Part shown: piece by piece, positions 1 to 64,000 of the stretch
Layout: each line of letters starts with the position of its first letter
How positions within the stretch are numbered: the first letter of the stretch is position 1
NCBI GenBank assembly: GCA_038316385.1
Contig: JBBQAN010000001.1
Coordinates: 11,381-75,380, forward strand
Source of the DNA: Lysobacterales bacterium
GTDB taxonomy: Bacteria > Pseudomonadota > Gammaproteobacteria > Xanthomonadales > Xanthomonadaceae
Reading direction: 5' to 3'
DNA: 64,000 bases
The notes under the pieces: model-generated
Told to the model about the DNA's origin: nothing
The model's input: the letters and a program-made list of their open reading frames with translations, nothing else
The model's database searches: none
Made by a program: the position numbers and the translations under genes

Positions 1-1
1 G

Positions 2-658
2 ATGATGGTCGGAATGGTGAGCGGCATGGCCGGACAAAGCATTGCGCAGAACCCAAAGCTCAGTCCAGCCGAAAAGACCCAGGCGACCGCTGTACTGACC
101 GCGATCACCAAATGGGCGACAACCGCGCCGTTGGCCGATCCGGAAAAGGCCAAACAGGCGATCAAGGTCGTGGTCGGCACCGCGCGCGATCTCAAGCTGA
201 CCACACTCGATGCGATGCAGAAGCTCAGCTTCTCCGATGCGATGGAAAAAGCCGGCACCGGGATGGGCGGTGTGCGCAAGGCGCTCGCGGTGTACGGTTT
301 CGACACCGACAAGATGCTCGATAGCGTCAAGGCCGAGAAGAAGTCCGAGAGCGGCGACACCGCCGTGGTCACGGTCAGCTATTCGATGCTCGATACCCCG
401 GTCACCGCAGACATCGCCATGGTCAAGCGCGATGGTCGTTGGTACAGCGCCGATCTGGTCAAGAGTGTCGAAGACTCGCTGTCCAAGCCGGTTGAAGCCG
501 CGCCGATGGCACAGGGCCCCGACGCGATGCCGCCAGCCGATGCGCCCGCGACGGGCGACGCGATGTCCGCACCGTCCGACCAGCCTGCCGAACAGCCTGC
601 GTCGTCGGACGAAGCGCCTGCGCCGACTGCAGATGCATCCGCGTCCAACGGCGGTTGA
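2..658 (+). CDS. hypothetical protein, possibly 5'-partial, with a Pro/Ala/Asp-rich low-complexity C-terminal tail
   Basis: The open frame runs from the window edge. Coding-like composition. No family recognised. Confidence 0.45.
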   Translation: MMVGMVSGMAGQSIAQNPKLSPAEKTQATAVLTAITKWATTAPLADPEKAKQAIKVVVGTARDLKLTTLDAMQKLSFSDAMEKAGTGMGGVRKALAVYGFDTDKMLDSVKAEKKSESGDTAVVTVSYSMLDTPVTADIAMVKRDGRWYSADLVKSVEDSLSKPVEAAPMAQGPDAMPPADAPATGDAMSAPSDQPAEQPASSDEAPAPTADASASNGG

Positions 659-725
659 ACGGTCGCGATCCTGACCTGTTGATCTCTGCGGCGGCGCGCT
701 CCGGCGCGTCGCCAGATATGCGCTG

Positions 726-3275
726 ATGACGGAGTCCGCCGCACCCGCCTTGTCGTCCCCACCGCGTCGCGCGCCCTTGTGGGCGCTGCTGCTTGGCAAG
801 CTGCTTGCACCGTGGATTCGGCTGCGCATTGAGCCGGCCGACGATGTTGCGCAACTCGCCGCCGATCCACGACCGCTGTGTTATGTGCTCGAGCGCTACG
901 GACTGTCGAATGCGTTGATCCTTGAACGCGCCTGTCGCGAGTCCGGCCTGCCCTCGCCATTGACGCCGCTGGCCGGCGATCCGCTCGGTCACAAACGCGC
1001 CTACATCGCGCTATCGCGGCGTCGCGGGGCGTGGTTCGGGCGGCCGCGCGCTCGGACCCATTCCGATGGTCTGGCGAAGCTGCTTGACCTGCAACGCAGC
1101 CATGCCGATCTGGATATCCAGTTGGTGCCGGTTTCGATCTTCGTCGGCCGCGCGCCGGATCGCCAATCCGGTTGGTTCTCGGTGTTGTTCTCGGAAAACT
1201 GGGAGATCGTCGGCCGCTTCCGTCGCCTGCTCGCGGTGTTGCTCAATGGCCGCAACACCATCGTCCGATTCGCCACGCCGGTGCTGTTGCGCAGCGCGAT
1301 CGCCGAAGCGTTGTCGCCCGAACGCACCGTGCGCAAGCTCTCGCGCGTGCTGCGCGTGCATTTCGGGCGGATCCGCGCGGCGGTGATCGGCCCCGATCTT
1401 TCGCATCGCCGTCTGCTGGTCGACAAGGTGCTCGCATCCGAGCCAGTGAAGCAGGCGATCGCCGACCAGGCGCGCAAGGACAACAAGCCGGTCGAGGATT
1501 CCTGGCGCAAGGCGCATGCGATCGCCTGGGAAATCGCAGCCGATTATTCGCATCCGGTCGTGCGCTCGCTGTCGTTCATGCTGACCCCGTTCTGGAATCG
1601 CATCTACGACGGCGTCGAAGTGCACCACCTCGACACACTCAAGGACATCGCGCCCGGACACGAGGTCATCTATGTGCCCTCGCATCGCAGCCATATCGAT
1701 CACGTACTGCTGTCGTATCTGCTGTATTCGCACAACATCGTGCCGCCGCACATCGTCGCCGGCGTGAACCTCAACATGCCGGTGATCGGGCCGCTGCTGC
1801 GCAAGGGTGGCGCGTTCTTCATCCGTCGCAGCATCCGCGGCAGTGCACTGTATTCGACCGTGCTCAGCGAATACGTCGCGTTGCTGGTCGGCGAAGGTTT
1901 CTCGCTGGAATATTTCATCGAAGGCGGGCGATCGCGCACCGGCCGCTTGCTGCAACCAAAATCGGGAATGCTCGCCATGACCGTGCGCGGCTTCCTGCGC
2001 GCGCCGCGCCGGCCCGTCGTGTTTCAGCCGGTCTATTTCGGTTACGAAAAACTGATGGAGGGCAAGAGTTATCTCGACGAACTCGATGGCCGGCCCAAGC
2101 AGAAGGAAACCGTCTGGGCGCTGCTGCGCGGCGTGTTCGGCGTGCTGCGCCAGCGCTATGGCCGGGTCGCGGTGAGCTTCGGCGAACCGATCCTGCTCGA
2201 CGACATTCTCCAGCAACACGCGCCGGACTGGCGTGAACACGCGATCGGCCCGGACGATCGGCTGAAATGGCTCAGCGGCGCGACCGACGATCTCGCCCAG
2301 CGCATCCAGGTCAATATCAACCGCAGCGCTGACGTCAATCCGGTCAACCTGCTCGCGCTCACCTTGCTGTCGATGCCCAAGCACGCGATGAACGAGGGCG
2401 ACCTGCTCGAACAACTCGCACTGTGCAAACGATTGCTGGCTGCGATCCCATATTCGGATCGGGTGACCGTCACCCACATGGAACCAACGCAGATCGTCGA
2501 ATACGGCGAGAGCATCGGCATCCTGCAACGCACCGCGCATCCGCTCGGCGACGTGTTGTCGATGGGCGATGAAACGGCGGTGCTGCAAACCTACTTCCGC
2601 AACAACGTGCTGCATCTGTTCACTGCGCCGGCATGGGTCGCCTGCTGCTTCCAGAACAACCGCCGGATGAGCCGCGCGGGCGTGCTGGAACTCGGCCGCA
2701 GACTGTATCCGTTCCTGCAGAACGAGTTGTTCCTGGCATGGACGCAGGACGGTTTCGATGCCTGCCTGGAAGCGACCATCACCCAGTTCGTGGCAGAAGG
2801 GTTGCTCAAGTTCGACGCCGCAACCGACACACTCAGTCGCGGACCGGGCCAGACCGACGAAGTGTTCCGCCTGCGTTCGATCGCGCACAGCCTGCAACAG
2901 GCATTCGAACGCTACTTCATCGCGATCGCGGTGCTGGTCAAGAACGGCCCGCACACGCTGTCGGCTGGCGAACTCGAGAGCCTCTGCCAGATGACCGCGC
3001 AGCGTTTGAGCCTGCTGTACGCGCCGGCCGCACCGGAGTTCTTCGACCGTACCCTGTTCCGCGGCTTCATCCAGAAGATGCGCGAGATCGGCCTGGTCAA
3101 AACCGACGCCGAAGGCAAGCTCGATTACGGCGACGAACTCGATGCCTTGGCCAAGGACGCCAAACTCATCCTCGGCCGCGAACTGCGCCACACGATCATC
3201 AAGATTACGCCAGAGACCGCGCGCGCGGTTGCACCGTCAACAGCTGGTTCCAGCGAACCCGTTTCTGCGGAATAG
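726..3275 (+). CDS. plsB: glycerol-3-phosphate 1-O-acyltransferase
   Basis: 849 aa, the PlsB size class. HXXXXD acyltransferase motif in VPSHRSHIDHVLLSYLL. The downstream GGAFFIRR block is typical of PlsB. Confidence 0.9.
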   Translation: MTESAAPALSSPPRRAPLWALLLGKLLAPWIRLRIEPADDVAQLAADPRPLCYVLERYGLSNALILERACRESGLPSPLTPLAGDPLGHKRAYIALSRRRGAWFGRPRARTHSDGLAKLLDLQRSHADLDIQLVPVSIFVGRAPDRQSGWFSVLFSENWEIVGRFRRLLAVLLNGRNTIVRFATPVLLRSAIAEALSPERTVRKLSRVLRVHFGRIRAAVIGPDLSHRRLLVDKVLASEPVKQAIADQARKDNKPVEDSWRKAHAIAWEIAADYSHPVVRSLSFMLTPFWNRIYDGVEVHHLDTLKDIAPGHEVIYVPSHRSHIDHVLLSYLLYSHNIVPPHIVAGVNLNMPVIGPLLRKGGAFFIRRSIRGSALYSTVLSEYVALLVGEGFSLEYFIEGGRSRTGRLLQPKSGMLAMTVRGFLRAPRRPVVFQPVYFGYEKLMEGKSYLDELDGRPKQKETVWALLRGVFGVLRQRYGRVAVSFGEPILLDDILQQHAPDWREHAIGPDDRLKWLSGATDDLAQRIQVNINRSADVNPVNLLALTLLSMPKHAMNEGDLLEQLALCKRLLAAIPYSDRVTVTHMEPTQIVEYGESIGILQRTAHPLGDVLSMGDETAVLQTYFRNNVLHLFTAPAWVACCFQNNRRMSRAGVLELGRRLYPFLQNELFLAWTQDGFDACLEATITQFVAEGLLKFDAATDTLSRGPGQTDEVFRLRSIAHSLQQAFERYFIAIAVLVKNGPHTLSAGELESLCQMTAQRLSLLYAPAAPEFFDRTLFRGFIQKMREIGLVKTDAEGKLDYGDELDALAKDAKLILGRELRHTIIKITPETARAVAPSTAGSSEPVSAE

Positions 3276-3412
3276 GCCGTCGCATCGCGGGTCGGATGCA
3301 CCGCACCAACGCCTGGGTTTGGTCAATCTCCGTAGAGCTTCGGATACATCGCGATGCTGTTGAACGTGATCGTCGGGCCGTTGTCCCTTTCCTGGACTGG
3401 AAGTTGGCTCGA

Positions 3413-5515
3413 CTACTGGACATTGAGCGTGACGTCGTCAATCACGAATGACGTCTGCAACGATCCGTTCTCGTTGCCAGTGAACTTGATCGTTACGGTC
3501 TGCCCGATGTAAGGCGACATGTCGAAGTTGTGTGCCGTGTACCCGCTGGCGGCATTGAGGTTCGAATATTCGGCCAGTTGCGCAAGTTGGTTGCCGGACG
3601 AGTCGAGAACCCGCACGATCAAATGATCCTTCACCTGCGTTGTCGTGGTTTCGGCGGTGTCGATGTGCAGGTAGAACTTCAATGTGGCCGACGTATGGCC
3701 CGCAGGAATCGTGACTTGTTGCCATAACGATTGGGCCTCCGCGGCGCCCTTGCCATTCAGCCATACATCCCAGCTACCGATGTGCGGCGGTTCTGATGGA
3801 TTGTTGTTGATCACTCCGGTTGACGCAATCCAGGGCGCAGCTTTACCTGTCTCGAAACCGGGATTGCCAAGCAACTGCGACGTGAGACGGCCGATTGCAC
3901 TACTAAGCTTGATACTCCCTAGACCGCTCGACAAGTCATACCCGGGCTTAGCGCATTGCGCTGGCCCCCTAAAACCCGAAGAGTTACAACTAGAAGTGAT
4001 GTCGTGGAGGTCCCTCGGCAGTAGTTCGTCGTAGATCATCGATCCCGCGAAACCCAGATCGGTGCCCCTGACCGCGATTACACGCGCCCACAATCCCACG
4101 AACAGTGAAGTTGAAAGAGCCGTGCCACCGATCTGTGCGGACGCCCCATTGACCACAATCTTGGCACCCGAATTCGGGTCGGCATCGAAGGCGACATCGG
4201 GCACGGCGCGAGTAGTGACAGACGGAAAGGACAGGGAAAGGTCCGCGTATTGCCAACTTGGCATTGGCTCGAATAAGCTCGGACTGCCTCCGGTTTCACC
4301 CCAGACGGTTTCCGTTTGCCAACTGGTCGTCGTTGCTACCAGGCTAGTGCCAGCCACTGCGACCACGTACTGAGAAGACGCCGGCCAGCTTGGCGTACGA
4401 CCTCCGTCGCCGTCGCCACATTGGTCCGCACCATCGGGGCTAGCGTCGCCGGCCGCGACCGAAAACGTCTGCCCCTGCGCAACGGCCGTCTGGAAGATTG
4501 CATCATCGGCCGCCGCCGAACCATCGCTCTGCGCATCGGTCTCGCACTCGCTGAACGCGACGCTGATGATTTTCGCAGTATTCGCAGCGACTGCAGCATT
4601 GATGTCAGCGGTCAGGCTGGAATCGGTGAGGGTCGGCACGTTGTAGAACACCAGCTTTCCCACTTGCCCACCAGCCATGCCGACGATGTCCTGGCTTTCC
4701 AGATCCCAGGTACTGGTGAGGCTGGTATCGCTGCCGGTGCCGCCCGTGTTGACAGTCTGGGTGGTGACGGTCGCAAGGCCGTTGTTGGTGGTGAAGGTGT
4801 TGAGATCGGCGATGGTTTGGGTGAGATCACCCTGGGTAATGATGCCGATGGCCACGCCCGCCGCCGTCGCCACACCAGTACCGCCGTAGATCGATGCGAA
4901 CTCGAGCGGGAAGTGGCCAACCCTCGGATGGGCTTGCATGGTGACAGCACCCAGGCGCAGCGCCTGTGCGTGCGGCCGATGCACAGTCTGCAATCCGACC
5001 ACCGCGAGCACGGTGTCCTTCAAGGCGAGCGGGATGTGCGCATCTTCGGTGTTCGCATACGCGATGCGGCCATCATGCGTGCGCACCTGCGCGAACGATG
5101 TGCGGAATGCGACGCCTGCGGTGAGCGCCGTGCCGTCGGCCGACACCAGCAACCGGTTCGGCGCGATCGTCACGTTGCGGAAGCCCCTGCCGGTCAGGTA
5201 GCTCGCGACGGCCTGTGCCTGTTGCAATGTCGGCGCATGGTTGGCGAGGAACTGCGCGCTGCTCATTGGCGCCGCACTATTGCCCTTAGCCGCATTCGCG
5301 ACAACCGCATCGAGCGCGCCCTTGTTGCGCAGCTTCAGCGCGACTTCAACATGGATCGGCTGCTGCATCGGCAGCGCGCCAATGGCTGCGTCGCCGCGCG
5401 ATAAAGCCGTGGCGTGCGCTGCGATCAGCGAGCCGGCAGAGGTAGCCGCATTGGCGATGCCCGCAGTTATCGCGCAAAGCGCCGCGCATACGGCCAGCGC
5501 GAGACGCGTCGTCAT
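3413..5515 (-). CDS. secreted sedolisin (peptidase S53, pro-kumamolisin-like) homologue with an extra C-terminal beta-sandwich-like domain; the nucleophile position reads Ala
   Basis: Signal peptide [23 protein letters not shown] (start moved to the internal ATG at 5515). The N-terminal pro-kumamolisin activation-domain-like region contains [27 protein letters not shown]. The subtilase-fold core ends in [19 protein letters not shown], where S53 enzymes have GGTS. Composition is slightly AT-richer than the neighbours. Confidence 0.75.
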
Positions 5516-5757
5516 ATTGATTCGGCGAATGCGCCGTTCCGATGTTGTGGTGATGCGCATGTCGTTCCTCCGCAGAGGCAGACGTCCATACGGCGAATCT
5601 TTCGATGCGAACATGATCCGCGCTTAGCGACGCACGCAGGCATGCAGCTCGTACAGGCGATACCGGGAATCCAACGCTACGCCCAAAATGAAGGGGCGTC
5701 ACGGATCGGACTGATTGCGTTCATGCTGCGGACTGGCTTTGTGCCGCTTCGCCGTGA

Positions 5758-5964
5758 TCACGCGTCCAGGTCGGGAATCAGCCGGCTTTGCAGCCGCGCG
5801 ATCGTGTCCTTGATCAGCAGCTTGCGTTTCTTCAGGCGCCGCAATTGCAGCTCGTCCATGCGCAGGTCGGCAACCAGGCGGTCGATCGCGGTGTCGAGAT
5901 CGCGGTGCTCGAGCTTGAGCTGGTTGAGCTGGGCGCGGATGTCGGCCGGATCGTAAGGTTGCAT
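5758..5964 (-). CDS. DUF465 (YdcH-like) small coiled-coil protein
   Basis: 68 aa. [11 protein letters not shown]...[15 protein letters not shown] matches the DUF465 pattern. Confidence 0.7.
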
Positions 5965-6059
5965 GCGGGTTGCGCACTCTGCGCCTGAGGCATCCAGAGC
6001 TTACACGGAGCGCGCGGCGCGCGCGCGGTAGAATGCACGCCCATTCCGAAGTGTGTCCG

Positions 6060-6983
6060 ATGAACCTTTCCGCCCACCCAACCAGCGTCGATCGCGCGGT
6101 CGATCCGCCAGTGCGCGAACGCGCCGGCAACGAGCAGCGCGCCGAACACGAGCAACACAAGCTCAGCAAGCGCCTGCGCCATCAGGTCGGCCGCACGATC
6201 GCCGATTTCGGCATGATCGAGGACGGCGACAAGGTGATGGTGTGTTTGAGTGGTGGCAAGGACAGCTACACGATGCTCGACGTGCTGCTGCAATTGCAGG
6301 CGAAGGCGCCGGTGCGTTTCGAACTGGTTGCGGTGAACCTCGACCAGAAGCAACCGGGATTCCCCGAGCATGTGCTGCCGGATTACCTGGACTCGATCGG
6401 CGTCGCACACACGATCATCGAGCAGGACACCTATTCGGTGGTGAAACGCATCATCCCGGAAGGCAAGACGATGTGCTCGCTGTGCTCGCGGCTGCGACGC
6501 GGCGCGCTGTACGCGCATGCCGAGCGCGAAGGCTTCACCAAGATTGCGCTTGGCCATCATCGCGACGATCTGGTCGCGACGTTCTTCCTCAATCTGTTTC
6601 ATCACGCCAAGCTGGCGACGATGCCGCCGAAGTTGCGCAGCGACGACGGCAAGCATGTCGTGATCCGCCCACTCGCGCGCGTCAGCGAAAACGACATATC
6701 GGCGTACGCGTCGTACAAGCAATTCCCGATCATCCCGTGCACGTTGTGCGGCACGCAGGAGAACCTGCAGCGCAAGCAGATCCGCAACATGCTCAATGCT
6801 TGGGAACGCGAATCGCCGGGGCGTACCGAGCAGATCGCGCGTTCGCTTGGCAATGTCAGTGCTGCGCAGCTCGCCGATCCGTCGTTGTTCGATTTTCTTG
6901 CACTCGCCAAGCGCAGCGATGCGCCGTTGCCTGATGCGCATGCGTGGCTTGCGAGCGATTCGCACGCGGAAAGAGATGACTGA
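6060..6983 (+). CDS. ttcA: tRNA 2-thiocytidine(32) synthetase
   Basis: PP-loop [22 protein letters not shown] and [10 protein letters not shown] cysteine motifs. Start set at the internal ATG 6060 (MNLSAHP). Confidence 0.9.
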
Positions 6984-6990
6984 TCTTCCA

Positions 6991-7097
6991 TCTCCTTGCG
7001 AATGCAGGGAGACCGGACGGGGTGAGACGCGCACAGCGCCGAGCCTTTTCCAGTAAAAACACCCCTCCCAACCCTCCCCTGCATTCGCAAGGGAGGG
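6991..7097. repeat. cargo-less pair of the dispersed hairpin/G-box repeat (degenerate left half 6991-7029, good right half 7063-7097)
   Basis: Left half: TCTCCTTGCGAATGCAGGGAGA plus degenerate CCGGACGGGGTGAGACG. Right half: CCCCTCCCAACC plus hairpin CTCCCCTGCATTCGCAAGGGAGGG. A 33-bp spacer separates them. Confidence 0.55.
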
Positions 7098-7131
7098 CTA
7101 TATCGTTCTCCCTTCAACACCCGGAGTTTGA

Positions 7132-8037
7132 ATGTTCTTTCGCAATTTGACGCTATTCCGCTTCCCATCCTCCCTCGATCTATCCTCCCTCGAAACACAT
7201 CTTGCCGAATGCGCGCTCAAGCCTGTCGGTCCGATGGAAATATCGTCGCGCGGCTTCGTCTCGCCGTTCGGCAGGGAAGAGGTTGCGCTGTCGCACCGCA
7301 TCGGCGATTGCATCTGGCTGACCGTCGGCGGCGAGGAACGCATGCTGCCTTCGGTCGTCGTCAACGAGGAAGCCGCGAAGAAAATCACCGCAGCCGAACA
7401 ACGCGAAGGCCGCAAGCTCGGTGGTCGCGCGCGCAAGCGGATCAAGGATGACGTCGTGGTCGATCTGCTGCCGCGCGCATTCGTCAGGCCGCTGCGCACT
7501 GATGCGTATCTCGATTTGCAACACGGTTTCATCGCGGTGGACACGAGCTCGCGCAAGAGCGCTGAAAACGTCATCAGCGAAGTGCGCCGTGCACTCGGCA
7601 GTTTTCCGGCGCTGCCGCTCAACGCCGAAACCAGTCCGCGCGCGGTGCTGACCGGCTGGATCGCGGGCGAATCGTTACCCGACAGCGTCGTGCTCGGCGA
7701 CGAATGCGAACTCAAGGACGCGGCCGATCGAGGCGCGATCGTGCGTTGTCAGCGCCAGGACTTGCAGGGCGAGGAAATCGGCAAGCACCTCGAATCCGGC
7801 AAGCAGGTGACGCGCCTCGCGCTGGGCTTCGACGACCACGTGTCATTCGTGATCGGCGAAGACCTCGTCGTGCGCAAGCTCAAGTTCCTCGACGGCGCCG
7901 TCGATCAACTCGAGAACACCGAACGCGAATCCCTGCACGCCGAACTTGACGCCCGCTTTGCGCTGATGTCGGGCGAACTCAAGAAAGTGTTCGCGATGCT
8001 GGAGGCGGCGTTCAAGCTCAGTCGCGCGGAGACGTGA
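7132..8037 (+). CDS. rdgC: recombination-associated protein RdgC
   Basis: 301 aa. The N-terminus MFFRNLTLFRF and overall length are typical of RdgC. Confidence 0.9.
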   Translation: MFFRNLTLFRFPSSLDLSSLETHLAECALKPVGPMEISSRGFVSPFGREEVALSHRIGDCIWLTVGGEERMLPSVVVNEEAAKKITAAEQREGRKLGGRARKRIKDDVVVDLLPRAFVRPLRTDAYLDLQHGFIAVDTSSRKSAENVISEVRRALGSFPALPLNAETSPRAVLTGWIAGESLPDSVVLGDECELKDAADRGAIVRCQRQDLQGEEIGKHLESGKQVTRLALGFDDHVSFVIGEDLVVRKLKFLDGAVDQLENTERESLHAELDARFALMSGELKKVFAMLEAAFKLSRAET

Positions 8038-8059
8038 GAGAGCCGCTGGGTATTTGGAA

Positions 8060-10246
8060 TTAGCCGGATGCGAGTAATGCGATCTCGGCGACCGATGCAA
8101 AGCGATCCGCGATCTGTTTGAGCAGCGCGAGTCGGTTACCGCGCACCTTCGGATCGTCGGCCATCACCATCGTGCCGTCGAAGAATGCATCTACTGCAGG
8201 GCGCAACGCCGCAAGTCGCGACAGCACGCCGACGTAATCGCGCTGCGCGAGCAGCGGGTCGGTGTCGGCGATGGCGGCCTCAACCGTCGCATGCAAGGCA
8301 CGCTCGGCATCGTTTTCAAACAACGACGGATCGACTGATGCGGATGCCTCGTCGCCGGACTTGCGCAGGATGTTGCGGATGCGCTTGTTCGCGGCTGCGA
8401 GTGCGTCGGCTTCGGGAAGCTTGGCGAATTCGCCGATGGCTTTGAGGCGGCGATCAAAGTCCAGCAGAGATGCGGGACGGAGTTCGGCCACGGCATCGAA
8501 GTGCGCAGCGGGGACGCCTTGGTCGGCGTAGTAGCTGCGGAGGCGGTCGAGAATGAAGTCGTAAAGACTGGCTACGTTCGTTGAAGGATACCGATCGCTA
8601 CTTGGAGTTGTCACCGCTTGAAAATCATCTACCTTAACGCCCTGCGCTTCGGCCTCTTCCGCTGCGTGAAGTAGCCTGTCAAGGCCCGCGAATCGCAAGG
8701 CCTGCGATACTTTCTGTTCAGCACTTCTGAGCAGGGAGATCAAATCGAGATCGAGCTGGGCTTCAAGAATCGTCCGCGCCAGCCCCAACGCATTCCGCCG
8801 CAACGCAAACGGATCCTTGTTCCCCGTCGGCTTCAAGCCAGCGGCGAATCCGCCAGCGAGCGTGTCCAACCTTTCCGCAATAGCCAGCACCTGCCCCAGC
8901 TTCGATGGTGCAATCGCATCGCCACCGAAGCGCGGCATGTAGGCCTGGTCGATCGCGTCCGCGACATCGCCGGTCTCGCCCTCTGCGCTTGCGTAATAGC
9001 GCCCCGCAATCCCTTGCAATTCCGGGAATTCGTTGACCATGCGCGATTGCAGGTCTGCCTTCGACAGCTCTGCCGCGCGACGTGCGTGGGCGGGATCGAC
9101 GCCGACTTCCTTCGCAATCGCTTCGGCGAGCGCCATCACCCGCGCGGTCTTGTCGGCATAGCTGCCGAGCTTCTGCTGGTAGGTCACCGAGGCAAGCCCT
9201 TCGCGCATCGTATCGAGGCCTTGCTTGATGTCTTCGTCGAAGAAGAACTGCGCATCAGCAAAACGCGGACGGATCACGCGTTCGTAGCCCTTGCGGATTT
9301 CGTCGGGATCGGTCGAATCGATATTCGCGATGCCGATGAAGCGTTCGGTCAACCGGTGTTCGTGATTCAGTAACGGGAAGAATTTCTGGTTCGCTTCCAT
9401 CGTCGAGATCAGCGCCTCCTGCGGCACACGCAAGAACGCCGGCTCGAAGCCGCAGAGGATCGCCTTCGGCCATTCTACGAGGCAGTTCACTTCTTCCAAC
9501 AAGGCATCGGGAATGCGCGCGACGCCATCTGCGCGTTCGGCGGCGGTTTCTACTTCGCTGCGCACGCGCGTACGACGTTCGTCCGCGTCGACCAGCACCT
9601 GCGCACCGCGCAAGGCATCGACATAGTCCTCGGGCTTGCCGATCCAGACCGGCTTCGGATGATGGAAACGATGGCCGCGGCTCATGCGGTCGGCCTTGAT
9701 GCCGAACAGTTCCGCATCGACAACTTGCTCGCCCAGCAACATCACCAACCAGTGCACCGGACGTGCGAATGCGTAATCGTGATCGCCCCAGCGCATCGGC
9801 TTTGGAATCGGCATTGCCTTGATCGCCTCAAGGGCGATCTCCGGCAGCAGGGCGGCGGTGCGTGCGCCCGGCTTCACGCTGCGTGCTACGAAGCGTTCGC
9901 CTTTCGCATCGGTGATACGTTCGAGTTGCGCGACATCGACGCCGTTCTTCTGCGCGAAACCTTTCAGCGCCGGCGTCGGTTCGCCATTCGCATCAAGCGC
10001 GATGTTGGCGTACGGGCCGAGCGTTTCGTTGCGTTGCTCAGGTTGTTCGCCGGCAACGTGCGGCAGCAATACCGCGAGCCGGCGCGGCGTGTACAGCGGT
10101 TTCGCCTCAAAGCGCTCGACCGCGATCCCGCGCTTCGCGAGTCCCGCTAGCACGCCGTCGAGAAAAGCCTGCGCAAGTCCTGGCAATGCCTTGACCGGCA
10201 ATTCCTCGGTACCAATCTCGATCAACAGCGACGTAGGCGCGCTCAT
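8060..10246 (-). CDS. glyS: glycine--tRNA ligase beta subunit
   Basis: 728 aa. N-terminus LLIEIGTEELP, plus the KDPFALRR and AANKRIRNIL blocks characteristic of GlyS. Confidence 0.95.
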   Translation of the reverse strand: MSAPTSLLIEIGTEELPVKALPGLAQAFLDGVLAGLAKRGIAVERFEAKPLYTPRRLAVLLPHVAGEQPEQRNETLGPYANIALDANGEPTPALKGFAQKNGVDVAQLERITDAKGERFVARSVKPGARTAALLPEIALEAIKAMPIPKPMRWGDHDYAFARPVHWLVMLLGEQVVDAELFGIKADRMSRGHRFHHPKPVWIGKPEDYVDALRGAQVLVDADERRTRVRSEVETAAERADGVARIPDALLEEVNCLVEWPKAILCGFEPAFLRVPQEALISTMEANQKFFPLLNHEHRLTERFIGIANIDSTDPDEIRKGYERVIRPRFADAQFFFDEDIKQGLDTMREGLASVTYQQKLGSYADKTARVMALAEAIAKEVGVDPAHARRAAELSKADLQSRMVNEFPELQGIAGRYYASAEGETGDVADAIDQAYMPRFGGDAIAPSKLGQVLAIAERLDTLAGGFAAGLKPTGNKDPFALRRNALGLARTILEAQLDLDLISLLRSAEQKVSQALRFAGLDRLLHAAEEAEAQGVKVDDFQAVTTPSSDRYPSTNVASLYDFILDRLRSYYADQGVPAAHFDAVAELRPASLLDFDRRLKAIGEFAKLPEADALAAANKRIRNILRKSGDEASASVDPSLFENDAERALHATVEAAIADTDPLLAQRDYVGVLSRLAALRPAVDAFFDGTMVMADDPKVRGNRLALLKQIADRFASVAEIALLASG

Positions 10247-10889
10247 GCGGATTTCTTCTCACTCGAAACCGGCGCATCGAAGGGAATATAGAACTGCTTG
10301 AACGCCGGCAACGCCTCGCAACGATCAACGCGCACCTGCAATGCCGGATACGCGGACAATTCCAGCGGCACCGCATCGCACAAATAAGTGACGTAGCAGG
10401 CAAGCGTGATATCGGCCTGGCTCATCGCCTCACCGAACAACCATGCACCGTCGCCAGCCGCTGCGCAGAGGCGATCGAGTTCCGCGAGCGCGCCGTCGAT
10501 CTGCACGCGGCAGCGATCCGTCCACGGCGCATGGCGTTTTTCTTCGGGGCGGAACACGCGCTCGATGACAAGGTGGATGCCCTTGTCGGCCGCGCCAGTC
10601 GCGATCGCCATGAACGTGAGTGCGTGCGTTCGCGCCGCGCCGGATGCGGGCAACAGCGCGCGCGCCGGACCAACGTGCTGGTCGAGCCAGTCGAGAATCA
10701 TCGCCGACTCGATCAATGTTTCTCCATCGTCGAGTACGAGCGTTGGCACGCGACCAAGCGGATTGAATTCGCGGATGCGATCGAAATCCTTGCCGACCGA
10801 CCAGTTGCGGTGTTCGAACGGAATGCCAAGCAAGGTCGCACTGATCGCAACGCGGCGCGTAAATGGCGAGTCGAACATCCCGATCAGGA

Positions 10890-10893
<4 letters not shown>
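10243..10893 (-). CDS. glutathione S-transferase family protein
   Basis: [29 protein letters not shown]...[24 protein letters not shown] is a thioredoxin-like GST N-domain. Start set at ATG 10893. ATGA overlaps with both the glyQ stop and the glyS start. Confidence 0.85.
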
Positions 10894-11825
<932 letters not shown>

Positions 11826-11891
11826 GCAGTGGGCTTGCGGGGAAAGACGCTAGTATAGCCGTGGCCCCACGACGCACGATCCGCCGCCACC

Positions 11892-13709
11892 TTGGAACCA
11901 ACGTTGCCCGCCGATCCGAACCTTCCCGCCGTGCCGCGCATCCAGCGTTTGCCTGCGGGACGTTTGACGCTTGAGCACGTCCTGCTCGCCCTGGTCGAAG
12001 ATGGGATGGTCGCGGCGCACGATGCCGCGCGCGCCGGCGCGGCGGCACGCGAAACACGGCATATCGTCGATGTGCATCCGCTGGTGATGCTCGCCAATCT
12101 CAAGATTCCAGGCTCGCGCCCGCCCGGCGTCGAATTGAGTCTGGAACGTCTCGCCGAATGGCTCGCACTGGAAACCGGTTATCCGTATCTGCGCATCGAT
12201 CCCACCAAGGTCGATGTGGCGTCGGTCACCGGCATCGTCTCGCATGCGTATGCGCAGCGGCACCGCATCCTGCCGCTGGACGTCAACGCCGACCGCGTGC
12301 TGATCGCGACCAGCGAGCCGACCGACCTGGAATGGATGTCCGTCCTGCACCATCTGCTGCGCAAGGACATCGAACTGGTCGTGATCAATCCGCTCGACCT
12401 GAGCCGCTACTCGATGGAGTTTTTCGGCGTCACCCGTTCGGTGCGCGGAGCGAAGGAGAACCGCGACCAGAGCACCGGCATGCCGAGCTTCGAGCAGCTC
12501 GTCGAGCTCGGCCGCGCGGGCGAAGTCGGTGCCGACGATCGCCATATCGTCCATATCGTGGACTGGTTGCTGCAGTACGCGTACGAACAGCGCGCATCCG
12601 ACATCCATCTGGAGCCGCGCCGCGACATCAGCCGCATGCGCTTCCGCATCGATGGCTTGCTGCACAAGGTATTCGAATTGCCCACGCCGGTGATGATCGG
12701 CGTGGTCAGTCGCATCAAGGTGATGGGCCGAATGGATCTGGCCGAACGCCGGCGCCCGCAGGACGGCCGCATCAAGACGCGCTCGCCCGGCGGCCGCGAA
12801 TTCGAGATGCGCCTGTCAACGATGCCTACCGCGTTCGGCGAGAAGTGCGTGATGCGCATCTTCGATCCGGACACGGCGTTCAAGTCGCTCGAGCAACTTG
12901 GCTTCGATCATGGCGAAGCGGCGTCGTGGAATGAACTCATGCGGCGCCCGCACGGCATCGTGTTGGTGACCGGGCCGACCGGCTCGGGCAAGACCACGAC
13001 ACTGTATGCGGCGATGCGCCAGCTCGCGACCGCCGATGTGAACGTGTGCACGGTCGAGGACCCGATCGAGATGATCGCGACCGAGTTCAACCAGATGCAG
13101 GTGCATCCAGCGATCGATCTGACCTTCGCGTCTGGCGTACGCACCCTGCTGCGGCAGGACCCGGACATCATCATGATCGGCGAGATCCGCGACCTGGAAA
13201 CTGCGCAGATGGCGGTGCAAGCCGCGCTCACCGGGCATCTGGTGCTCTCGACGCTACATACCAACGACGCGCCGTCGGCGATCACGCGATTACTCGATCT
13301 GGGCGTGCCGCATTATCTGGTTGCATCCACGCTCAACGGCGTGCTCGCGCAACGACTGGTGCGGACTTTGTGTCCGCATTGCAAACAACCGGCCGCGATC
13401 GAAGAAGCGGGCTGGCTGTCGCTGCGCGATCGCAACCATCCGTTGCCGTTGCCGACGAGCGGATTCGCCGCAGTTGGCTGCCTTGAATGCCGTCGCACCG
13501 GTTATCTCGGTCGCGTGGGTTTGTACGAAATGCTGGTGGTCACGCCATCGCTGCGCAACTTGATCCGCTCCGATATCGATCAAGTCGCGTTCACGCGCGC
13601 GGCGATCGCCGAGGGCATGCGTCCGCTGCGCGTGGCGGGTGCTGAGAAAGTCGCGCAGGGCGTGACCACCGTCGAGGAAATCCTGTCCACCTTGCCGCCA
13701 CAAGACTGA
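11892..13709 (+). CDS. GspE/PilB-family type II/IV secretion ATPase with no other secretion components nearby
   Basis: T2SSE_N-like N-domain. Walker A VTGPTGSGKTTTLYA. Asp box and His box (LTGHLVLSTLHTNDA). C-terminal tetracysteine CPHC...CLEC. TTG start. Confidence 0.85.
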   Translation: MEPTLPADPNLPAVPRIQRLPAGRLTLEHVLLALVEDGMVAAHDAARAGAAARETRHIVDVHPLVMLANLKIPGSRPPGVELSLERLAEWLALETGYPYLRIDPTKVDVASVTGIVSHAYAQRHRILPLDVNADRVLIATSEPTDLEWMSVLHHLLRKDIELVVINPLDLSRYSMEFFGVTRSVRGAKENRDQSTGMPSFEQLVELGRAGEVGADDRHIVHIVDWLLQYAYEQRASDIHLEPRRDISRMRFRIDGLLHKVFELPTPVMIGVVSRIKVMGRMDLAERRRPQDGRIKTRSPGGREFEMRLSTMPTAFGEKCVMRIFDPDTAFKSLEQLGFDHGEAASWNELMRRPHGIVLVTGPTGSGKTTTLYAAMRQLATADVNVCTVEDPIEMIATEFNQMQVHPAIDLTFASGVRTLLRQDPDIIMIGEIRDLETAQMAVQAALTGHLVLSTLHTNDAPSAITRLLDLGVPHYLVASTLNGVLAQRLVRTLCPHCKQPAAIEEAGWLSLRDRNHPLPLPTSGFAAVGCLECRRTGYLGRVGLYEMLVVTPSLRNLIRSDIDQVAFTRAAIAEGMRPLRVAGAEKVAQGVTTVEEILSTLPPQD

Positions 13710-13734
13710 CGATGCGCCCACCGAAGCCGACAAC

Positions 13735-14466
13735 ATGACCATGAACGCGCCTTTCCTGATCATCGAGACCGGCGATCCGGCACCATCGTTGCGACGCTAC
13801 GGCAGCTTTGCACACTGGATTCGCGTCGCTGCCGGATTGCGTGCCGAGCAAGCGGCCGTCTATCGCGTCATCGACGGCCACGCGCTGCCGGAACGCGATG
13901 GATTCGCCGGCGCCCTGATCACGGGTTCCGGCGCGATGGTCACCGAACACCTCGACTGGAGCGAACGCAGCGCCGCGTGGCTGCGCGATGCTGCGCACGC
14001 GGGCATGCCGCTGTTCGGGATCTGCTACGGCCATCAATTGATCGCGCACGCGCTCGGCGGCGACGTCGGCTACAACCCGGTCGGACGCGAGATGGGCACG
14101 GTACGGGTCGAACGGCTCGCTGCGGCCATCGACGATCCATTGTTTGGCAAGCATCCGCAGAGCTTCGACGCGCACGCGACGCACTTGCAGACGATCACGC
14201 GTTTGCCCGAAGGCGCAGTCAAACTCGCGCGTTCGGAAAAAGACCAATGCCACGCATTTCGCTGGGGTTGCTCGGCCTGGGGCGTGCAATTCCATCCGGA
14301 ATTCAGCATCGCGATGATGCAGGGCTACATCGCCGCCCGCCACGAAAAGCTGTTGCACGAGGGCATCGACTCGAAGGTGCTGCATCGCGGTGTGCGCGCG
14401 GCGCCGTTCGCACGCAGGATATTGCGTCGATTCGTGCAGCACGCGCATTCGTTGCAGTCGCATTGA
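13735..14466 (+). CDS. class I glutamine amidotransferase-like protein (GMP-synthase-type GATase domain only)
   Basis: Nucleophile elbow GICYGHQLIAHALGG, and FQFHPE-like WGVQFHPEF. Confidence 0.8.
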   Translation: MTMNAPFLIIETGDPAPSLRRYGSFAHWIRVAAGLRAEQAAVYRVIDGHALPERDGFAGALITGSGAMVTEHLDWSERSAAWLRDAAHAGMPLFGICYGHQLIAHALGGDVGYNPVGREMGTVRVERLAAAIDDPLFGKHPQSFDAHATHLQTITRLPEGAVKLARSEKDQCHAFRWGCSAWGVQFHPEFSIAMMQGYIAARHEKLLHEGIDSKVLHRGVRAAPFARRILRRFVQHAHSLQSH

Positions 14467-14480
14467 AGGAGCAACACCGC

Positions 14481-15332
14481 ATGGATTTTCGTGTCGCGCC
14501 CGCAGGTCATGGCCTGACCTGGTTTCAGCAGTCGATCCGCATGCTCGACAAGAATCCGCGCGGATTGCTCGCCGTCGCCCTGCTTCTGGTGCTGCTCGAA
14601 CAGGCGCCGAACTTGCTGGCCGCGATTCCGAATCTTGCCGTCTCGATTTCGGTGTTGTTGATGTTGCTCGGCCCGACGCTGCTCGCCGGCATGTTTTATG
14701 CGATCGACGAAGCCAATGCCGGACGCCCGGTGTCGCCGCTGCATTTGTTCGAGGGCTTGCGTCGACGCGGCGCGCGCGCGCAATTGCTGTTGCTCGGTGT
14801 ATTCGTGTTGCTCGCGTTGCTGCTGGCCGCAGTGGCGGCGCAACGCATTCTCGGCGCTGATAACCTCGCAATTCTGGTGAAGGTGGCCGCGCAGAAACTT
14901 GCGTCCGACAGCGTCGAAGCGCAACAGATGTTCGGGCCATTGCTGAAGACCATGATGGTGATACTGGTCCTTTTGTTCGTGCTGCTGTCGGGGTTGTTTT
15001 TTGCAATACCGCAAGTGATGTTCGATGGTCGCAGCGCGTTGCCTGCATTCTTCCAGAGCATTGCCGCCTGCGCTGCGAACGTGCTGCCACTAACCGTGTA
15101 CGGATTGCTGCTGTTCGCCGCATGCGTCGGAGTCGGGTTGGCGCTGGGGATTCTTGCAGCCCTGCTTGGATTGCTTGGCACGCTGGGCGCGCTGTTGCTG
15201 GGTGCGGCCATGGTCGCGGTGACGGTGGTCGTGCTGCTGGTGAGCACTTCGGGAAATTACCTGGTCTGGCGCGAAGTATTCGGCCATGCCAGCACATCCA
15301 TTTCGCCGCCGCACGCAGGCATCGTCGTCTGA
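14481..15332 (+). CDS. polytopic inner-membrane protein of unknown function (BPSS1780-like)
   Basis: Start at ATG 14481 (MDFRVAPAGHGLTWFQQS). Multiple long hydrophobic helices. Sits 14 bp after the GATase gene. Confidence 0.65.
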   Translation: MDFRVAPAGHGLTWFQQSIRMLDKNPRGLLAVALLLVLLEQAPNLLAAIPNLAVSISVLLMLLGPTLLAGMFYAIDEANAGRPVSPLHLFEGLRRRGARAQLLLLGVFVLLALLLAAVAAQRILGADNLAILVKVAAQKLASDSVEAQQMFGPLLKTMMVILVLLFVLLSGLFFAIPQVMFDGRSALPAFFQSIAACAANVLPLTVYGLLLFAACVGVGLALGILAALLGLLGTLGALLLGAAMVAVTVVVLLVSTSGNYLVWREVFGHASTSISPPHAGIVV

Positions 15333-15361
15333 TTCGACCCGACGATCAGCGTGCGCAGGAA

Positions 15362-16012
15362 TCAAATTTGCGTCGCAGCATTGAATGCGGATGCAATTGC
15401 CGCGAATACGGCAACGACTCCGAACATGAACAACAACGCGTGCGCGCCGACGATCAACCAACCCCACAGCGGCATGTGCGTACGCGCAGCGTCGACGTTT
15501 TCCACGCGGGTATCGGCAACATAGTCGTGCAAGGCGCGGCGCTCGCGCGTCCACGCCACCATCGCGTGGCCGATGTTCAAGCTCAGCCACGACAGCCCAG
15601 CTGCGAAAAACCGGCCGACCGCGCGACCAAAGCCGATGCGCTTGCCACCGGCATCCACGACCTTGATGCCGAGCAGGTGTTTGCCGAGTGTTGCCTGCCA
15701 ACGCGAGGATTCACACAGCGCAAAATAAGCGCCTGCGATTACGACATAAGCAAGGCTGGAGAACACCAGCATGCTCGACAATGACGCTAGCGCATGCGCC
15801 AGCAACGCGGTTTGATCGGGCGATAATTCCTGCTGGTTCTGTACGGCGGTCAGGATCGAGCGCAACTGTTGGATGTCGCCGTCGCCTGGTGCGGAAAAAA
15901 ACAGACGACTCAGCAATTCCAGAACCAGATACACCAGCACGACGTCGATGAAATAGGCGACGTAACGCTTCCAGAATCCGGCCGGCGTATGCGACATGGC
16001 GATCTGATTCAT
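15362..16012 (-). CDS. RDD family membrane protein
   Basis: FWKRYVAYFIDVVL...GKHLLGIKVV...RRALHDYVADTRV is the RDD signature. ATGA overlap with the tatC stop. Confidence 0.8.
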   Translation of the reverse strand: MNQIAMSHTPAGFWKRYVAYFIDVVLVYLVLELLSRLFFSAPGDGDIQQLRSILTAVQNQQELSPDQTALLAHALASLSSMLVFSSLAYVVIAGAYFALCESSRWQATLGKHLLGIKVVDAGGKRIGFGRAVGRFFAAGLSWLSLNIGHAMVAWTRERRALHDYVADTRVENVDAARTHMPLWGWLIVGAHALLFMFGVVAVFAAIASAFNAATQI

Positions 16013-16794
16013 TGCGGCTCGATGGCGGTTGCGGGTTTGACGACCAGTTTCGCCGCAATCAGGCCGACCTCGTAGAGTAGGCACAGCGGAATCGCGAGCA
16101 TCAGCATCGATACCGCATCCGGCGGCGTGATCATCGCAGCGAGCACGAAATTGCCGACGATCGCATAAGGCCGCGCACTCTTGAGCTGCACCGGTGTCAC
16201 CCAGCCCAGCGCGACCAGGATCACCACCGCGACCGGAATCTCGAAACTTGCGCCGAACGCGATGAGAATCATGCCGACGAAATCCAGATAGTGGGTGATA
16301 TCGGTCATCATCGTCACGCCTTCGGGCGTCACGCTGGTCAGGAAGCGGAACACCATCGGCAACACCGCGAAATACGCGAACGCGCCGCCGGCATAGAACA
16401 GGCCCGTCGCGGAGACCAGCAGCGGCATCGCGAGACGCTTTTCGTGGCGATAAAGACCGGGCGCGACGAACGCCCAGAGCTGATAGATCACCATTGGCAT
16501 CGCGATCATTAATCCTGCGAAAAAACACAGTTTGATCGGGACGAAGAATGGCGAAGCCACATCGATCGCCACCAGATGCGCTCCGGGTGGCAGTCGCGTC
16601 AGCAACGGCGCGGCGAGCCACGAATACAACTGCGTCCGGATCGGCAGCAACGCGAGAAAGACCGCGATCACGGACAGCACGCTGCGCAACAGCCGCGAGC
16701 GCAATTCGACCAGGTGCGCGATGAGTCCTTGCTCAGGTTCGGCTGGTTCGTGTTTCGCCAAGTCGATTGCATCTACTGGCTTCTGCTCAAACAT
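16009..16794 (-). CDS. tatC: twin-arginine translocase subunit TatC
   Basis: 261 aa, six TM segments. HLVELRSRLL and FEIPV blocks. Confidence 0.95.
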   Translation of the reverse strand: MFEQKPVDAIDLAKHEPAEPEQGLIAHLVELRSRLLRSVLSVIAVFLALLPIRTQLYSWLAAPLLTRLPPGAHLVAIDVASPFFVPIKLCFFAGLMIAMPMVIYQLWAFVAPGLYRHEKRLAMPLLVSATGLFYAGGAFAYFAVLPMVFRFLTSVTPEGVTMMTDITHYLDFVGMILIAFGASFEIPVAVVILVALGWVTPVQLKSARPYAIVGNFVLAAMITPPDAVSMLMLAIPLCLLYEVGLIAAKLVVKPATAIEPQ

Positions 16795-17302
16795 CGAAAT
16801 GTCGCTCGGATGCGGGCAGCGGCAGGCGCATCTGCGGGTCGGCGTCGAGCAGGCTCATTTGCGCCGGATCATCATCGGATTGCACAGGTGCTGGATCGCC
16901 GGCTTCGGGATTCGTCGGTTCGGGTTGTGCGTTTGCAGTCGATGCAATCACGTGCCGTGTGAGCGGCGCGGCAGGCTGTTTGGTGGCGTGCTGGTTCAAG
17001 GCAGGCGACGTCATCGCCGCTGTCATGTCCGTCATCAGCGGATCTCTGCGCAGGGTTTCCGGCAAGGCGCGCATTTGCTGCATGCCATCGCGAACTGCGT
17101 CGGATGTCTCGCGAATGCTGCGGCGCAGTTCTTCGTCGGCGAGTTCGTTCTCGAGTTCGGCCTTCACCGCATTCCATTGCGCGCGCGCCTTGCGCGCCCA
17201 CAGACCCGCCAGCCGCGCGACCTTGGGCAGGCGTTCGGGGCCGAGCACGACCAGCGCGACTACCGCGATCAGCAGCAGTTCGCCGAAACCGAAATCGAAC
17301 AT
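16787..17302 (-). CDS. tatB: twin-arginine translocase subunit TatB
   Basis: MFDFGFGELLLIAVVALVVLGPERLPKVAR. Overlaps the tatC start. Confidence 0.9.
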   Translation of the reverse strand: MFDFGFGELLLIAVVALVVLGPERLPKVARLAGLWARKARAQWNAVKAELENELADEELRRSIRETSDAVRDGMQQMRALPETLRRDPLMTDMTAAMTSPALNQHATKQPAAPLTRHVIASTANAQPEPTNPEAGDPAPVQSDDDPAQMSLLDADPQMRLPLPASERHFDV

Positions 17303-17330
17303 GGCTCGCTACGCGGGCGTGGCGAGGGAC

Positions 17331-17606
17331 TCAGCCACGCGCGAGCGGATCGTCGCCGGGCGCCGGCGGCGGGCGTTGCACGCGGGTGATGTCGGCCGGC
17401 GGCTGGGTCGGATCGATGGCTGGCTGGATCGGATCGGTGATTTTCGGGTCCGCAGTCTTCGCGTCGGTCTCATCGCGCACGGCTTTCTTGAATTCCTTGA
17501 CCGCGCCGCCGACATCCGAACCCATGTTACGCAGCTTCTTGGTGCCGAAAATCAGCACCACGATGATGAGAATGATCAGCAAATGCCAAGGCGAAAAAAG
17601 ATCCAT
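17331..17606 (-). CDS. tatA: twin-arginine translocase subunit TatA
   Basis: [42 protein letters not shown]. Start set at the internal ATG 17606. Confidence 0.9.
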
Positions 17607-17679
17607 GCTGTGCTCCCCTCGCAATGCGAGGAAGTGAAAACGCTGCGCAAAGGATAGCGCAGACGCTGATGCAACGCGC

Positions 17680-18495
17680 TCAACCGCCTTTCAGGGGAAC
17701 GGTTTGCGCCGGTTGCGGGTCCTGATCATTGTGTTGATCGCGATCATCGCCGTTCGGCGCAGGCTGCATCGGTTGTGGTCGTGATTGCGGATACGTATCG
17801 CGGTCGCGCGGATGGTAGCGCTTGCTTGCGCTGTATTCCTCCAGCCTGTCGCGAAAATCCACTACCGACGCCGGCGGCGCATTCACCCGTCCCTCGAAGA
17901 TCGCGCGTGGGGTGGTGTCGGGTCCGTAGATTGCGGCGTTCGAGTGATCGTCGATTTGCAATGCCGAGCCATCCAGCGCCACGCCTGCAAACAGCCCGCG
18001 CGCGCGCGAATACGAATAAATCTCGGCCTTGAGTTGTTCGTCGGTCGCTGCCGATGCAGTGCGACCAACGGGCCCGGCCGCGACCGAGGCATCCGCACCG
18101 AGGGTGAATTTGCCGTGCACGATCGAATCGACGCCGCGCGGGGTGCTGAAAATCAGCACGACGTCCGTGCTCTGGATGCCGGCCTGAAAGCCGACGCTTC
18201 CGCCTGTAATAGTGATGAAACTGGGATTGCTCCAGACACCATCGCGTCCGCGTACCGAGATCAGGCCGCGTCCGAAGCGTCCGCCAACCACGAAACCGGC
18301 CTTGACCACGTCCGGGATCACCGCGATCGCATGCGCGTTGTCGAGCATCGACTGGGGCACCGATTGCTCGGGAATGCGCATGATCGTGTCCAGCACCGAC
18401 ACCGCATCGCGCGCGCGAGTTTCTTCAGGCGCTCCGGCAAAAGCCGCGCTGCTGGCGAGCAGCAGGGTTGCGATGAGGGCGATCATTCGACGCAT
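17680..18495 (-). CDS. exported SYLF (Ysc84/DUF500) lipid-binding domain protein
   Basis: Signal peptide [29 protein letters not shown]...[16 protein letters not shown]...[18 protein letters not shown] pattern. Low-complexity tail. Confidence 0.7.
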
Positions 18496-18608
18496 GGCGG
18501 TCTCCGAAAAAATGTGTGCGAACGTGCAGTATCGCGCGAACCGATGAATCGTGTGTGAGCCAACGCCGGCGCGGGCGATACTATCGCGCGACCGCATCCG
18601 GAGCATTC

Positions 18609-19616
18609 ATGACCGCAGCCGACATCATTACAGAAACGATGCCCATCGCAGACGCGCGCGGCGCCGTGTTGCTGGTCAACCTAGGCACGCCAGATGCGCC
18701 GACGGCGGGCGCGGTGCGGCGTTATCTCGCTGAGTTCCTGCACGATCATCGCGTCGTCGATCTGAGCCGCTGGCTGTGGTGCCCGATCCTGCATGGCGCG
18801 ATCCTGCCGCTGCGATCAAAGCGCGTGGCAAAGAATTACGCCAAGGTATGGCTCGACCGCGGCTCACCGTTGCGCGTGCACACGCAAGATCTGGCTGACG
18901 CCGTACAAACGCGCCTGCCGGGTCTGCGCGTGCAGATGGCGATGCGTTACGGCAACCCGCATCTTCGCGACGTGCTGCGCGGCTTGCGCGATGAGGGGTT
19001 GCATCGGTTGCTGGTATTGCCCCTGTATCCCCAGTATTCGGCAACGACGACGGCTTCCGTCTTCGATGCGCTTGCCAACGAATTCGCGCGTTGGAGCGAC
19101 TTGCCGGATCTGCGTTTCATACGCGATTATCACGACGATGCCGGCTGGCTCGACGCGCTGGCCGCAAACATCCACGCGCAACGCAGTGCAGCGCCCGCAG
19201 AAAAATTGCTGCTGTCGTTTCATGGCATTCCCGAGCGTTACGTCCGCAATGGCGATCCGTATCCGCGCGAATGCGCAGCGAGCGCCGCAGCTCTCGCGCA
19301 GCGACTGGGGTTGACTGCCGATCAATGGAACCTCAGTTACCAATCGCGCTTCGGTCGCGAACCGTGGCTCGGGCCGGCCACGTCGGACGTGTTGCGCGAC
19401 TGGGCGCGGCAGGGCGTGGCGCGAGTGGATGTGGCGTGCCCCGGATTCGCAGTCGATTGCCTGGAAACGCTGGAGGAAATCGCGATGGAGAATGCCGATG
19501 TCTTCGTGCGCAACGGCGGCAAGACCTTGAATTATCTGCCCGCATTGAATGCCGACGCCACGCATGCCGATGCGCTCGCCGCATTGATACGTCGCCACAC
19601 AACAGGATGGAATTGA
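18609..19616 (+). CDS. hemH: ferrochelatase
   Basis: VLLVNLGTPDAP...VRRYLAEFLHDHRVVD and LLLSFHGIP. Start at ATG 18609. Confidence 0.9.
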   Translation: MTAADIITETMPIADARGAVLLVNLGTPDAPTAGAVRRYLAEFLHDHRVVDLSRWLWCPILHGAILPLRSKRVAKNYAKVWLDRGSPLRVHTQDLADAVQTRLPGLRVQMAMRYGNPHLRDVLRGLRDEGLHRLLVLPLYPQYSATTTASVFDALANEFARWSDLPDLRFIRDYHDDAGWLDALAANIHAQRSAAPAEKLLLSFHGIPERYVRNGDPYPRECAASAAALAQRLGLTADQWNLSYQSRFGREPWLGPATSDVLRDWARQGVARVDVACPGFAVDCLETLEEIAMENADVFVRNGGKTLNYLPALNADATHADALAALIRRHTTGWN

Positions 19617-20455
19617 TGGAAGAGATTTTCCTGGACAGCGCGCGCGGACGCATCGCCGCATTGCGCAGCGGCAGCAAGGGCGGTGCACCCTTGCTCGCGA
19701 TGCATGGCTGGCTCGACAATGCCGCGAGCTTCGTACCGCTGATGCCGCATTTGCGCGAATTCGACATCGTTGCGCTCGACTTGCCGGGTCACGGCGCGTC
19801 TTCGCATCGTGGCGAGGGATACGACTACGCCTTCGTGGACTGGATCCACGATGCGCTTGACGCACTCGATGCGCTGGGCTGGCAACGCGCGCGTCTGCTC
19901 GGACATTCGATGGGCGCGGCGATCGCCACGATGGTTGCCGCTGCCGCACCCGAACGCGTCGAAAAACTCGCCGTGATCGAAGCGCTCGGCCCGCTTGCCG
20001 GTGCCGCCACGTCAGCGGGTGAACGCCTGCGCCAGGCCGTCACCGCACGGCGCACGGCAGCGCAACGCCCGCGCCGGATGATTCCTAATATCGAAGCCGC
20101 AGTAAAAGCGCGGCTCGCAGTCGGCGACATGAGCGATGCCGCCGCACGGCTGATCGTCTCGCGCAATCTCGAAGCCGTCGAAGGCGGCTGGCGCTGGCGC
20201 AGCGATTCGCGTCTGGTGCTGCCTTCGCATCTGCGCATTACCGAAGAAGCGGCGTTGAGCATCGTCAGCGCCGTCGAAGCACCGACCTTGTTGATCGTAG
20301 CCGATCCCTCACCACCGTACTTCACGCCCGAAATGCGCGATGAACGCGTCGCCTGCCTGCGCAATGGTCGCCTGATCGTGTTGCCTGGTAGCCATCACCT
20401 GCACATGGAGCAACCCGACGTTGTCGCGCCGCTGTTGCTGGATTTCCTGCGCTGA
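19616..20455 (+). CDS. alpha/beta hydrolase fold protein
   Basis: HGWLDNAASF and the nucleophile elbow GHSMGA. The ATG overlaps the hemH stop (TGATG). An alternative ATG lies at 19607. Confidence 0.8.
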   Translation: MEEIFLDSARGRIAALRSGSKGGAPLLAMHGWLDNAASFVPLMPHLREFDIVALDLPGHGASSHRGEGYDYAFVDWIHDALDALDALGWQRARLLGHSMGAAIATMVAAAAPERVEKLAVIEALGPLAGAATSAGERLRQAVTARRTAAQRPRRMIPNIEAAVKARLAVGDMSDAAARLIVSRNLEAVEGGWRWRSDSRLVLPSHLRITEEAALSIVSAVEAPTLLIVADPSPPYFTPEMRDERVACLRNGRLIVLPGSHHLHMEQPDVVAPLLLDFLR

Positions 20456-20527
20456 TCGAGATGCGAATCGGAGTAGTCCTCGCACGAAATGAGCTCGTCG
20501 TGACAACCCGCCAAGCCCTTGATGGAC

Positions 20528-21322
20528 TTAGTTCGCGACCAACCGCCTCATGCTCGCCTTCAGCGCCGCGCCTTCTCCGTGCAGATAGTCGCGCTGGGCG
20601 CGCCAGTCGGCGCCGCGCGCCTCGACCTCGCGCCAGAATGCACGCGAATGATTGCGATGCAGCAGATGGCAAAGCTCGTGCACCAGCACATATTCGAATG
20701 CGTCGGGCTTGCCGAGCACCAGCGCAAGGTCCAGCGACAACGCATCGCGCGCGCTCAGCGAACCCCACAGCGAGGACAGCGGACGCAACCGGATTGCGCT
20801 CGGTGCGCGCGGCAGAGCCGGCAGATAGATCGGAAGCCATCGACCAATATCTGCGCGTGCCTCGGCAAGATAGAATTCCTTGAGCGCGCGGCGCGCGGAT
20901 GCATCCGTGGCAGACGCCGGCAACGCGACCACCGCGCCATGCTCGTCGCATCGCGCGCGCGCATAGCGACCGACTTCCCAGCGCAGCGGCAGGCTTTCGC
21001 CGCGCAACGGTATCGTTTCGGTATCGCGTCCGAATGGCGCTGCATGACGCGACGCGATCCAACGCGGCAGTTGCATTGCGATCCACTCGCGATGTTCGTG
21101 CAGGAACGCATCGGCCGCGCGCAACGACGCGCGCGTCGGCAGGGTTAGCCGCACGCCGCGCTCGCTCACCGACAGCTTGATCCGCCGCGCGCGTGGATGA
21201 CGCACGCGCTGCACGGCAACTTCGCTGCCATCGGACAGCCGCAATACGATGGTTTCGCTCAACGCGACAGGGCGCACGCGAGTTGGGGCGATCAGGCGAC
21301 GCAAAAATGATGGCATGCGCAC
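20528..21322 (-). CDS. YgjP-like (DUF45, M48-type) metal-dependent hydrolase
   Basis: HELCHLLHRNHSRAFW HExxH-type motif near the C-terminus. Confidence 0.8.
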   Translation of the reverse strand: MRMPSFLRRLIAPTRVRPVALSETIVLRLSDGSEVAVQRVRHPRARRIKLSVSERGVRLTLPTRASLRAADAFLHEHREWIAMQLPRWIASRHAAPFGRDTETIPLRGESLPLRWEVGRYARARCDEHGAVVALPASATDASARRALKEFYLAEARADIGRWLPIYLPALPRAPSAIRLRPLSSLWGSLSARDALSLDLALVLGKPDAFEYVLVHELCHLLHRNHSRAFWREVEARGADWRAQRDYLHGEGAALKASMRRLVAN

Positions 21323-21584
21323 AGCATGCGGGCCAAAGCAGCTCAGTCAAGTGATCATTGTGCAATCGCGCGCTGAGACTCCGACCGGCCTGTTGAGGCA
21401 GGATCGTCTGCGATTTCACAGTTTCGTATCCGAATACGCATGCCCAGTAAAGCCAATACGGAGGCAGTGCTTCAACAGCGACACGAAAATGTAGGAGAAT
21501 TCCTACATGCTGTCGCTGGTTTCGCTGACTGCGCAGCCGCCGCGCCGGGATGAGACTGGCTTCCGGCAACCACAAGGAACAGCC

Positions 21585-21851
21585 ATGATCGACCTCAAAT
21601 CCATCGACGACCTCGCCCGCCGCCTCAGCGACATGGTTCCGCCCGGTGCGCGCGACGCCGCTGGCGACTTGCACCAGCATTTCCGCTCGACGATCCAGGT
21701 CGGCCTCGGCAAGCTCGATCTGGTCACCCGCGAGGAATTTGATGTGCAGCGCGCGGTGTTGCTGCGCACACGAGAAAAGCTCGAACTGGTCGAGAACATG
21801 CTAATGCTGGTCGAGGCGCGGCTCGATGCGCTGACCGGCCCGAATCACTGA
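21585..21851 (+). CDS. ubiK: ubiquinone biosynthesis accessory factor UbiK (YqiC/BMFP family)
   Basis: Small coiled-coil protein with DLVTREEFDVQRAVLLRTREKLELVE. Start at ATG 21585. Confidence 0.7.
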   Translation: MIDLKSIDDLARRLSDMVPPGARDAAGDLHQHFRSTIQVGLGKLDLVTREEFDVQRAVLLRTREKLELVENMLMLVEARLDALTGPNH

Positions 21852-21867
21852 TTCCCGGCTGATTTCG

Positions 21868-23385
21868 ATGAGTCTGGCGCTGGTCAACAGTCGCGCCCGC
21901 GACGGCGTGCACGCGCCTGCGGTGCGGGTCGAGGTGCATCTGTCCGGCGGCTTGCCGTTGATGAACATCGTCGGCTTGCCGGAAGCGGCGGTGCGGGAGA
22001 GCAAAGATCGCGTGCGCGCGGCGATCCAGAACGCGCAATTCGAATTTCCGCAACGACGCATCACCGTGAATCTCGCGCCGGCCGATCTTCCGAAAGACGG
22101 CGCGCGCTTTGACTTGCCGATCGCGCTGGGCATTCTCGCTGCGTCGGGACAGATTCCGCTCGAACAACTCGCGCGCTGCGAATTTCTCGGTGAACTTGCG
22201 CTCACCGGCGAGCTGCGCGCAGTCGATGGCGTGTTGCCGGCGGCGATTGCCGCAACCACTGACGAACGCACGTTGTTCCTGCCGCAAGGCAATGGAGCCG
22301 AAGCGGCGCTGGTATCAAATGTCGATGCACGCACTGCCCGCACATTGCTGGAAATCTGCGCGCACCTGCAAGGAGCTAAAGTGTTACCGGAAGCCATTGC
22401 CGAACCGGTGATCGAATCCTCCGATGGCCCTGATCTCGCCGATGTTCGCGGACAGGCGCATGCACGGCGCGCGCTCGAAATCGCTGCGGCTGGAGGCCAT
22501 CATTTACTTTTAATCGGCCCACCCGGTTGCGGCAAGACACTGTTGGCAACGCGCCTGCCTGGCATCCTGCCACCGATGCTGGAAGCCGAAGCTTTGGAAA
22601 CAGCGGCGATCGGTTCCGTCAGCGGTCGCGGCGTTGATCTGGCGCACTGGAAACAACGACCCTATCGATCACCACATCACACCGCGAGCGCAGTGGCATT
22701 GGTTGGTGGCGGCGCTGATCCACGCCCCGGCGAAATCTCGCTTGCTCATCACGGTGTGCTGTTTCTCGATGAATTGGCCGAGTGGGATCGACACACACTC
22801 GATGTATTGCGCGAGCCAATGGAATCGGGCCGCGTGAGCATTTCGCGCGCCGCGCGGCAGGCGGAATTTCCGGCGCGTTTCCAACTCGTCGCAGCGATGA
22901 ACCCTTGCCCGTGCGGCTGGGCAGGCGATGCTTCGGGACGCTGCCATTGCACCGGCGAACAGATCGCCCGCTATCGTGCGAAATTGTCGGGGCCGTTGCT
23001 TGATCGCATTGATTTGCACGTGAGCGTGCCGCGTTTATCGCACGGCGAGTTGCGGCCCGATGCGCCGCAAGGCGAATCGTCTGCCGTCGTGCGCGAACGT
23101 GTGATCCACGCACATGAAATCCAGTTGCGCCGCAGCGGAAAGTCCAACGCCCGCCTCGGCCAACGCGAAACCGAACGCATCTGCAAACTCACGCCAGCGG
23201 ATCAATCGCTGCTCGAACGTGCGATCGATTCCCTGCAACTCTCCGCGCGCGGCACCCACCGCATCCTGCGCATGGCGCGCACGATTGCCGATCTTTCGCT
23301 GAGTGATGCGATTTCAACGACGCATTTGTCGGAAGCGATCGGCTATCGGCAAATGGATCGGCGCAGCGCACCGGTTGCGGCGTAA
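21868..23385 (+). CDS. comM: YifB/ComM family Mg-chelatase-like AAA+ ATPase
   Basis: N-terminal Lon-protease-like domain. Walker A GPPGCGKT. GVLFLDEL. Zn-ribbon-like NPCPCGW...CHC. Confidence 0.9.
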   Translation: MSLALVNSRARDGVHAPAVRVEVHLSGGLPLMNIVGLPEAAVRESKDRVRAAIQNAQFEFPQRRITVNLAPADLPKDGARFDLPIALGILAASGQIPLEQLARCEFLGELALTGELRAVDGVLPAAIAATTDERTLFLPQGNGAEAALVSNVDARTARTLLEICAHLQGAKVLPEAIAEPVIESSDGPDLADVRGQAHARRALEIAAAGGHHLLLIGPPGCGKTLLATRLPGILPPMLEAEALETAAIGSVSGRGVDLAHWKQRPYRSPHHTASAVALVGGGADPRPGEISLAHHGVLFLDELAEWDRHTLDVLREPMESGRVSISRAARQAEFPARFQLVAAMNPCPCGWAGDASGRCHCTGEQIARYRAKLSGPLLDRIDLHVSVPRLSHGELRPDAPQGESSAVVRERVIHAHEIQLRRSGKSNARLGQRETERICKLTPADQSLLERAIDSLQLSARGTHRILRMARTIADLSLSDAISTTHLSEAIGYRQMDRRSAPVAA

Positions 23386-23451
23386 TCAGTCGCAGTCTTG
23401 AATGTTATCCGCGCACACTCCTGCACACTGATCGCTAAGCCTCGATAAACC

Positions 23452-24756
23452 TCACGCTACCGCCGCTTCCGGCACGTGATCGTGGAACTGCTCTTCTTCG
23501 GTCGAACCCTTCAGCGCAACGGTCGAAGACTGCGCGCCCTGAATCGTCTGCGTCACCGAATCGAAATAACCCGTACCGACTTCGCGCTGGTGCTTGACGG
23601 CAGTAAAGCCACGATCGGCTGCGGCGAATTCGGCTTCCTGCAATTCGACGAACGCGCTCATCTGGTTGCGGACGTAACCGTGGGCGAGGTTGAACATCGA
23701 ATAGTTCAGAGCGTGGAAGCCGGCGAGGGTGATGAACTGGAACTTGTAGCCCATCGCCGCGAGCTGCTTCTGGAATGAAGCAATCGTCTGGTCGTCGAGG
23801 TTCTTCTTCCAGTTGAAGCTTGGGCTGCAGTTGTAGGCGAGCATCTTGCCCGGATATTTCGCGTGGATTGCTTCGGCGAACTTGCGCGCGAATTCCAGAT
23901 CGGGCTTGCCGGTTTCGCACCACACCAGATCCGCGTAGGGCGCGTAGGCGAGGCCGCGCGAGATCGCCTGGTCGATGCCCTTGTGGGTCTTGAAGAAGCC
24001 TTCGGCGGTGCGCTCGCCGGTAAGGAAGGGCTTGTCGTTGTCATCGACATCAGACGTGAGCAGGTCGGCGGCTTCGGCATCAGTACGCGCGATGATCAAG
24101 GTCGGCACGCCCATGACGTCGGCAGCGAGCCGCGCGGCGACCAGTTTGTCGACGGCTTCGCGGGTCGGTACCAACACTTTGCCGCCCATGTGGCCGCACT
24201 TCTTCGCCGAGGCGAGCTGATCTTCGAAATGCACGGCAGCGGCGCCGGCTTCGATCATCGACTTCATCAACTCGAATGCGTTGAGCACGCCGCCGAATCC
24301 AGCTTCGGCATCGGCGATGATCGGCTGCAGCCAATCGACATCGTCCTTGCCTTCGGCATGGTTGAGCTGGTCAGCGCGCAACAGGGTGTTGTTGATGCGC
24401 TTGACGACCTGCGGCACCGAGTTAGCGGGATACAGCGACTGGTCAGGATACATTTCGCCAGCGAGATTTGCATCGGCTGCAACCTGCCAGCCGGAAAGAT
24501 AGATCGCCTTGAGGCCAGCCTTGACCTGCTGCATCGCCTGGTTGCCGGTCAGTGCGCCGAGCGCGTTGACGAATGGTTCGCTATGCAGCGATTTCCAGAA
24601 TTTCTCGGCACCCAGCTTCGCAAGGGAATGCTCGATGGCGACGGTGCCGCGCAGGCGTGCGACTTCCTCGGCGGCATACGGACGGGTGACGCCGTTCCAG
24701 CGCGCGCTGTTGGTCCAGTCGAATTTGATTTGTTCGGCGGTGGGTAGCGTCTTCAT
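23452..24756 (-). CDS. aceA: isocitrate lyase
   Basis: 434 aa. Catalytic KKCGHMGGK motif. Confidence 0.95.
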
Positions 24757-24825
24757 GGTGTTGCTCCTAGGTTGCGATCAGCGATGAACGTGTGGGTCGA
24801 ATAGGTGGAAGCTGGGACGATGAAA

Positions 24826-26490
<1,665 letters not shown>

Positions 26491-26647
26491 CGCGGTGCTC
26501 CTCAAGTCCATTCGGAGATCATTCGGCCGTTGAACCAGCTTTGGATTGGATCCACGCCGGGGAACCGAACATAGATGCGGTGGCGTATTGTTGACAATCT
26601 ATATGATTGAATGATGAGTATTAGCTCAGTTAATAGGAGGCAAATCT

Positions 26648-27607
26648 GTGACCGAGCCGACTACCCGGTTTTATTACAAGGGCGAGCGCCTGAAGCCGCT
26701 GCGCGCGTTCTGCCAAGTGGCCCGGCTGGGCTCGGTATCGCGCGCCGCCGAGGCGCTATTTCTCAGCCAGCCGGCGGTGAGCCTGCAATTGCAGGCACTT
26801 GAGCGTGACTTCGGGGCGCGACTGTTTGAGCGCACCGGCCGGCGTTTCGGCCTGACCCGCGCCGGCGAGGCCTTGTACGAATTGGCCAGGCCGCTGGTGG
26901 ATGGGCTGGACGGGTTGGAGGCGGAGTTCCGCAACAAGCTCAAGGGTCTATCGGCCGGCTCGCTGCACGTGGCAGCAGGAACGTCCACGATCCTCTATTT
27001 GCTGCCGCCACTGGTGCAGGCGTTCCGCGAGAAACACCCGGAAGTGCAAGTCGTGCTGCACAACGTGACCGGCCTGGACGGCCTCGGGCTGCTGCGATCG
27101 GACGGCGTGGATCTGGCGGTCGGCTCGATGCTCGACGTGCCCAGTGATCTCGATTACGCACCCACCCATTCCTTCGACCCGATGTTGATCGTCCCGCTCG
27201 GCCACCCGCTGGCGACCAAGGAGGATCTGACTCTTGAAGACATTTCACCGTACGGCCTGATCCTGCCGCCGCGACGGTTGACGACTTGGCGCCTGGTCGA
27301 TCTGGTGTTCCAGCAACGCCGCGTGCCATACAGCGTGGCGCTGGAAGTGGGCGGCTGGGAAGTGATCAAACAGTACGTGGCGATGGGCTTGGGCATCTCG
27401 ATCGTCACCGGCATCTGCCTCACCGACGCTGATCGCGAGCGCCTTGCGGTGCGTAACTTGCGCGACTATTTTCCGCCACGCAGTTACGGCGTGGTGATCC
27501 GCAAGGGCAAGTTCCTTAGTCCGCACGCTCGCGCATTCGTGAACCTCGTCAAGCCGGGATTGTTCGCGCGCGGCGACTATTTCGAGGCAGGACACTCGGA
27601 GCGGTAA
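26648..27607 (+). CDS. LysR family transcriptional regulator, divergent from aceBA
   Basis: N-terminal wHTH LKPLRAFCQVARLGSVSRAAEALFLSQPAVSLQLQALE. GTG start preceded by AGGAGG. Confidence 0.85.
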   Translation: MTEPTTRFYYKGERLKPLRAFCQVARLGSVSRAAEALFLSQPAVSLQLQALERDFGARLFERTGRRFGLTRAGEALYELARPLVDGLDGLEAEFRNKLKGLSAGSLHVAAGTSTILYLLPPLVQAFREKHPEVQVVLHNVTGLDGLGLLRSDGVDLAVGSMLDVPSDLDYAPTHSFDPMLIVPLGHPLATKEDLTLEDISPYGLILPPRRLTTWRLVDLVFQQRRVPYSVALEVGGWEVIKQYVAMGLGISIVTGICLTDADRERLAVRNLRDYFPPRSYGVVIRKGKFLSPHARAFVNLVKPGLFARGDYFEAGHSER

Positions 27608-27824
27608 CCAGAGTTTTAATCCGTAAATTATGCAGCCTGCGAAAACCTGCTGCACGGGCAGGCCGCACATAGGCGTAGGCGTTGGCAATTCGTATGCGTT
27701 GTAACTGCGGTGAATTGCGAACTGTCGCCTCAGGCTGCTCTCAACGACTGGCGGTGATCCGGCACAAGCTGCATTTCGAACACGCGAGTCGACATCGCGA
27801 TCCGACAATCCACATCGTGCGCGC

Positions 27825-27838
27825 CTGATCCAGGTCAG
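27825..27838. promoter_or_regulatory. imperfect Crp/Fnr-type palindrome CTGATCCAGGTCAG upstream of the porin gene
   Basis: The centre lies 59.5 bp upstream of ATG 27891. It shares an identical 14-mer CCTGATCCAGGTCA with 32987-33000. Confidence 0.3.
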
Positions 27839-27890
27839 GGCGGACGATGCGGCTACGGGTCAGGCTGCCGGAAATCACCGGAGCCCCGTC

Positions 27891-29035
27891 ATGCGCTGCC
27901 ACCGCTACCTCGCCACCGCCGTCCTGTTCGCACTCGCGGCGACCACAAGCGCCCACGCCGATCCCGCCGCGACTGCTCCGAAAAGCGGCCCGATCCTCGA
28001 TGCTCGGCTGCGCTATGAATCGGTGGAAGACGACGCTTTCACGAAGTCGGCCGACGCGACCACGCTGCGCCTGCGCGCCGGCTATCGCACTTCCGTGCAT
28101 TCGGGATGGAGCGCGCTGGTCGCGGTCGAAAACACCAGCCACTTGTCCCGCGACCACTTCAACAGCACCGCCAACGGCCACACCACCTACCCGACGATCG
28201 CCGACCCTGACAACACCGCCCTCGACGTCGCCTGGGTGCAGTACGCGCCATCCGACCATTGGCGCACCACGCTTGGCCGGCAGGCGCTGCTCTACGACAA
28301 CCAGCGCTTCTTCGGCAATGTTGGCTGGCGCCAGAACGAACAGACCTTCGACGCACTCGACACCGAATACCGCTTCGGCAATGGCGTCGCGTTGCGCTAC
28401 AGCTACATCAACCGCGTGCAGCGCGTGTTCGGCGAAGACAATCCGACGCCAGCACTCGCTCGCTTCATGATGGATGCGCACCTGCTGCACGCAGCCGTGC
28501 CGGTTGGCCAGGGCACGCTCAACGGCTACGCCTACTTCATCGACAACCACACGCTGCCCTTGACCTCGCACCGCGACCTCGGCTTGCGCTACACCATCAA
28601 GCACGACGCGAACGACGCCATCGGCTGGCTCGCCAACGCCGAGTATGCAACCCAGCACCGCTACGGCGATGGCAGCCAACTCATCGACGCGGACTACGCG
28701 TTGCTCGAAGGTGGCTTGGTCTGGCGCGGCAACACCTTCAAGGCCGGCTGGGAAAAACTCGGTGGCAATGGCCTCTATGCATTTCAGACGCCGTTCGCGA
28801 CCTTGCACGCATTCGACGGATGGGCGGACCGTTTTCTGACCACTCCGGTGAACGGCCTGCAGGATGGTTACCTGTCATGGAGCCGCCCGTTCGGCCATGT
28901 CACTGCCACCGTTGTCGGCCACGACTTCAATTCCGACCACGGCTCGACCCACTACGGCCGCGAGTGGGATTCCGCGCGGCCGATGTCGGTGCGGATGTCA
29001 GCAAGGGATGGGTGCAAGTCGAATACACCTATTGA
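27891..29035 (+). pseudogene. alginate-export-family outer-membrane beta-barrel porin, frameshifted near the 3' end
   Basis: Signal peptide, then LDARLRYESVEDDAF...LRLRAGY as in the alginate_exp family. After YGREWD the frame loses all beta-barrel character. The -1 frame reads FRAADVGADVSKGWVQVEYTY-stop (29033-29035), a canonical OMP C-terminus. Confidence 0.7.
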
Positions 29036-29166
29036 CATCGGAAACGCGAGCGACGGACGTCGGCTTGCAGACAGCGGAGTCGATCGCAATACGATCTCGT
29101 TGCATCCCTCCGGTCCCTGATCACTGGACGGGAGCCGCCCTCGGAGGGGGTGCAGTGGACGGCGCC

Positions 29167-29625
29167 TCAGGGTGGAGCTTGGCGAAGCGTCACGCGAAGC
29201 GAGAAGCGCGAGGCGGCTTTGCGATCCTGCGTGGCAACCACGATCATGTAGTTCCCGGAGATCGAAAGCCTGCCCGACCATCGCTTGACTGCGCCGGCCT
29301 TCTCGACGATGTCCTGGGTCGCCATGGCAGGAGAAGGCTTGATCAGAGAAAACATGGCGTGATGGTTGTCCGAACTCATCTCCATCGTGAGTTGCTGTCC
29401 GGCCGTCGCATGCAATGTGTACCGTTCAGACCCTTCATTCGTCCTGTCGGGCCCCGCCGTGACGGGTGGCGCGACCGAGCCCTCGATGACTGTCGTGTCG
29501 ATGCCTGGCTGGAATGTGATCGCGTTAATGGATTTTGTCCCGGCGCTCTGGGCCAACACTGTCGAAGCGCTCAACAGGACCAGCGCGAAGGGAGCGAACA
29601 TGCGCACAACGTACTGTCGGTCCAT
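29167..29625 (-). CDS. small exported protein, possibly PliG-like (g-type lysozyme inhibitor fold)
   Basis: Signal peptide. The pattern F.PG...IEGSV....ERYTLHATAGQQLTMEMSS...SGNYMIVV resembles my recollection of E. coli YcgK/PliG. Confidence 0.4.
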   Translation of the reverse strand: MDRQYVVRMFAPFALVLLSASTVLAQSAGTKSINAITFQPGIDTTVIEGSVAPPVTAGPDRTNEGSERYTLHATAGQQLTMEMSSDNHHAMFSLIKPSPAMATQDIVEKAGAVKRWSGRLSISGNYMIVVATQDRKAASRFSLRVTLRQAPP

Positions 29626-29684
29626 GAAATTCCCTTATTCTCTTCCGCAAGATTGCCGATCGCCGAACAACGGCGGCGGGCTGG

Positions 29685-30260
29685 TCAACGCTGCAACTGC
29701 AGGGCTCTCTTCACCGCCTTCAGAAACGCCGCATCCGGAATCGTCCCGAGCTGGTCGGTCTTCGCCAGGATGCGTCCCTGCGCATCGAGCAGGATCAGAC
29801 CGCTGGTGTGGTTGAAATCGCCATTGGCAAGTTCGCGATAGCGCACGTCGAGCAATGCGGCCAGCTTGCGCACGTGATCGGCGTCGGTGCGTGCGAGCGT
29901 CCAGTGCGATGGATCGAGCTTGCGTTTGCTCGCCAATGCAGCAAGCACGGAAGCGGTATCACGTTTGGGATCAAAACTCACCAGCAGGATTTGCAGGCGC
30001 TCGCGCTCGGCCGGCGTGAGTGCGTGTTGCACACCGAGGCCACTATCGATCATCAGTGGGCAGGTGTAGGTGCACGAGGTGTAAAACATGCTGACGAGTT
30101 CGACGTGGCCGCGCCGGTCGGCCAACTGGAAGTTCCTGCCAGCTTGGTCGGTGAACGTTCCGTCCTGTTGCAACACCGAGTCTGCTGGCAAAGGCGCAGC
30201 AGCGGCGCAGACGGTGACGGTGGTGATCGACAACAGTATCGGAAGCAACAGGCGCTTCAT
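29685..30260 (-). CDS. SCO1/SenC family copper chaperone/thiol-disulfide protein
   Basis: Signal peptide. CTYTCP (CxxxC) and a downstream His (FNHTSG). ATGA overlap with the nirV stop. Confidence 0.85.
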   Translation of the reverse strand: MKRLLLPILLSITTVTVCAAAAPLPADSVLQQDGTFTDQAGRNFQLADRRGHVELVSMFYTSCTYTCPLMIDSGLGVQHALTPAERERLQILLVSFDPKRDTASVLAALASKRKLDPSHWTLARTDADHVRKLAALLDVRYRELANGDFNHTSGLILLDAQGRILAKTDQLGTIPDAAFLKAVKRALQLQR

Positions 30261-31069
30261 GGCTGATCCATTCGTGGTGGCACCTTTGATGGCGACTCTT
30301 GATCGGGCAGGCTGCGCGCGCAGCGGAAGCCGAGGCTGGATGTGCTGTTGACCGCTTCCAGCGACGACAGCATTGCTACCCGCATCAGAACGGCATAGTT
30401 CTCGCGAGCCTGCGTGGTCAAGGCGGCAGCGCCGCAAAATTTCAGGCGATTTGCTTCGGACTGGCTGCGGTCGTCGCTCGATACCAGCATCGAAGCGAAA
30501 TCCTCGGTCCATTCCCATATCAATCCGTTCAGATCCTGCGCGCCATAGATGTTCGCAGGCGACTGGCCGACGTTTGCCAGCGGTGCGGTAGAAGGCTTCG
30601 CATACCAGCCCAGGATACTTTCGCGCCAGACCGGATCGCTGCGCGCATCGCGGCGCGTGGCATCGGCTGCGGCCACGTATTCCCACTCTGCCCACGTCGG
30701 TAGCCTCGCGTGCTGCACCTCGCAATACGCCGATGCCGCGAACCAACTGACATTCGTCACCGGCTGTTCGGGCCCGGCGGCATCGCCCAGTTGCATCGGT
30801 GCCTGCCACTGCTTGAGATAGCCCGCCGCTTCGGCGTACACACCCGGCACTTGGTCGCGTCGCCATTGCGGATGCGACTGCACGAAGGCAAGGAACTCGG
30901 CGTTCGTCACCGGCGTCTTCATCATCGCAAACGGCGCGACGGTGTTGTTGCCTTTCGTGTCTTCGTAGTTGAGGACCGACCGATAGTGACCCGCAGGTAT
31001 CGGCACGAACTCGCCACCCCCGTGGGCGACGACTGGCAGCAACGCAATGAGCAAGACGACGCACTTCAT
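30257..31069 (-). CDS. nirV: formylglycine-generating-enzyme (SUMF1) family protein, NirV-like
   Basis: FGE-sulfatase blocks PVTNVSWFAASAYC, RLPTWAEWEYVA, NGLIWEWTED and GFRCAR. Lies immediately downstream of nirK, as nirV does in other nirK loci. Confidence 0.8.
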   Translation of the reverse strand: MKCVVLLIALLPVVAHGGGEFVPIPAGHYRSVLNYEDTKGNNTVAPFAMMKTPVTNAEFLAFVQSHPQWRRDQVPGVYAEAAGYLKQWQAPMQLGDAAGPEQPVTNVSWFAASAYCEVQHARLPTWAEWEYVAAADATRRDARSDPVWRESILGWYAKPSTAPLANVGQSPANIYGAQDLNGLIWEWTEDFASMLVSSDDRSQSEANRLKFCGAAALTTQARENYAVLMRVAMLSSLEAVNSTSSLGFRCARSLPDQESPSKVPPRMDQP

Positions 31070-31074
31070 CGGAA

Positions 31075-32529
31075 TCAATGCGCGGCGCCTGCCGGACGCG
31101 GTGTGCTGGCGCGGACCTTGGCGACCTGTTCCTTGGTGATCTTGCCGCCAGCGTTGCCCCAGGAATTGAGCACGAAGGTCAGGATGTTGGCGATTTCGTC
31201 ATCGGTCATCTGGCTCATCGGCGGCATCACCGAATCGTAGTCCTTGCCGTTGACGGTGAGCTTGCCGGTGTGGCCGTTGAGTGGAATCGCGATCAGGTCT
31301 TCGGGTGAGAGCTTGCCGAGGAAGTCGGATTTCGCGAGCGGTGGAAACACGCCTTCGATGCCACCGCCTTCGTTCTGGTGACAGGCCGAACACGTGCCGT
31401 TGAACAACGCCTTGCCGGCTGCCGACTGCTCGGCAACCGTCAGGTTTCCGGCCGCCGCAGACTTGGCCGCCGTCGCGACCGGCTGCATGCTCACCGTGTT
31501 GTCGCCGAGATAGCTCGAATCAACTTCCTTGCCCGAATAGATCGACTTGTCTTCCGCGCCAAGCACTTTCAGGATCGCCAACGCGCCCTTGTTGAAGGCG
31601 CGGAAGATCGAGTGATCGACAAGGATGTAGCTGCCCGGAACTTGCGTGTGGAATTCCACCATCGCCGCGCCGCCGGAAGGGATCAGCGTGGTCTGCACGT
31701 TGTGCTGCTCGACGGTGCCGCCTTCCTGCCGAACAGTGTCGAAAATCTCGCCGATCACGTGGAAGCTCGACACCAGGTTCGGGCCACCGTTACCGACAAA
31801 CAGACGAATGGTCTCGTCGACTTTTGCAGTCAACGCGTGGTCGCCGGTGAGCGCGCCGTCGCTGCCGTTGAACAGCACATAGGTCGGCTTTTCATCGATC
31901 GCGGCCTGCATGTCGAACGCCTGGTGGCCCTTCTCGCGATACTTTCCAACCGTATAAAAATCGCCCTGCATTACGTAGTACTCGTGATCGACTTTCTTCA
32001 TCCCTTCCGGCGGCTCCACCAGCATCAGGCCGTACATGCCGTTGGCGATATGCATGCCAACCGGCGCGGTTGCGCAGTGATAAACGAAGATGCCCTGATT
32101 AAGCGCCTTGAAGGTGAATTGCGATTGGTGTCCGGGCGCGGTGAAACTCGACGCCGCACCACCGCCAGGCCCGGTCACGCCGTGCATGTCGATGTTGTGC
32201 GGCATCTTGTTGTTCGGGCTGTTTTCCAGATGGAACTCGACGGTATCGCCCTGGCGCACGCGGATGAAACTGCCCGGCACCGTGCCGCCGAATGTCCAGA
32301 ATGTGTAGGTGGTGCCATCAGCGATCGGCATTTCCTTTTCGATCACTTCCAGATGCACGATGACCTTGGCCGGTTTGTGTCGACCAGTGGGTGGCGGCAC
32401 GTTCGGTGGGCTGGTGAGCACCGCTTCGATGGGCGCACCAAGATCGGCAGGATCGTTTTTGGCAAATGTCGCCATGGGCGCGAGCGTCAAGGCCAAGATG
32501 ATTGCAAACGGTAGCGAGTAACGCTTCAT
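31075..32529 (-). CDS. nirK: copper-containing nitrite reductase with a fused C-terminal cytochrome c domain
   Basis: Cu ligand blocks [10 protein letters not shown] and [25 protein letters not shown]-terminal haem motif CSACHQ. Signal peptide. GGGGAG RBS before ATG 32529. Confidence 0.95.
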
Positions 32530-32584
32530 GGTGCTCCCCTGGATGGCCTTTAATTCAATCTGCGCCTGACGCGGTGCGCGTGCA

Positions 32585-32598
32585 TTGACCCAAGTCAA
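32585..32598. promoter_or_regulatory. FNR/ANR/Dnr-type box TTGACCCAAGTCAA upstream of nirK
   Basis: Perfect palindrome. The centre lies 62.5 bp upstream of the nirK ATG. It is embedded in a 9-bp inverted repeat CCAAGTCAA-N12-TTGACTTGG (32590-32619). Confidence 0.6.
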
Positions 32599-32680
32599 TT
32601 CGCAAATCAGTTGACTTGGTCAGTAGCATGGACCTATCCCCGGCGCATTAGAGGGAAATTGCTGCGTCGACCGATCCGAC

Positions 32681-32920
32681 TTATCCGCTGCAGCTGCCGC
32701 AACACACCGACGGAAGCTGGTCCACCTGCCAGGCTTCAACTGCGCGGCCCCTCCCACGCAACACATCGAGCAGGTCGCCAATGCTGATCCAACTCGATAC
32801 GCGCAAGCGGCCATCGAAGGGATCGATCGCCACGGTCGCGGCCGCATCAATCTCGCGAAATGCGGCTTCGATCGCATCAGGATCGATGATCGGGCGATCC
32901 AGTCGGACATGAAATTCCAT
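32681..32920 (-). CDS. 79-aa HMA-like (ferredoxin-fold) protein lacking the CxxC loop but ending in CCGSCSG
   Basis: MEFHV...IDP...alpha/beta periodicity resembles small MEFxV HMA proteins. GAGG RBS 6 nt before ATG 32920. Fnr-like box upstream. Caveat: the same frame stays open upstream into the cysteine-synthase relic. Confidence 0.45.
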   Translation of the reverse strand: MEFHVRLDRPIIDPDAIEAAFREIDAAATVAIDPFDGRLRVSSWISIGDLLDVLRGRGRAVEAWQVDQLPSVCCGSCSG

Positions 32921-32987
32921 CGGTGGCCTCACATGTTGGGAGTTGGATTTCACTCCGCCAGCGTGCTGCATCGGCAGAAGAGAGGCC

Positions 32988-33001
32988 CTGATCCAGGTCA
33001 A
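32988..33001. promoter_or_regulatory. near-consensus Fnr-type box CTGATCCAGGTCAA
   Basis: The centre lies 74.5 bp upstream of ATG 32920. One mismatch to TTGAT-N4-GTCAA. Confidence 0.35.
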
Positions 33002-33039
33002 GCCCACAACATCGGGCATCAGGCCGACGTGTTGCGAGG

Positions 33040-33349
33040 CACGCCCCACTTCGACGATGTTGTTGTTGCCGCGCCAATCGGTCGCGCGTTCGACGAGGCC
33101 GCACTGGTCGAGGTGGCAGGCGCCGCGCGCGGTGTGTTCGGCTGCGCGTGTCTGCGTTTCGGAGGCGTCATCACGAGGTCACATTGGCCGTCGAGCGCGT
33201 ACATCGCGGATCTTGCCGGCCGCCGTGCAGGCTGGCATCACCGCGGTGAAGGGAATTCCGAGCAAACGTGCAAACCAGGCTTCGGAAATCGTGGTGCTGC
33301 CTGACAGCAGCGCCTCGCGCAGCCAGATGCGCTCATCAGTGACGGTCAT
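33040..33349 (-). pseudogene. relic of a PLP-dependent cysteine synthase family gene (N- and C-terminally truncated, internally frameshifted)
   Basis: [35 protein letters not shown] frame switch follows to [10 protein letters not shown], then back to HLDQCGLVERATDWRGNNNI. There is a TGA in the first frame at about 33181. The lysine-containing N-terminal region is absent. Confidence 0.5.
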
Positions 33350-33753
33350 GTGGAACGCTCCAGTTCAAGCAATGCGCCGAGTGGATGGTGCTCGACTGCG
33401 ACGGTCGCGATGAATGCGTACACCGTCAGCGCCGCGAGCAAGCAGACCAATCGTATGCGCGGTGTGCGCCCGCGCTTGAGCGCGAACGTGCCGAGCGCAA
33501 TGTAAACGACGAGCAGGCAGACCTTCACCGTCAGCCACGATTGAACGAACGGGTATTGATGCAGGATCATTACCAGCATCACCGCCGCCGCGAGCAATGC
33601 AGTATCGACGGTGTAACTCAGGTAACGCAGCGGCGGCATCATCGCCCAGCGCGCGCCTGCCAGCACTGCGATCCCGCGCAGCAGGAACAGCACGCCGCTC
33701 GCGATCACTGCGGCGATATGCACCCATTTGATCTGAAGGTAGTACTCGGCCAT
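33346..33753 (-). CDS. SirB2-like small membrane protein
   Basis: 135 aa with four TM helices. [23 protein letters not shown] resembles the SirB family. Starts 2 bp after the nnrS stop. Confidence 0.65.
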
Positions 33754-33755
33754 CG

Positions 33756-35024
33756 CTAGCCCGGCTTGCCATCGCGACGCGGGCTGAGATAGATCCACGC
33801 CGAGCGCAGCACCCAAGGCATGAACGCCAGCAGCCAACCGACCGCTGCGACCGCGTCCCACGCGATCGCATCGGGCATTACTTCGGCGACCACCCGCAGG
33901 ATCACCACGACTTGCAGCAAGATGAAGGTGCAACCGGGGACGAAGCCGAGTTCCATCGGTCGCCCGGCATGGCCCTAGGTCACTCGCGTCACCATCGCGA
34001 CCAGCAGGCTGCCGAAGTAACCGATGAACAAGGCATGCGCCGGCGCTCGGCCGAGCGCGTACACGTCGGTCGTCGCGAACCACAAACTCTGTCCGGAATA
34101 CAGCAGCATCGCGATCGGCAACCACGCGAATGCAACGAACAACACCCGCAGGATCGCCGGAGCCGGGCCGCGAACCCGCCCCTTCCACAGCAGCATGATG
34201 GCCAACGCCGCCAGCGGCAGATCGGCGATCCACAGCCAGGCGTACTCATGCAACAGTTCCGTTGCGAGATGCGCGAGCACCAGCACCCAGAACACGCCGA
34301 GCACCCACAGTGGCTTCCACACCTTGTAGCCCTTCACTACCACCGAGGCAAAGAACGGAATCATCCGATGGCAAACGGTGAAGAAGATCGGCAGCAACAG
34401 ACCGAAGCTACCGAACTTGATGGCGACGAACATCAGCAGTGGATCGGGATGATGCAGGTACACCGCGAACGCGATCAGCCCGGTCAACCCCATCAGCAAG
34501 GCGAACGCGCAACTCACCGCATGCCAGGTGCGGCCAGATTCACGCCACAACAATCCCACCAGCAGGAACAAACCATACGACCAGCCGAGGATCGTCAGCA
34601 CGATGCCGATGTGCAACGCATGGTCGTGGCCCAACAGGCCGACTAAAGTCAGCAACTGGCCGCCGAACAAGCCCAGCCCAACCGGCACGTAATGGCGTTT
34701 GGTCAACGATGGCAAACCCATCCAGCGCGGAAAGACCGTCAACAGGAAGCCGAACATGAAAGGTGGCAGCACCTGATACTGCATCACGATCGCATGCATC
34801 CAGCCCGCGTAAACCACCGGCTGCGGCATCGCGAACAGATTCCAGCGCATGTTCACCAACCACAGCGCCCACCACGCCATCGCCAGCAGGATGTTGGTCG
34901 CGCCGATGCAGAACAATAGCCGGTGCGGCGCGGCGGCCAGCAAGCGCAAGGCCGGTAGCGACCATGCGCTATCAGGTGTTGATGCGGACATGGATGGTTC
35001 TCGCAGCAAGTCTGGCGGATGCAA
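33756..35024 (-). pseudogene. nnrS: NnrS family haem-copper membrane protein interrupted by an in-frame TAG (33975-33977)
   Basis: ORFs 33975-35024 and 33756-33956 are in the same frame. The junction reads LVAMVTRVT-TAG-GHAGRPM, which falls inside the conserved NnrS block. The tail PWVLR...YLSPRRDGKPG is a typical NnrS C-terminus. The likely start is ATG 34991 or 35024. Confidence 0.8.
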
Positions 35025-35074
35025 ACGCGTTACCGCCTGATAGCGTATTAGGACATGCCGGGCGTTGTATGCAC

Positions 35075-35088
35075 TTGATCCGAGTCAA
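35075..35088. promoter_or_regulatory. FNR-type box TTGATCCGAGTCAA upstream of nnrS
   Basis: The centre lies 57.5 bp upstream of ATG 35024 and 90.5 bp upstream of ATG 34991. Confidence 0.6.
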
Positions 35089-35347
35089 CCGCGCAGCAAA
35101 TTTGGCACGGGCCAGCAGTGCATTCCAACGACTCGGCCGGCTCGCAAAATTTTCACGGAATCAGCAAAACTATTGGGGTTGGCGCGCGCTTGCACGAATT
35201 CCTGATGACCGACGTTACTCTATGGCCATCGTGACCGTGCATCTTGTCGATCGAGGAGTTGGGAAGCAGGCTCTGACTTTACTGATCGAGATTCAAATTT
35301 TTAAGCAGCGCGGCTTGACGGCAATCAGATAAGGAAAGCAACAAGCC

Positions 35348-36793
35348 ATGAATCAACTCAACGTGCTGCGTGCTGCCATTGGCGAACATCACGTGTTGAC
35401 GGACGCGGATGCGGCTCCGTATTTGACGGATTGGCGCGGGCGATACACTGGCCGAGCTCTAGCGGTAGTGCGCCCCGGATCGACCGACGAGGTTGCTGCT
35501 GTGGTGCGCGTGTGCGCCGCGTCAGGTGTGCCGGTCGTGCCACAGGGCGGCAATACCGGCCTATGTGGTGGTGCGACGCCTGACGATTCGGGACGCGCCG
35601 TGGTGCTTTGCCTGCAACGGCTGAATCGCATTCGAGGGATAGATCTGGACAATGACACGATGGTTGTAGAGGCCGGCTGCGTGTTGCAGACGGCGCAGGA
35701 AGCCGCGCGCGACTCAGCGCGTTTATTCCCACTCAGTCTGGCGGCCGAGGGCAGTTGCACGATCGGTGGCAACCTCGCCACCAATGCAGGCGGCACCCAG
35801 GTGCTTCGCTATGGCAGCATGCGTGAACTCACCTTGGGCCTCGAAGTCGTCACCGCGCAGGGCGAGATCTGGCATGGCCTGCGCGGGCTGCGCAAAGACA
35901 ACACCGGTTACGACCTGCGCGACCTGTTCATCGGCAGCGAAGGCACGCTCGGGATCATCACCGCCGCCACGCTCAAACTGTTTCCGCTGCCAGTCGCGCG
36001 CTGCACCGCACTGCTGGCGTTGGCGTCGATTGCGGACGCGATTGCGATGCTGGCACGTGCACGCCACGGATTCGGCGCCTCGCTCACCGGTTTCGAACTG
36101 ATGGCCGGCGATTGCCTCGCCGACGTGGTGCGCTGTTTTCCCCAGCAACGGCTGCCGTTCGACGGCGATTCGGCAGCGCTGCCGTGGTATGCGTTGCTGG
36201 AATTGTCCGACAGCGAAAGCGAGGCGCACGCGCAGGAACGTTTCGAGACTGTATTGGGCGAGGCGATCGAATCGGGTTGTGTCAAGGATGCAGTGATCGC
36301 CCGATCAATGGCGCAGAGCAAAGCATTGTGGCACTTGCGTGAAAGCATCCCGTTGGCGGAGAAGGAATCGGGCAAGAGCATCAAGCACGACGTGTCAATT
36401 CCGATGTCGCGCATGGCAGCCTTTGTCGCCGACACCAACCGCGCACTGCAGCAGGCGTTTCCGGGAATCCGCAACGTCGTCTTCGGCCATCTCGGCGACG
36501 GCAACCTGCATTACAACGTGGCGCGTGGCGAGAGCTTGAGCGAGGACGATTTGCTGGCGAAACAGGATGCGGTTTACGCGCTGGTGCACGATGCCGTTCA
36601 CGCCGTAGGCGGATCGATCAGCGCCGAGCATGGCGTGGGCCAACTCAAACGCGATGCGCTGGTGCGTTACAAGGACCCGGTCGAGCTGGCGCTGATGCAT
36701 TCCATCAAGCGGGCGCTGGACCCGCAGGGCATCATGAATCCGGGCAAGGTGCTGACGACGGGTGCAGATCCTCCAACTTTTTCGATCACGTAA
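35348..36793 (+). CDS. FAD-binding oxidoreductase (GlcD / D-2-hydroxyacid dehydrogenase family)
   Basis: 481 aa. FAD_binding_4-type N-domain (VVPQGGNTGLCGGA) and C-terminal GGSISAEHGVG block. Confidence 0.85.
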   Translation: MNQLNVLRAAIGEHHVLTDADAAPYLTDWRGRYTGRALAVVRPGSTDEVAAVVRVCAASGVPVVPQGGNTGLCGGATPDDSGRAVVLCLQRLNRIRGIDLDNDTMVVEAGCVLQTAQEAARDSARLFPLSLAAEGSCTIGGNLATNAGGTQVLRYGSMRELTLGLEVVTAQGEIWHGLRGLRKDNTGYDLRDLFIGSEGTLGIITAATLKLFPLPVARCTALLALASIADAIAMLARARHGFGASLTGFELMAGDCLADVVRCFPQQRLPFDGDSAALPWYALLELSDSESEAHAQERFETVLGEAIESGCVKDAVIARSMAQSKALWHLRESIPLAEKESGKSIKHDVSIPMSRMAAFVADTNRALQQAFPGIRNVVFGHLGDGNLHYNVARGESLSEDDLLAKQDAVYALVHDAVHAVGGSISAEHGVGQLKRDALVRYKDPVELALMHSIKRALDPQGIMNPGKVLTTGADPPTFSIT

Positions 36794-37043
36794 ACATCGC
36801 AATTCTGCTCGATAATCGAATGTTGATCTAGTGCCAGATCGCCGGATTTCTCAACGGCTTACGTCGGAGTAGAGGCTCTGTGGGTCGTCGTCCAATGTCC
36901 TCAAAATTGTCTAAACCAGAATCGCGGACTGACCACCATAAACGAGCTTTCCCATCATAACGTCGCCAGCAGGTATTCGCCACGCCGATGCATGCATAAC
37001 AGCAGCCGAGGCGGCCGCAGCGTCTCGTTACCGTGATCAAATG

Positions 37044-37811
37044 TCAGGCACGCAGAACGGATTTCGCCAGCGCTTGCAGACGTACCGGATCGCGAATCTC
37101 CAGCTCACGCCGGTCCACTTGCACGAGGCCATCATCCTGGAACCGCCGCAACACGCGGCTGACGGTCTCGGCGGCAAGCCGCAGATAGTTGGCGATGTCG
37201 GTGCGGCCCATGGTCAGGTGGAATCGCGTCGGCGAAAAGCCGCGCGCGGCATGGCGGCGCGATAGCGACACCAGGAACGCAGCCATGCGCTCGTCGGCGC
37301 TGTAGTCGCCAGCCAGCAGCGCGGCCTTGCCGATGTCCTGCGACAGCAGCCGGAACAATTGCTGCTGCAGGCCAGGCATGCGCGTGGCCAGCAACGCCAG
37401 TTGCGGGAACGAGAAGCGGCACAGCATCACGGTGTCGAGCGCAACGGCGTTGCATGGGTAGCGTCCGTTCGAGATCGCGCTCAAGCCGATCAGTTCGCCC
37501 GGCAGATGGAAACCAAGCACCTGCTCGTGGCCCGCCGCATCGACGACATAGGTTTTCACCGTGCCTGCGCGCACAGCTGCGATCGCGGTGAACGGATCGC
37601 CTTCGCGGAACACATGCTGGCCCTCGCCGAACGGGCCGATATGTTCGACCAGCACATGCAGATCCGCGAGTGCCGATTTGTCGTAGCCCTGTGAAAGACA
37701 AGCTGATGAGAATGCGCAGGTACTGCAGAAGTGCAGTGCATCCCCGTCGTCGGCGATCGGCGATGCGCGCTGAGTGTTGTCGCTCATGCGATCCGGCCGG
37801 GGAATGGACAC
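37044..37811 (-). CDS. fnr: FNR/ANR oxygen-sensing Crp/Fnr family regulator
   Basis: N-terminal Cys cluster FCSTCAFSSAC plus the internal Cys in VMLCRFSF. DNA-recognition helix ETVSRVLRRF (E--SR). Collinear with E. coli FNR from memory. Alternative start at 37787. Confidence 0.9.
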   Translation of the reverse strand: MSIPRPDRMSDNTQRASPIADDGDALHFCSTCAFSSACLSQGYDKSALADLHVLVEHIGPFGEGQHVFREGDPFTAIAAVRAGTVKTYVVDAAGHEQVLGFHLPGELIGLSAISNGRYPCNAVALDTVMLCRFSFPQLALLATRMPGLQQQLFRLLSQDIGKAALLAGDYSADERMAAFLVSLSRRHAARGFSPTRFHLTMGRTDIANYLRLAAETVSRVLRRFQDDGLVQVDRRELEIRDPVRLQALAKSVLRA

Positions 37812-37824
37812 GCGGTGTGCCCGG

Positions 37825-39219
37825 TTAGATCACTTTCGAGAAATGCACGGGTTCCGACGAGGATTGTTGCAAGTAGCGATCGAAGCATGCCGCAATGATA
37901 CGCAGCAGCAGGCGGCCGCGCGACGTAGCGCGAACCTCGCTCGCGCCGGTTTCAACCAGCCCATCGGCGATCAGAGGCGCAAGACACTCGATCGACGTTC
38001 TGAAATAGCTGCCGAACTCGATGCCATGCCGCGTTTCGATCGCCGCGATGTCGATCGCTCCGCGACACATCAGTTGCTGAATCGCATCGGCGCGCACCAC
38101 ATCGTCGGCGTCCAGCACCATGCCCCGCCAGACCGGCAGCCGGCCTGCATCGATCGCCGTTTCCCAAGCAGGAAGATCACGCGGATTCTGGCTGTAGGTA
38201 TCGCCGATGTGACTGATCGCACTGACGCCGAGGCCGACCAGATCCGATTCGGCGTGCGTCGTGTAACCCATGAAGTTGCGATGCAGGCTGCCGTTCTGCT
38301 GCGCCTGCGCGAGGTCGTCGTCGGGGAGCGCGAAATGGTCCATGCCGATATACCGGTAACCTGCCGTCGATAGCTTTTCGATGGCGAGTTGCAACAGGCC
38401 GAGCTTGTCCTCGGGACTGGGCAGCAGGGCTTCGTCGATCTGCCGCTGCGCGCGGAACATCTTCGGCAGGTGGGCGTAACTGTAGATGGCGAGTCGGTTG
38501 GGACGCGTCTTGGTGACAATGTCGAGCGTGCGGCCAAAACCCTCGCGATTTTGGCCCGGTAGCCCGTAGATCAGATCGATGTTGACCGACCGGAAGCCGT
38601 GCTTGCGGCAGGCATCGATCACCGCGAGAGTTTCCTCCACCGACTGCACGCGGTTGACTGCTTCCTGCACCGCCGGATCGAAGTCCTGCACGCCGACGCT
38701 CGCCCGATTGAAGCCCATGCCCGCGAGCGCGGCGATGTCATCGGCACCGACGCAACGTGGATCGAGCTCGATCGAGAAGTCGCGCTGCGGCGAGGAACTG
38801 AAGTGGAAGTGCCGACCGAGGCTGTCGATCAATTCCCCAAGCTGGCCAGCACTTAAAAAATTCGGTGTGCCGCCACCAAGATGCAACTGGATGACGTCGC
38901 GGTCGCGGTCGAACAACGGCGCGACCATCCCGATTTCGCGCACAAGCCGCGTGAGATACGTCGCGGCGCGCGCGTGATCACGGGTGAAGATGCGGTTGCA
39001 GCCGCAGTAGAAGCACGGGCTGAAGCAGAACGGGATGTGCGCGTAAAGCGAGAGCCAACGCGGGATCGGATCAGCATTGCTGCGCCGCGCGGTATCGCGG
39101 AACGCCTGTTCTCCAAAGGTGTCGCCAAACTGCGGTGCAGTGGGGTATGAGGTATAGCGTGGGCCGGGCTTGTCATTGCGGCGCAGGAAATCAGCGTCGA
39201 ACGGAGGGATCGAGGACAT
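37825..39219 (-). CDS. hemN: oxygen-independent coproporphyrinogen III oxidase (radical SAM)
   Basis: GPRYTSYPTAPQF. Radical-SAM CFSPCFYCGC. ~464 aa from ATG 39219 (MSSIPPFDADFLRR). An in-frame ATG at 39249 is disfavoured because the FNR box would abut it. Confidence 0.9.
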   Translation of the reverse strand: MSSIPPFDADFLRRNDKPGPRYTSYPTAPQFGDTFGEQAFRDTARRSNADPIPRWLSLYAHIPFCFSPCFYCGCNRIFTRDHARAATYLTRLVREIGMVAPLFDRDRDVIQLHLGGGTPNFLSAGQLGELIDSLGRHFHFSSSPQRDFSIELDPRCVGADDIAALAGMGFNRASVGVQDFDPAVQEAVNRVQSVEETLAVIDACRKHGFRSVNIDLIYGLPGQNREGFGRTLDIVTKTRPNRLAIYSYAHLPKMFRAQRQIDEALLPSPEDKLGLLQLAIEKLSTAGYRYIGMDHFALPDDDLAQAQQNGSLHRNFMGYTTHAESDLVGLGVSAISHIGDTYSQNPRDLPAWETAIDAGRLPVWRGMVLDADDVVRADAIQQLMCRGAIDIAAIETRHGIEFGSYFRTSIECLAPLIADGLVETGASEVRATSRGRLLLRIIAACFDRYLQQSSSEPVHFSKVI

Positions 39220-39253
39220 GCCCGAAGCGTATGCAGGAAGCTCCGACATCGCC

Positions 39254-39267
39254 TTGACGGGGATCAA
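39254..39267. promoter_or_regulatory. FNR box TTGACGGGGATCAA upstream of hemN
   Basis: The centre lies exactly 41.5 bp upstream of the A of ATG 39219. Confidence 0.6.
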
Positions 39268-39362
39268 GCATGGCTCGTTCGTACTGGAGGCGGCGACACG
39301 ATCGATACGGAATGTGCGGACACGATTTTGGCGGACACGCGAACGTCTTTGAGGGGAGCTGC

Positions 39363-39953
39363 TCAGGAGGTTCCGCGATGCTTGCCGATCCAGGGCCGGT
39401 AATACTCGCGCACCCGCGCCATATCGGCCTTCAGGTCGGCGGTCATGTGCATCACCGGGCCGATGCCGATGGTGCGGGTCGGATAATGGAAGTACGCGCA
39501 TATCACCGGCACGCCGGCGTCGCGCGCAACGTGCCAGAACCCGGTTTTCCAGCGCTCCACGCGCTTGCGTGTGCCCTCGGGTGCGAGCACGAACCACATC
39601 ATGTCGGATTGCTCGAAACGCTCGACGACCGAATCGACCACGCCATGCGCCTTGGCGCGATCGACAGGGACCGCGCCGAATCGTCGCAGCAGCCAGCCCA
39701 GAGGTCCACGAAACAATTCCTGTTTGCCGATGACGACGATGCGAATCCCCATCGCGACTTTCGCCGCCAGACCCCAGACCGCATCCCAGGCCGACGAATG
39801 CGGCGCGGCGAGGATCACCAGTTTGCGTTCGTCCGGGAAGTTGCCTTCCATCGTCCAGCCGCCAAGCCGCAGCACCGTGCGACCCAACCAGCGCGAAAAC
39901 GTGTTGCCGGTGCGCGGCATCCACGTCGGTATGGATGCAAGACGAAACCTCAC
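39363..39953 (-). CDS. PlsC-like lysophospholipid acyltransferase family protein
   Basis: HSSAWD (HXXXXD) and APEGTR motifs. Confidence 0.8.
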   Translation of the reverse strand: MRFRLASIPTWMPRTGNTFSRWLGRTVLRLGGWTMEGNFPDERKLVILAAPHSSAWDAVWGLAAKVAMGIRIVVIGKQELFRGPLGWLLRRFGAVPVDRAKAHGVVDSVVERFEQSDMMWFVLAPEGTRKRVERWKTGFWHVARDAGVPVICAYFHYPTRTIGIGPVMHMTADLKADMARVREYYRPWIGKHRGTS

Positions 39954-40378
39954 GCGTCCGAGTCCGCGCCGCGTCCGCCGCGACCACGCTTGATTTGCGC
40001 GCGCTGCTTCTTGCCGTCGAGGCGACGCAATTTCGACGCGCGCGTCGGTTTGGTCGCCACACGCTTCTTCGGCACATGCGTCGCAGCGAGAACCAACGCC
40101 GCCAATCGATCACGCGCGTCGGCGCGGTTCCGCTCCTGGGTGCGGAACCGTTGCGCGCTGATCACCAGCACGCCTTCCGCAGTCAACCGGCGATCGCGCC
40201 GAGCTAGCATTCGCGCACGCAGATCGTCGGGCAGCGATGGCGAATTCACCACGTCGAAACGCAATTCGACCGCCGTCGAAACCTTGTTGACGTTCTGCCC
40301 GCCCGGCCCGGCCGAGCGCACGAAGCGCTCGACGAGTTCGTCGTCGGCAATGGCGATGTCAGCGGTAATGGCAAGCAT
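39950..40378 (-). CDS. arfB: alternative ribosome-rescue factor ArfB (YaeJ), peptidyl-tRNA hydrolase
   Basis: GPGGQNVNKVSTAV GGQ motif and a basic C-terminal tail. Start at ATG 40378. Confidence 0.85.
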   Translation of the reverse strand: MLAITADIAIADDELVERFVRSAGPGGQNVNKVSTAVELRFDVVNSPSLPDDLRARMLARRDRRLTAEGVLVISAQRFRTQERNRADARDRLAALVLAATHVPKKRVATKPTRASKLRRLDGKKQRAQIKRGRGGRGADSDA

Positions 40379-40516
40379 GCAGGAAAGACCGGAAGTGCGC
40401 GGCGATGGTAACCCAAGCTGTTGCGCGCGGATGTGTAGGCGGCGCGTTGGCAGGTTAAGCTGCCGCGTCATTGGCAGACCGCGCGCTACCATCACTTCCT
40501 CTCGCAAGGCTCGACG

Positions 40517-41224
40517 ATGCATCCCTCCGCATTGATCAACGGCAAGCTGTTTTTTGACACCTATGCTGCGCAAGCGGGCGCAACCGTGGTGGACATTGGC
40601 GCGCAGAACGTCAATGGCTCGCTCAAGGATGTCATGCCCACGCATTTGCGTTATATCGGCGTGGATTTCGTGGCGGGCAAGGGCGTGGATGTGATTCTCG
40701 ACGATCCCTACAAGCTTCCGTTCGAGGATGAGTCGGTCGATATCGTGGTCAGCAATTCCTGCCTCGAACATTCGGAAATGTTCTGGCTGGCCTTTCTGGA
40801 ACTGCTGCGCGTGTTGCGCCCGAACGGGCTGCTTTATCTCAACGTGCCATCGAACGGCGACTTTCACCGCTTTCCGGTGGATTGCTGGCGCTTCTATCCC
40901 GACAGCGGCGGGGCCTTGGTCACCTGGGCGCGCCGCAATGGCTTGCAACCGCAATTGCTGGAATCGTTCGTCAGCGCGCAATTCATGGATCCGTGGAATG
41001 ATTTTGTTGCGGTGTTCGTGAAGGACGAACAATTCGCCACAGCGCATCCGAAGCGGATGATTTCGACGGCCAAGAACATTCACAATGTCATCGTCGCCGG
41101 GCAACCGGAAATGATCAATCCGCAACAGCGCACGCAAGACCAGACCAACCTGATCTATCGATTCAAACGCTGGCGCTGGCGCCGTTACCGCAAGGCGATG
41201 GCGCGCAATCGCACACCCGACTGA
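40517..41224 (+). CDS. class I SAM-dependent methyltransferase
   Basis: VVDIGAQ motif I, DIVVSNSCLEH, LRPNGLLYL. Confidence 0.75.
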   Translation: MHPSALINGKLFFDTYAAQAGATVVDIGAQNVNGSLKDVMPTHLRYIGVDFVAGKGVDVILDDPYKLPFEDESVDIVVSNSCLEHSEMFWLAFLELLRVLRPNGLLYLNVPSNGDFHRFPVDCWRFYPDSGGALVTWARRNGLQPQLLESFVSAQFMDPWNDFVAVFVKDEQFATAHPKRMISTAKNIHNVIVAGQPEMINPQQRTQDQTNLIYRFKRWRWRRYRKAMARNRTPD

Positions 41225-41247
41225 CCACCCACAACCGAGAACCTCCG

Positions 41248-41646
41248 ATGCACATACCCAATCTGGTCGATATCGACACTCTGCTTGCCGTCCTCGTGTT
41301 TTTCGGCTGCGGCTTCGCGGTCGGGCGCGGGCGCGGCAAATACAAGATTCAGGCGCCCGCAACATCGGGCCATCCCGATTTCGAACGGCTGTTTCGTGTG
41401 CAGATGAATACGCTTGAATCGCTGGTGATGTTCCTGCCCTCGCTGTGGATCGCTGCTCGCCACGCCGATAGCGTGCTTGTAGGAGGCATCGGGCTGGTCT
41501 GGGTTGCGGGCCGAGTCTGGTACGCAGTCGCCTATGCCAGCGCAGCCAACAAGCGCGGAGCGGGATTCGGGCTCGGAATGCTGAGCATCGTGGCGCTGTG
41601 GCTGGTCGCGGCGTGGGACATCGTGGTCATGATGATGGCTGGTTAG
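41248..41646 (+). CDS. MAPEG family membrane protein
   Basis: 132 aa with 3-4 TM helices. FERLFRVQMNTLESLVMFLP and RVWYAVAY are typical of MAPEG. Confidence 0.7.
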   Translation: MHIPNLVDIDTLLAVLVFFGCGFAVGRGRGKYKIQAPATSGHPDFERLFRVQMNTLESLVMFLPSLWIAARHADSVLVGGIGLVWVAGRVWYAVAYASAANKRGAGFGLGMLSIVALWLVAAWDIVVMMMAG

Positions 41647-41699
41647 GTTTCAGGAATCATGTTTTAAGTTTAGGAGCCGGTATTCAGCGGGTTGCTCGC

Positions 41700-42437
41700 T
41701 TACGCAGGCAAGCTCCAACCGCATAATTCCAGCGCGCGCTCGAACTCGCGATCGAGCGGTGCAGCAACATCCATGCGTGCCGCGGTTGCCGGATGGGCAA
41801 ACCCCAGCGTGTGCGCATGCAACAGCATGCGATGCACGCCGCGCATTCGGAACGCGCGGTTGTGGCGACCATCGCCATGGCTGGAATCGCCGATCAAATG
41901 ATGCGAGACATGCTTGAGATGGCGACGAATCTGCCGCCAGCGGCCGGTTTCCGGCGTGCATTCGAGCAAGGCATAGCGCGATGTCGGAAAGTGTTCTGAC
42001 TCTTGTTGCAGTTCGACTGTCGCGAGCCTGCGATATGCAGTGACCGCACATTTTTTCACCGGCTTGCCCGGCCCGCCATCGAGCGGATGATCGATCACGC
42101 CGGCTTCATCCGGCCAGCCGCGACACACTGCGAGATAGGTTTTGCGCACGCTGCGATCCATGAACTGCGCGCCGAGCGCCGCAGCAGTCTCGCGATTGAA
42201 TGCAATCAACACACAGCCGCTGGTTGCGCGATCGAGCCGATGCACGAGCACCACATCGCGTCCGAACTGCGCGCGCAACCGATCGACCAGGAAATCGTCT
42301 TCGCCACGCGCCATCGGGCTGGCATGCGCCATCAGCCCCGCAGGCTTGGCGATGACGGCGAGCATGTCGTCGATGTACAGCACTGGCAGTGCGTCGTCGG
42401 TCGTGCAATCGCCATCGGGTTCAACGCATTGCGTCAT
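41700..42437 (-). CDS. truC: RluA-family tRNA pseudouridine synthase (TruC-like)
   Basis: Catalytic [13 protein letters not shown] overlap with the ubiB stop when started at 42437. Confidence 0.75.
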
Positions 42438-44086
42438 TGCCGCCGCGGCCAAGCGGCGATAAACGCGGCCAGCGCGCCGCCACCAGCGATCCACACGGCG
42501 ACCGGCAAGCCCAGCAATTCGCGGCCGCCGATGTGGAAGGCATAAAGCAACACGCCGCAGATCGCGAGCGCGGCACCGAGCAGTGCGATCACCGTTTGTC
42601 TCTGCGCAGCACGCGAACTGGCCGCCAGCGCGGCGAGGTCTTCGGATTGCATGCGCAATGCGACATCGCCTGCGACGGCCTTGCGCAAATAATCGTGCAG
42701 CAATTGCGGAATCTCTGGTGCGCCGAGCAGCCAGCCGGGCAGCTTTTCGCGGAGGCGATCGAGGATCGCGCGCGGGCTGCGTTCGCGCTGCAGGATTTCA
42801 GCGAGCACCGGCTGCGCGACGACCCAGATGTCGAGTTGCGGATCGAGGGTGCGACCAATGCCCTCGATATTGAGCAAGGTTTTTTGCAAAAGAATCAATT
42901 GCGGCTGGATTGTGAGCTGGTTGCGACGCGCGAGCTTGAACAGCTTGAACAACACTTCGCCGAGCGCGATTTCCGACAAGGGTCGGGTGAAATAAGGCTC
43001 ACAAATCGTGCGCACATCGGCCTCGAGTTCATCGAGTCGTAGCGTTGCCGGCATCCATCCCGCTTCGATGTGCAGCTCGGCGATGCGCCGGTAATTGCGA
43101 TCGAAGATCGCGGTGAAATTTTCGGCGAGAAAATAACGGTCAATATCGGGCAACGAGCCGACGATACCGAAGTCCAGCGCGATGAAACGCGGTCGTTCCG
43201 GTTGCGAGAGATCGATCCACAGGTTTCCCGGATGCGCATCGGCGTGGAAAAAATTGTCGCGAAATACCTGCATGTAAAACAGGCGCACACCGGTCGCGGC
43301 AAGCTTGCGGCGATCTGCGCCCGCTGCATCGAGCGCAACAATATCGTCGGCACGCACGCCGCTCACGCGCTCAAGTGTCAGCACGCGTTCGGCGCTGTGC
43401 GTCCAGAACACTTCGGGAACATACAGATCGGGCGATCCGGCGAAATTTCGCCGCATCACACTCGCATTCGCACCTTCGCGCTGCAGGTCGAGTTCGTGGA
43501 GCAGCGAACGTTCGATCTCCGCGACGATTTCCAGGGGTCGCGTCGTTTCCGGATCAGGCCCGATCTTTTCGGCAAGCCGGGCGATGCTGCGTAGCAGTGA
43601 CAGATCCTGCGCAATGCGTTTTTCAATGCCGGGTCGCAGTACTTTCACCACGACCGAGTGGCCATTCTGCAACTCGGCTGCGTGTACCTGCGCAATGGAT
43701 GCCGATGCGAGCGGCGTGCGCTCGAAGCTGCGATAAAGTTCGGTCAAAGGCCGCCCCAGCGCCTCGACGACAATCGCTTCGGCCTCCTCGCCGGGGAACG
43801 GCGCAACCCGATCCTGCAGATGTGCGAGCGCGTCGGCGATATCGACCGGCAACAGATCGCGGCGCGTCGAGAGCACTTGCCCGAATTTCACGAACAGCGG
43901 GCCGAGTGCCTGCAATGCGAGCCGCAACCGTTCGCCGCGCGGCAAGCTGGCGACATCGCCGCGCACCGGAACGAACGGACGCAGCAGTTTCAGCCAGCGT
44001 GCGAGACGGGTGTCGTCGAGTAACGTGTCGAGTCGATAACGCAACAGGACCCGCAATATTTGCAAAATGCGCAGCGCGCCGCTCAT
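42434..44086 (-). CDS. ubiB: ubiquinone biosynthesis regulatory kinase-like protein UbiB (ABC1 family)
   Basis: 550 aa. [31 protein letters not shown]. Two C-terminal TM helices. Confidence 0.95.
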
Positions 44087-44796
44087 GCGCCGGATCCGCC
44101 CGACTTGAATGACGATTGATCGGCCGGATTACAATCGATGTCCGATGCATCGGTGTCGGGCAATCTGCGTTGCAGGTTTCGCAAGCGAGCCGCGAGGCGT
44201 TCGACCCTGTCGCGCAGCGCATCGACATCGTCCAAGTGCGCATCGAGTTCGGCGCGCCCGATTACGTCGCGCGATTCCTCGGTGAGAAAGTCCGCGCCGT
44301 GCCGCGCGAGTTGTGCCGCGCCATCGCGACCTGCGCGCAAGGCACCGCGTATGACCGACGCGATCTGCACGCCGACCACATCGCCGAACACCTCGGTGAA
44401 TGGCAGGTTCCAGTCAGGATCGTAGCGTTCGGCGAGGCGTTGCATCTGGCGCGCCAGTTCGGCATCGCCAGCGATCTTCATCTTGCCGACGCCAGCGCCG
44501 GTCGGCGAACGCAGAAATGACAGTTGCGATAGCAATCCGCCAAGCGTGCTGCGCACGGCGAGGTCCGGTTCGGTCGCGATGTCGGCGGGGCCAACTGCGA
44601 GACGGCCATTGCGCACGACCAATTCCAGCGCGAGCGCCGGCGCTTCCATCGTCAACTGCATGCGGCGTCCTTCCAGTGCGGACAACGCCGCGCACGTATC
44701 GGGGTCGAGTGCGAGCAGACGATTGAGTGCGGCTTCAAGCGCGCGCGCTGCGATGGGTTTGAATGCGTCGAAAACGGAGGTGCGGGCAGCGGCCAT
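44083..44796 (-). CDS. ubiJ: ubiquinone biosynthesis accessory factor UbiJ (SCP2 domain)
   Basis: SCP2-like N-domain. Position immediately upstream of ubiB, with an ATGA overlap. Confidence 0.75.
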
Positions 44797-44841
44797 GCGT
44801 CATTGTAACTGGCCCGTCGCAAGGACGACGGAGTGCGGGAA

Positions 44842-45846
44842 TCAGGATGAAGACCGTATGGCCCATGCGGCTGCCAGCCGCTGCAAACCGTCATCGAAAT
44901 TCACTTGCGGTGCATACCCGAAATCGCGGCGCGCCGCGGAAATGTCGTACCAATGTGTAGTTGCAAACTGTTCGGCGAGAAAGCGCGTCATCGGCGGCTC
45001 GCCTTTCAGCGGCAATGCGCGCCACGCGACTTCGAGAATTGCACCGGCCGCGTAGGCAACGCCGAACGGAATCGTTCCCCGCACCTGCGGTGCGCCAACT
45101 GCACCGAGTAATGCGTTGATGGTTACGCGCGCGCTACGCGGATCGCCGTTGGAAATGAAGTACGGCTTGCCCGCGCAGCCCGTACCGACCGCCAGATGAT
45201 CGAATGCGTCCAGATGCGCCTGCGCCGCGTTTTCGACGTAGGTGCTGTCGATCAGGTTCTCGCCGTCGCCGACGAAACGCAATCGACCTGCGCGAGCGCG
45301 TTCGACCAAGCGTGGCAGCAATTGATTGTCGCCTGGTCCCCAGATCAGGCGCGGGCGCAATGCAACAGTCGCCAGCGCTCCATCGTTCGCCGCGAGCACG
45401 GCTTTCTCGGCGATGGTCTTGGTGATCGGATACGCGGCCTTGAAGTGGTCGCCGTACGGTGTGTCGATTTCATTGCCGCCCGCGACGGGATGGTTCGCAC
45501 GATGGGTCACGCTCGGCGTGGAGGTATAAACAAGTTTGCCGATCCCGTGCGTGCGGCACGCGGCAATCACGTTGTCGGTGCCGACCACATTCGCGAGTCG
45601 ATAGCTTTCGTAGCTACCCCACGCGCCGGCCTTTGCGGCATTGTGGAAGATCGCATCCATGCTGCGCGCGGCTTCGCGCATCGCATCTGCATCGGCCAAA
45701 TCTCCGCGAATCTGGCGTACGCCGAGCTGATCGAGTTCCGGATACACGCCGCGATTGAAACTTGCCACGTCGTAGCCGCGCGCAACCAGCAAACGGCAGA
45801 TCGCCTGACCCAGAAAGCCGCCGCCGCCCGTGACGAGTATCTTCAT
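44842..45846 (-). CDS. oleD: OleD, NAD(P)H-dependent 2-alkyl-3-oxoalkanoate reductase (3-beta-HSD/SDR family)
   Basis: [13 protein letters not shown] Rossmann motif and YxxxK (YPITK). Context with oleA/B/C. Confidence 0.8.
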
Positions 45847-46247
45847 CGGGGTTCGCCGTTACACCCTCCCCTGCTTACAGGGGAGGGTTGGGGAGGGGTC
45901 GAAACCTGCCGCCAGATTTCAGCAAGCACATCGTCCGTTCGCATCAAAACAGCGTCATTCCAGAAGCGCAGTACGTGATATCCGTTGGCTTCGATCTTTG
46001 CCGTTCTCGCTGCGTCTTCAGTTGCGCGATCAACATGTTGGCCAAGGTCAAGCTCGATAACCAGCCTCGCTTCCACACAGGCGAAATCGGCAACACATCC
46101 AGCAATGGGATATTGACGGCGGAATTTCATATTCGCGACTTGACGAAGCCGCAGATGCAGCCACAGTCGTCGCTCGGCATCGGTTGCCGAGTTTCTCAAT
46201 GCACGAGCGTTGATCCAGATTCGTTGCAAGGTTTTACCCCCTCCCAA
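45843..46247 (-). CDS. DUF559 (Vsr-like fold) endonuclease-domain protein
   Basis: [23 protein letters not shown]...[17 protein letters not shown]...LVIELD.GQH...[12 protein letters not shown] is the DUF559 pattern. Both ORF ends run into repeat copies. The real start is probably an internal TTG near 46229. Confidence 0.7.
45864..45898. repeat. dispersed repeat, forward half: hairpin CCCTCCCCTGCTTACAGGGGAGGG + G-box TTGGGGAGGGG
   Basis: Near-identical to 48039-48073 and similar to 52544-52580. Supplies the last codons and stop region of the DUF559 ORF. Confidence 0.8.
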
Positions 46248-46346
46248 CCTGTCCCGCCCTGCCGGGCGTTCTTCGCCGCCCGATCTGTCGCTGGCAGATC
46301 GTACAACGGCGGCTCATCACCCCCTGCGCGCAGGGGGAGGAGCTAA
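46237..46346. repeat. dispersed repeat, reverse half (C-box CCCCCTCCCAACC ... hairpin CCCCCTGCGCGCAGGGGGAGGAGCTAA), expanded by ~70 bp of internal sequence
   Basis: The C-box is the exact reverse complement of a G-box consensus. The distal part parallels 48121-48148. It contains the oleC stop codon. Confidence 0.7.
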
Positions 46347-48094
46347 CCGCCGAGTTTGTTTGTGGCCCACGCTGCCAGTTTTTCGCGGCCGATCTTGGCG
46401 TTGTGGCGGATGTCGACTGGAAATTTCGGATGGAACAGGACGGTTGTGATCCTCGCCGTGTGCACGTATCTCTCAGCACTATGGCGCAGCGCGTCTGCGA
46501 TCCGCGCATGCTGATCTTTGCCGATGCCGGCGCGCAATTCCACGCACAACACTGGAGTCTGCTTGCCGTGGATGCCGACGCCGACGAGCGCGCTCCGTTT
46601 CACATCCGGATGCGTGTTGAAGACGGGCTCGACTTGTTCTGTATACAACGGTCCGTCTGCAGTTTCGACACGATGCGATTTGCGGCCGCAGAACCACAAG
46701 CGGCCTTCTTCATCGAAATAGCCGAGATCGCCCATGCGATGGACGATGCGTTCGCCGTCCGGCAAACGTTCGCGAATCTTCGCCAGCCGCGTCGCCTCGG
46801 GACGGTTGAAATAGCTGTCGGTCGCGGTCGGTCCGGCGACAGTGATTTCACCGATGGCTTGCGCGCCGAGTTCGGATTGTGCGAGCAGCAAATCGTCCGA
46901 CCATTCCGCGATAGCCGCATCGTCGATGCGGATGATGCGCACGTCGTTCGGCGGCACCCGCCGGCCGACGCAGGTTCCGGCACCACGTTCTGTCAGTTCG
47001 CGTGTGGTTTCCAGTCCGCGGCCTTCGATCACCGCGACAGGCAGACATTCTGTCGCACCGTAGGGCGTCCATAGTTGCGCATCGTCTGGCAGCAACGCGC
47101 GCATCTTGCCGACGACATCCGGCGGCACCGGTGCTCCGGCAGAAGTGACGCGGCGAATCGTCGGTAGTTTTTCGCCAAAGCGCGCCAGCACATCAACGAG
47201 TGCAGGCGAACCGAACAATTGCGTGACCCCAAAGCGCGCGATTGCATCGTGCAGTTTTTTCGGATCGGCGCGCGCAGGCCGCGTCGGGTCCATGTCGGGA
47301 ATGATCGAGGTCAGGCCTAGCGCCGGATCGAATAATGCGAACGGAGGAAATGTCGGCAAATCCACGCCGCCGGGTTCGATGCCGAACGCATCGCGCAGCA
47401 TCGCGATTTGCGCGACAAGATGCCGATGCCTATAGACCACGCCTTTTGGCACGCCGGTCGATCCGGAAGTAAACAGGATCGCGGCGATATGGTCGGGCTG
47501 CGTTTCCGCTAGCTGCGCGCCTGCATTCGCGCCCAGCGCTTCGACCTGCCACAGCGTCGCGCCGCGCCAGAACCAGCGCTTGCCGACAGTGACCTGGATG
47601 CGCGCAGACTTCGCCCAGCCGAGAGCGATCCGCGCTGCGTGCGCAAGCGGGATACCGATGAAGGCTTGCGGCTGCGCTTCATCGAGGCATTGTTTGAGCG
47701 CACTTTTGTCGATGCCCGGATCGACCAGTACCGGCACCGCGCCGAGTTTGAACAACGCGAACATCAACAGGAAGAATTCCGGCGACGGTCGCACCATGAC
47801 GACCGCGCGCACGCCGCGCACGATGCCGGTGCGTGCGAGTCCCGCGGCGATCGCATCGCTGCGGCGATCGAGATCGCGATAGGTCAGCGTGAGGTCGTAT
47901 CGCGCGCGGCCATTGATGCCGCGCGAACCCGGGCAACGCATCGCGATCTGCTCGCCGCGCTCGGCGGCCATGCGTGGCAGGGTCGCGGCGATATTGCAGG
48001 AACCATGCCCCGACAAGGTCGGCGGCGCAGCTCTTGCTCCCTCCCCTGCTTGCAGGGGAGGGTTAGGGAGGGGTGCCTTGACTTGGGATTCCAT
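46343..48094 (-). CDS. oleC: OleC, AMP-dependent beta-lactone synthetase
   Basis: CNIAATLPRMAAERGEQIAMRCPG and VMVRPSPEFFLLMFALFKLGAVPVLVDPGIDK match my recollection of Xanthomonas OleC. AMP-binding FTSGSTGVPKG. The first ~25 codons of the maximal ORF are repeat-encoded. Alternative TTG start at 48016. Confidence 0.85.
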   Translation of the reverse strand: MESQVKAPLPNPPLQAGEGARAAPPTLSGHGSCNIAATLPRMAAERGEQIAMRCPGSRGINGRARYDLTLTYRDLDRRSDAIAAGLARTGIVRGVRAVVMVRPSPEFFLLMFALFKLGAVPVLVDPGIDKSALKQCLDEAQPQAFIGIPLAHAARIALGWAKSARIQVTVGKRWFWRGATLWQVEALGANAGAQLAETQPDHIAAILFTSGSTGVPKGVVYRHRHLVAQIAMLRDAFGIEPGGVDLPTFPPFALFDPALGLTSIIPDMDPTRPARADPKKLHDAIARFGVTQLFGSPALVDVLARFGEKLPTIRRVTSAGAPVPPDVVGKMRALLPDDAQLWTPYGATECLPVAVIEGRGLETTRELTERGAGTCVGRRVPPNDVRIIRIDDAAIAEWSDDLLLAQSELGAQAIGEITVAGPTATDSYFNRPEATRLAKIRERLPDGERIVHRMGDLGYFDEEGRLWFCGRKSHRVETADGPLYTEQVEPVFNTHPDVKRSALVGVGIHGKQTPVLCVELRAGIGKDQHARIADALRHSAERYVHTARITTVLFHPKFPVDIRHNAKIGREKLAAWATNKLGG

Positions 48095-48144
48095 CGCGAA
48101 AGACTAACCCCCTCCCAACCTCCCCCTGCCTTCGCAAGGGGAGG
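48039..48144. repeat. cargo-less repeat pair: hairpin+G-box (48039-48073), 34-bp spacer, C-box+hairpin (48108-48144)
   Basis: CCCTCCCCTGCTTGCAGGGGAGGGTTAGGGAGGGG ... CCCCCTCCCAACCTCCCCCTGCCTTCGCAAGGGGAGGA. The spacer holds the oleB stop and the maximal oleC ATG. Confidence 0.8.
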
Positions 48145-49048
48145 AGCTAAGAGGATGCGTATCAAGAAACGCTCGAATCGCCGGCACCAGAATCGTGTGC
48201 TTATCCTCGAGCACATAGTGCCCGGCGTCCTTGAATGCATGCACTTCCGCATTCGGCAGCGCACTGGTGAAGCTTTCGAGGAAATGCTTGTCGAATACGA
48301 AATCGCGCAGGCCCCAGCCGATGAACGTCGGGCGATCGGCGAAATCGTGCAGATGTTTGCCAGCTTGCTCGACCAGCGCCCATGCCGGATCGCCTGGCGA
48401 CAACGGAATATCCTCCACGAAGCGTAATGTCGCGATGCGGTTGGCCCAGGAATCGTAGGGTGCAAGGTACGCGCGACGCACATCGGCGGGCATCGGCGTC
48501 ACCACACCCTGCTTCACCGCGCCCGTCGCGAATGCGTTGAAGCCACGAATCATTCCAGCGCCGAGCATCGAATCACGCCCGAGCTTCAACTGCCACGGCA
48601 TCGCTTTCGCATTCGGCAACGGAAATGCGGCGGTGTTGAGGATCACCAACCGCTTCACGCGCGACGCATTCTTCAGCGCCCAGCCAAAGCCGATCATCCC
48701 GCCCCAATCGTGCACCGCGAGCGTGATGTCGCCATCGATGCCGGCATGCTGCAACAGCGCGTCGAGATCGTCGACACGCGAGGACAGCGTGTAGTCGTAG
48801 TGTGGCGACGAATTTGCCGCATCTGAAGGCTTGTCCGACAGTCCCATGCCAATGTGATCGGGCACGATGCAACGGTAACGGTCGCGCAGCCCCAGCACGA
48901 GGTGCCGCCAGTAATAACTCCACGACGGGTTGCCGTGCAGCATGACGATGACTTCACCATGGCTCGGGCCTTCGTCGAGGTACGACATCGCGATGCCGGG
49001 GCGCACTTCGAAGCGCTGTGGAGTGTATGGGTAGTCTGGGTAGTTCAT
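48104..49048 (-). CDS. oleB: OleB, alpha/beta-hydrolase beta-lactone decarboxylase
   Basis: YPYTPQRFEV...MSYLDEGP...MLHGNPSWSYYWR and the nucleophile-elbow region VHDWGG (haloalkane-dehalogenase-like). The last ~18 codons are repeat-encoded. Start at ATG 49048. Confidence 0.85.
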   Translation of the reverse strand: MNYPDYPYTPQRFEVRPGIAMSYLDEGPSHGEVIVMLHGNPSWSYYWRHLVLGLRDRYRCIVPDHIGMGLSDKPSDAANSSPHYDYTLSSRVDDLDALLQHAGIDGDITLAVHDWGGMIGFGWALKNASRVKRLVILNTAAFPLPNAKAMPWQLKLGRDSMLGAGMIRGFNAFATGAVKQGVVTPMPADVRRAYLAPYDSWANRIATLRFVEDIPLSPGDPAWALVEQAGKHLHDFADRPTFIGWGLRDFVFDKHFLESFTSALPNAEVHAFKDAGHYVLEDKHTILVPAIRAFLDTHPLSSSPCEGRGRLGGG

Positions 49049-49270
49049 GCTATGCCGTGTGCTTCTGTAGTTCAGTGATGGTTTGGCTAGCCGCTTGACG
49101 TGCAAGTAGATTCGGCTTACGGTTCTCAGTGAAATGGGTTGGGACCACTCGACCGGCGCTGGGCTTCTGGGACATCCTGGGGGCCCTTTTGCTTTCTAGG
49201 CGAATACTTTCAATCCATTGCCGGTCACGCAATTGCGGTCCCCGGTGAAGAATTTCTCCTGCAACACATC

Positions 49271-50422
49271 CTAGGCACGGTTGGGCTGCCCGGGACGCAG
49301 GACGCTCAACCCGATCGGTCGGGCAGTCAAGTCCGCCAACTGCAGGCCTTCGGAATTCGTTTTCTTGTCGGCGACGAGCATGCGCAAGGGCAGCTGATTC
49401 CGGTCTCGGTTCGCTCCATCGCATACGCGTCTGAACTCCAGTTCCAGCGCCTGATCTTCCTTGGCACCCCGCGCCTCGAAGACGATGAAGGTGTCGCGAT
49501 GCACGTGCGCCTTAATCTTCAGGAAGTGCGCCACTCGCTCAAGGCCAAACTGCATGGCGAGATGATACGGGTGGTACGGTTCGTTGTATTTCGTCTTGTG
49601 CTTCAGCTTGTCGATGACGATCGCGACGATCGTCACATCCGTGGCTGCGATCACATCCGTCAATCGGCCCATGAACGCTTCGCGCGCTGGCTGGTTCAAC
49701 TGCGAGAACGCACCTTTCCTCTTGCGTATGTCGTGCTCGTGCCGGATCACGAGATCATGGCCGAAGGTATCGAATTTGAGTTTCGGATTGTCGGGGTCAC
49801 GGCATTGACATTCGTCGATGCGCCGCTGGTACGAGCCGTCGGCGTGCGCTTCGCGCGAAAACAGCCAGTAAAACTCTGCAAAGCGCTCCGCATCGCGAAA
49901 GTCGCTGTAGTGCCAGGACTTGTAAACCTGGTCGAGCGCCGTATCTGGATGTGGGCGTAGCCGACAATCGAGGATGCGGATCTGCTCGAAATCGGTGAGC
50001 ACGGCCAGTGGCGTGTTAGCGCTGTATCCGTAACGCAAGGTCTGGAAATGGGCGTCCACGCTGCGCGCCAAGTCAACACTCGGCTTCGTGGCTTCGACAA
50101 AAAAGCGCACGTCGCGGAAGTTCGGTTTCAAGTAGAACGCGTAGTCGGCACGTTTCTGCGCGCGTGCCGCGCCGACACTCACACCACGCTCGACTTTGAC
50201 CTCCTGCTCGTAGGGATTGTGTTCGCGCTCATGGTCGACGTCCCAGCCGAGCGCCTTCAACAATGGGTCGATGAAGTCCTTGCGCACTGCGGCCTGCTGA
50301 TAGCCCGGGAGCAGATAGGTGTCGCGCGCGTATTTTGCGAAGTGGTCGAGCAATGCCACAATTTTTGCGTGTGCGATCTCGAACGCAGATTTCTGATCCG
50401 TATCATTCAATAAACCGGTCAT
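49271..50422 (-). CDS. fusion protein: N-terminal HsdR_N-type PD-(D/E)xK restriction-endonuclease-like domain + C-terminal DUF3800-like domain
   Basis: N-terminal half: FIDPLLKALGWDV...RADYAF...FFVEATKPS...AVLTDFEQIRILD...FYWLFSREA, as in the N-termini of type I R / type IIG enzymes. C-terminal half: RIDEC..., IVAIVIDKLKH, YHPYH, ERV, FEARGAKED and GLQLADLTARPIG, as in DUF3800. Confidence 0.65.
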   Translation of the reverse strand: MTGLLNDTDQKSAFEIAHAKIVALLDHFAKYARDTYLLPGYQQAAVRKDFIDPLLKALGWDVDHEREHNPYEQEVKVERGVSVGAARAQKRADYAFYLKPNFRDVRFFVEATKPSVDLARSVDAHFQTLRYGYSANTPLAVLTDFEQIRILDCRLRPHPDTALDQVYKSWHYSDFRDAERFAEFYWLFSREAHADGSYQRRIDECQCRDPDNPKLKFDTFGHDLVIRHEHDIRKRKGAFSQLNQPAREAFMGRLTDVIAATDVTIVAIVIDKLKHKTKYNEPYHPYHLAMQFGLERVAHFLKIKAHVHRDTFIVFEARGAKEDQALELEFRRVCDGANRDRNQLPLRMLVADKKTNSEGLQLADLTARPIGLSVLRPGQPNRA

Positions 50423-50496
50423 AGCGGCTGCGCGCCTTCGCTGAGGATGGCGAGATGGGTTACGAGTCTACCCGACAGCAGCCACGAGCTGCGTCG

Positions 50497-51207
50497 TCAC
50501 CAATGCGTCGGCTTCTTGATCGGCTTCTTTCGTGTGGGTACCTGCAAAGGAAGTTGCGCATGTAGAAGTTCTTCATCAAGAATGTGCTTCCTTGTCCATT
50601 GCGCGTATTTAGAAAGTGACGTGCTGATGCTTCGATGACTGCTAGAACCGGTTGTTGGCGGAGGTACGGGGGTTATGACTCCGACGATAATTTCGGGGAA
50701 ATCCTCGCGAACTGCTTCAAGCACTGGCTCCGCGTCGCTATCGTTAGAGCAAATCACAATCTGCTCGAATCGTCCGTTGACGGCATCTCGATACATTGCC
50801 ATCGCGAGATTGACATCTGTCTTCTTCTCCTCGAGTTTCCAAACCCGCGTCCTGGCGTTTCGATCGAATGGTTGGCCAGCAATAAATGTTGGCAGGAGTG
50901 TGCCGCTCGTGTCGTGACTATGTTTTCCGGTCGTGATCGAGAACCGCTCAGGGTGCAGCTCACTGAGCGCGCGGTGGTAGCTTTGTTGAGCAATCATGGA
51001 CGCTTGGCCATGGCTGGCGAACTTAGCGAGCGCTGGAGCGGTGAAATATCTGACAGCCTTGAGTACGGCTTCAGGGTCCTGCACCCTGATAATGGCCTCA
51101 AACAAGGCGACCACATCAAGCCATTTGTACTCGGTATGGCGAAGACGCCCGTAGTAAAGGTTGTAGCCGTCAATGTAGACAGCAGTGTCTCGTGGCTTAA
51201 TTCCCAC
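50497..51207 (-). CDS. NYN (PIN-like, LabA/DUF88) ribonuclease-domain protein
   Basis: Four acidic motifs: VYIDGYNLYY, EEKKTDVNLAMAM, ICSNDSDAEP. GTG start with GGGGAA 8 nt upstream. Basic C-terminal tail. Confidence 0.75.
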   Translation of the reverse strand: MGIKPRDTAVYIDGYNLYYGRLRHTEYKWLDVVALFEAIIRVQDPEAVLKAVRYFTAPALAKFASHGQASMIAQQSYHRALSELHPERFSITTGKHSHDTSGTLLPTFIAGQPFDRNARTRVWKLEEKKTDVNLAMAMYRDAVNGRFEQIVICSNDSDAEPVLEAVREDFPEIIVGVITPVPPPTTGSSSHRSISTSLSKYAQWTRKHILDEELLHAQLPLQVPTRKKPIKKPTHW

Positions 51208-51232
51208 TGGCGATTCCCCAAAGCCAGAAATG

Positions 51233-51258
51233 AAAAGACCGCCTTGCGGCGGTCTTTT
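51233..51258. terminator. strong hairpin AAAAGACCGCC-TTGC-GGCGGTCTTTT (intrinsic-terminator-like on both strands)
   Basis: 11-bp perfect stem flanked by A/T runs. It lies 216 bp downstream of the oleA stop and 26 bp upstream of the NYN start. Confidence 0.6.
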
Positions 51259-51474
51259 CGTCCCAAGTCGGAGTCAACTAAATGACACGACGAGGGAAGA
51301 GTGGTGTGCGGATTAGAGCAGACTGGCCATTCTAAGTCAAGCTGCGGTACTAAAAATGGACAGACTAAGGCTTAGTTCGTGTTGCTGGGTGGCCCAAAGC
51401 TTTCGTTAAAACCGGTTTTGGCGGTTTTAAGAAAGATTGCTGTCAAAACTTTCCCTTGTTGCGTGTTACGACGC

Positions 51475-52491
51475 TTACCAGACCACCTCGGCCATCGAGC
51501 AGTTCAGGCCCGAGCCGATGCCGAGCAGGGCGACGCGGTCACCTTTCTTGAGGCGGCCGAGATCGCGCAGCTTGCTTAACACGATCGGCACCGATGCTGG
51601 GCCGATGTTGCCGTGTTCGGCGAAGATCGTGAGCACTTTCGCCGGATCGATGCCGAAGGCCTTGATGAAAGCCTGCGTGTGCACTTGGCTGACCTGGTGG
51701 ATCACGAACTCGTCGAGCTCCTCCACCACCCAGCCGAGCGCGAGCTTGGCGGCGACGAAGGTCTTCTGCGCGAGCTTCAGGCCTTCGATCAGCAAGGTCT
51801 TGGTGTCGGTGACCATGCGGTCGAGATTGCCGCGGCACAGCTTGTTCCACTCGGTCGCCGCGCGGGTGACCCCGCCCTTGTAGCGCGGAGCATCCGGCGT
51901 AAGTTCGCTGCGCGAGAGCACCATCGCGGCCGCGCCGCAGCCCAAAGTGAGCGAGGCGAGTTCGTTGCGGAACTGTTCCTCGGTCACGTCGGGCGCGCAC
52001 AGGCGTTCGAGGGTTTTCTCGTAAACAAGGTTCGCGGTTTCACCATCGACGACCAGCGCGTATTCGATTTCGCCGCGCTCGATCATCCGACTGGCGATGT
52101 CCATGCCGTTGAGGAAGGCGAGGCAGGCGTTGGTGACATCGAAGTTCTGGCAGGTGTCGCCGAGGCGCAGGTTGCCGCAGATGATGCTGGCGGTGGACGG
52201 CTCAAGATAGTCGCGGCTGACCGAGGTATTGACCAGCAGGCCGATTTGATCGCGCGATACACCCGAATCGAGCAGCGCCTTTTCGGCCGCCAGCGTCGCT
52301 GCATCCGAGGACTCGATGCCGACGCCCCACATGCGGCGTGCATGGATGCCGGCAATGTCACGCAATACGTCGGTCTTGATGCCCAGCCGTTGCATGGTCG
52401 GCTGCAGACGCAGGTTGATCGCATCCGAGCTGAGCCGCTCGGGTGCATCGATGTGCGCCAGTCCGGCGATGGAGACGTGTTCAAAGAGCAT
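51475..52491 (-). CDS. oleA: OleA, thiolase-fold head-to-head fatty-acyl condensing enzyme (FabH-like)
   Basis: MLFEHVSIAGLAHIDAPERLSSDAINLRLQPTMQRLGIKTDVLRDIAGIHARRMWG closely matches my recollection of the Xanthomonas OleA N-terminus. Start set at ATG 52491. The upstream part of the maximal ORF is repeat-encoded. Confidence 0.9.
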   Translation of the reverse strand: MLFEHVSIAGLAHIDAPERLSSDAINLRLQPTMQRLGIKTDVLRDIAGIHARRMWGVGIESSDAATLAAEKALLDSGVSRDQIGLLVNTSVSRDYLEPSTASIICGNLRLGDTCQNFDVTNACLAFLNGMDIASRMIERGEIEYALVVDGETANLVYEKTLERLCAPDVTEEQFRNELASLTLGCGAAAMVLSRSELTPDAPRYKGGVTRAATEWNKLCRGNLDRMVTDTKTLLIEGLKLAQKTFVAAKLALGWVVEELDEFVIHQVSQVHTQAFIKAFGIDPAKVLTIFAEHGNIGPASVPIVLSKLRDLGRLKKGDRVALLGIGSGLNCSMAEVVW

Positions 52492-52543
52492 GGCAGAGAC
52501 CTGCGACTGATAGGGTCGGCCCCGTTTGAGGGCCATCCCATTT

Positions 52544-52580
52544 CCCTCCCTGCTTGACAGGGGGAGGGCAAGGGTGGGGG
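52544..52580. repeat. solo forward half of the dispersed repeat (hairpin CCCTCCCTGCTTGACAGGGGGAGGG + degenerate G-box)
   Basis: Sequence similarity to 45864-45898 and 48039-48073. Confidence 0.6.
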
Positions 52581-52620
52581 ATTGATCCGACAATTGAATC
52601 TGAATTAATTGCGGATCAAT
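52581..52620. promoter_or_regulatory. AT-rich 14-bp-arm inverted repeat ATTGATCCGACAATT-N11-AATTGCGGATCAAT upstream of oleA
   Basis: Seen directly. One bulged base. Lies 90-130 bp upstream of the oleA ATG, so it could be an operator or an RNA hairpin. Confidence 0.3.
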
Positions 52621-52677
52621 AGCCGGGGAACGCTACTAGGTTCCGGCGCGAGTCGCAACTTTCAATGCCTGCGGACT

Positions 52678-53013
52678 TTAGCGTTCAGCCCGGCAGCGAT
52701 AGGCTAGCCAGCGTTGCTCGCCATCTACCGGTTCGGCTATTGGCCGGACGGTATCGGCGTGTAGTGTCAGCGCCTCGTTGCGGGCGAGGGTTTCGAGTTC
52801 GTCGCGCACCGTCATATTGTTGCGCTCGTAAGGGCCGACCCGATCCTTGACCGACACTGCGACCTCGCCCAGGCGGTTGCATGCCGCCACATCCTGGCCC
52901 GCGCGCAGCACCCGCACTTGCGCTGCTCCCGGATCCATCTTCACCCACGTACAGCCCGCGAACAGGATCGCGATTCCGGTCCACAAGGTGGTTAGTGTCA
53001 TGCCGCTGCGCAT
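52678..53013 (-). CDS. DUF4156-like lipoprotein
   Basis: Lipobox ILFAGC. 111 aa from ATG 53013. Confidence 0.6.
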   Translation of the reverse strand: MRSGMTLTTLWTGIAILFAGCTWVKMDPGAAQVRVLRAGQDVAACNRLGEVAVSVKDRVGPYERNNMTVRDELETLARNEALTLHADTVRPIAEPVDGEQRWLAYRCRAER

Positions 53014-53107
53014 GGTCGATCTCCAAAGTGATGCGCCGAGCATAGCGGCAGGACGTGAACCGGCGACAACGTCACCGTCTCGTGACGACCGCGAGGCTGC
53101 GATCCGG

Positions 53108-56041
53108 TCACCGCTGCGCCGGCTGCGCGCCCGGCTTGGCAGCGCCACGTTTGCGGTCGGCCGGGTTGCCATCGGCATCGATCACGGTGACTTCGCCGAT
53201 CTTCAGCGCACGCACCGGCGCTGCAATCTTCGACAGGTCGCCGACCACGACCCAGGTCAGGCTGTCCGGATGGATGTCACGCGCAGCCGCGCGGACGCCG
53301 GCCAGGGTGACGCTCTGGATGATCTGCGGCTTGTTTTGCGCGTAATCGTCGGGGCGATGGTAGGTGATCATTCCGCCGATCTGGCCGAGCACGCCATTGG
53401 CGGTTTCAAAAGCGCCGGGCAGGCTGCGGATCTCGGTCGCCTTGATGTTGTCGAGTTCCGCTTCGGTGGCGGGTGCGTTGCCGTTGACGTAGGCACCGAT
53501 CTCGCGCTGCAATTCGGCCAGCGCCTCGGCGGTCTTGTCGATTTGCACCGGCGCGTACGCGATCCATGGCTGTTGGCCGACGGCATTCTCGCTGAAACTG
53601 TAAGCGCCGTACGCCCAGTGTTTCGCCTCGCGCAAATTCATGTTCAGCCGCGACGAGAATTGACCGCCGAGCACGCCATTGGCGAGCCGAAAATCCCAGA
53701 AATGCGGATCCATGGTCGAGCGCACCACTTGACCGACCAGGATCGTCGCCTGGATCGCGCCGGGCTGATCGACCAGGAATACGCGCGGTTTGGCCGGCAA
53801 CGCGGCGGCGGGGATCGCCAGCGTCGGCAGCGCCTCGTTGGGCGCTTTCCAGGCGCCAAAACGCCGCTCGAGCAGCGGCGTGATCTCTTTCAGCGTGGTG
53901 TCGCCGACCACGATCAGGGTCGCGTTGTCCGGCCGTAACCAGCGATGTGCGAACGCGAGCAGATCGTCGCGGTTGAGCGACTTGATCGACTCCTCGGTGC
54001 CGCTGCCGCTCAGTGGAATCGCATACGGATGCCCCGCTCCGTACATCAGCGGCGGCAGCAGGCGCAGCGCGATCGCGGTGGGTCGGGTTTTTTCCTGGGC
54101 GATGCCAGCCAGCCAGGTCTTGCGCACGCGGTCGATTTCCTTCGGATCGAAGGTCGGGCGCAGCAGCACGTCGGCGTACAGCGCCACCGATGCGTCGAGG
54201 TTGTCCTTCAGCGCCGACAGATGCACGGTGTCGCCGTTGAGGTCCGCACCGGCGCCGATGCTGGCGCCGAGAACTTCCTCGCGATTGCCCAGGGCGAGCG
54301 CATCGTAGTCGCCCGCGCCTTCATCGAGCATACCCATCGTGAAGCTCGACGTGCCTAGTTTGCGGCCTTGGTCGGCCGCATAGCCGCCGCTGAACAGCAT
54401 GGACATCTCCACGACCGGAATCTCGTGGCGTTCGGCCAGCACGATCCGCAGACCGTTGGACAAGTTCGCGCGTTGCAGCACCGGAAATTTGAGATCCGGG
54501 AAACGATCGACCGTGGGTGCGCCCTTGCTACGATCGACATCAGATGCGACGACCGTGAATTTCGGATCGATCGCGGGAATCGGGCGATCCCTCGTCGCAT
54601 ACGCTGCGTCGGCGGTGGAATCGTCCGGCATCGGCGGCGGTGCGGTGCCGGCTGCGACCGGTGACACGACGAGGGTGTAATCGCCCTTGGTCAGCCAGCG
54701 GCCGGCGGTCGCTGCGAGTTGCGCGGGCGTGGCAGATTCGTAGATATCCAGACTTGCCCGGAAGCAGCCCGGATCGTCGGTGAACACCGCGCATTCGGCC
54801 AGTGCATCGGCCTTGCCGGCAACACCTTCGATGCCGCGAATGAAGCCGGCCTTGAACACGGTGCGCGCTTGCGCGGTTTCCTGTGCAGTCGGACCGTCCT
54901 TGATGAGCCGCTGGAGTTCCGCGTCGATGATCGCTTCGACCTTGGCCGGATCGACGCCCTGCTTGACGTCGGCTTCGATGGTGAACTGGCCGCCGAGCTC
55001 GGAGCCGTCCGCGTCCGCGCTCACATGATCGGCCAGCTTGTCGTGATGCACGAGCCGCGTGTCGAGGCGCGATGACCTGCTGCCGCCGAGCACCTGAGCG
55101 AACAATTGCAGACGCGCCAGATCCGGAGCGCCGAATCCGGGCACATTCCAGATCTTGTAGATGCGCGTTTGCGCGACGCGATCGAGCATCGTCGCGCGCC
55201 GGGATTTGTCGTGCGCAGCGAACCACGGTTTAGGTATGGGTTTTTCATTTCGACAATCCGCACATGGATGTGCGGGCTCTTGCGAGGGATTCGCAGCCAT
55301 AGGCGTCGCAGGAATGTCGCCGAAATACGTCGTGACCTTCGCCTTCGCCGTCGCCAGATCGATGTCACCGGCCAGCACCAGCACCGTGTTGTTCGGGCCG
55401 TACCACGTGCGGAACCAGGCTTTCACGTCGTCCAGCGATGCCTTGTCCAGATCGGTCTTGGAACCGATCGTGGTGTGGTGGTAAGGATGGGCGAGCGGAT
55501 ACATCGCCGCGTGCAGCGCATCATCCACACGACCATATGGCTGGTTCTCGCGCTGGCGTTTTTCGTTTTCGACCACACCGCGTTGCTGATCCACCGTGGC
55601 GTTGTCGATGCCGCCGAGCAGATGGCCCATGCGGTCCGATTCCATCCACAGCGCCATGTCGAGCGCGGTGGTCGGTACGGTCTCGAAAAAGTCGGTGCGG
55701 TCGGAATTGGTGGTGCCGTTCTGGTTGGTCGCGCCGACCTTCTCGAACGGATCGAAGAACTTGCCCCGGTGGTTTTCCGAACCCTCGAACATCAGGTGTT
55801 CGTACAGATGCGCGAAGCCGGTCTTGCCGGGCTTCTCATCCTTGGAGCCGACGTGATACCAGAGATCGACCGCAACAATCGGCGCCTTGTGGTCTTCGTG
55901 CACGATCACGCGCAAGCCGTTCGGCAGGGTGAATTCGCTGTACGCGATGTCCACGTTGGCGGCTTGCACCGGCAAGACCAATGCCGTGGATAGACCGATT
56001 GCGAGCAGACCGATGTGCAGCCGCTGGGTTGGAGGCGTCAT
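53108..56041 (-). CDS. M16 (pitrilysin/insulinase) family zinc metallopeptidase, four-domain PqqL-like
   Basis: Signal peptide. Inverted zinc motif HLYEHLMFEG (HxxEH). ~977 aa from ATG 56041. Confidence 0.9.
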   Translation of the reverse strand: MTPPTQRLHIGLLAIGLSTALVLPVQAANVDIAYSEFTLPNGLRVIVHEDHKAPIVAVDLWYHVGSKDEKPGKTGFAHLYEHLMFEGSENHRGKFFDPFEKVGATNQNGTTNSDRTDFFETVPTTALDMALWMESDRMGHLLGGIDNATVDQQRGVVENEKRQRENQPYGRVDDALHAAMYPLAHPYHHTTIGSKTDLDKASLDDVKAWFRTWYGPNNTVLVLAGDIDLATAKAKVTTYFGDIPATPMAANPSQEPAHPCADCRNEKPIPKPWFAAHDKSRRATMLDRVAQTRIYKIWNVPGFGAPDLARLQLFAQVLGGSRSSRLDTRLVHHDKLADHVSADADGSELGGQFTIEADVKQGVDPAKVEAIIDAELQRLIKDGPTAQETAQARTVFKAGFIRGIEGVAGKADALAECAVFTDDPGCFRASLDIYESATPAQLAATAGRWLTKGDYTLVVSPVAAGTAPPPMPDDSTADAAYATRDRPIPAIDPKFTVVASDVDRSKGAPTVDRFPDLKFPVLQRANLSNGLRIVLAERHEIPVVEMSMLFSGGYAADQGRKLGTSSFTMGMLDEGAGDYDALALGNREEVLGASIGAGADLNGDTVHLSALKDNLDASVALYADVLLRPTFDPKEIDRVRKTWLAGIAQEKTRPTAIALRLLPPLMYGAGHPYAIPLSGSGTEESIKSLNRDDLLAFAHRWLRPDNATLIVVGDTTLKEITPLLERRFGAWKAPNEALPTLAIPAAALPAKPRVFLVDQPGAIQATILVGQVVRSTMDPHFWDFRLANGVLGGQFSSRLNMNLREAKHWAYGAYSFSENAVGQQPWIAYAPVQIDKTAEALAELQREIGAYVNGNAPATEAELDNIKATEIRSLPGAFETANGVLGQIGGMITYHRPDDYAQNKPQIIQSVTLAGVRAAARDIHPDSLTWVVVGDLSKIAAPVRALKIGEVTVIDADGNPADRKRGAAKPGAQPAQR

Positions 56042-56211
56042 GGAAATCCCTGGAAAATTCGAATACTGATTGCGTTGGCCGGTTCGCGGGCACGATGACA
56101 TGGTAGCTGCTGCCGCGATATTTGCTGGCAATCGCTGCGGCACGTCTTCAATCGACGGCCTACACTTGGGGCAAGCCTGTAACAGGCACTCCATCACTCG
56201 CCGGAGATCGT

Positions 56212-56909
56212 ATGCGTCGCATTCTTGTCACCGGGGCCAATCGTGGACTGGGCCTGGAACTCACCCGTCAATTGCTCGCACGCGGCGACCGCGTGATCGC
56301 AACCTGTCGCGATCCAGGGCAAGCCGATGCCTTGAACGGATTGGTCCGCACGCAACCGGATCGACTGCATCTGTTGGCAGCGGAGATCACCGATGCTGCT
56401 TCCATCGCGGCGCTCGCGGCCGAAGTCTCACGACGATTTGATGCCCTCGACCTGCTGATCAACAACGCGGGCCTACTGATTTCCGGCGAACGTTTCGGCG
56501 CGGTCACTGCCGATGCGTTGACGTCCAGCTTGCGAACCAACGCCGTCGGTGCATTCCTGCTCACCCAGTCGCTCGCGCCATTGCTAACCAAAGGAGCTGC
56601 GCCGATCGTCGCGAACGTCTCTTCGCAACTCGGCTCGATCGCGCGCACCGATAGCTTCCACACGCCGAGCTACGCGATCAGCAAGGCTGCGTTAAACATG
56701 GCGACAGTGCTGCTGGCGCGGGCACTGGCGGACGAGGGCGTGCGCGTGATCGCGCTGCATCCGGGCTGGGTGAAGACCGATATGGCGGCGCCGGCGCGCA
56801 GCTCACGCCGACGCAATCAGTGACCGGCTTGCTGCAGGTGATCGATGCGCTCAAACCTGCCGACACCGGCGTGTTTCTGGATTATCGCGGCGACCCGTTG
56901 CCATGGTAA
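56212..56909 (+). pseudogene. short-chain dehydrogenase/reductase (C-factor-like SDR) with a 1-nt frameshift near 56784
   Basis: ILVTGANRGLGLEL, NNAG, YAISKAAL. After HPGWVKTDM the frame stops at 56823. Adding one G to the GG run at 56784-56785 reads DMGGAGAQLTPTQSVTGLLQVIDALKPADTGVFLDYRGDPLPW-stop (56907-56909), the usual family C-terminus. Confidence 0.75.
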
Positions 56910-56932
56910 ACCGCGCGTGCTGCGACTGAGCG

Positions 56933-57424
56933 ATGCACGTCATCCTCTACCAACCGGAGATTCCGCCGAACACCGGCAACGTCATTCGGCTATGCGCAAA
57001 CTCCGGCGCAACCTTGCACCTGATCGAGCCGCTCGGCTTCGCGCTCGATGATGCGCGGCTGCGTCGTGCCGGGCTTGACTACCACGAGTTTGCAAACCTG
57101 CGCGTGCATGCGGATTTGCCGTCCTGCCTGGCAAGCATTCCCGACGCACGCCTGTTCGCCCTGTCCACGCGCGGGACGATCCGTTACGACCACCCTCGCT
57201 ACGCGATCAACGATGCCTTCGTGTTCGGCCCGGAAACACGCGGATTGCCTGACGCTGTGCTTGTCCAGGTTCCCGAAACGCAGCGACTGCGGCTACCGAT
57301 GTGCCCGCACAACCGCAGTCTGAACCTGTCGAATGCGGTCGCGATCACGGTCTATGAGGCGTGGCGGCAACTCGGTTTTGTCAATGCCGTTTCCCGCGAT
57401 CGCGAACAAGTTCCTGCAGATTAA
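56933..57424 (+). CDS. trmL: tRNA (cytidine/uridine(34)-2'-O)-methyltransferase TrmL (SpoU family)
   Basis: [36 protein letters not shown], and [18 protein letters not shown]. Confidence 0.9.
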
Positions 57425-57556
57425 GACCGTGTTTCGGCCAAGCTTCCGTTGCGAGTTCACTACTACTTTTTTTGTAAATGGCGTTTGCGCCATCGATAGG
57501 TGGGCGTCCATGGAGCGCCTTCACCCGGTTCATGTGAAGCCTGATCAGCACAGCAG

Positions 57557-57590
57557 AAAAAAGCCCGGCGCTCGCCGGGCTTTCTCTTTC
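57557..57590. terminator. bidirectional intrinsic terminator between the convergent genes trmL and kbp
   Basis: AAAAAAGCCCGGCG-CTC-GCCGGGCTTTCTCTTTC. 8-9 bp GC stem with an A-run and a T-run. Confidence 0.7.
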
Positions 57591-57599
57591 GCGGGTTCA

Positions 57600-58136
57600 T
57601 CAGGCCTGGGTCTTCGGAATACGCAGTACCTGGCCCGGATAGATCTTGTCCGGATCGCTAAGCATCGGCTTGTTGGCTTCGAAGATCTCGTTGTAGCGGT
57701 TCGCGGCACCATAGGCGTGCTGCGCGATCTTCGAAAGCGTGTCGCCGCCCTTGACCGTGTAGTACTCCGACACGTCGCCGCCTTTCGCGACGGTCATTCG
57801 GTCGTCCACTTGCTCCACACCATGGACGTTGCCGCAGCACAGGACGATCTTCTCGCGCGCCGCCTGATCCGGCACTTCGCCGGCGACGATGACGGCGGCC
57901 TTCGATCCATCGTAGGACAACGTGAGCTTGTCGGCTGGAAGGTTTTTCGTCTTGATATAGGCGAGGATCGCATCGCCAGCTTCGCGATTGAGCGCGTCCA
58001 CGTCAGGCTTCGCAGCGACCGGCGCGGCGCCAGGCGCCGCGGCGGGTCGAGCGGTCGGGAAAGAGGTAGGCAGAGGGGCCGGCTGGTGCTTGAACAGGCG
58101 TTCGCCTGCGTCCTTCAGGAACGAGATGAGGCTCAT
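57600..58136 (-). CDS. BON + LysM domain protein (Kbp/YgaU-like)
   Basis: MSLISFLKDAGERLF N-terminus, central BON-like region, C-terminal LysM (YTVKGGDTLSKIA...IYPGQVLRIP). Confidence 0.8.
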   Translation of the reverse strand: MSLISFLKDAGERLFKHQPAPLPTSFPTARPAAAPGAAPVAAKPDVDALNREAGDAILAYIKTKNLPADKLTLSYDGSKAAVIVAGEVPDQAAREKIVLCCGNVHGVEQVDDRMTVAKGGDVSEYYTVKGGDTLSKIAQHAYGAANRYNEIFEANKPMLSDPDKIYPGQVLRIPKTQA

Positions 58137-58228
58137 GGGCAGTCCTTTGCGTAGTTGGGGAGGGGCAGGCTCAAGGCCCTACAGCATGCTACCCAGTCGC
58201 GCGTGAACCCCGAGCCAACTAGTTCGCT

Positions 58229-59251
58229 TCAGGTCAAATCCCCGGAATACTCCGGCTTCTGCTGCCGCGCGAGTAACAGCCGCAGACTTTCGGCAGGGGT
58301 GATCTCCTCGTGCAGCACGCGCTGCACCAATGCGGAAATTGGCAGTTCTACGCCGAGCCGATTGGCTAGGCGCATCACTTCATCGGCGGTATCCACCGAT
58401 TCGATGACTTGGCCGATTTCTGCGACCGCGTCCGGGATCGATTGGCCACGACCGAGCGCGAGCCCCAGCCGGCGGTTGCGCGACAGATCGCCGGTGCAGG
58501 TCAGCACCAGATCGCCGAGGCCGGCCAATCCCATCAGGGTTTCCGGGCGACCGCCGAGCGCGGCGTTGAGCCGCAGCATTTCGTTGAGTCCGCGCGTGAT
58601 GAGGCCAGCGCGCGCGTTCAGGCCGAGGTTCATGCCGTCGGCGACGCCGGTGGCGACCGCGAGCACATTCTTCATCGCGCCGCCGAGTTCGGCGCCCTGA
58701 ACGTCGTTGCCGGTATAGGCGCGGAAGGTCGGGCCATGCAAGGTGTCGGCCACCATCTGCGCGAACGCGGGGCGTTCGGAATGCACGGTGATGGCGGTCG
58801 GCAATCCCTGCGCCACTTCGCGCGCGAACGACGGGCCGGTGACGATCGCGAGCGGCACATCCGCACCTAGCACTTCGCCTGCGACCTCGTGCAGGAAACG
58901 CCCGGAGCCCGGCTCGAAACCCTTGGTCGCCCATGCAACGCCAGCGTGCGCCGGCCGATGCGGCGCGAGCGCCTGCAGGGTCGCGGTGAACGCATGGCTG
59001 GGAACGACGACCAGCACCAGATCCGCATCGGACAGCGCGATGTGCAGGTCGGCAGTCGCGCGCAAGCCTTCCGGCAGGACGACGTCGGAAAGGTAACGCG
59101 GGTTGCGGTGTTCACGATTGATGACCGCAGCCTGTTCGGCATCGCGTCCCCACAGGATCGTTGGCACGCGATTGCGCACCGCGAGCGCGGCCAGCGCCGT
59201 ACCCCACGAACCCGCGCCGATGACGGCCAGCCGTGGCGGCGCGGCCGTCAT
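58229..59251 (-). CDS. gpsA: NAD(P)H-dependent glycerol-3-phosphate dehydrogenase
   Basis: [17 protein letters not shown]-like [26 protein letters not shown]. Confidence 0.95.
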
Positions 59252-59258
59252 GTTGCCC

Positions 59259-59765
59259 TCAGGCGTTGCCGATCGCTGGTTGCTGAGCGGAGTCGCCTTG
59301 CTCCATGCGACGACGCAGTTGCTCGGCGTAGATCGCTTCGAAATTCAGCGGCTGCAACAGGAAGGGCGGAAAGCCGCCGTGCGAGATGAGATCGCCCAGC
59401 GCTTGGCGCGCATACGGGAATAACGTGTTCGGGCAATGCGTGCCAAGCATCATGTCAATGCCGGATTCGTCGAAACCGGCAATACCGAACACGCCTGCCT
59501 GATCAACCTCGGCCAGATAAGCGGTCTTCTCGTTGATGGTGCAGGTCAGGGTGATCGTGAGCACGACCTCGTAGGCGTCATCGTCGAAACGCGCGACCTT
59601 CTGATTGAGGTTGAGCTGGAGCTGCGGGATCGCCTGCTCCTGAAAGATCGAAGGCGTGTTCGGCGCCTCGAACGAGACATTCTTCAGATAAACCTTCTGC
59701 ACATTGAACTGCGCGCCTGTGACGGGTTCGGCGCCAGCGGCGCCGTTGGTGGCTTCATCGGCCAT
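59259..59765 (-). CDS. secB: protein-export chaperone SecB
   Basis: [17 protein letters not shown] and [11 protein letters not shown]. Start at ATG 59765. Confidence 0.9.
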
Positions 59766-59864
59766 GGAATCACTCTCCGGAAAAAAGGGATGCAACGATA
59801 GGTGCAGCGGTTGGATCGCGGATTATCCCACGCGCGGCGGGCGCGACCAACTCTCCACCAACTT

Positions 59865-60302
59865 TCAGTTCTTGCCGCGCGCCGTGGGCAGATCAGCCGA
59901 CTGCCATGCAGCAACGCCGCCGTCGAGCCAGTACACCTGCTTGAACCCGGCCTTGACCAGCCGTTTGGCCGCAAGCGCCGAGGTGGTGCCATTGCGACAG
60001 ACGAGGGCGACCGGCAAGTCGCGCACCTTAGCGAGTTGCTTGTTCTCGGGGTCGAACTGGCTCATCGCAACGCTGCGCGAGCCGATTACATGGCCTTTTT
60101 CGAATTCGGGCGGCGGACTCACATCCACCACCAGCGCATTTTCACGGTTGATCAGGCCGGTCAACTGCGCCGGACCGATCGCGCGATAGCCGCGGGTGAA
60201 GCGCGAGAATTCATTGACGATCAAGGCGATGGTGACGCCCACGAAGCCCAGGCACAGCATGGCGTGGTTGCCGAAAAACGTTTGCAATTGCTCGATGGGC
60301 AC
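59865..60302 (-). CDS. membrane-anchored rhodanese-domain protein
   Basis: N-terminal TM helix. Rhodanese core with active-site loop LVCRNGTTS. Confidence 0.8.
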   Translation of the reverse strand: MPIEQLQTFFGNHAMLCLGFVGVTIALIVNEFSRFTRGYRAIGPAQLTGLINRENALVVDVSPPPEFEKGHVIGSRSVAMSQFDPENKQLAKVRDLPVALVCRNGTTSALAAKRLVKAGFKQVYWLDGGVAAWQSADLPTARGKN

Positions 60303-60384
60303 TTCGAATCCGGGCAGCGACGACGGGCCGCGATTATAAGCTGTCCGCTGCCGCGATCGTTGCGACCAAGCCGTGCTGGCGGCC

Positions 60385-60819
60385 CTACTCCTGCGGCGAG
60401 ATGTCCGGCAACCCGGAAGTCAGCCACCATTTCTTCAGCTCCGGATCCCAGCGCCAGTGCTCGCGATAGACGATATTGCGTCCGATCTGGGTGTTGCGAT
60501 TGATCAATCCGAGCTGGACCTGCTGATCGACCGTGCCGGTGCCGTCGGTTCGCGAAATCACGTCGTAACCCGAGACTTCGACCTGTTTGTAGCGCGCGCG
60601 GTCGATGTCGGAAAGCGGATGTTCTGCTTTCGTTTTCGGATCGACGTAGGCATAGGCGGCTTCGATGTCGCCCCAGCGGATGTCGCTGGAAAAATCGTAA
60701 AAGGTCATATCCAGTGCGTGTGCCGGACTCGGCTTCACCGCATTGCAAGCCGCAAGCAGCGGCGTCAACATCACCGCTGCGGCGAATGGAAACAGATAGC
60801 GCGATTTGGAACTGGACAT
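60385..60819 (-). CDS. lipoprotein of unknown function
   Basis: Lipobox LLAAC. 144 aa. Confidence 0.55.
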   Translation of the reverse strand: MSSSKSRYLFPFAAAVMLTPLLAACNAVKPSPAHALDMTFYDFSSDIRWGDIEAAYAYVDPKTKAEHPLSDIDRARYKQVEVSGYDVISRTDGTGTVDQQVQLGLINRNTQIGRNIVYREHWRWDPELKKWWLTSGLPDISPQE

Positions 60820-60856
60820 GTCCGGACTCCGTTGCGTTCGACGCAGGCATCCAAGA

Positions 60857-61408
60857 CTAGCGCATTGGGCGCATCGCCACGAAGCGACCGCTGAACACCG
60901 TCGCCTCCCCGCCCGCCGCGATCGGCACCCGCGCCTGCATCGTGATGCGCGCCTTGCCGTACCGTTGCAGCGTGTCGAGGAATTGTTCCCACGATTCGCT
61001 GGCCGCCGGCGTCGCTTCGGCGATCAGATCCTCGTACAACGGCGACAGGTATTTCACCTGGCTATCGGCAACATAGACATCGGCGTCCAGCCCGGCCAGT
61101 TGCAGCCGCAGCGTGACCCAGCCCCAACCGGCGAGCGTCATCAGCCCGCTCAGGCTGCCGCCGAATGCGCAGCCCTTGTCGTTGACGTTCGCCTTCAACG
61201 GCGCGCCCATCCGCAACGCGTTGCCGTCATAGCCCAATGGCTTGGCCCCGAGCGCTGCCACCGGTGGCATCTTCCGGCAATGCGCAGCGATGTACGCGAG
61301 CGCGGCTTCGACAGTGCACGCGTGCGCGTCGGTGCACGCCGGCTTCAGCGTGGCGGTGTCGTGTTGCGTTGTGCGAAGCTGCCCGGATGCCGCTGCCGTC
61401 AATGTCAC
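60857..61408 (-). CDS. YiiD_C-type hotdog thioesterase domain protein
   Basis: APLKANVNDKGCAFGGSLSGLMTLAGWG...VKYLSP pattern. The start is uncertain (GTG 61408 preceded by GGAGAAGG). Confidence 0.55.
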   Translation of the reverse strand: MTLTAAASGQLRTTQHDTATLKPACTDAHACTVEAALAYIAAHCRKMPPVAALGAKPLGYDGNALRMGAPLKANVNDKGCAFGGSLSGLMTLAGWGWVTLRLQLAGLDADVYVADSQVKYLSPLYEDLIAEATPAASESWEQFLDTLQRYGKARITMQARVPIAAGGEATVFSGRFVAMRPMR

Positions 61409-62181
61409 TGCCTTCTCCGCCGTTGTCTGGTTGGTTCGTGATATCGCTGCGACCAGTCGGCCAGCATCGACATTTGTTGCGCGCCGCCGCAGCGTTGGGA
61501 GCTGAGGGTTTGACTCTGCCCGGCTTGCGGTTGGCGGCGCGTGAGGATACGCCGACTCGCGTTGCTTTGGACGCCGCATTGCGATGTTCTTGGGTGGTGT
61601 TCACGAGTCCGTCATCGGTGCGTTTTGCCGTACGCCTGCGCATGTTGTCCGCACCCCCGCGCCAGCGCGTGTTCGCGCTCGGCGCGGCGACGCGCATGGC
61701 GCTGCATCGGGCCGGCATCCCCAACGTGCTGGTTCCAGCGCAGGCAACCAGCGAAGGCCTGCTTGCGTTGCCCGAACTGGCGACCGTGGCCGGCATGCGC
61801 ATCGGTATGGTCACCGCGCCAGACGGCCGCGGACTGCTCGCGCAACGATTGCGCGAACGCGGCGCAACGCTAGTGATCGCCGAGGTCTATGCGCGCGCGC
61901 CGGCACGATTGAATCGGCTGCATGCGCAGCGCTTGCTGGAAGCGCGCAGCCACGGAGCGGTTTGCATCACCAGCGCCGAGGCGCTGCGCAATGTGCTTGC
62001 TGCATTACCCGAACTGGCGCGCGCGGCGCTGCTGCGTTGCGTGGCGGTGGTCAGCAGCACGCGACTGGATGCCATCGCGCGCGATGCCGGATTCACGACG
62101 ATCCTGCGCGCCGATGCGCCGACGCCGCACGGCATGCTGGTCGCGTTGTGCGCGCATGCCAAGCAGCGGGGCTTGCGGTAG
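61387..62181 (+). CDS. hemD: uroporphyrinogen-III synthase
   Basis: HemD-like repeats (VVFTSPSSVRF, VCITSAEALRN). Position upstream of hemX and hemY. Start at ATG 61387 or 61402. Confidence 0.75.
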   Translation: MPLPSMSLPSPPLSGWFVISLRPVGQHRHLLRAAAALGAEGLTLPGLRLAAREDTPTRVALDAALRCSWVVFTSPSSVRFAVRLRMLSAPPRQRVFALGAATRMALHRAGIPNVLVPAQATSEGLLALPELATVAGMRIGMVTAPDGRGLLAQRLRERGATLVIAEVYARAPARLNRLHAQRLLEARSHGAVCITSAEALRNVLAALPELARAALLRCVAVVSSTRLDAIARDAGFTTILRADAPTPHGMLVALCAHAKQRGLR

Positions 62182-62218
62182 CATCGGCGGCGACTCTTGT
62201 TCGCGGTGCTGCGCATCC

Positions 62219-63289
62219 ATGTCCGAATCATCCAGCCTCAACCCGGTGCCGCGTCGCAGCCGTGCGCGCGAGCAAGCGCTGCTGTGGCTGATCGTCCTCG
62301 GCTTGCTCGCGTTCGGCGGCTGGAAGTTGCGTGCGTGGTGGCGCGCAAACATGCAGACGGAAGCAACCGTCGCGGCAACATCCGACGACTCCTCCATCGC
62401 CGACCTACCCGCCGCCGTCAGCGCGTTGCGTCGCGAGCAGCACGCCCTCGCGCAACGCATGAGCGATGCTACGTCGGGCAATCATGTGCTGCGCGATGAA
62501 GTGCTCGGCATGAGCGAGCGCGCTGCATTGCTTGAACAATCGGTCGCGCGCATCGCCAGCCCGCGCGCGCAGGGCGAACAGGCATTGCGGCTCGACGAGG
62601 CCGAGTTGTTATTGACGATCGGCCAGCAACAACTGGAATTGTCGTCCGATGTAGGCAACGCGCTGCATGCATATGCTCTGGCCGACGCCACGCTGGCCGG
62701 CTCCTCCGATCCTGCCGCACTCAATCTGCGCCAATCGCTTGCGCAGGAAGCCACCGCGCTGCGCGCGTTGCCACCCGACCCTCGCGCGAATATCGCCGGG
62801 CAACTCGATGTGTTCGAGGCGACACTCGACTCCTTGCCATTCACCGCCGCTGCGTCGCCGCATACGGGCCAGTCGTCGGTACTGGATCGCGTAGTGGGAA
62901 GCATGGTCGAGGTGCGACGTGCGCAGACCCAGGATCTGCTCGACCCGGTTGCGCGCGAAGCCGCGCTGACGGCCGTCCGCCTTGAGATCACACTCGCGCG
63001 GGTTGCGCTGGAGCGTCGCGACGTGATCGCATTTCGTGCCGCAATCGCGCGCATCGACGGCTGGCTGCCGCGCCTGTTCGCGCCCACCATCGCGGCGCAA
63101 CAGCGCAAGCAGCTCGCCGATCTGCAACGCGCGCCATTGCGCATCGACCTGCCGACGCTGGGCGGCACTCTTGATGAGCTTCGCCGTTTGCGGCAGGCGC
63201 AGCCAGATACAACTGCAATATCCGCGCCCGCTGCAATATCTGCGCCGGCTGCAAAACCGATGCCGAATTCGCCTGTGAAACAACCATGA
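62219..63289 (+). CDS. hemX: HemX-like membrane-anchored protein
   Basis: N-terminal TM helix and a long coiled-coil-like periplasmic region. Synteny hemD-hemX-hemY. Confidence 0.7.
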   Translation: MSESSSLNPVPRRSRAREQALLWLIVLGLLAFGGWKLRAWWRANMQTEATVAATSDDSSIADLPAAVSALRREQHALAQRMSDATSGNHVLRDEVLGMSERAALLEQSVARIASPRAQGEQALRLDEAELLLTIGQQQLELSSDVGNALHAYALADATLAGSSDPAALNLRQSLAQEATALRALPPDPRANIAGQLDVFEATLDSLPFTAAASPHTGQSSVLDRVVGSMVEVRRAQTQDLLDPVAREAALTAVRLEITLARVALERRDVIAFRAAIARIDGWLPRLFAPTIAAQQRKQLADLQRAPLRIDLPTLGGTLDELRRLRQAQPDTTAISAPAAISAPAAKPMPNSPVKQP

Positions 63290-64000
63290 AACTGTTCCGC
63301 CAGCTCCTGCTCTGGCTAGCACTCGCTGCGCTCGGCGCGTTGCTGTGGCAACGTTTTGCGAACGACCAGGGACAAGTGATCGTCAGCCTTGATGGCACCA
63401 CCTATGTCACCACCGTGACCAAGGCGTTGCTGATGGTGGGCATCGCATTGCTAGTGCTGTGGCTTGCGCTATGGTTGCTGCGTCTGCCGTTCCGCTTGTG
63501 GAAACGGCATCGCCACAAACAGGCGCGCGTGCGCATGACCGGCGGTTTGCTGGCGTTGCATGAAGGCCGCTGGACACGCGCTGAAAAATTGCTCGCGCAA
63601 GCCGCCGAAGATCCGGCCATGCGGCTGCCAGCGCGACTCGGCGCGGCGCAGGCGGCGCAGGCGCGTGGCGATGCGGCAGCATTCGATCAACACTTGCAGG
63701 CGGCTGGTGGGGAAGACGCAGATTCAGCGACTGCCCTAGCGCGCGCCGATGCATTGCTCACCGCAGGCCGCGCGCAGGACGCGATCGCGATGCTCGATGT
63801 CGCTGCGCAGAAATCGCCGCTGTCGCCGCGCGCCTTGTTGCTGCGCACGCGCGCGCTGATCGCGAGCCGACGTGCCGGCGAAGCCTATGGCACGCTTGGC
63901 GCACTCAAGAGCGCGCAGTCTTTGTCGCCGAACGAACATGCCGTGCTGGAAACCGAACTTGCCGCGCAGTCTTTGCGTGAATCCGACGACGCCAATGCAC
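63286..64000 (+). CDS. hemY: HemY-like TPR membrane protein (3'-partial)
   Basis: ATGA overlap with the hemX stop. Two N-terminal TM helices, then TPR-like repeats. The frame is open to the window end. Confidence 0.75.
   Translation, partial: MKLFRQLLLWLALAALGALLWQRFANDQGQVIVSLDGTTYVTTVTKALLMVGIALLVLWLALWLLRLPFRLWKRHRHKQARVRMTGGLLALHEGRWTRAEKLLAQAAEDPAMRLPARLGAAQAAQARGDAAAFDQHLQAAGGEDADSATALARADALLTAGRAQDAIAMLDVAAQKSPLSPRALLLRTRALIASRRAGEAYGTLGALKSAQSLSPNEHAVLETELAAQSLRESDDANA

What the first reader, a model, noticed from the sequence alone, without database searches (positions are those of the whole stretch)
49106..51474. Foreign two-gene cassette (NYN nuclease + HsdR_N/DUF3800-like fusion) inserted in the middle of the oleABCD operon: candidate uncharacterised defence or RNA-targeting module
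oleA (51475-52491) and oleB (48104-49048) are normally neighbours in ole clusters. Here ~2.4 kb of clearly AT-richer DNA separates them.

The insert carries two co-oriented genes 74 bp apart. The first is a 236-aa NYN/PIN-like ribonuclease with all four acidic motifs intact. The second is a 383-aa protein joining a restriction-endonuclease-type N-domain to a DUF3800-like domain.

A nuclease-plus-nuclease pairing, atypical composition and insertion into a conserved operon are all hallmarks of defence cargo. I do not recognise this pair as any named system. No integrase, transposase or target-site duplication is visible, so how it arrived is also unclear.
Basis: partly seen in the sequence, partly recalled or inferred. 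Interest (0 to 1): 0.75.

Follow-up and report, generated by a model that had tools for sequence, protein, structure and literature searches.

The report
Decayed defence-gene remnant between oleA and oleB
The foreign DNA between oleA and oleB is real, but it is one intact stand-alone NYN ribonuclease gene plus the wreck of a SoFic / restriction-modification / DUF3800 island, sitting in a spot where related bacteria keep swapping defence genes, so it is not a new two-gene system.

Summary
A 2,426-bp, GC-poor segment (49049-51474) separates oleA from oleB and carries a 236-aa NYN gene and a 383-aa ORF 74 bp apart.

The interpretation mostly fails. The 383-aa "fusion" is a singleton chimera of gene fragments. 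Codons 1-204 are the N-terminal nuclease domain of a roughly 1,000-aa type IIG restriction-modification enzyme. The rest is a 244-aa DUF3800 gene that has lost its first 38 codons and carries a 1-nt deletion and a TGG->TAG nonsense mutation. The 34 nt before the ORF's ATG are the last 11 codons of a deleted SoFic gene.

The NYN gene is intact. It belongs to the published candidate family HEC-09, which gave no phage protection when tested. It has no conserved neighbour in 80 other loci and is common on plasmids.

Among 80 Lysobacterales species, the oleA|oleB junction is empty in 28. In at least 23 it holds 0.4-6 kb of variable cargo, including SoFic, type IIG and type III R-M genes, a methylase-HNH gene and, once, another NYN gene.

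Verdict: a decayed defence-island remnant in a recurrent hotspot without an integrase. It is a new member of a known kind, of modest interest.

The parts
51475..52491 (-). oleA (OleA-type 3-oxoacyl-ACP synthase III). It is the left anchor of the hotspot, and homology to relatives stops exactly at its stop codon.
   Evidence: NCBIfam NF006720 E=1e-136. blastn against L007 and L167 ends at 51475/51474.
51208..51474 (-). AT-rich spacer (GC 0.49) upstream of the NYN gene. The proximal ~113 nt (51208-51320) travel with the NYN gene and are presumably its own promoter and 5' UTR.
   Evidence: The L167 NYN locus aligns from 51320 through the gene at 65% nt identity. GC. No sigma-70 consensus match was found.
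50497..51207 (-). Intact stand-alone NYN-domain (PIN-like) ribonuclease gene of the HEC-09 candidate family, 236 aa.
   Evidence: Pfam NYN 34.3 bits. PADLOC HEC-09 E=3.6e-28 over profile positions 5-202 of 203. 1,549 homologues of about 236 aa, and the residues invariant across 14 aligned sequences are present here, including D13, N16, E127, D131, D156 and D158. AF2 model pLDDT 86.7, with best PDB matches 2qip (Vibrio protein of unknown function) and 6fdl (MARF1 NYN domain).
50419..50456 (-). Remnant of a deleted SoFic (Fic/DOC) gene. Its last 11 codons (LAILSEGAQPL) and stop codon remain, and the stop overlaps the next ATG as ATGA.
   Evidence: 97% nt identity over 34 nt to the 3' end of the SoFic gene of L007 (12283-12316), confirmed by translation. 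L007 Fic matches PADLOC SoFic at 3.5e-118.
49811..50422 (-). First 204 codons of an Eco57I/MmeI-like type IIG R-M gene. Only the N-terminal PD-(D/E)xK nuclease domain is present, with VEAKKP changed to VEATKP. The methyltransferase and target-recognition parts are deleted.
   Evidence: PADLOC REase_MTase_IIG PDLC03604 E=4.8e-41, profile positions 8-188 of 1011. 89% aa identity to P0011 and 75% to P0007. 81% nt identity to L005, ending at 49811. K112T is unique among 12 aligned sequences.
49784..49810 (-). Nine codons (CQCRDPDNP) of DUF3800 DNA read out of frame. A 1-nt deletion between 49784 and 49783 brings the ORF back into the DUF3800 frame. The deletion junction carries GTCGA(T/C)G microhomology at about 49811-49817.
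   Evidence: Three-way comparison of the window, L005 and L002.
49271..49783 (-). DUF3800 codons 50-219 in frame, ended by a TAG (49271-49273) where the homologue has TGG (W220). The N-terminal DE motif lies in the lost part.
   Evidence: 93% aa and 91% nt identity to the intact 244-aa gene of L002. The motif VDESGD is at residues 10-15 of P0002. The motif definition comes from PMC7736814.
49049..49270 (-). The last 24 codons and original stop of the DUF3800 gene, now untranslated (49196-49270), plus the DUF3800-oleB spacer (49049-49195).
   Evidence: Collinear with L002 2061-2282 in an alignment of 91% nt identity that runs on into the first 84 nt of oleB.
48104..49048 (-). oleB (alpha/beta hydrolase), the right anchor of the hotspot.
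   Evidence: Pfam Abhydrolase_1 E=1e-30. Homology to L007 and L167 resumes at 49050 and 49040.

Best explanation
The oleA|oleB junction of Lysobacterales is a recurrent hotspot for variable, mostly defence-type cargo, and no integrase is associated with it. In this genome the hotspot once held a larger island. The inferred ancestral order is oleA - NYN - SoFic - type IIG R-M - DUF3800 - oleB, about 6 kb.

The island has since decayed. One deletion removed nearly all of SoFic. A second deletion, at a 7-nt microhomology, joined codon 204 of the type IIG gene to codon 39 of the DUF3800 gene. That deletion removed the methyltransferase and specificity parts of the enzyme and the DE catalytic motif of DUF3800. 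A 1-nt deletion and a TGG->TAG mutation complete the damage. The 383-aa ORF is therefore an accidental chimera of two dead genes, not a designed fusion.

The only intact cargo gene is the 236-aa NYN protein, which does not depend on any neighbour. It is inferred to be a metal-dependent single-strand RNA endonuclease acting alone. Its role could be abortive-infection-type defence or competition between mobile elements. This is unproven.

Cargo is inferred to be exchanged by homologous recombination in the conserved flanking ole genes.

Shown: the anatomy, the lesions, the singleton status, the lack of linkage and the hotspot. Inferred: the ancestral order, NYN's activity and role, and the exchange mechanism.
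For: 1. The chimera is a singleton. One search finds no full-length homologue; hits cover either the N-terminal or the C-terminal half.
2. The lesions are visible at nucleotide level. L005 (type IIG) homology ends at 49811 and L002 (DUF3800) homology starts at 49814. There is a 1-nt deletion, and TGG->TAG at DUF3800 codon 220, with the following 24 codons still conserved.
3. The ExK lysine is replaced only in this sequence, and the DE motif lies in the deleted codons.
4. A SoFic 3' remnant of 34 nt at 97% identity abuts the ATG.
5. This DUF3800 subfamily is normally the last, 4-nt-overlapping gene of an R-M operon, as seen in L001, L173, L175, L177 and L002. A single intra-operon deletion therefore explains the fusion.
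6. The hotspot is real. Of 80 species loci, 28 are empty and 23 hold 0.4-6.2 kb. At least 18 carry a SoFic-like gene right after oleA, often followed by type IIG, type III or C5-methylase/HNH genes, and fragments also occur (L051, L065).
7. L167 has oleA - HATPase/DUF4325 - type IIG - NYN - oleB.
8. NYN is a solo gene. No conserved neighbour was found in 80 loci. It occurs on 421 plasmids and matches HEC-09.
Against: The reading frame across the junction is open, and the 1-nt deletion happens to restore the DUF3800 frame. dN/dS of both fragments against their nearest homologues is low (0.09 and 0.05). Recent decay and continued selection therefore cannot be told apart from one sequence.

No relative with the intact NYN-SoFic-IIG-DUF3800 order was found, so the ancestral order is a reconstruction.

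Several high-GC inserts in other species gave no Pfam hits, and one holds a TonB-dependent receptor. The hotspot is therefore not purely defensive.

Exchange by homologous recombination is suggested only weakly. oleA dS is low in all comparisons, probably because of codon bias.
Confidence: 0.85

Rival explanations
1. The NYN gene and the 383-aa ORF form a functional new two-gene defence or RNA-targeting module. The chimera would act as a sensor or regulator for the NYN RNase.
For: The two ORFs are co-oriented and 74 bp apart. The chimeric ORF is open for 383 codons, and a 1-nt deletion restores the DUF3800 frame. It retains a folded-looking nuclease domain and the QxxD region of DUF3800.
Against: The architecture is a singleton among 5.8 billion clusters. 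The families are not linked in 80 NYN loci or in 4 independent DUF3800 loci. The catalytic K is changed to T, the DE motif is lost, and there is a premature stop. The 74-bp spacer contains a SoFic gene remnant, showing that the adjacency arose by deletion. In L167 the NYN gene has entirely different neighbours.
Confidence: 0.04
2. The NYN gene is not a defence gene. It is a plasmid or mobile-element maintenance, competition or anti-defence factor that landed here by recombination with a plasmid.
For: Homologues lie on 421 plasmids, of which 316 are conjugative or mobilizable. These include 64 Xanthomonas plasmids, the best of them at 60-62% identity, and IncN/IncR plasmids of Klebsiella and E. 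coli. HEC-09 protected against none of the phages tested. Only 2 phage records carry a homologue.
Against: The family was defined by being embedded in Hma defence systems. Here and in L167 it sits among R-M and SoFic cargo. Some metagenomic neighbours are HsdR and STAND NTPases. Defence genes are themselves frequent on plasmids, so plasmid carriage does not discriminate.
Confidence: 0.3
3. The segment is ancestral ole-cluster content, an accessory ole gene pair, rather than an insertion.
For: The genes are co-oriented with the operon. Other small genes such as DUF559 are stably embedded between oleC and oleD in many relatives.
Against: 28 of 80 species have a 41-195-nt oleA-oleB gap. None of the 80 carries NYN or chimera homologues at E<=1e-10. 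GC and GC3 are atypical. The content derives from R-M, SoFic and DUF3800 genes.
Confidence: 0.01

Closest known systems
HEC-09 (Hma-embedded candidate 09; PADLOC PDLC04163; Payne et al., bioRxiv 10.1101/2024.01.29.577857)
   Same: It is a single NYN-domain protein. It matches the HMM over nearly its full length (E=3.6e-28). The predicted fold resembles the MARF1 NYN domain, and conserved aspartates are present.
   Different: Here it is not embedded in an Hma system. It lies in an oleA|oleB hotspot next to R-M and SoFic wreckage. The family's defence role is itself unproven, since no protection was seen against the phages tested.
Type IIG restriction-modification enzymes of the Eco57I/MmeI type (PADLOC PDLC03604)
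   Same: The N-terminal PD-(D/E)xK nuclease domain is 75-89% identical to that of real enzymes.
   Different: Only 204 of about 1,011 residues remain. There is no methyltransferase or target-recognition domain, and the ExK lysine is replaced by T. It is a gene fragment, not an enzyme.
DUF3800 (PF12686), an RNase H-like protein linked to R-M operons, type VII retrons and some Cas12a2 loci
   Same: Residues 50-219 are 93% identical to an intact 244-aa member, and the QxxD region is present.
   Different: The N-terminal DE motif and the last 25 residues are missing. In intact loci it is a separate gene that overlaps the last R-M gene by 4 nt.
Defence hotspots between conserved core genes, without dedicated mobility genes (as described for E. 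coli and Pseudomonas pan-genomes; from my own knowledge, not checked in a paper here)
   Same: The flanks are conserved and the cargo is variable and defence-rich. Empty and occupied alleles occur among related species, gene fragments are frequent, and there is no integrase or target-site duplication.
   Different: The hotspot lies inside a biosynthetic gene cluster, between two genes that are only tens of nucleotides apart in the empty state, and the cargo examined is mostly co-oriented with it.
SoFic (Fic-domain AMPylating abortive-infection toxin; PMC12249575 abstract)
   Same: The 34 nt upstream of the chimeric ORF match the 3' end of a SoFic gene found at the same hotspot in L007.
   Different: Only 11 codons survive here, so there is no SoFic function.

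Membership tests
NYN domain (PF01936) / HEC-09 | Sequence match to the family models above threshold | tested here: met
   Pfam 34.3 bits against a 24.2 cut-off. PADLOC HEC-09 E=3.6e-28 over profile positions 5-202 of 203.
NYN domain (PF01936) / HEC-09 | PIN-like NYN fold with conserved acidic active-site residues | tested here: met
   AF2 model pLDDT 86.7. The top PDB matches are 2qip and 6fdl (MARF1 NYN), both with probability 1.00. D13, E127, D131, D156 and D158 are invariant in 14 homologues.
NYN domain (PF01936) / HEC-09 | Embedded within an Hma (helicase-methylase-ATPase) defence system | tested here: not met
   The neighbours are oleA and R-M/SoFic/DUF3800 remnants. Neighbourhoods are variable in 80 other loci.
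NYN domain (PF01936) / HEC-09 | Ribonuclease activity or anti-phage protection | not testable with these tools
   The published HEC-09 representative gave no protection against the phages tested.
Type IIG R-M enzyme | N-terminal PD-(D/E)xK endonuclease domain with D...ExK | tested here: inconclusive
   The domain is present (E=4.8e-41), but E-A-K reads E-A-T here, unlike all 11 homologues. The motif assignment is by inference.
Type IIG R-M enzyme | Fused N6-adenine methyltransferase and target-recognition domains | tested here: not met
   Only profile positions 8-188 of 1011 match. Homology to L005 ends at codon 204.
DUF3800 (PF12686) | Full-length domain with the N-terminal DE motif and the C-terminal QxxD motif | tested here: not met
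   Only profile positions 62-147 of 149 match. The DE motif (VDESGD) lies in the deleted codons, QLAD is retained, and there is a premature TAG.
Two-gene defence or toxin-antitoxin operon | The two families recur as neighbours in unrelated genomes | tested here: not met
   0 of 80 NYN loci have a DUF3800 or type IIG N-domain homologue, and no neighbour cluster recurs. 0 of 4 independent DUF3800 loci have an NYN gene.
Defence hotspot between core genes | The same core-gene junction is empty in some relatives and filled with different cargo in others | tested here: met
   28 loci are empty and 23 hold 0.4-6.2 kb among 80 species.
Defence hotspot between core genes | Cargo enriched in known defence genes | tested here: met
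   SoFic-like genes occur in at least 18 loci, along with type IIG, type III and C5-methylase/HNH genes. Not all inserts could be annotated, and one holds a TonB-dependent receptor.
Integrative mobile element | Integrase or transposase gene and flanking direct repeats | tested here: not met
   No such ORF lies in 49049-51474. No repeat flanks the insert. The boundaries coincide with the oleA stop and the oleB start.

The most novel reading that the evidence does not exclude
The oleA|oleB junction may be a dedicated site for exchanging defence genes inside an operon across Lysobacterales, working without an integrase. Co-oriented cargo (SoFic-R-M-DUF3800 modules, NYN) would be swapped by recombination in the flanking ole genes and transcribed by read-through from the ole promoter. 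That would tie defence expression to regulation of membrane-olefin synthesis. Within this reading, the surviving NYN gene would be a functional solo RNase effector retained by selection while its neighbours decayed.
Probability: 0.15. Interest if true: 0.55.

Novelty: new member of a known kind. Interest (0 to 1): 0.3.

Why it matters
The finding shows that an eye-catching nuclease-nuclease "fusion" can be the accidental product of deletions in a decaying defence island. Such singletons should not be counted as new systems or new architectures. In the protein collection this ORF is held as an ordinary protein from an NCBI record, with a DUF3800 domain assignment.

On the positive side, the work identifies a recurrent cargo hotspot inside the ole gene cluster of Lysobacterales. 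That hotspot could be mined for SoFic/R-M/DUF3800 modules and for untested solo genes such as HEC-09-type NYN proteins. It also gives a natural case for asking how insertions between tightly spaced genes affect expression of the downstream genes.

Tried and rejected
1. Looked for full-length homologues of the 383-aa ORF. None was found.
2. Looked for a conserved partner of the NYN family in 80 metagenomic loci, using tblastn and neighbour clustering. None was found.
3. Tested whether the gene upstream of DUF3800 in L002 is the missing C-terminus of the type IIG enzyme. It is not; it shows no similarity to the L005 C-terminal fragment and is weakly type III res-like.
4. Looked for att-like repeats, IS ends or REP elements flanking the insert. 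None flank it; REP-like palindromes occur only at other ole junctions.
5. Scanned Rfam for an RNA element in the spacers. No hit.
6. Scanned for promoters and terminators. No sigma-70 consensus match and only weak hairpins, so this was uninformative.
7. Used dS of oleA against oleB-D as a test for recombination in the flanks. oleA dS is lower in every comparison (0.26 against about 0.7 for L007), but this probably reflects its strong codon bias, so the result is not decisive.
8. A sequence-profile search of the PDB with the NYN alignment found nothing. The fold search was needed instead.
9. Tried to identify the source organism by exact protein look-up. No name was returned.
10. Pfam annotation of long ORFs in the high-GC inserts of other species mostly returned nothing. 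Those ORF calls may be spurious.
Full report
OBSERVATION. The ORFs are as described. A 236-aa ORF lies at 50497-51207 (-) and a 383-aa ORF at 49271-50422 (-), 74 bp apart. They sit between oleA (51475-52491) and oleB (48104-49048), which are followed by oleC (46343-48094) and oleD (44842-45846). NYN scores 34.3 bits. DUF3800 scores 35 bits but only over profile positions 62-147 of 149. HSDR_N and HSDR_N_2 fall just below their cut-offs. The insert proper is 49049-51474 (2,426 bp). Its GC content is 0.554, the lowest of all windows of that size in the 64 kb (window mean 0.621). NYN GC3 is 0.565 against 0.70-0.84 for the ole genes.

THE 383-aa ORF IS A CHIMERA OF GENE FRAGMENTS. A search of 5.8 billion protein clusters finds only the sequence itself at full length. 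All other hits fall into two groups. One group is about 245-aa DUF3800 proteins that cover the C-terminal 44-45% of the query at up to 93% identity. The other is type IIG restriction-modification enzymes or their fragments, which cover the N-terminal part.

PADLOC places residues 19-204 on positions 8-188 of a 1,011-position type IIG REase-MTase model (E=4.8e-41). Pairwise alignments give 89% identity to P0011, an Eco57I/MmeI-type enzyme fragment, and 75% to P0007. Both alignments end at residues 204-205. Residues 210-383 align to residues 46-219 of the 244-aa DUF3800 protein P0002 at 93% identity.

At nucleotide level, homology to the type IIG locus L005 ends at window 49811 and homology to the DUF3800 locus L002 begins at 49814. 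The junction sits in a shared GTCGA(T/C)G microhomology. The next nine codons (CQCRDPDNP) are DUF3800 DNA read out of frame, and a 1-nt deletion between 49784 and 49783 returns the ORF to the DUF3800 frame. The ORF stops at a TAG where L002 has TGG (W220). The remaining 24 codons and the original stop codon are still recognisable downstream, at 49196-49270.

The functional motifs are damaged as well. The DE motif that characterises DUF3800 (PMC7736814) lies at residues 11-12 of the intact protein, inside the 38 deleted codons. The ExK of the nuclease domain reads VEAKKP in all 11 aligned homologues but VEATKP here.

A SOFIC REMNANT. The 34 nt directly upstream of the ORF's ATG (50423-50456) are 97% identical to the 3' end of a SoFic gene in locus L007. 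They translate to LAILSEGAQPL followed by a stop codon that overlaps the ATG as ATGA. A Fic gene once preceded the type IIG gene and has been deleted. The present NYN-to-ORF adjacency is therefore itself a product of deletion.

WHAT THE INTACT PIECES NORMALLY LOOK LIKE. This DUF3800 subfamily is the last gene of R-M operons and overlaps the preceding gene by 4 nt. It follows hsdS in four independent type I loci (L001, L173, L175, L177) and a type III res-like gene in L002. A single deletion within a type IIG-DUF3800 operon therefore explains the fusion.

L002 is also informative for another reason. Its intact DUF3800 gene is followed by the same 147-nt spacer and the start of oleB, in an alignment of 91% identity to the window. 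The right-hand end of the island is thus shared with another organism.

THE NYN GENE. It is intact. It has 1,549 homologues of about 236 aa. The residues that are invariant across a 14-sequence alignment are present in the window protein, including the acidic positions and a conserved C-terminal tail. The AlphaFold model is confident (pLDDT 86.7), and its best PDB matches are 2qip, a Vibrio protein of unknown function, and the MARF1 NYN domain 6fdl. The protein matches PADLOC HEC-09 over nearly the whole model.

HEC-09 is a published single-gene candidate found embedded in Hma systems. It is described as MARF1-like, and it gave no protection against any phage tested.

In 80 metagenomic loci with NYN homologues, none has a DUF3800 or type IIG N-domain homologue, and no neighbour family recurs beyond one locus sampled three times. 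The neighbours examined range from HsdR and a STAND NTPase to AcrB, PriA and a GGDEF-EAL protein. Homologues occur on 421 plasmids (Klebsiella 209, Xanthomonas 64) and in only 2 phage records.

THE SITE IS A HOTSPOT. oleA relatives were retrieved from 80 species-representative genomes, covering Arenimonas, Chiayiivirga, Pseudoxanthomonas, Luteimonas, Lysobacter and many MAGs. The closest is L007, at 99% OleA identity. The oleA-oleB gap is 41-195 nt in 28 loci and 0.4-6.2 kb in 23 loci. The rest could not be scored: either the contig ends or no oleB was found in the retrieved flank.

None of the 80 loci contains NYN or chimera homologues. At least 18 have a SoFic-like gene directly after oleA. 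Behind it lie a full-length type IIG enzyme (L007), type III mod/res genes (L014, L018, L082) or a C5-methylase/HNH gene (L016). Fragments also occur (L051, L065).

A separate contig, L167, reads oleA - HATPase/DUF4325 - type IIG - NYN (64% aa identity) - oleB. NYN genes have therefore entered this hotspot at least twice, with different company.

The boundaries coincide with the oleA stop and the oleB start, without repeats or mobility genes. In the nearest empty alleles, oleB appears to start a few nucleotides after the oleA stop, with an N-terminal extension that is absent from occupied alleles. Some high-GC inserts gave no annotation, and one carries a TonB-dependent receptor. The hotspot is therefore defence-rich but not exclusively defensive.

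MECHANISM. I conclude with confidence 0.85 that the segment is the decayed remnant of a defence island. The reconstructed ancestral order is NYN - SoFic - type IIG - DUF3800, and only the NYN gene is likely to be functional.

The 383-aa product, if made at all, lacks both the methyltransferase and target-recognition module that a type IIG nuclease needs and the DUF3800 catalytic motif. The low dN/dS of both fragments against their relatives (0.09 and 0.05) fits recent decay, although it cannot exclude continued selection.

The NYN protein is inferred to be a metal-dependent RNase that acts alone. Whether it serves phage defence or mobile-element competition is open; I give the non-defence reading about 0.3. 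Cargo turnover by homologous recombination in the ole flanks is an inference. The dS test was not decisive.

COMPARISON AND NOVELTY. The NYN gene is a member of a named but unvalidated candidate family. The chimera is not a member of any functional family. The hotspot resembles known defence hotspots flanked by core genes and is unusual only in lying inside a biosynthetic gene cluster. This is a new member of a known kind. I score interest at 0.3.

Noticed in passing
window 45843-46247 (-): A 134-aa DUF559 (Vsr-like endonuclease fold) gene sits between oleC and oleD. It has low GC3 (0.52). A DUF559 homologue occupies the same junction in many relatives (L007, L017, L018, L020, L021, L060, L069, L070, L073, L080-L085), so it is an old, stably embedded passenger of the ole cluster.
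   Followed up: partly
window 45859-45899 and 48034-48074; also 46236-46260 / 48107-48131 and 46329-46346 / 48133-48150: REP-like palindromic repeats (CCCTCCCCTGCTTRCAGGGGAGGG...) lie at the oleD|DUF559, DUF559|oleC and oleC|oleB junctions. They run into the annotated ends of oleB, oleC and DUF559, giving odd termini such as ...PCEGRGRLGGG. None flanks the NYN insert.
   Followed up: partly
L001 8001-8735; L173 7001-7741; L175 7001-7744; L177 7001-7753; L002 1401-2135: This roughly 245-aa DUF3800 subfamily is consistently the last gene of an R-M operon. It follows hsdS in four type I loci and a type III res-like gene in L002. In four of the five loci it overlaps the preceding gene by 4 nt; in L175 there is a 3-nt gap. 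This suggests an undescribed accessory role for R-M systems.
   Followed up: partly
L007 11151-15411; L014, L018, L082, L016, L051: SoFic-like genes directly downstream of oleA are repeatedly followed by an R-M gene. In L007 the SoFic stop and the R-M start overlap. This suggests SoFic-R-M modules that swap the R-M part.
   Followed up: partly
L002 2283-3203: In this metagenomic contig, oleB homology stops after 84 nt (28 codons) and a Bro-N domain gene follows. This is either a second insertion (a prophage?) into oleB or a chimeric assembly.
   Followed up: no
plasmid hits H27, H29, H32, H41; proteins P0134, P0222: Members of this NYN family are annotated in public records as '6-hydroxy-3-succinoylpyridine 3-monooxygenase HspA' or 'acetyltransferase'. 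These names look like propagated mis-annotations for a NYN-fold protein.
   Followed up: no
L008-L011, L015, L020, L021 (oleA-oleB spacer) versus window 49019-49048: In the closest empty alleles, oleB seems to start a few nucleotides after the oleA stop, with an extra N-terminal segment (...SAEQARVLAKG...). Occupied alleles and Pseudoxanthomonas start at MN(Y/L)P(D/G)YP. Insertions therefore replaced the original, tightly coupled oleB start.
   Followed up: no
window oleA 51475-52491 versus L007-L021: oleA has markedly lower synonymous divergence than oleB, oleC and oleD in every comparison (for example dS 0.26 against about 0.7 for L007), and a very high GC3 of 0.835. This could reflect codon bias or recombination at the hotspot flank.
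   Followed up: partly
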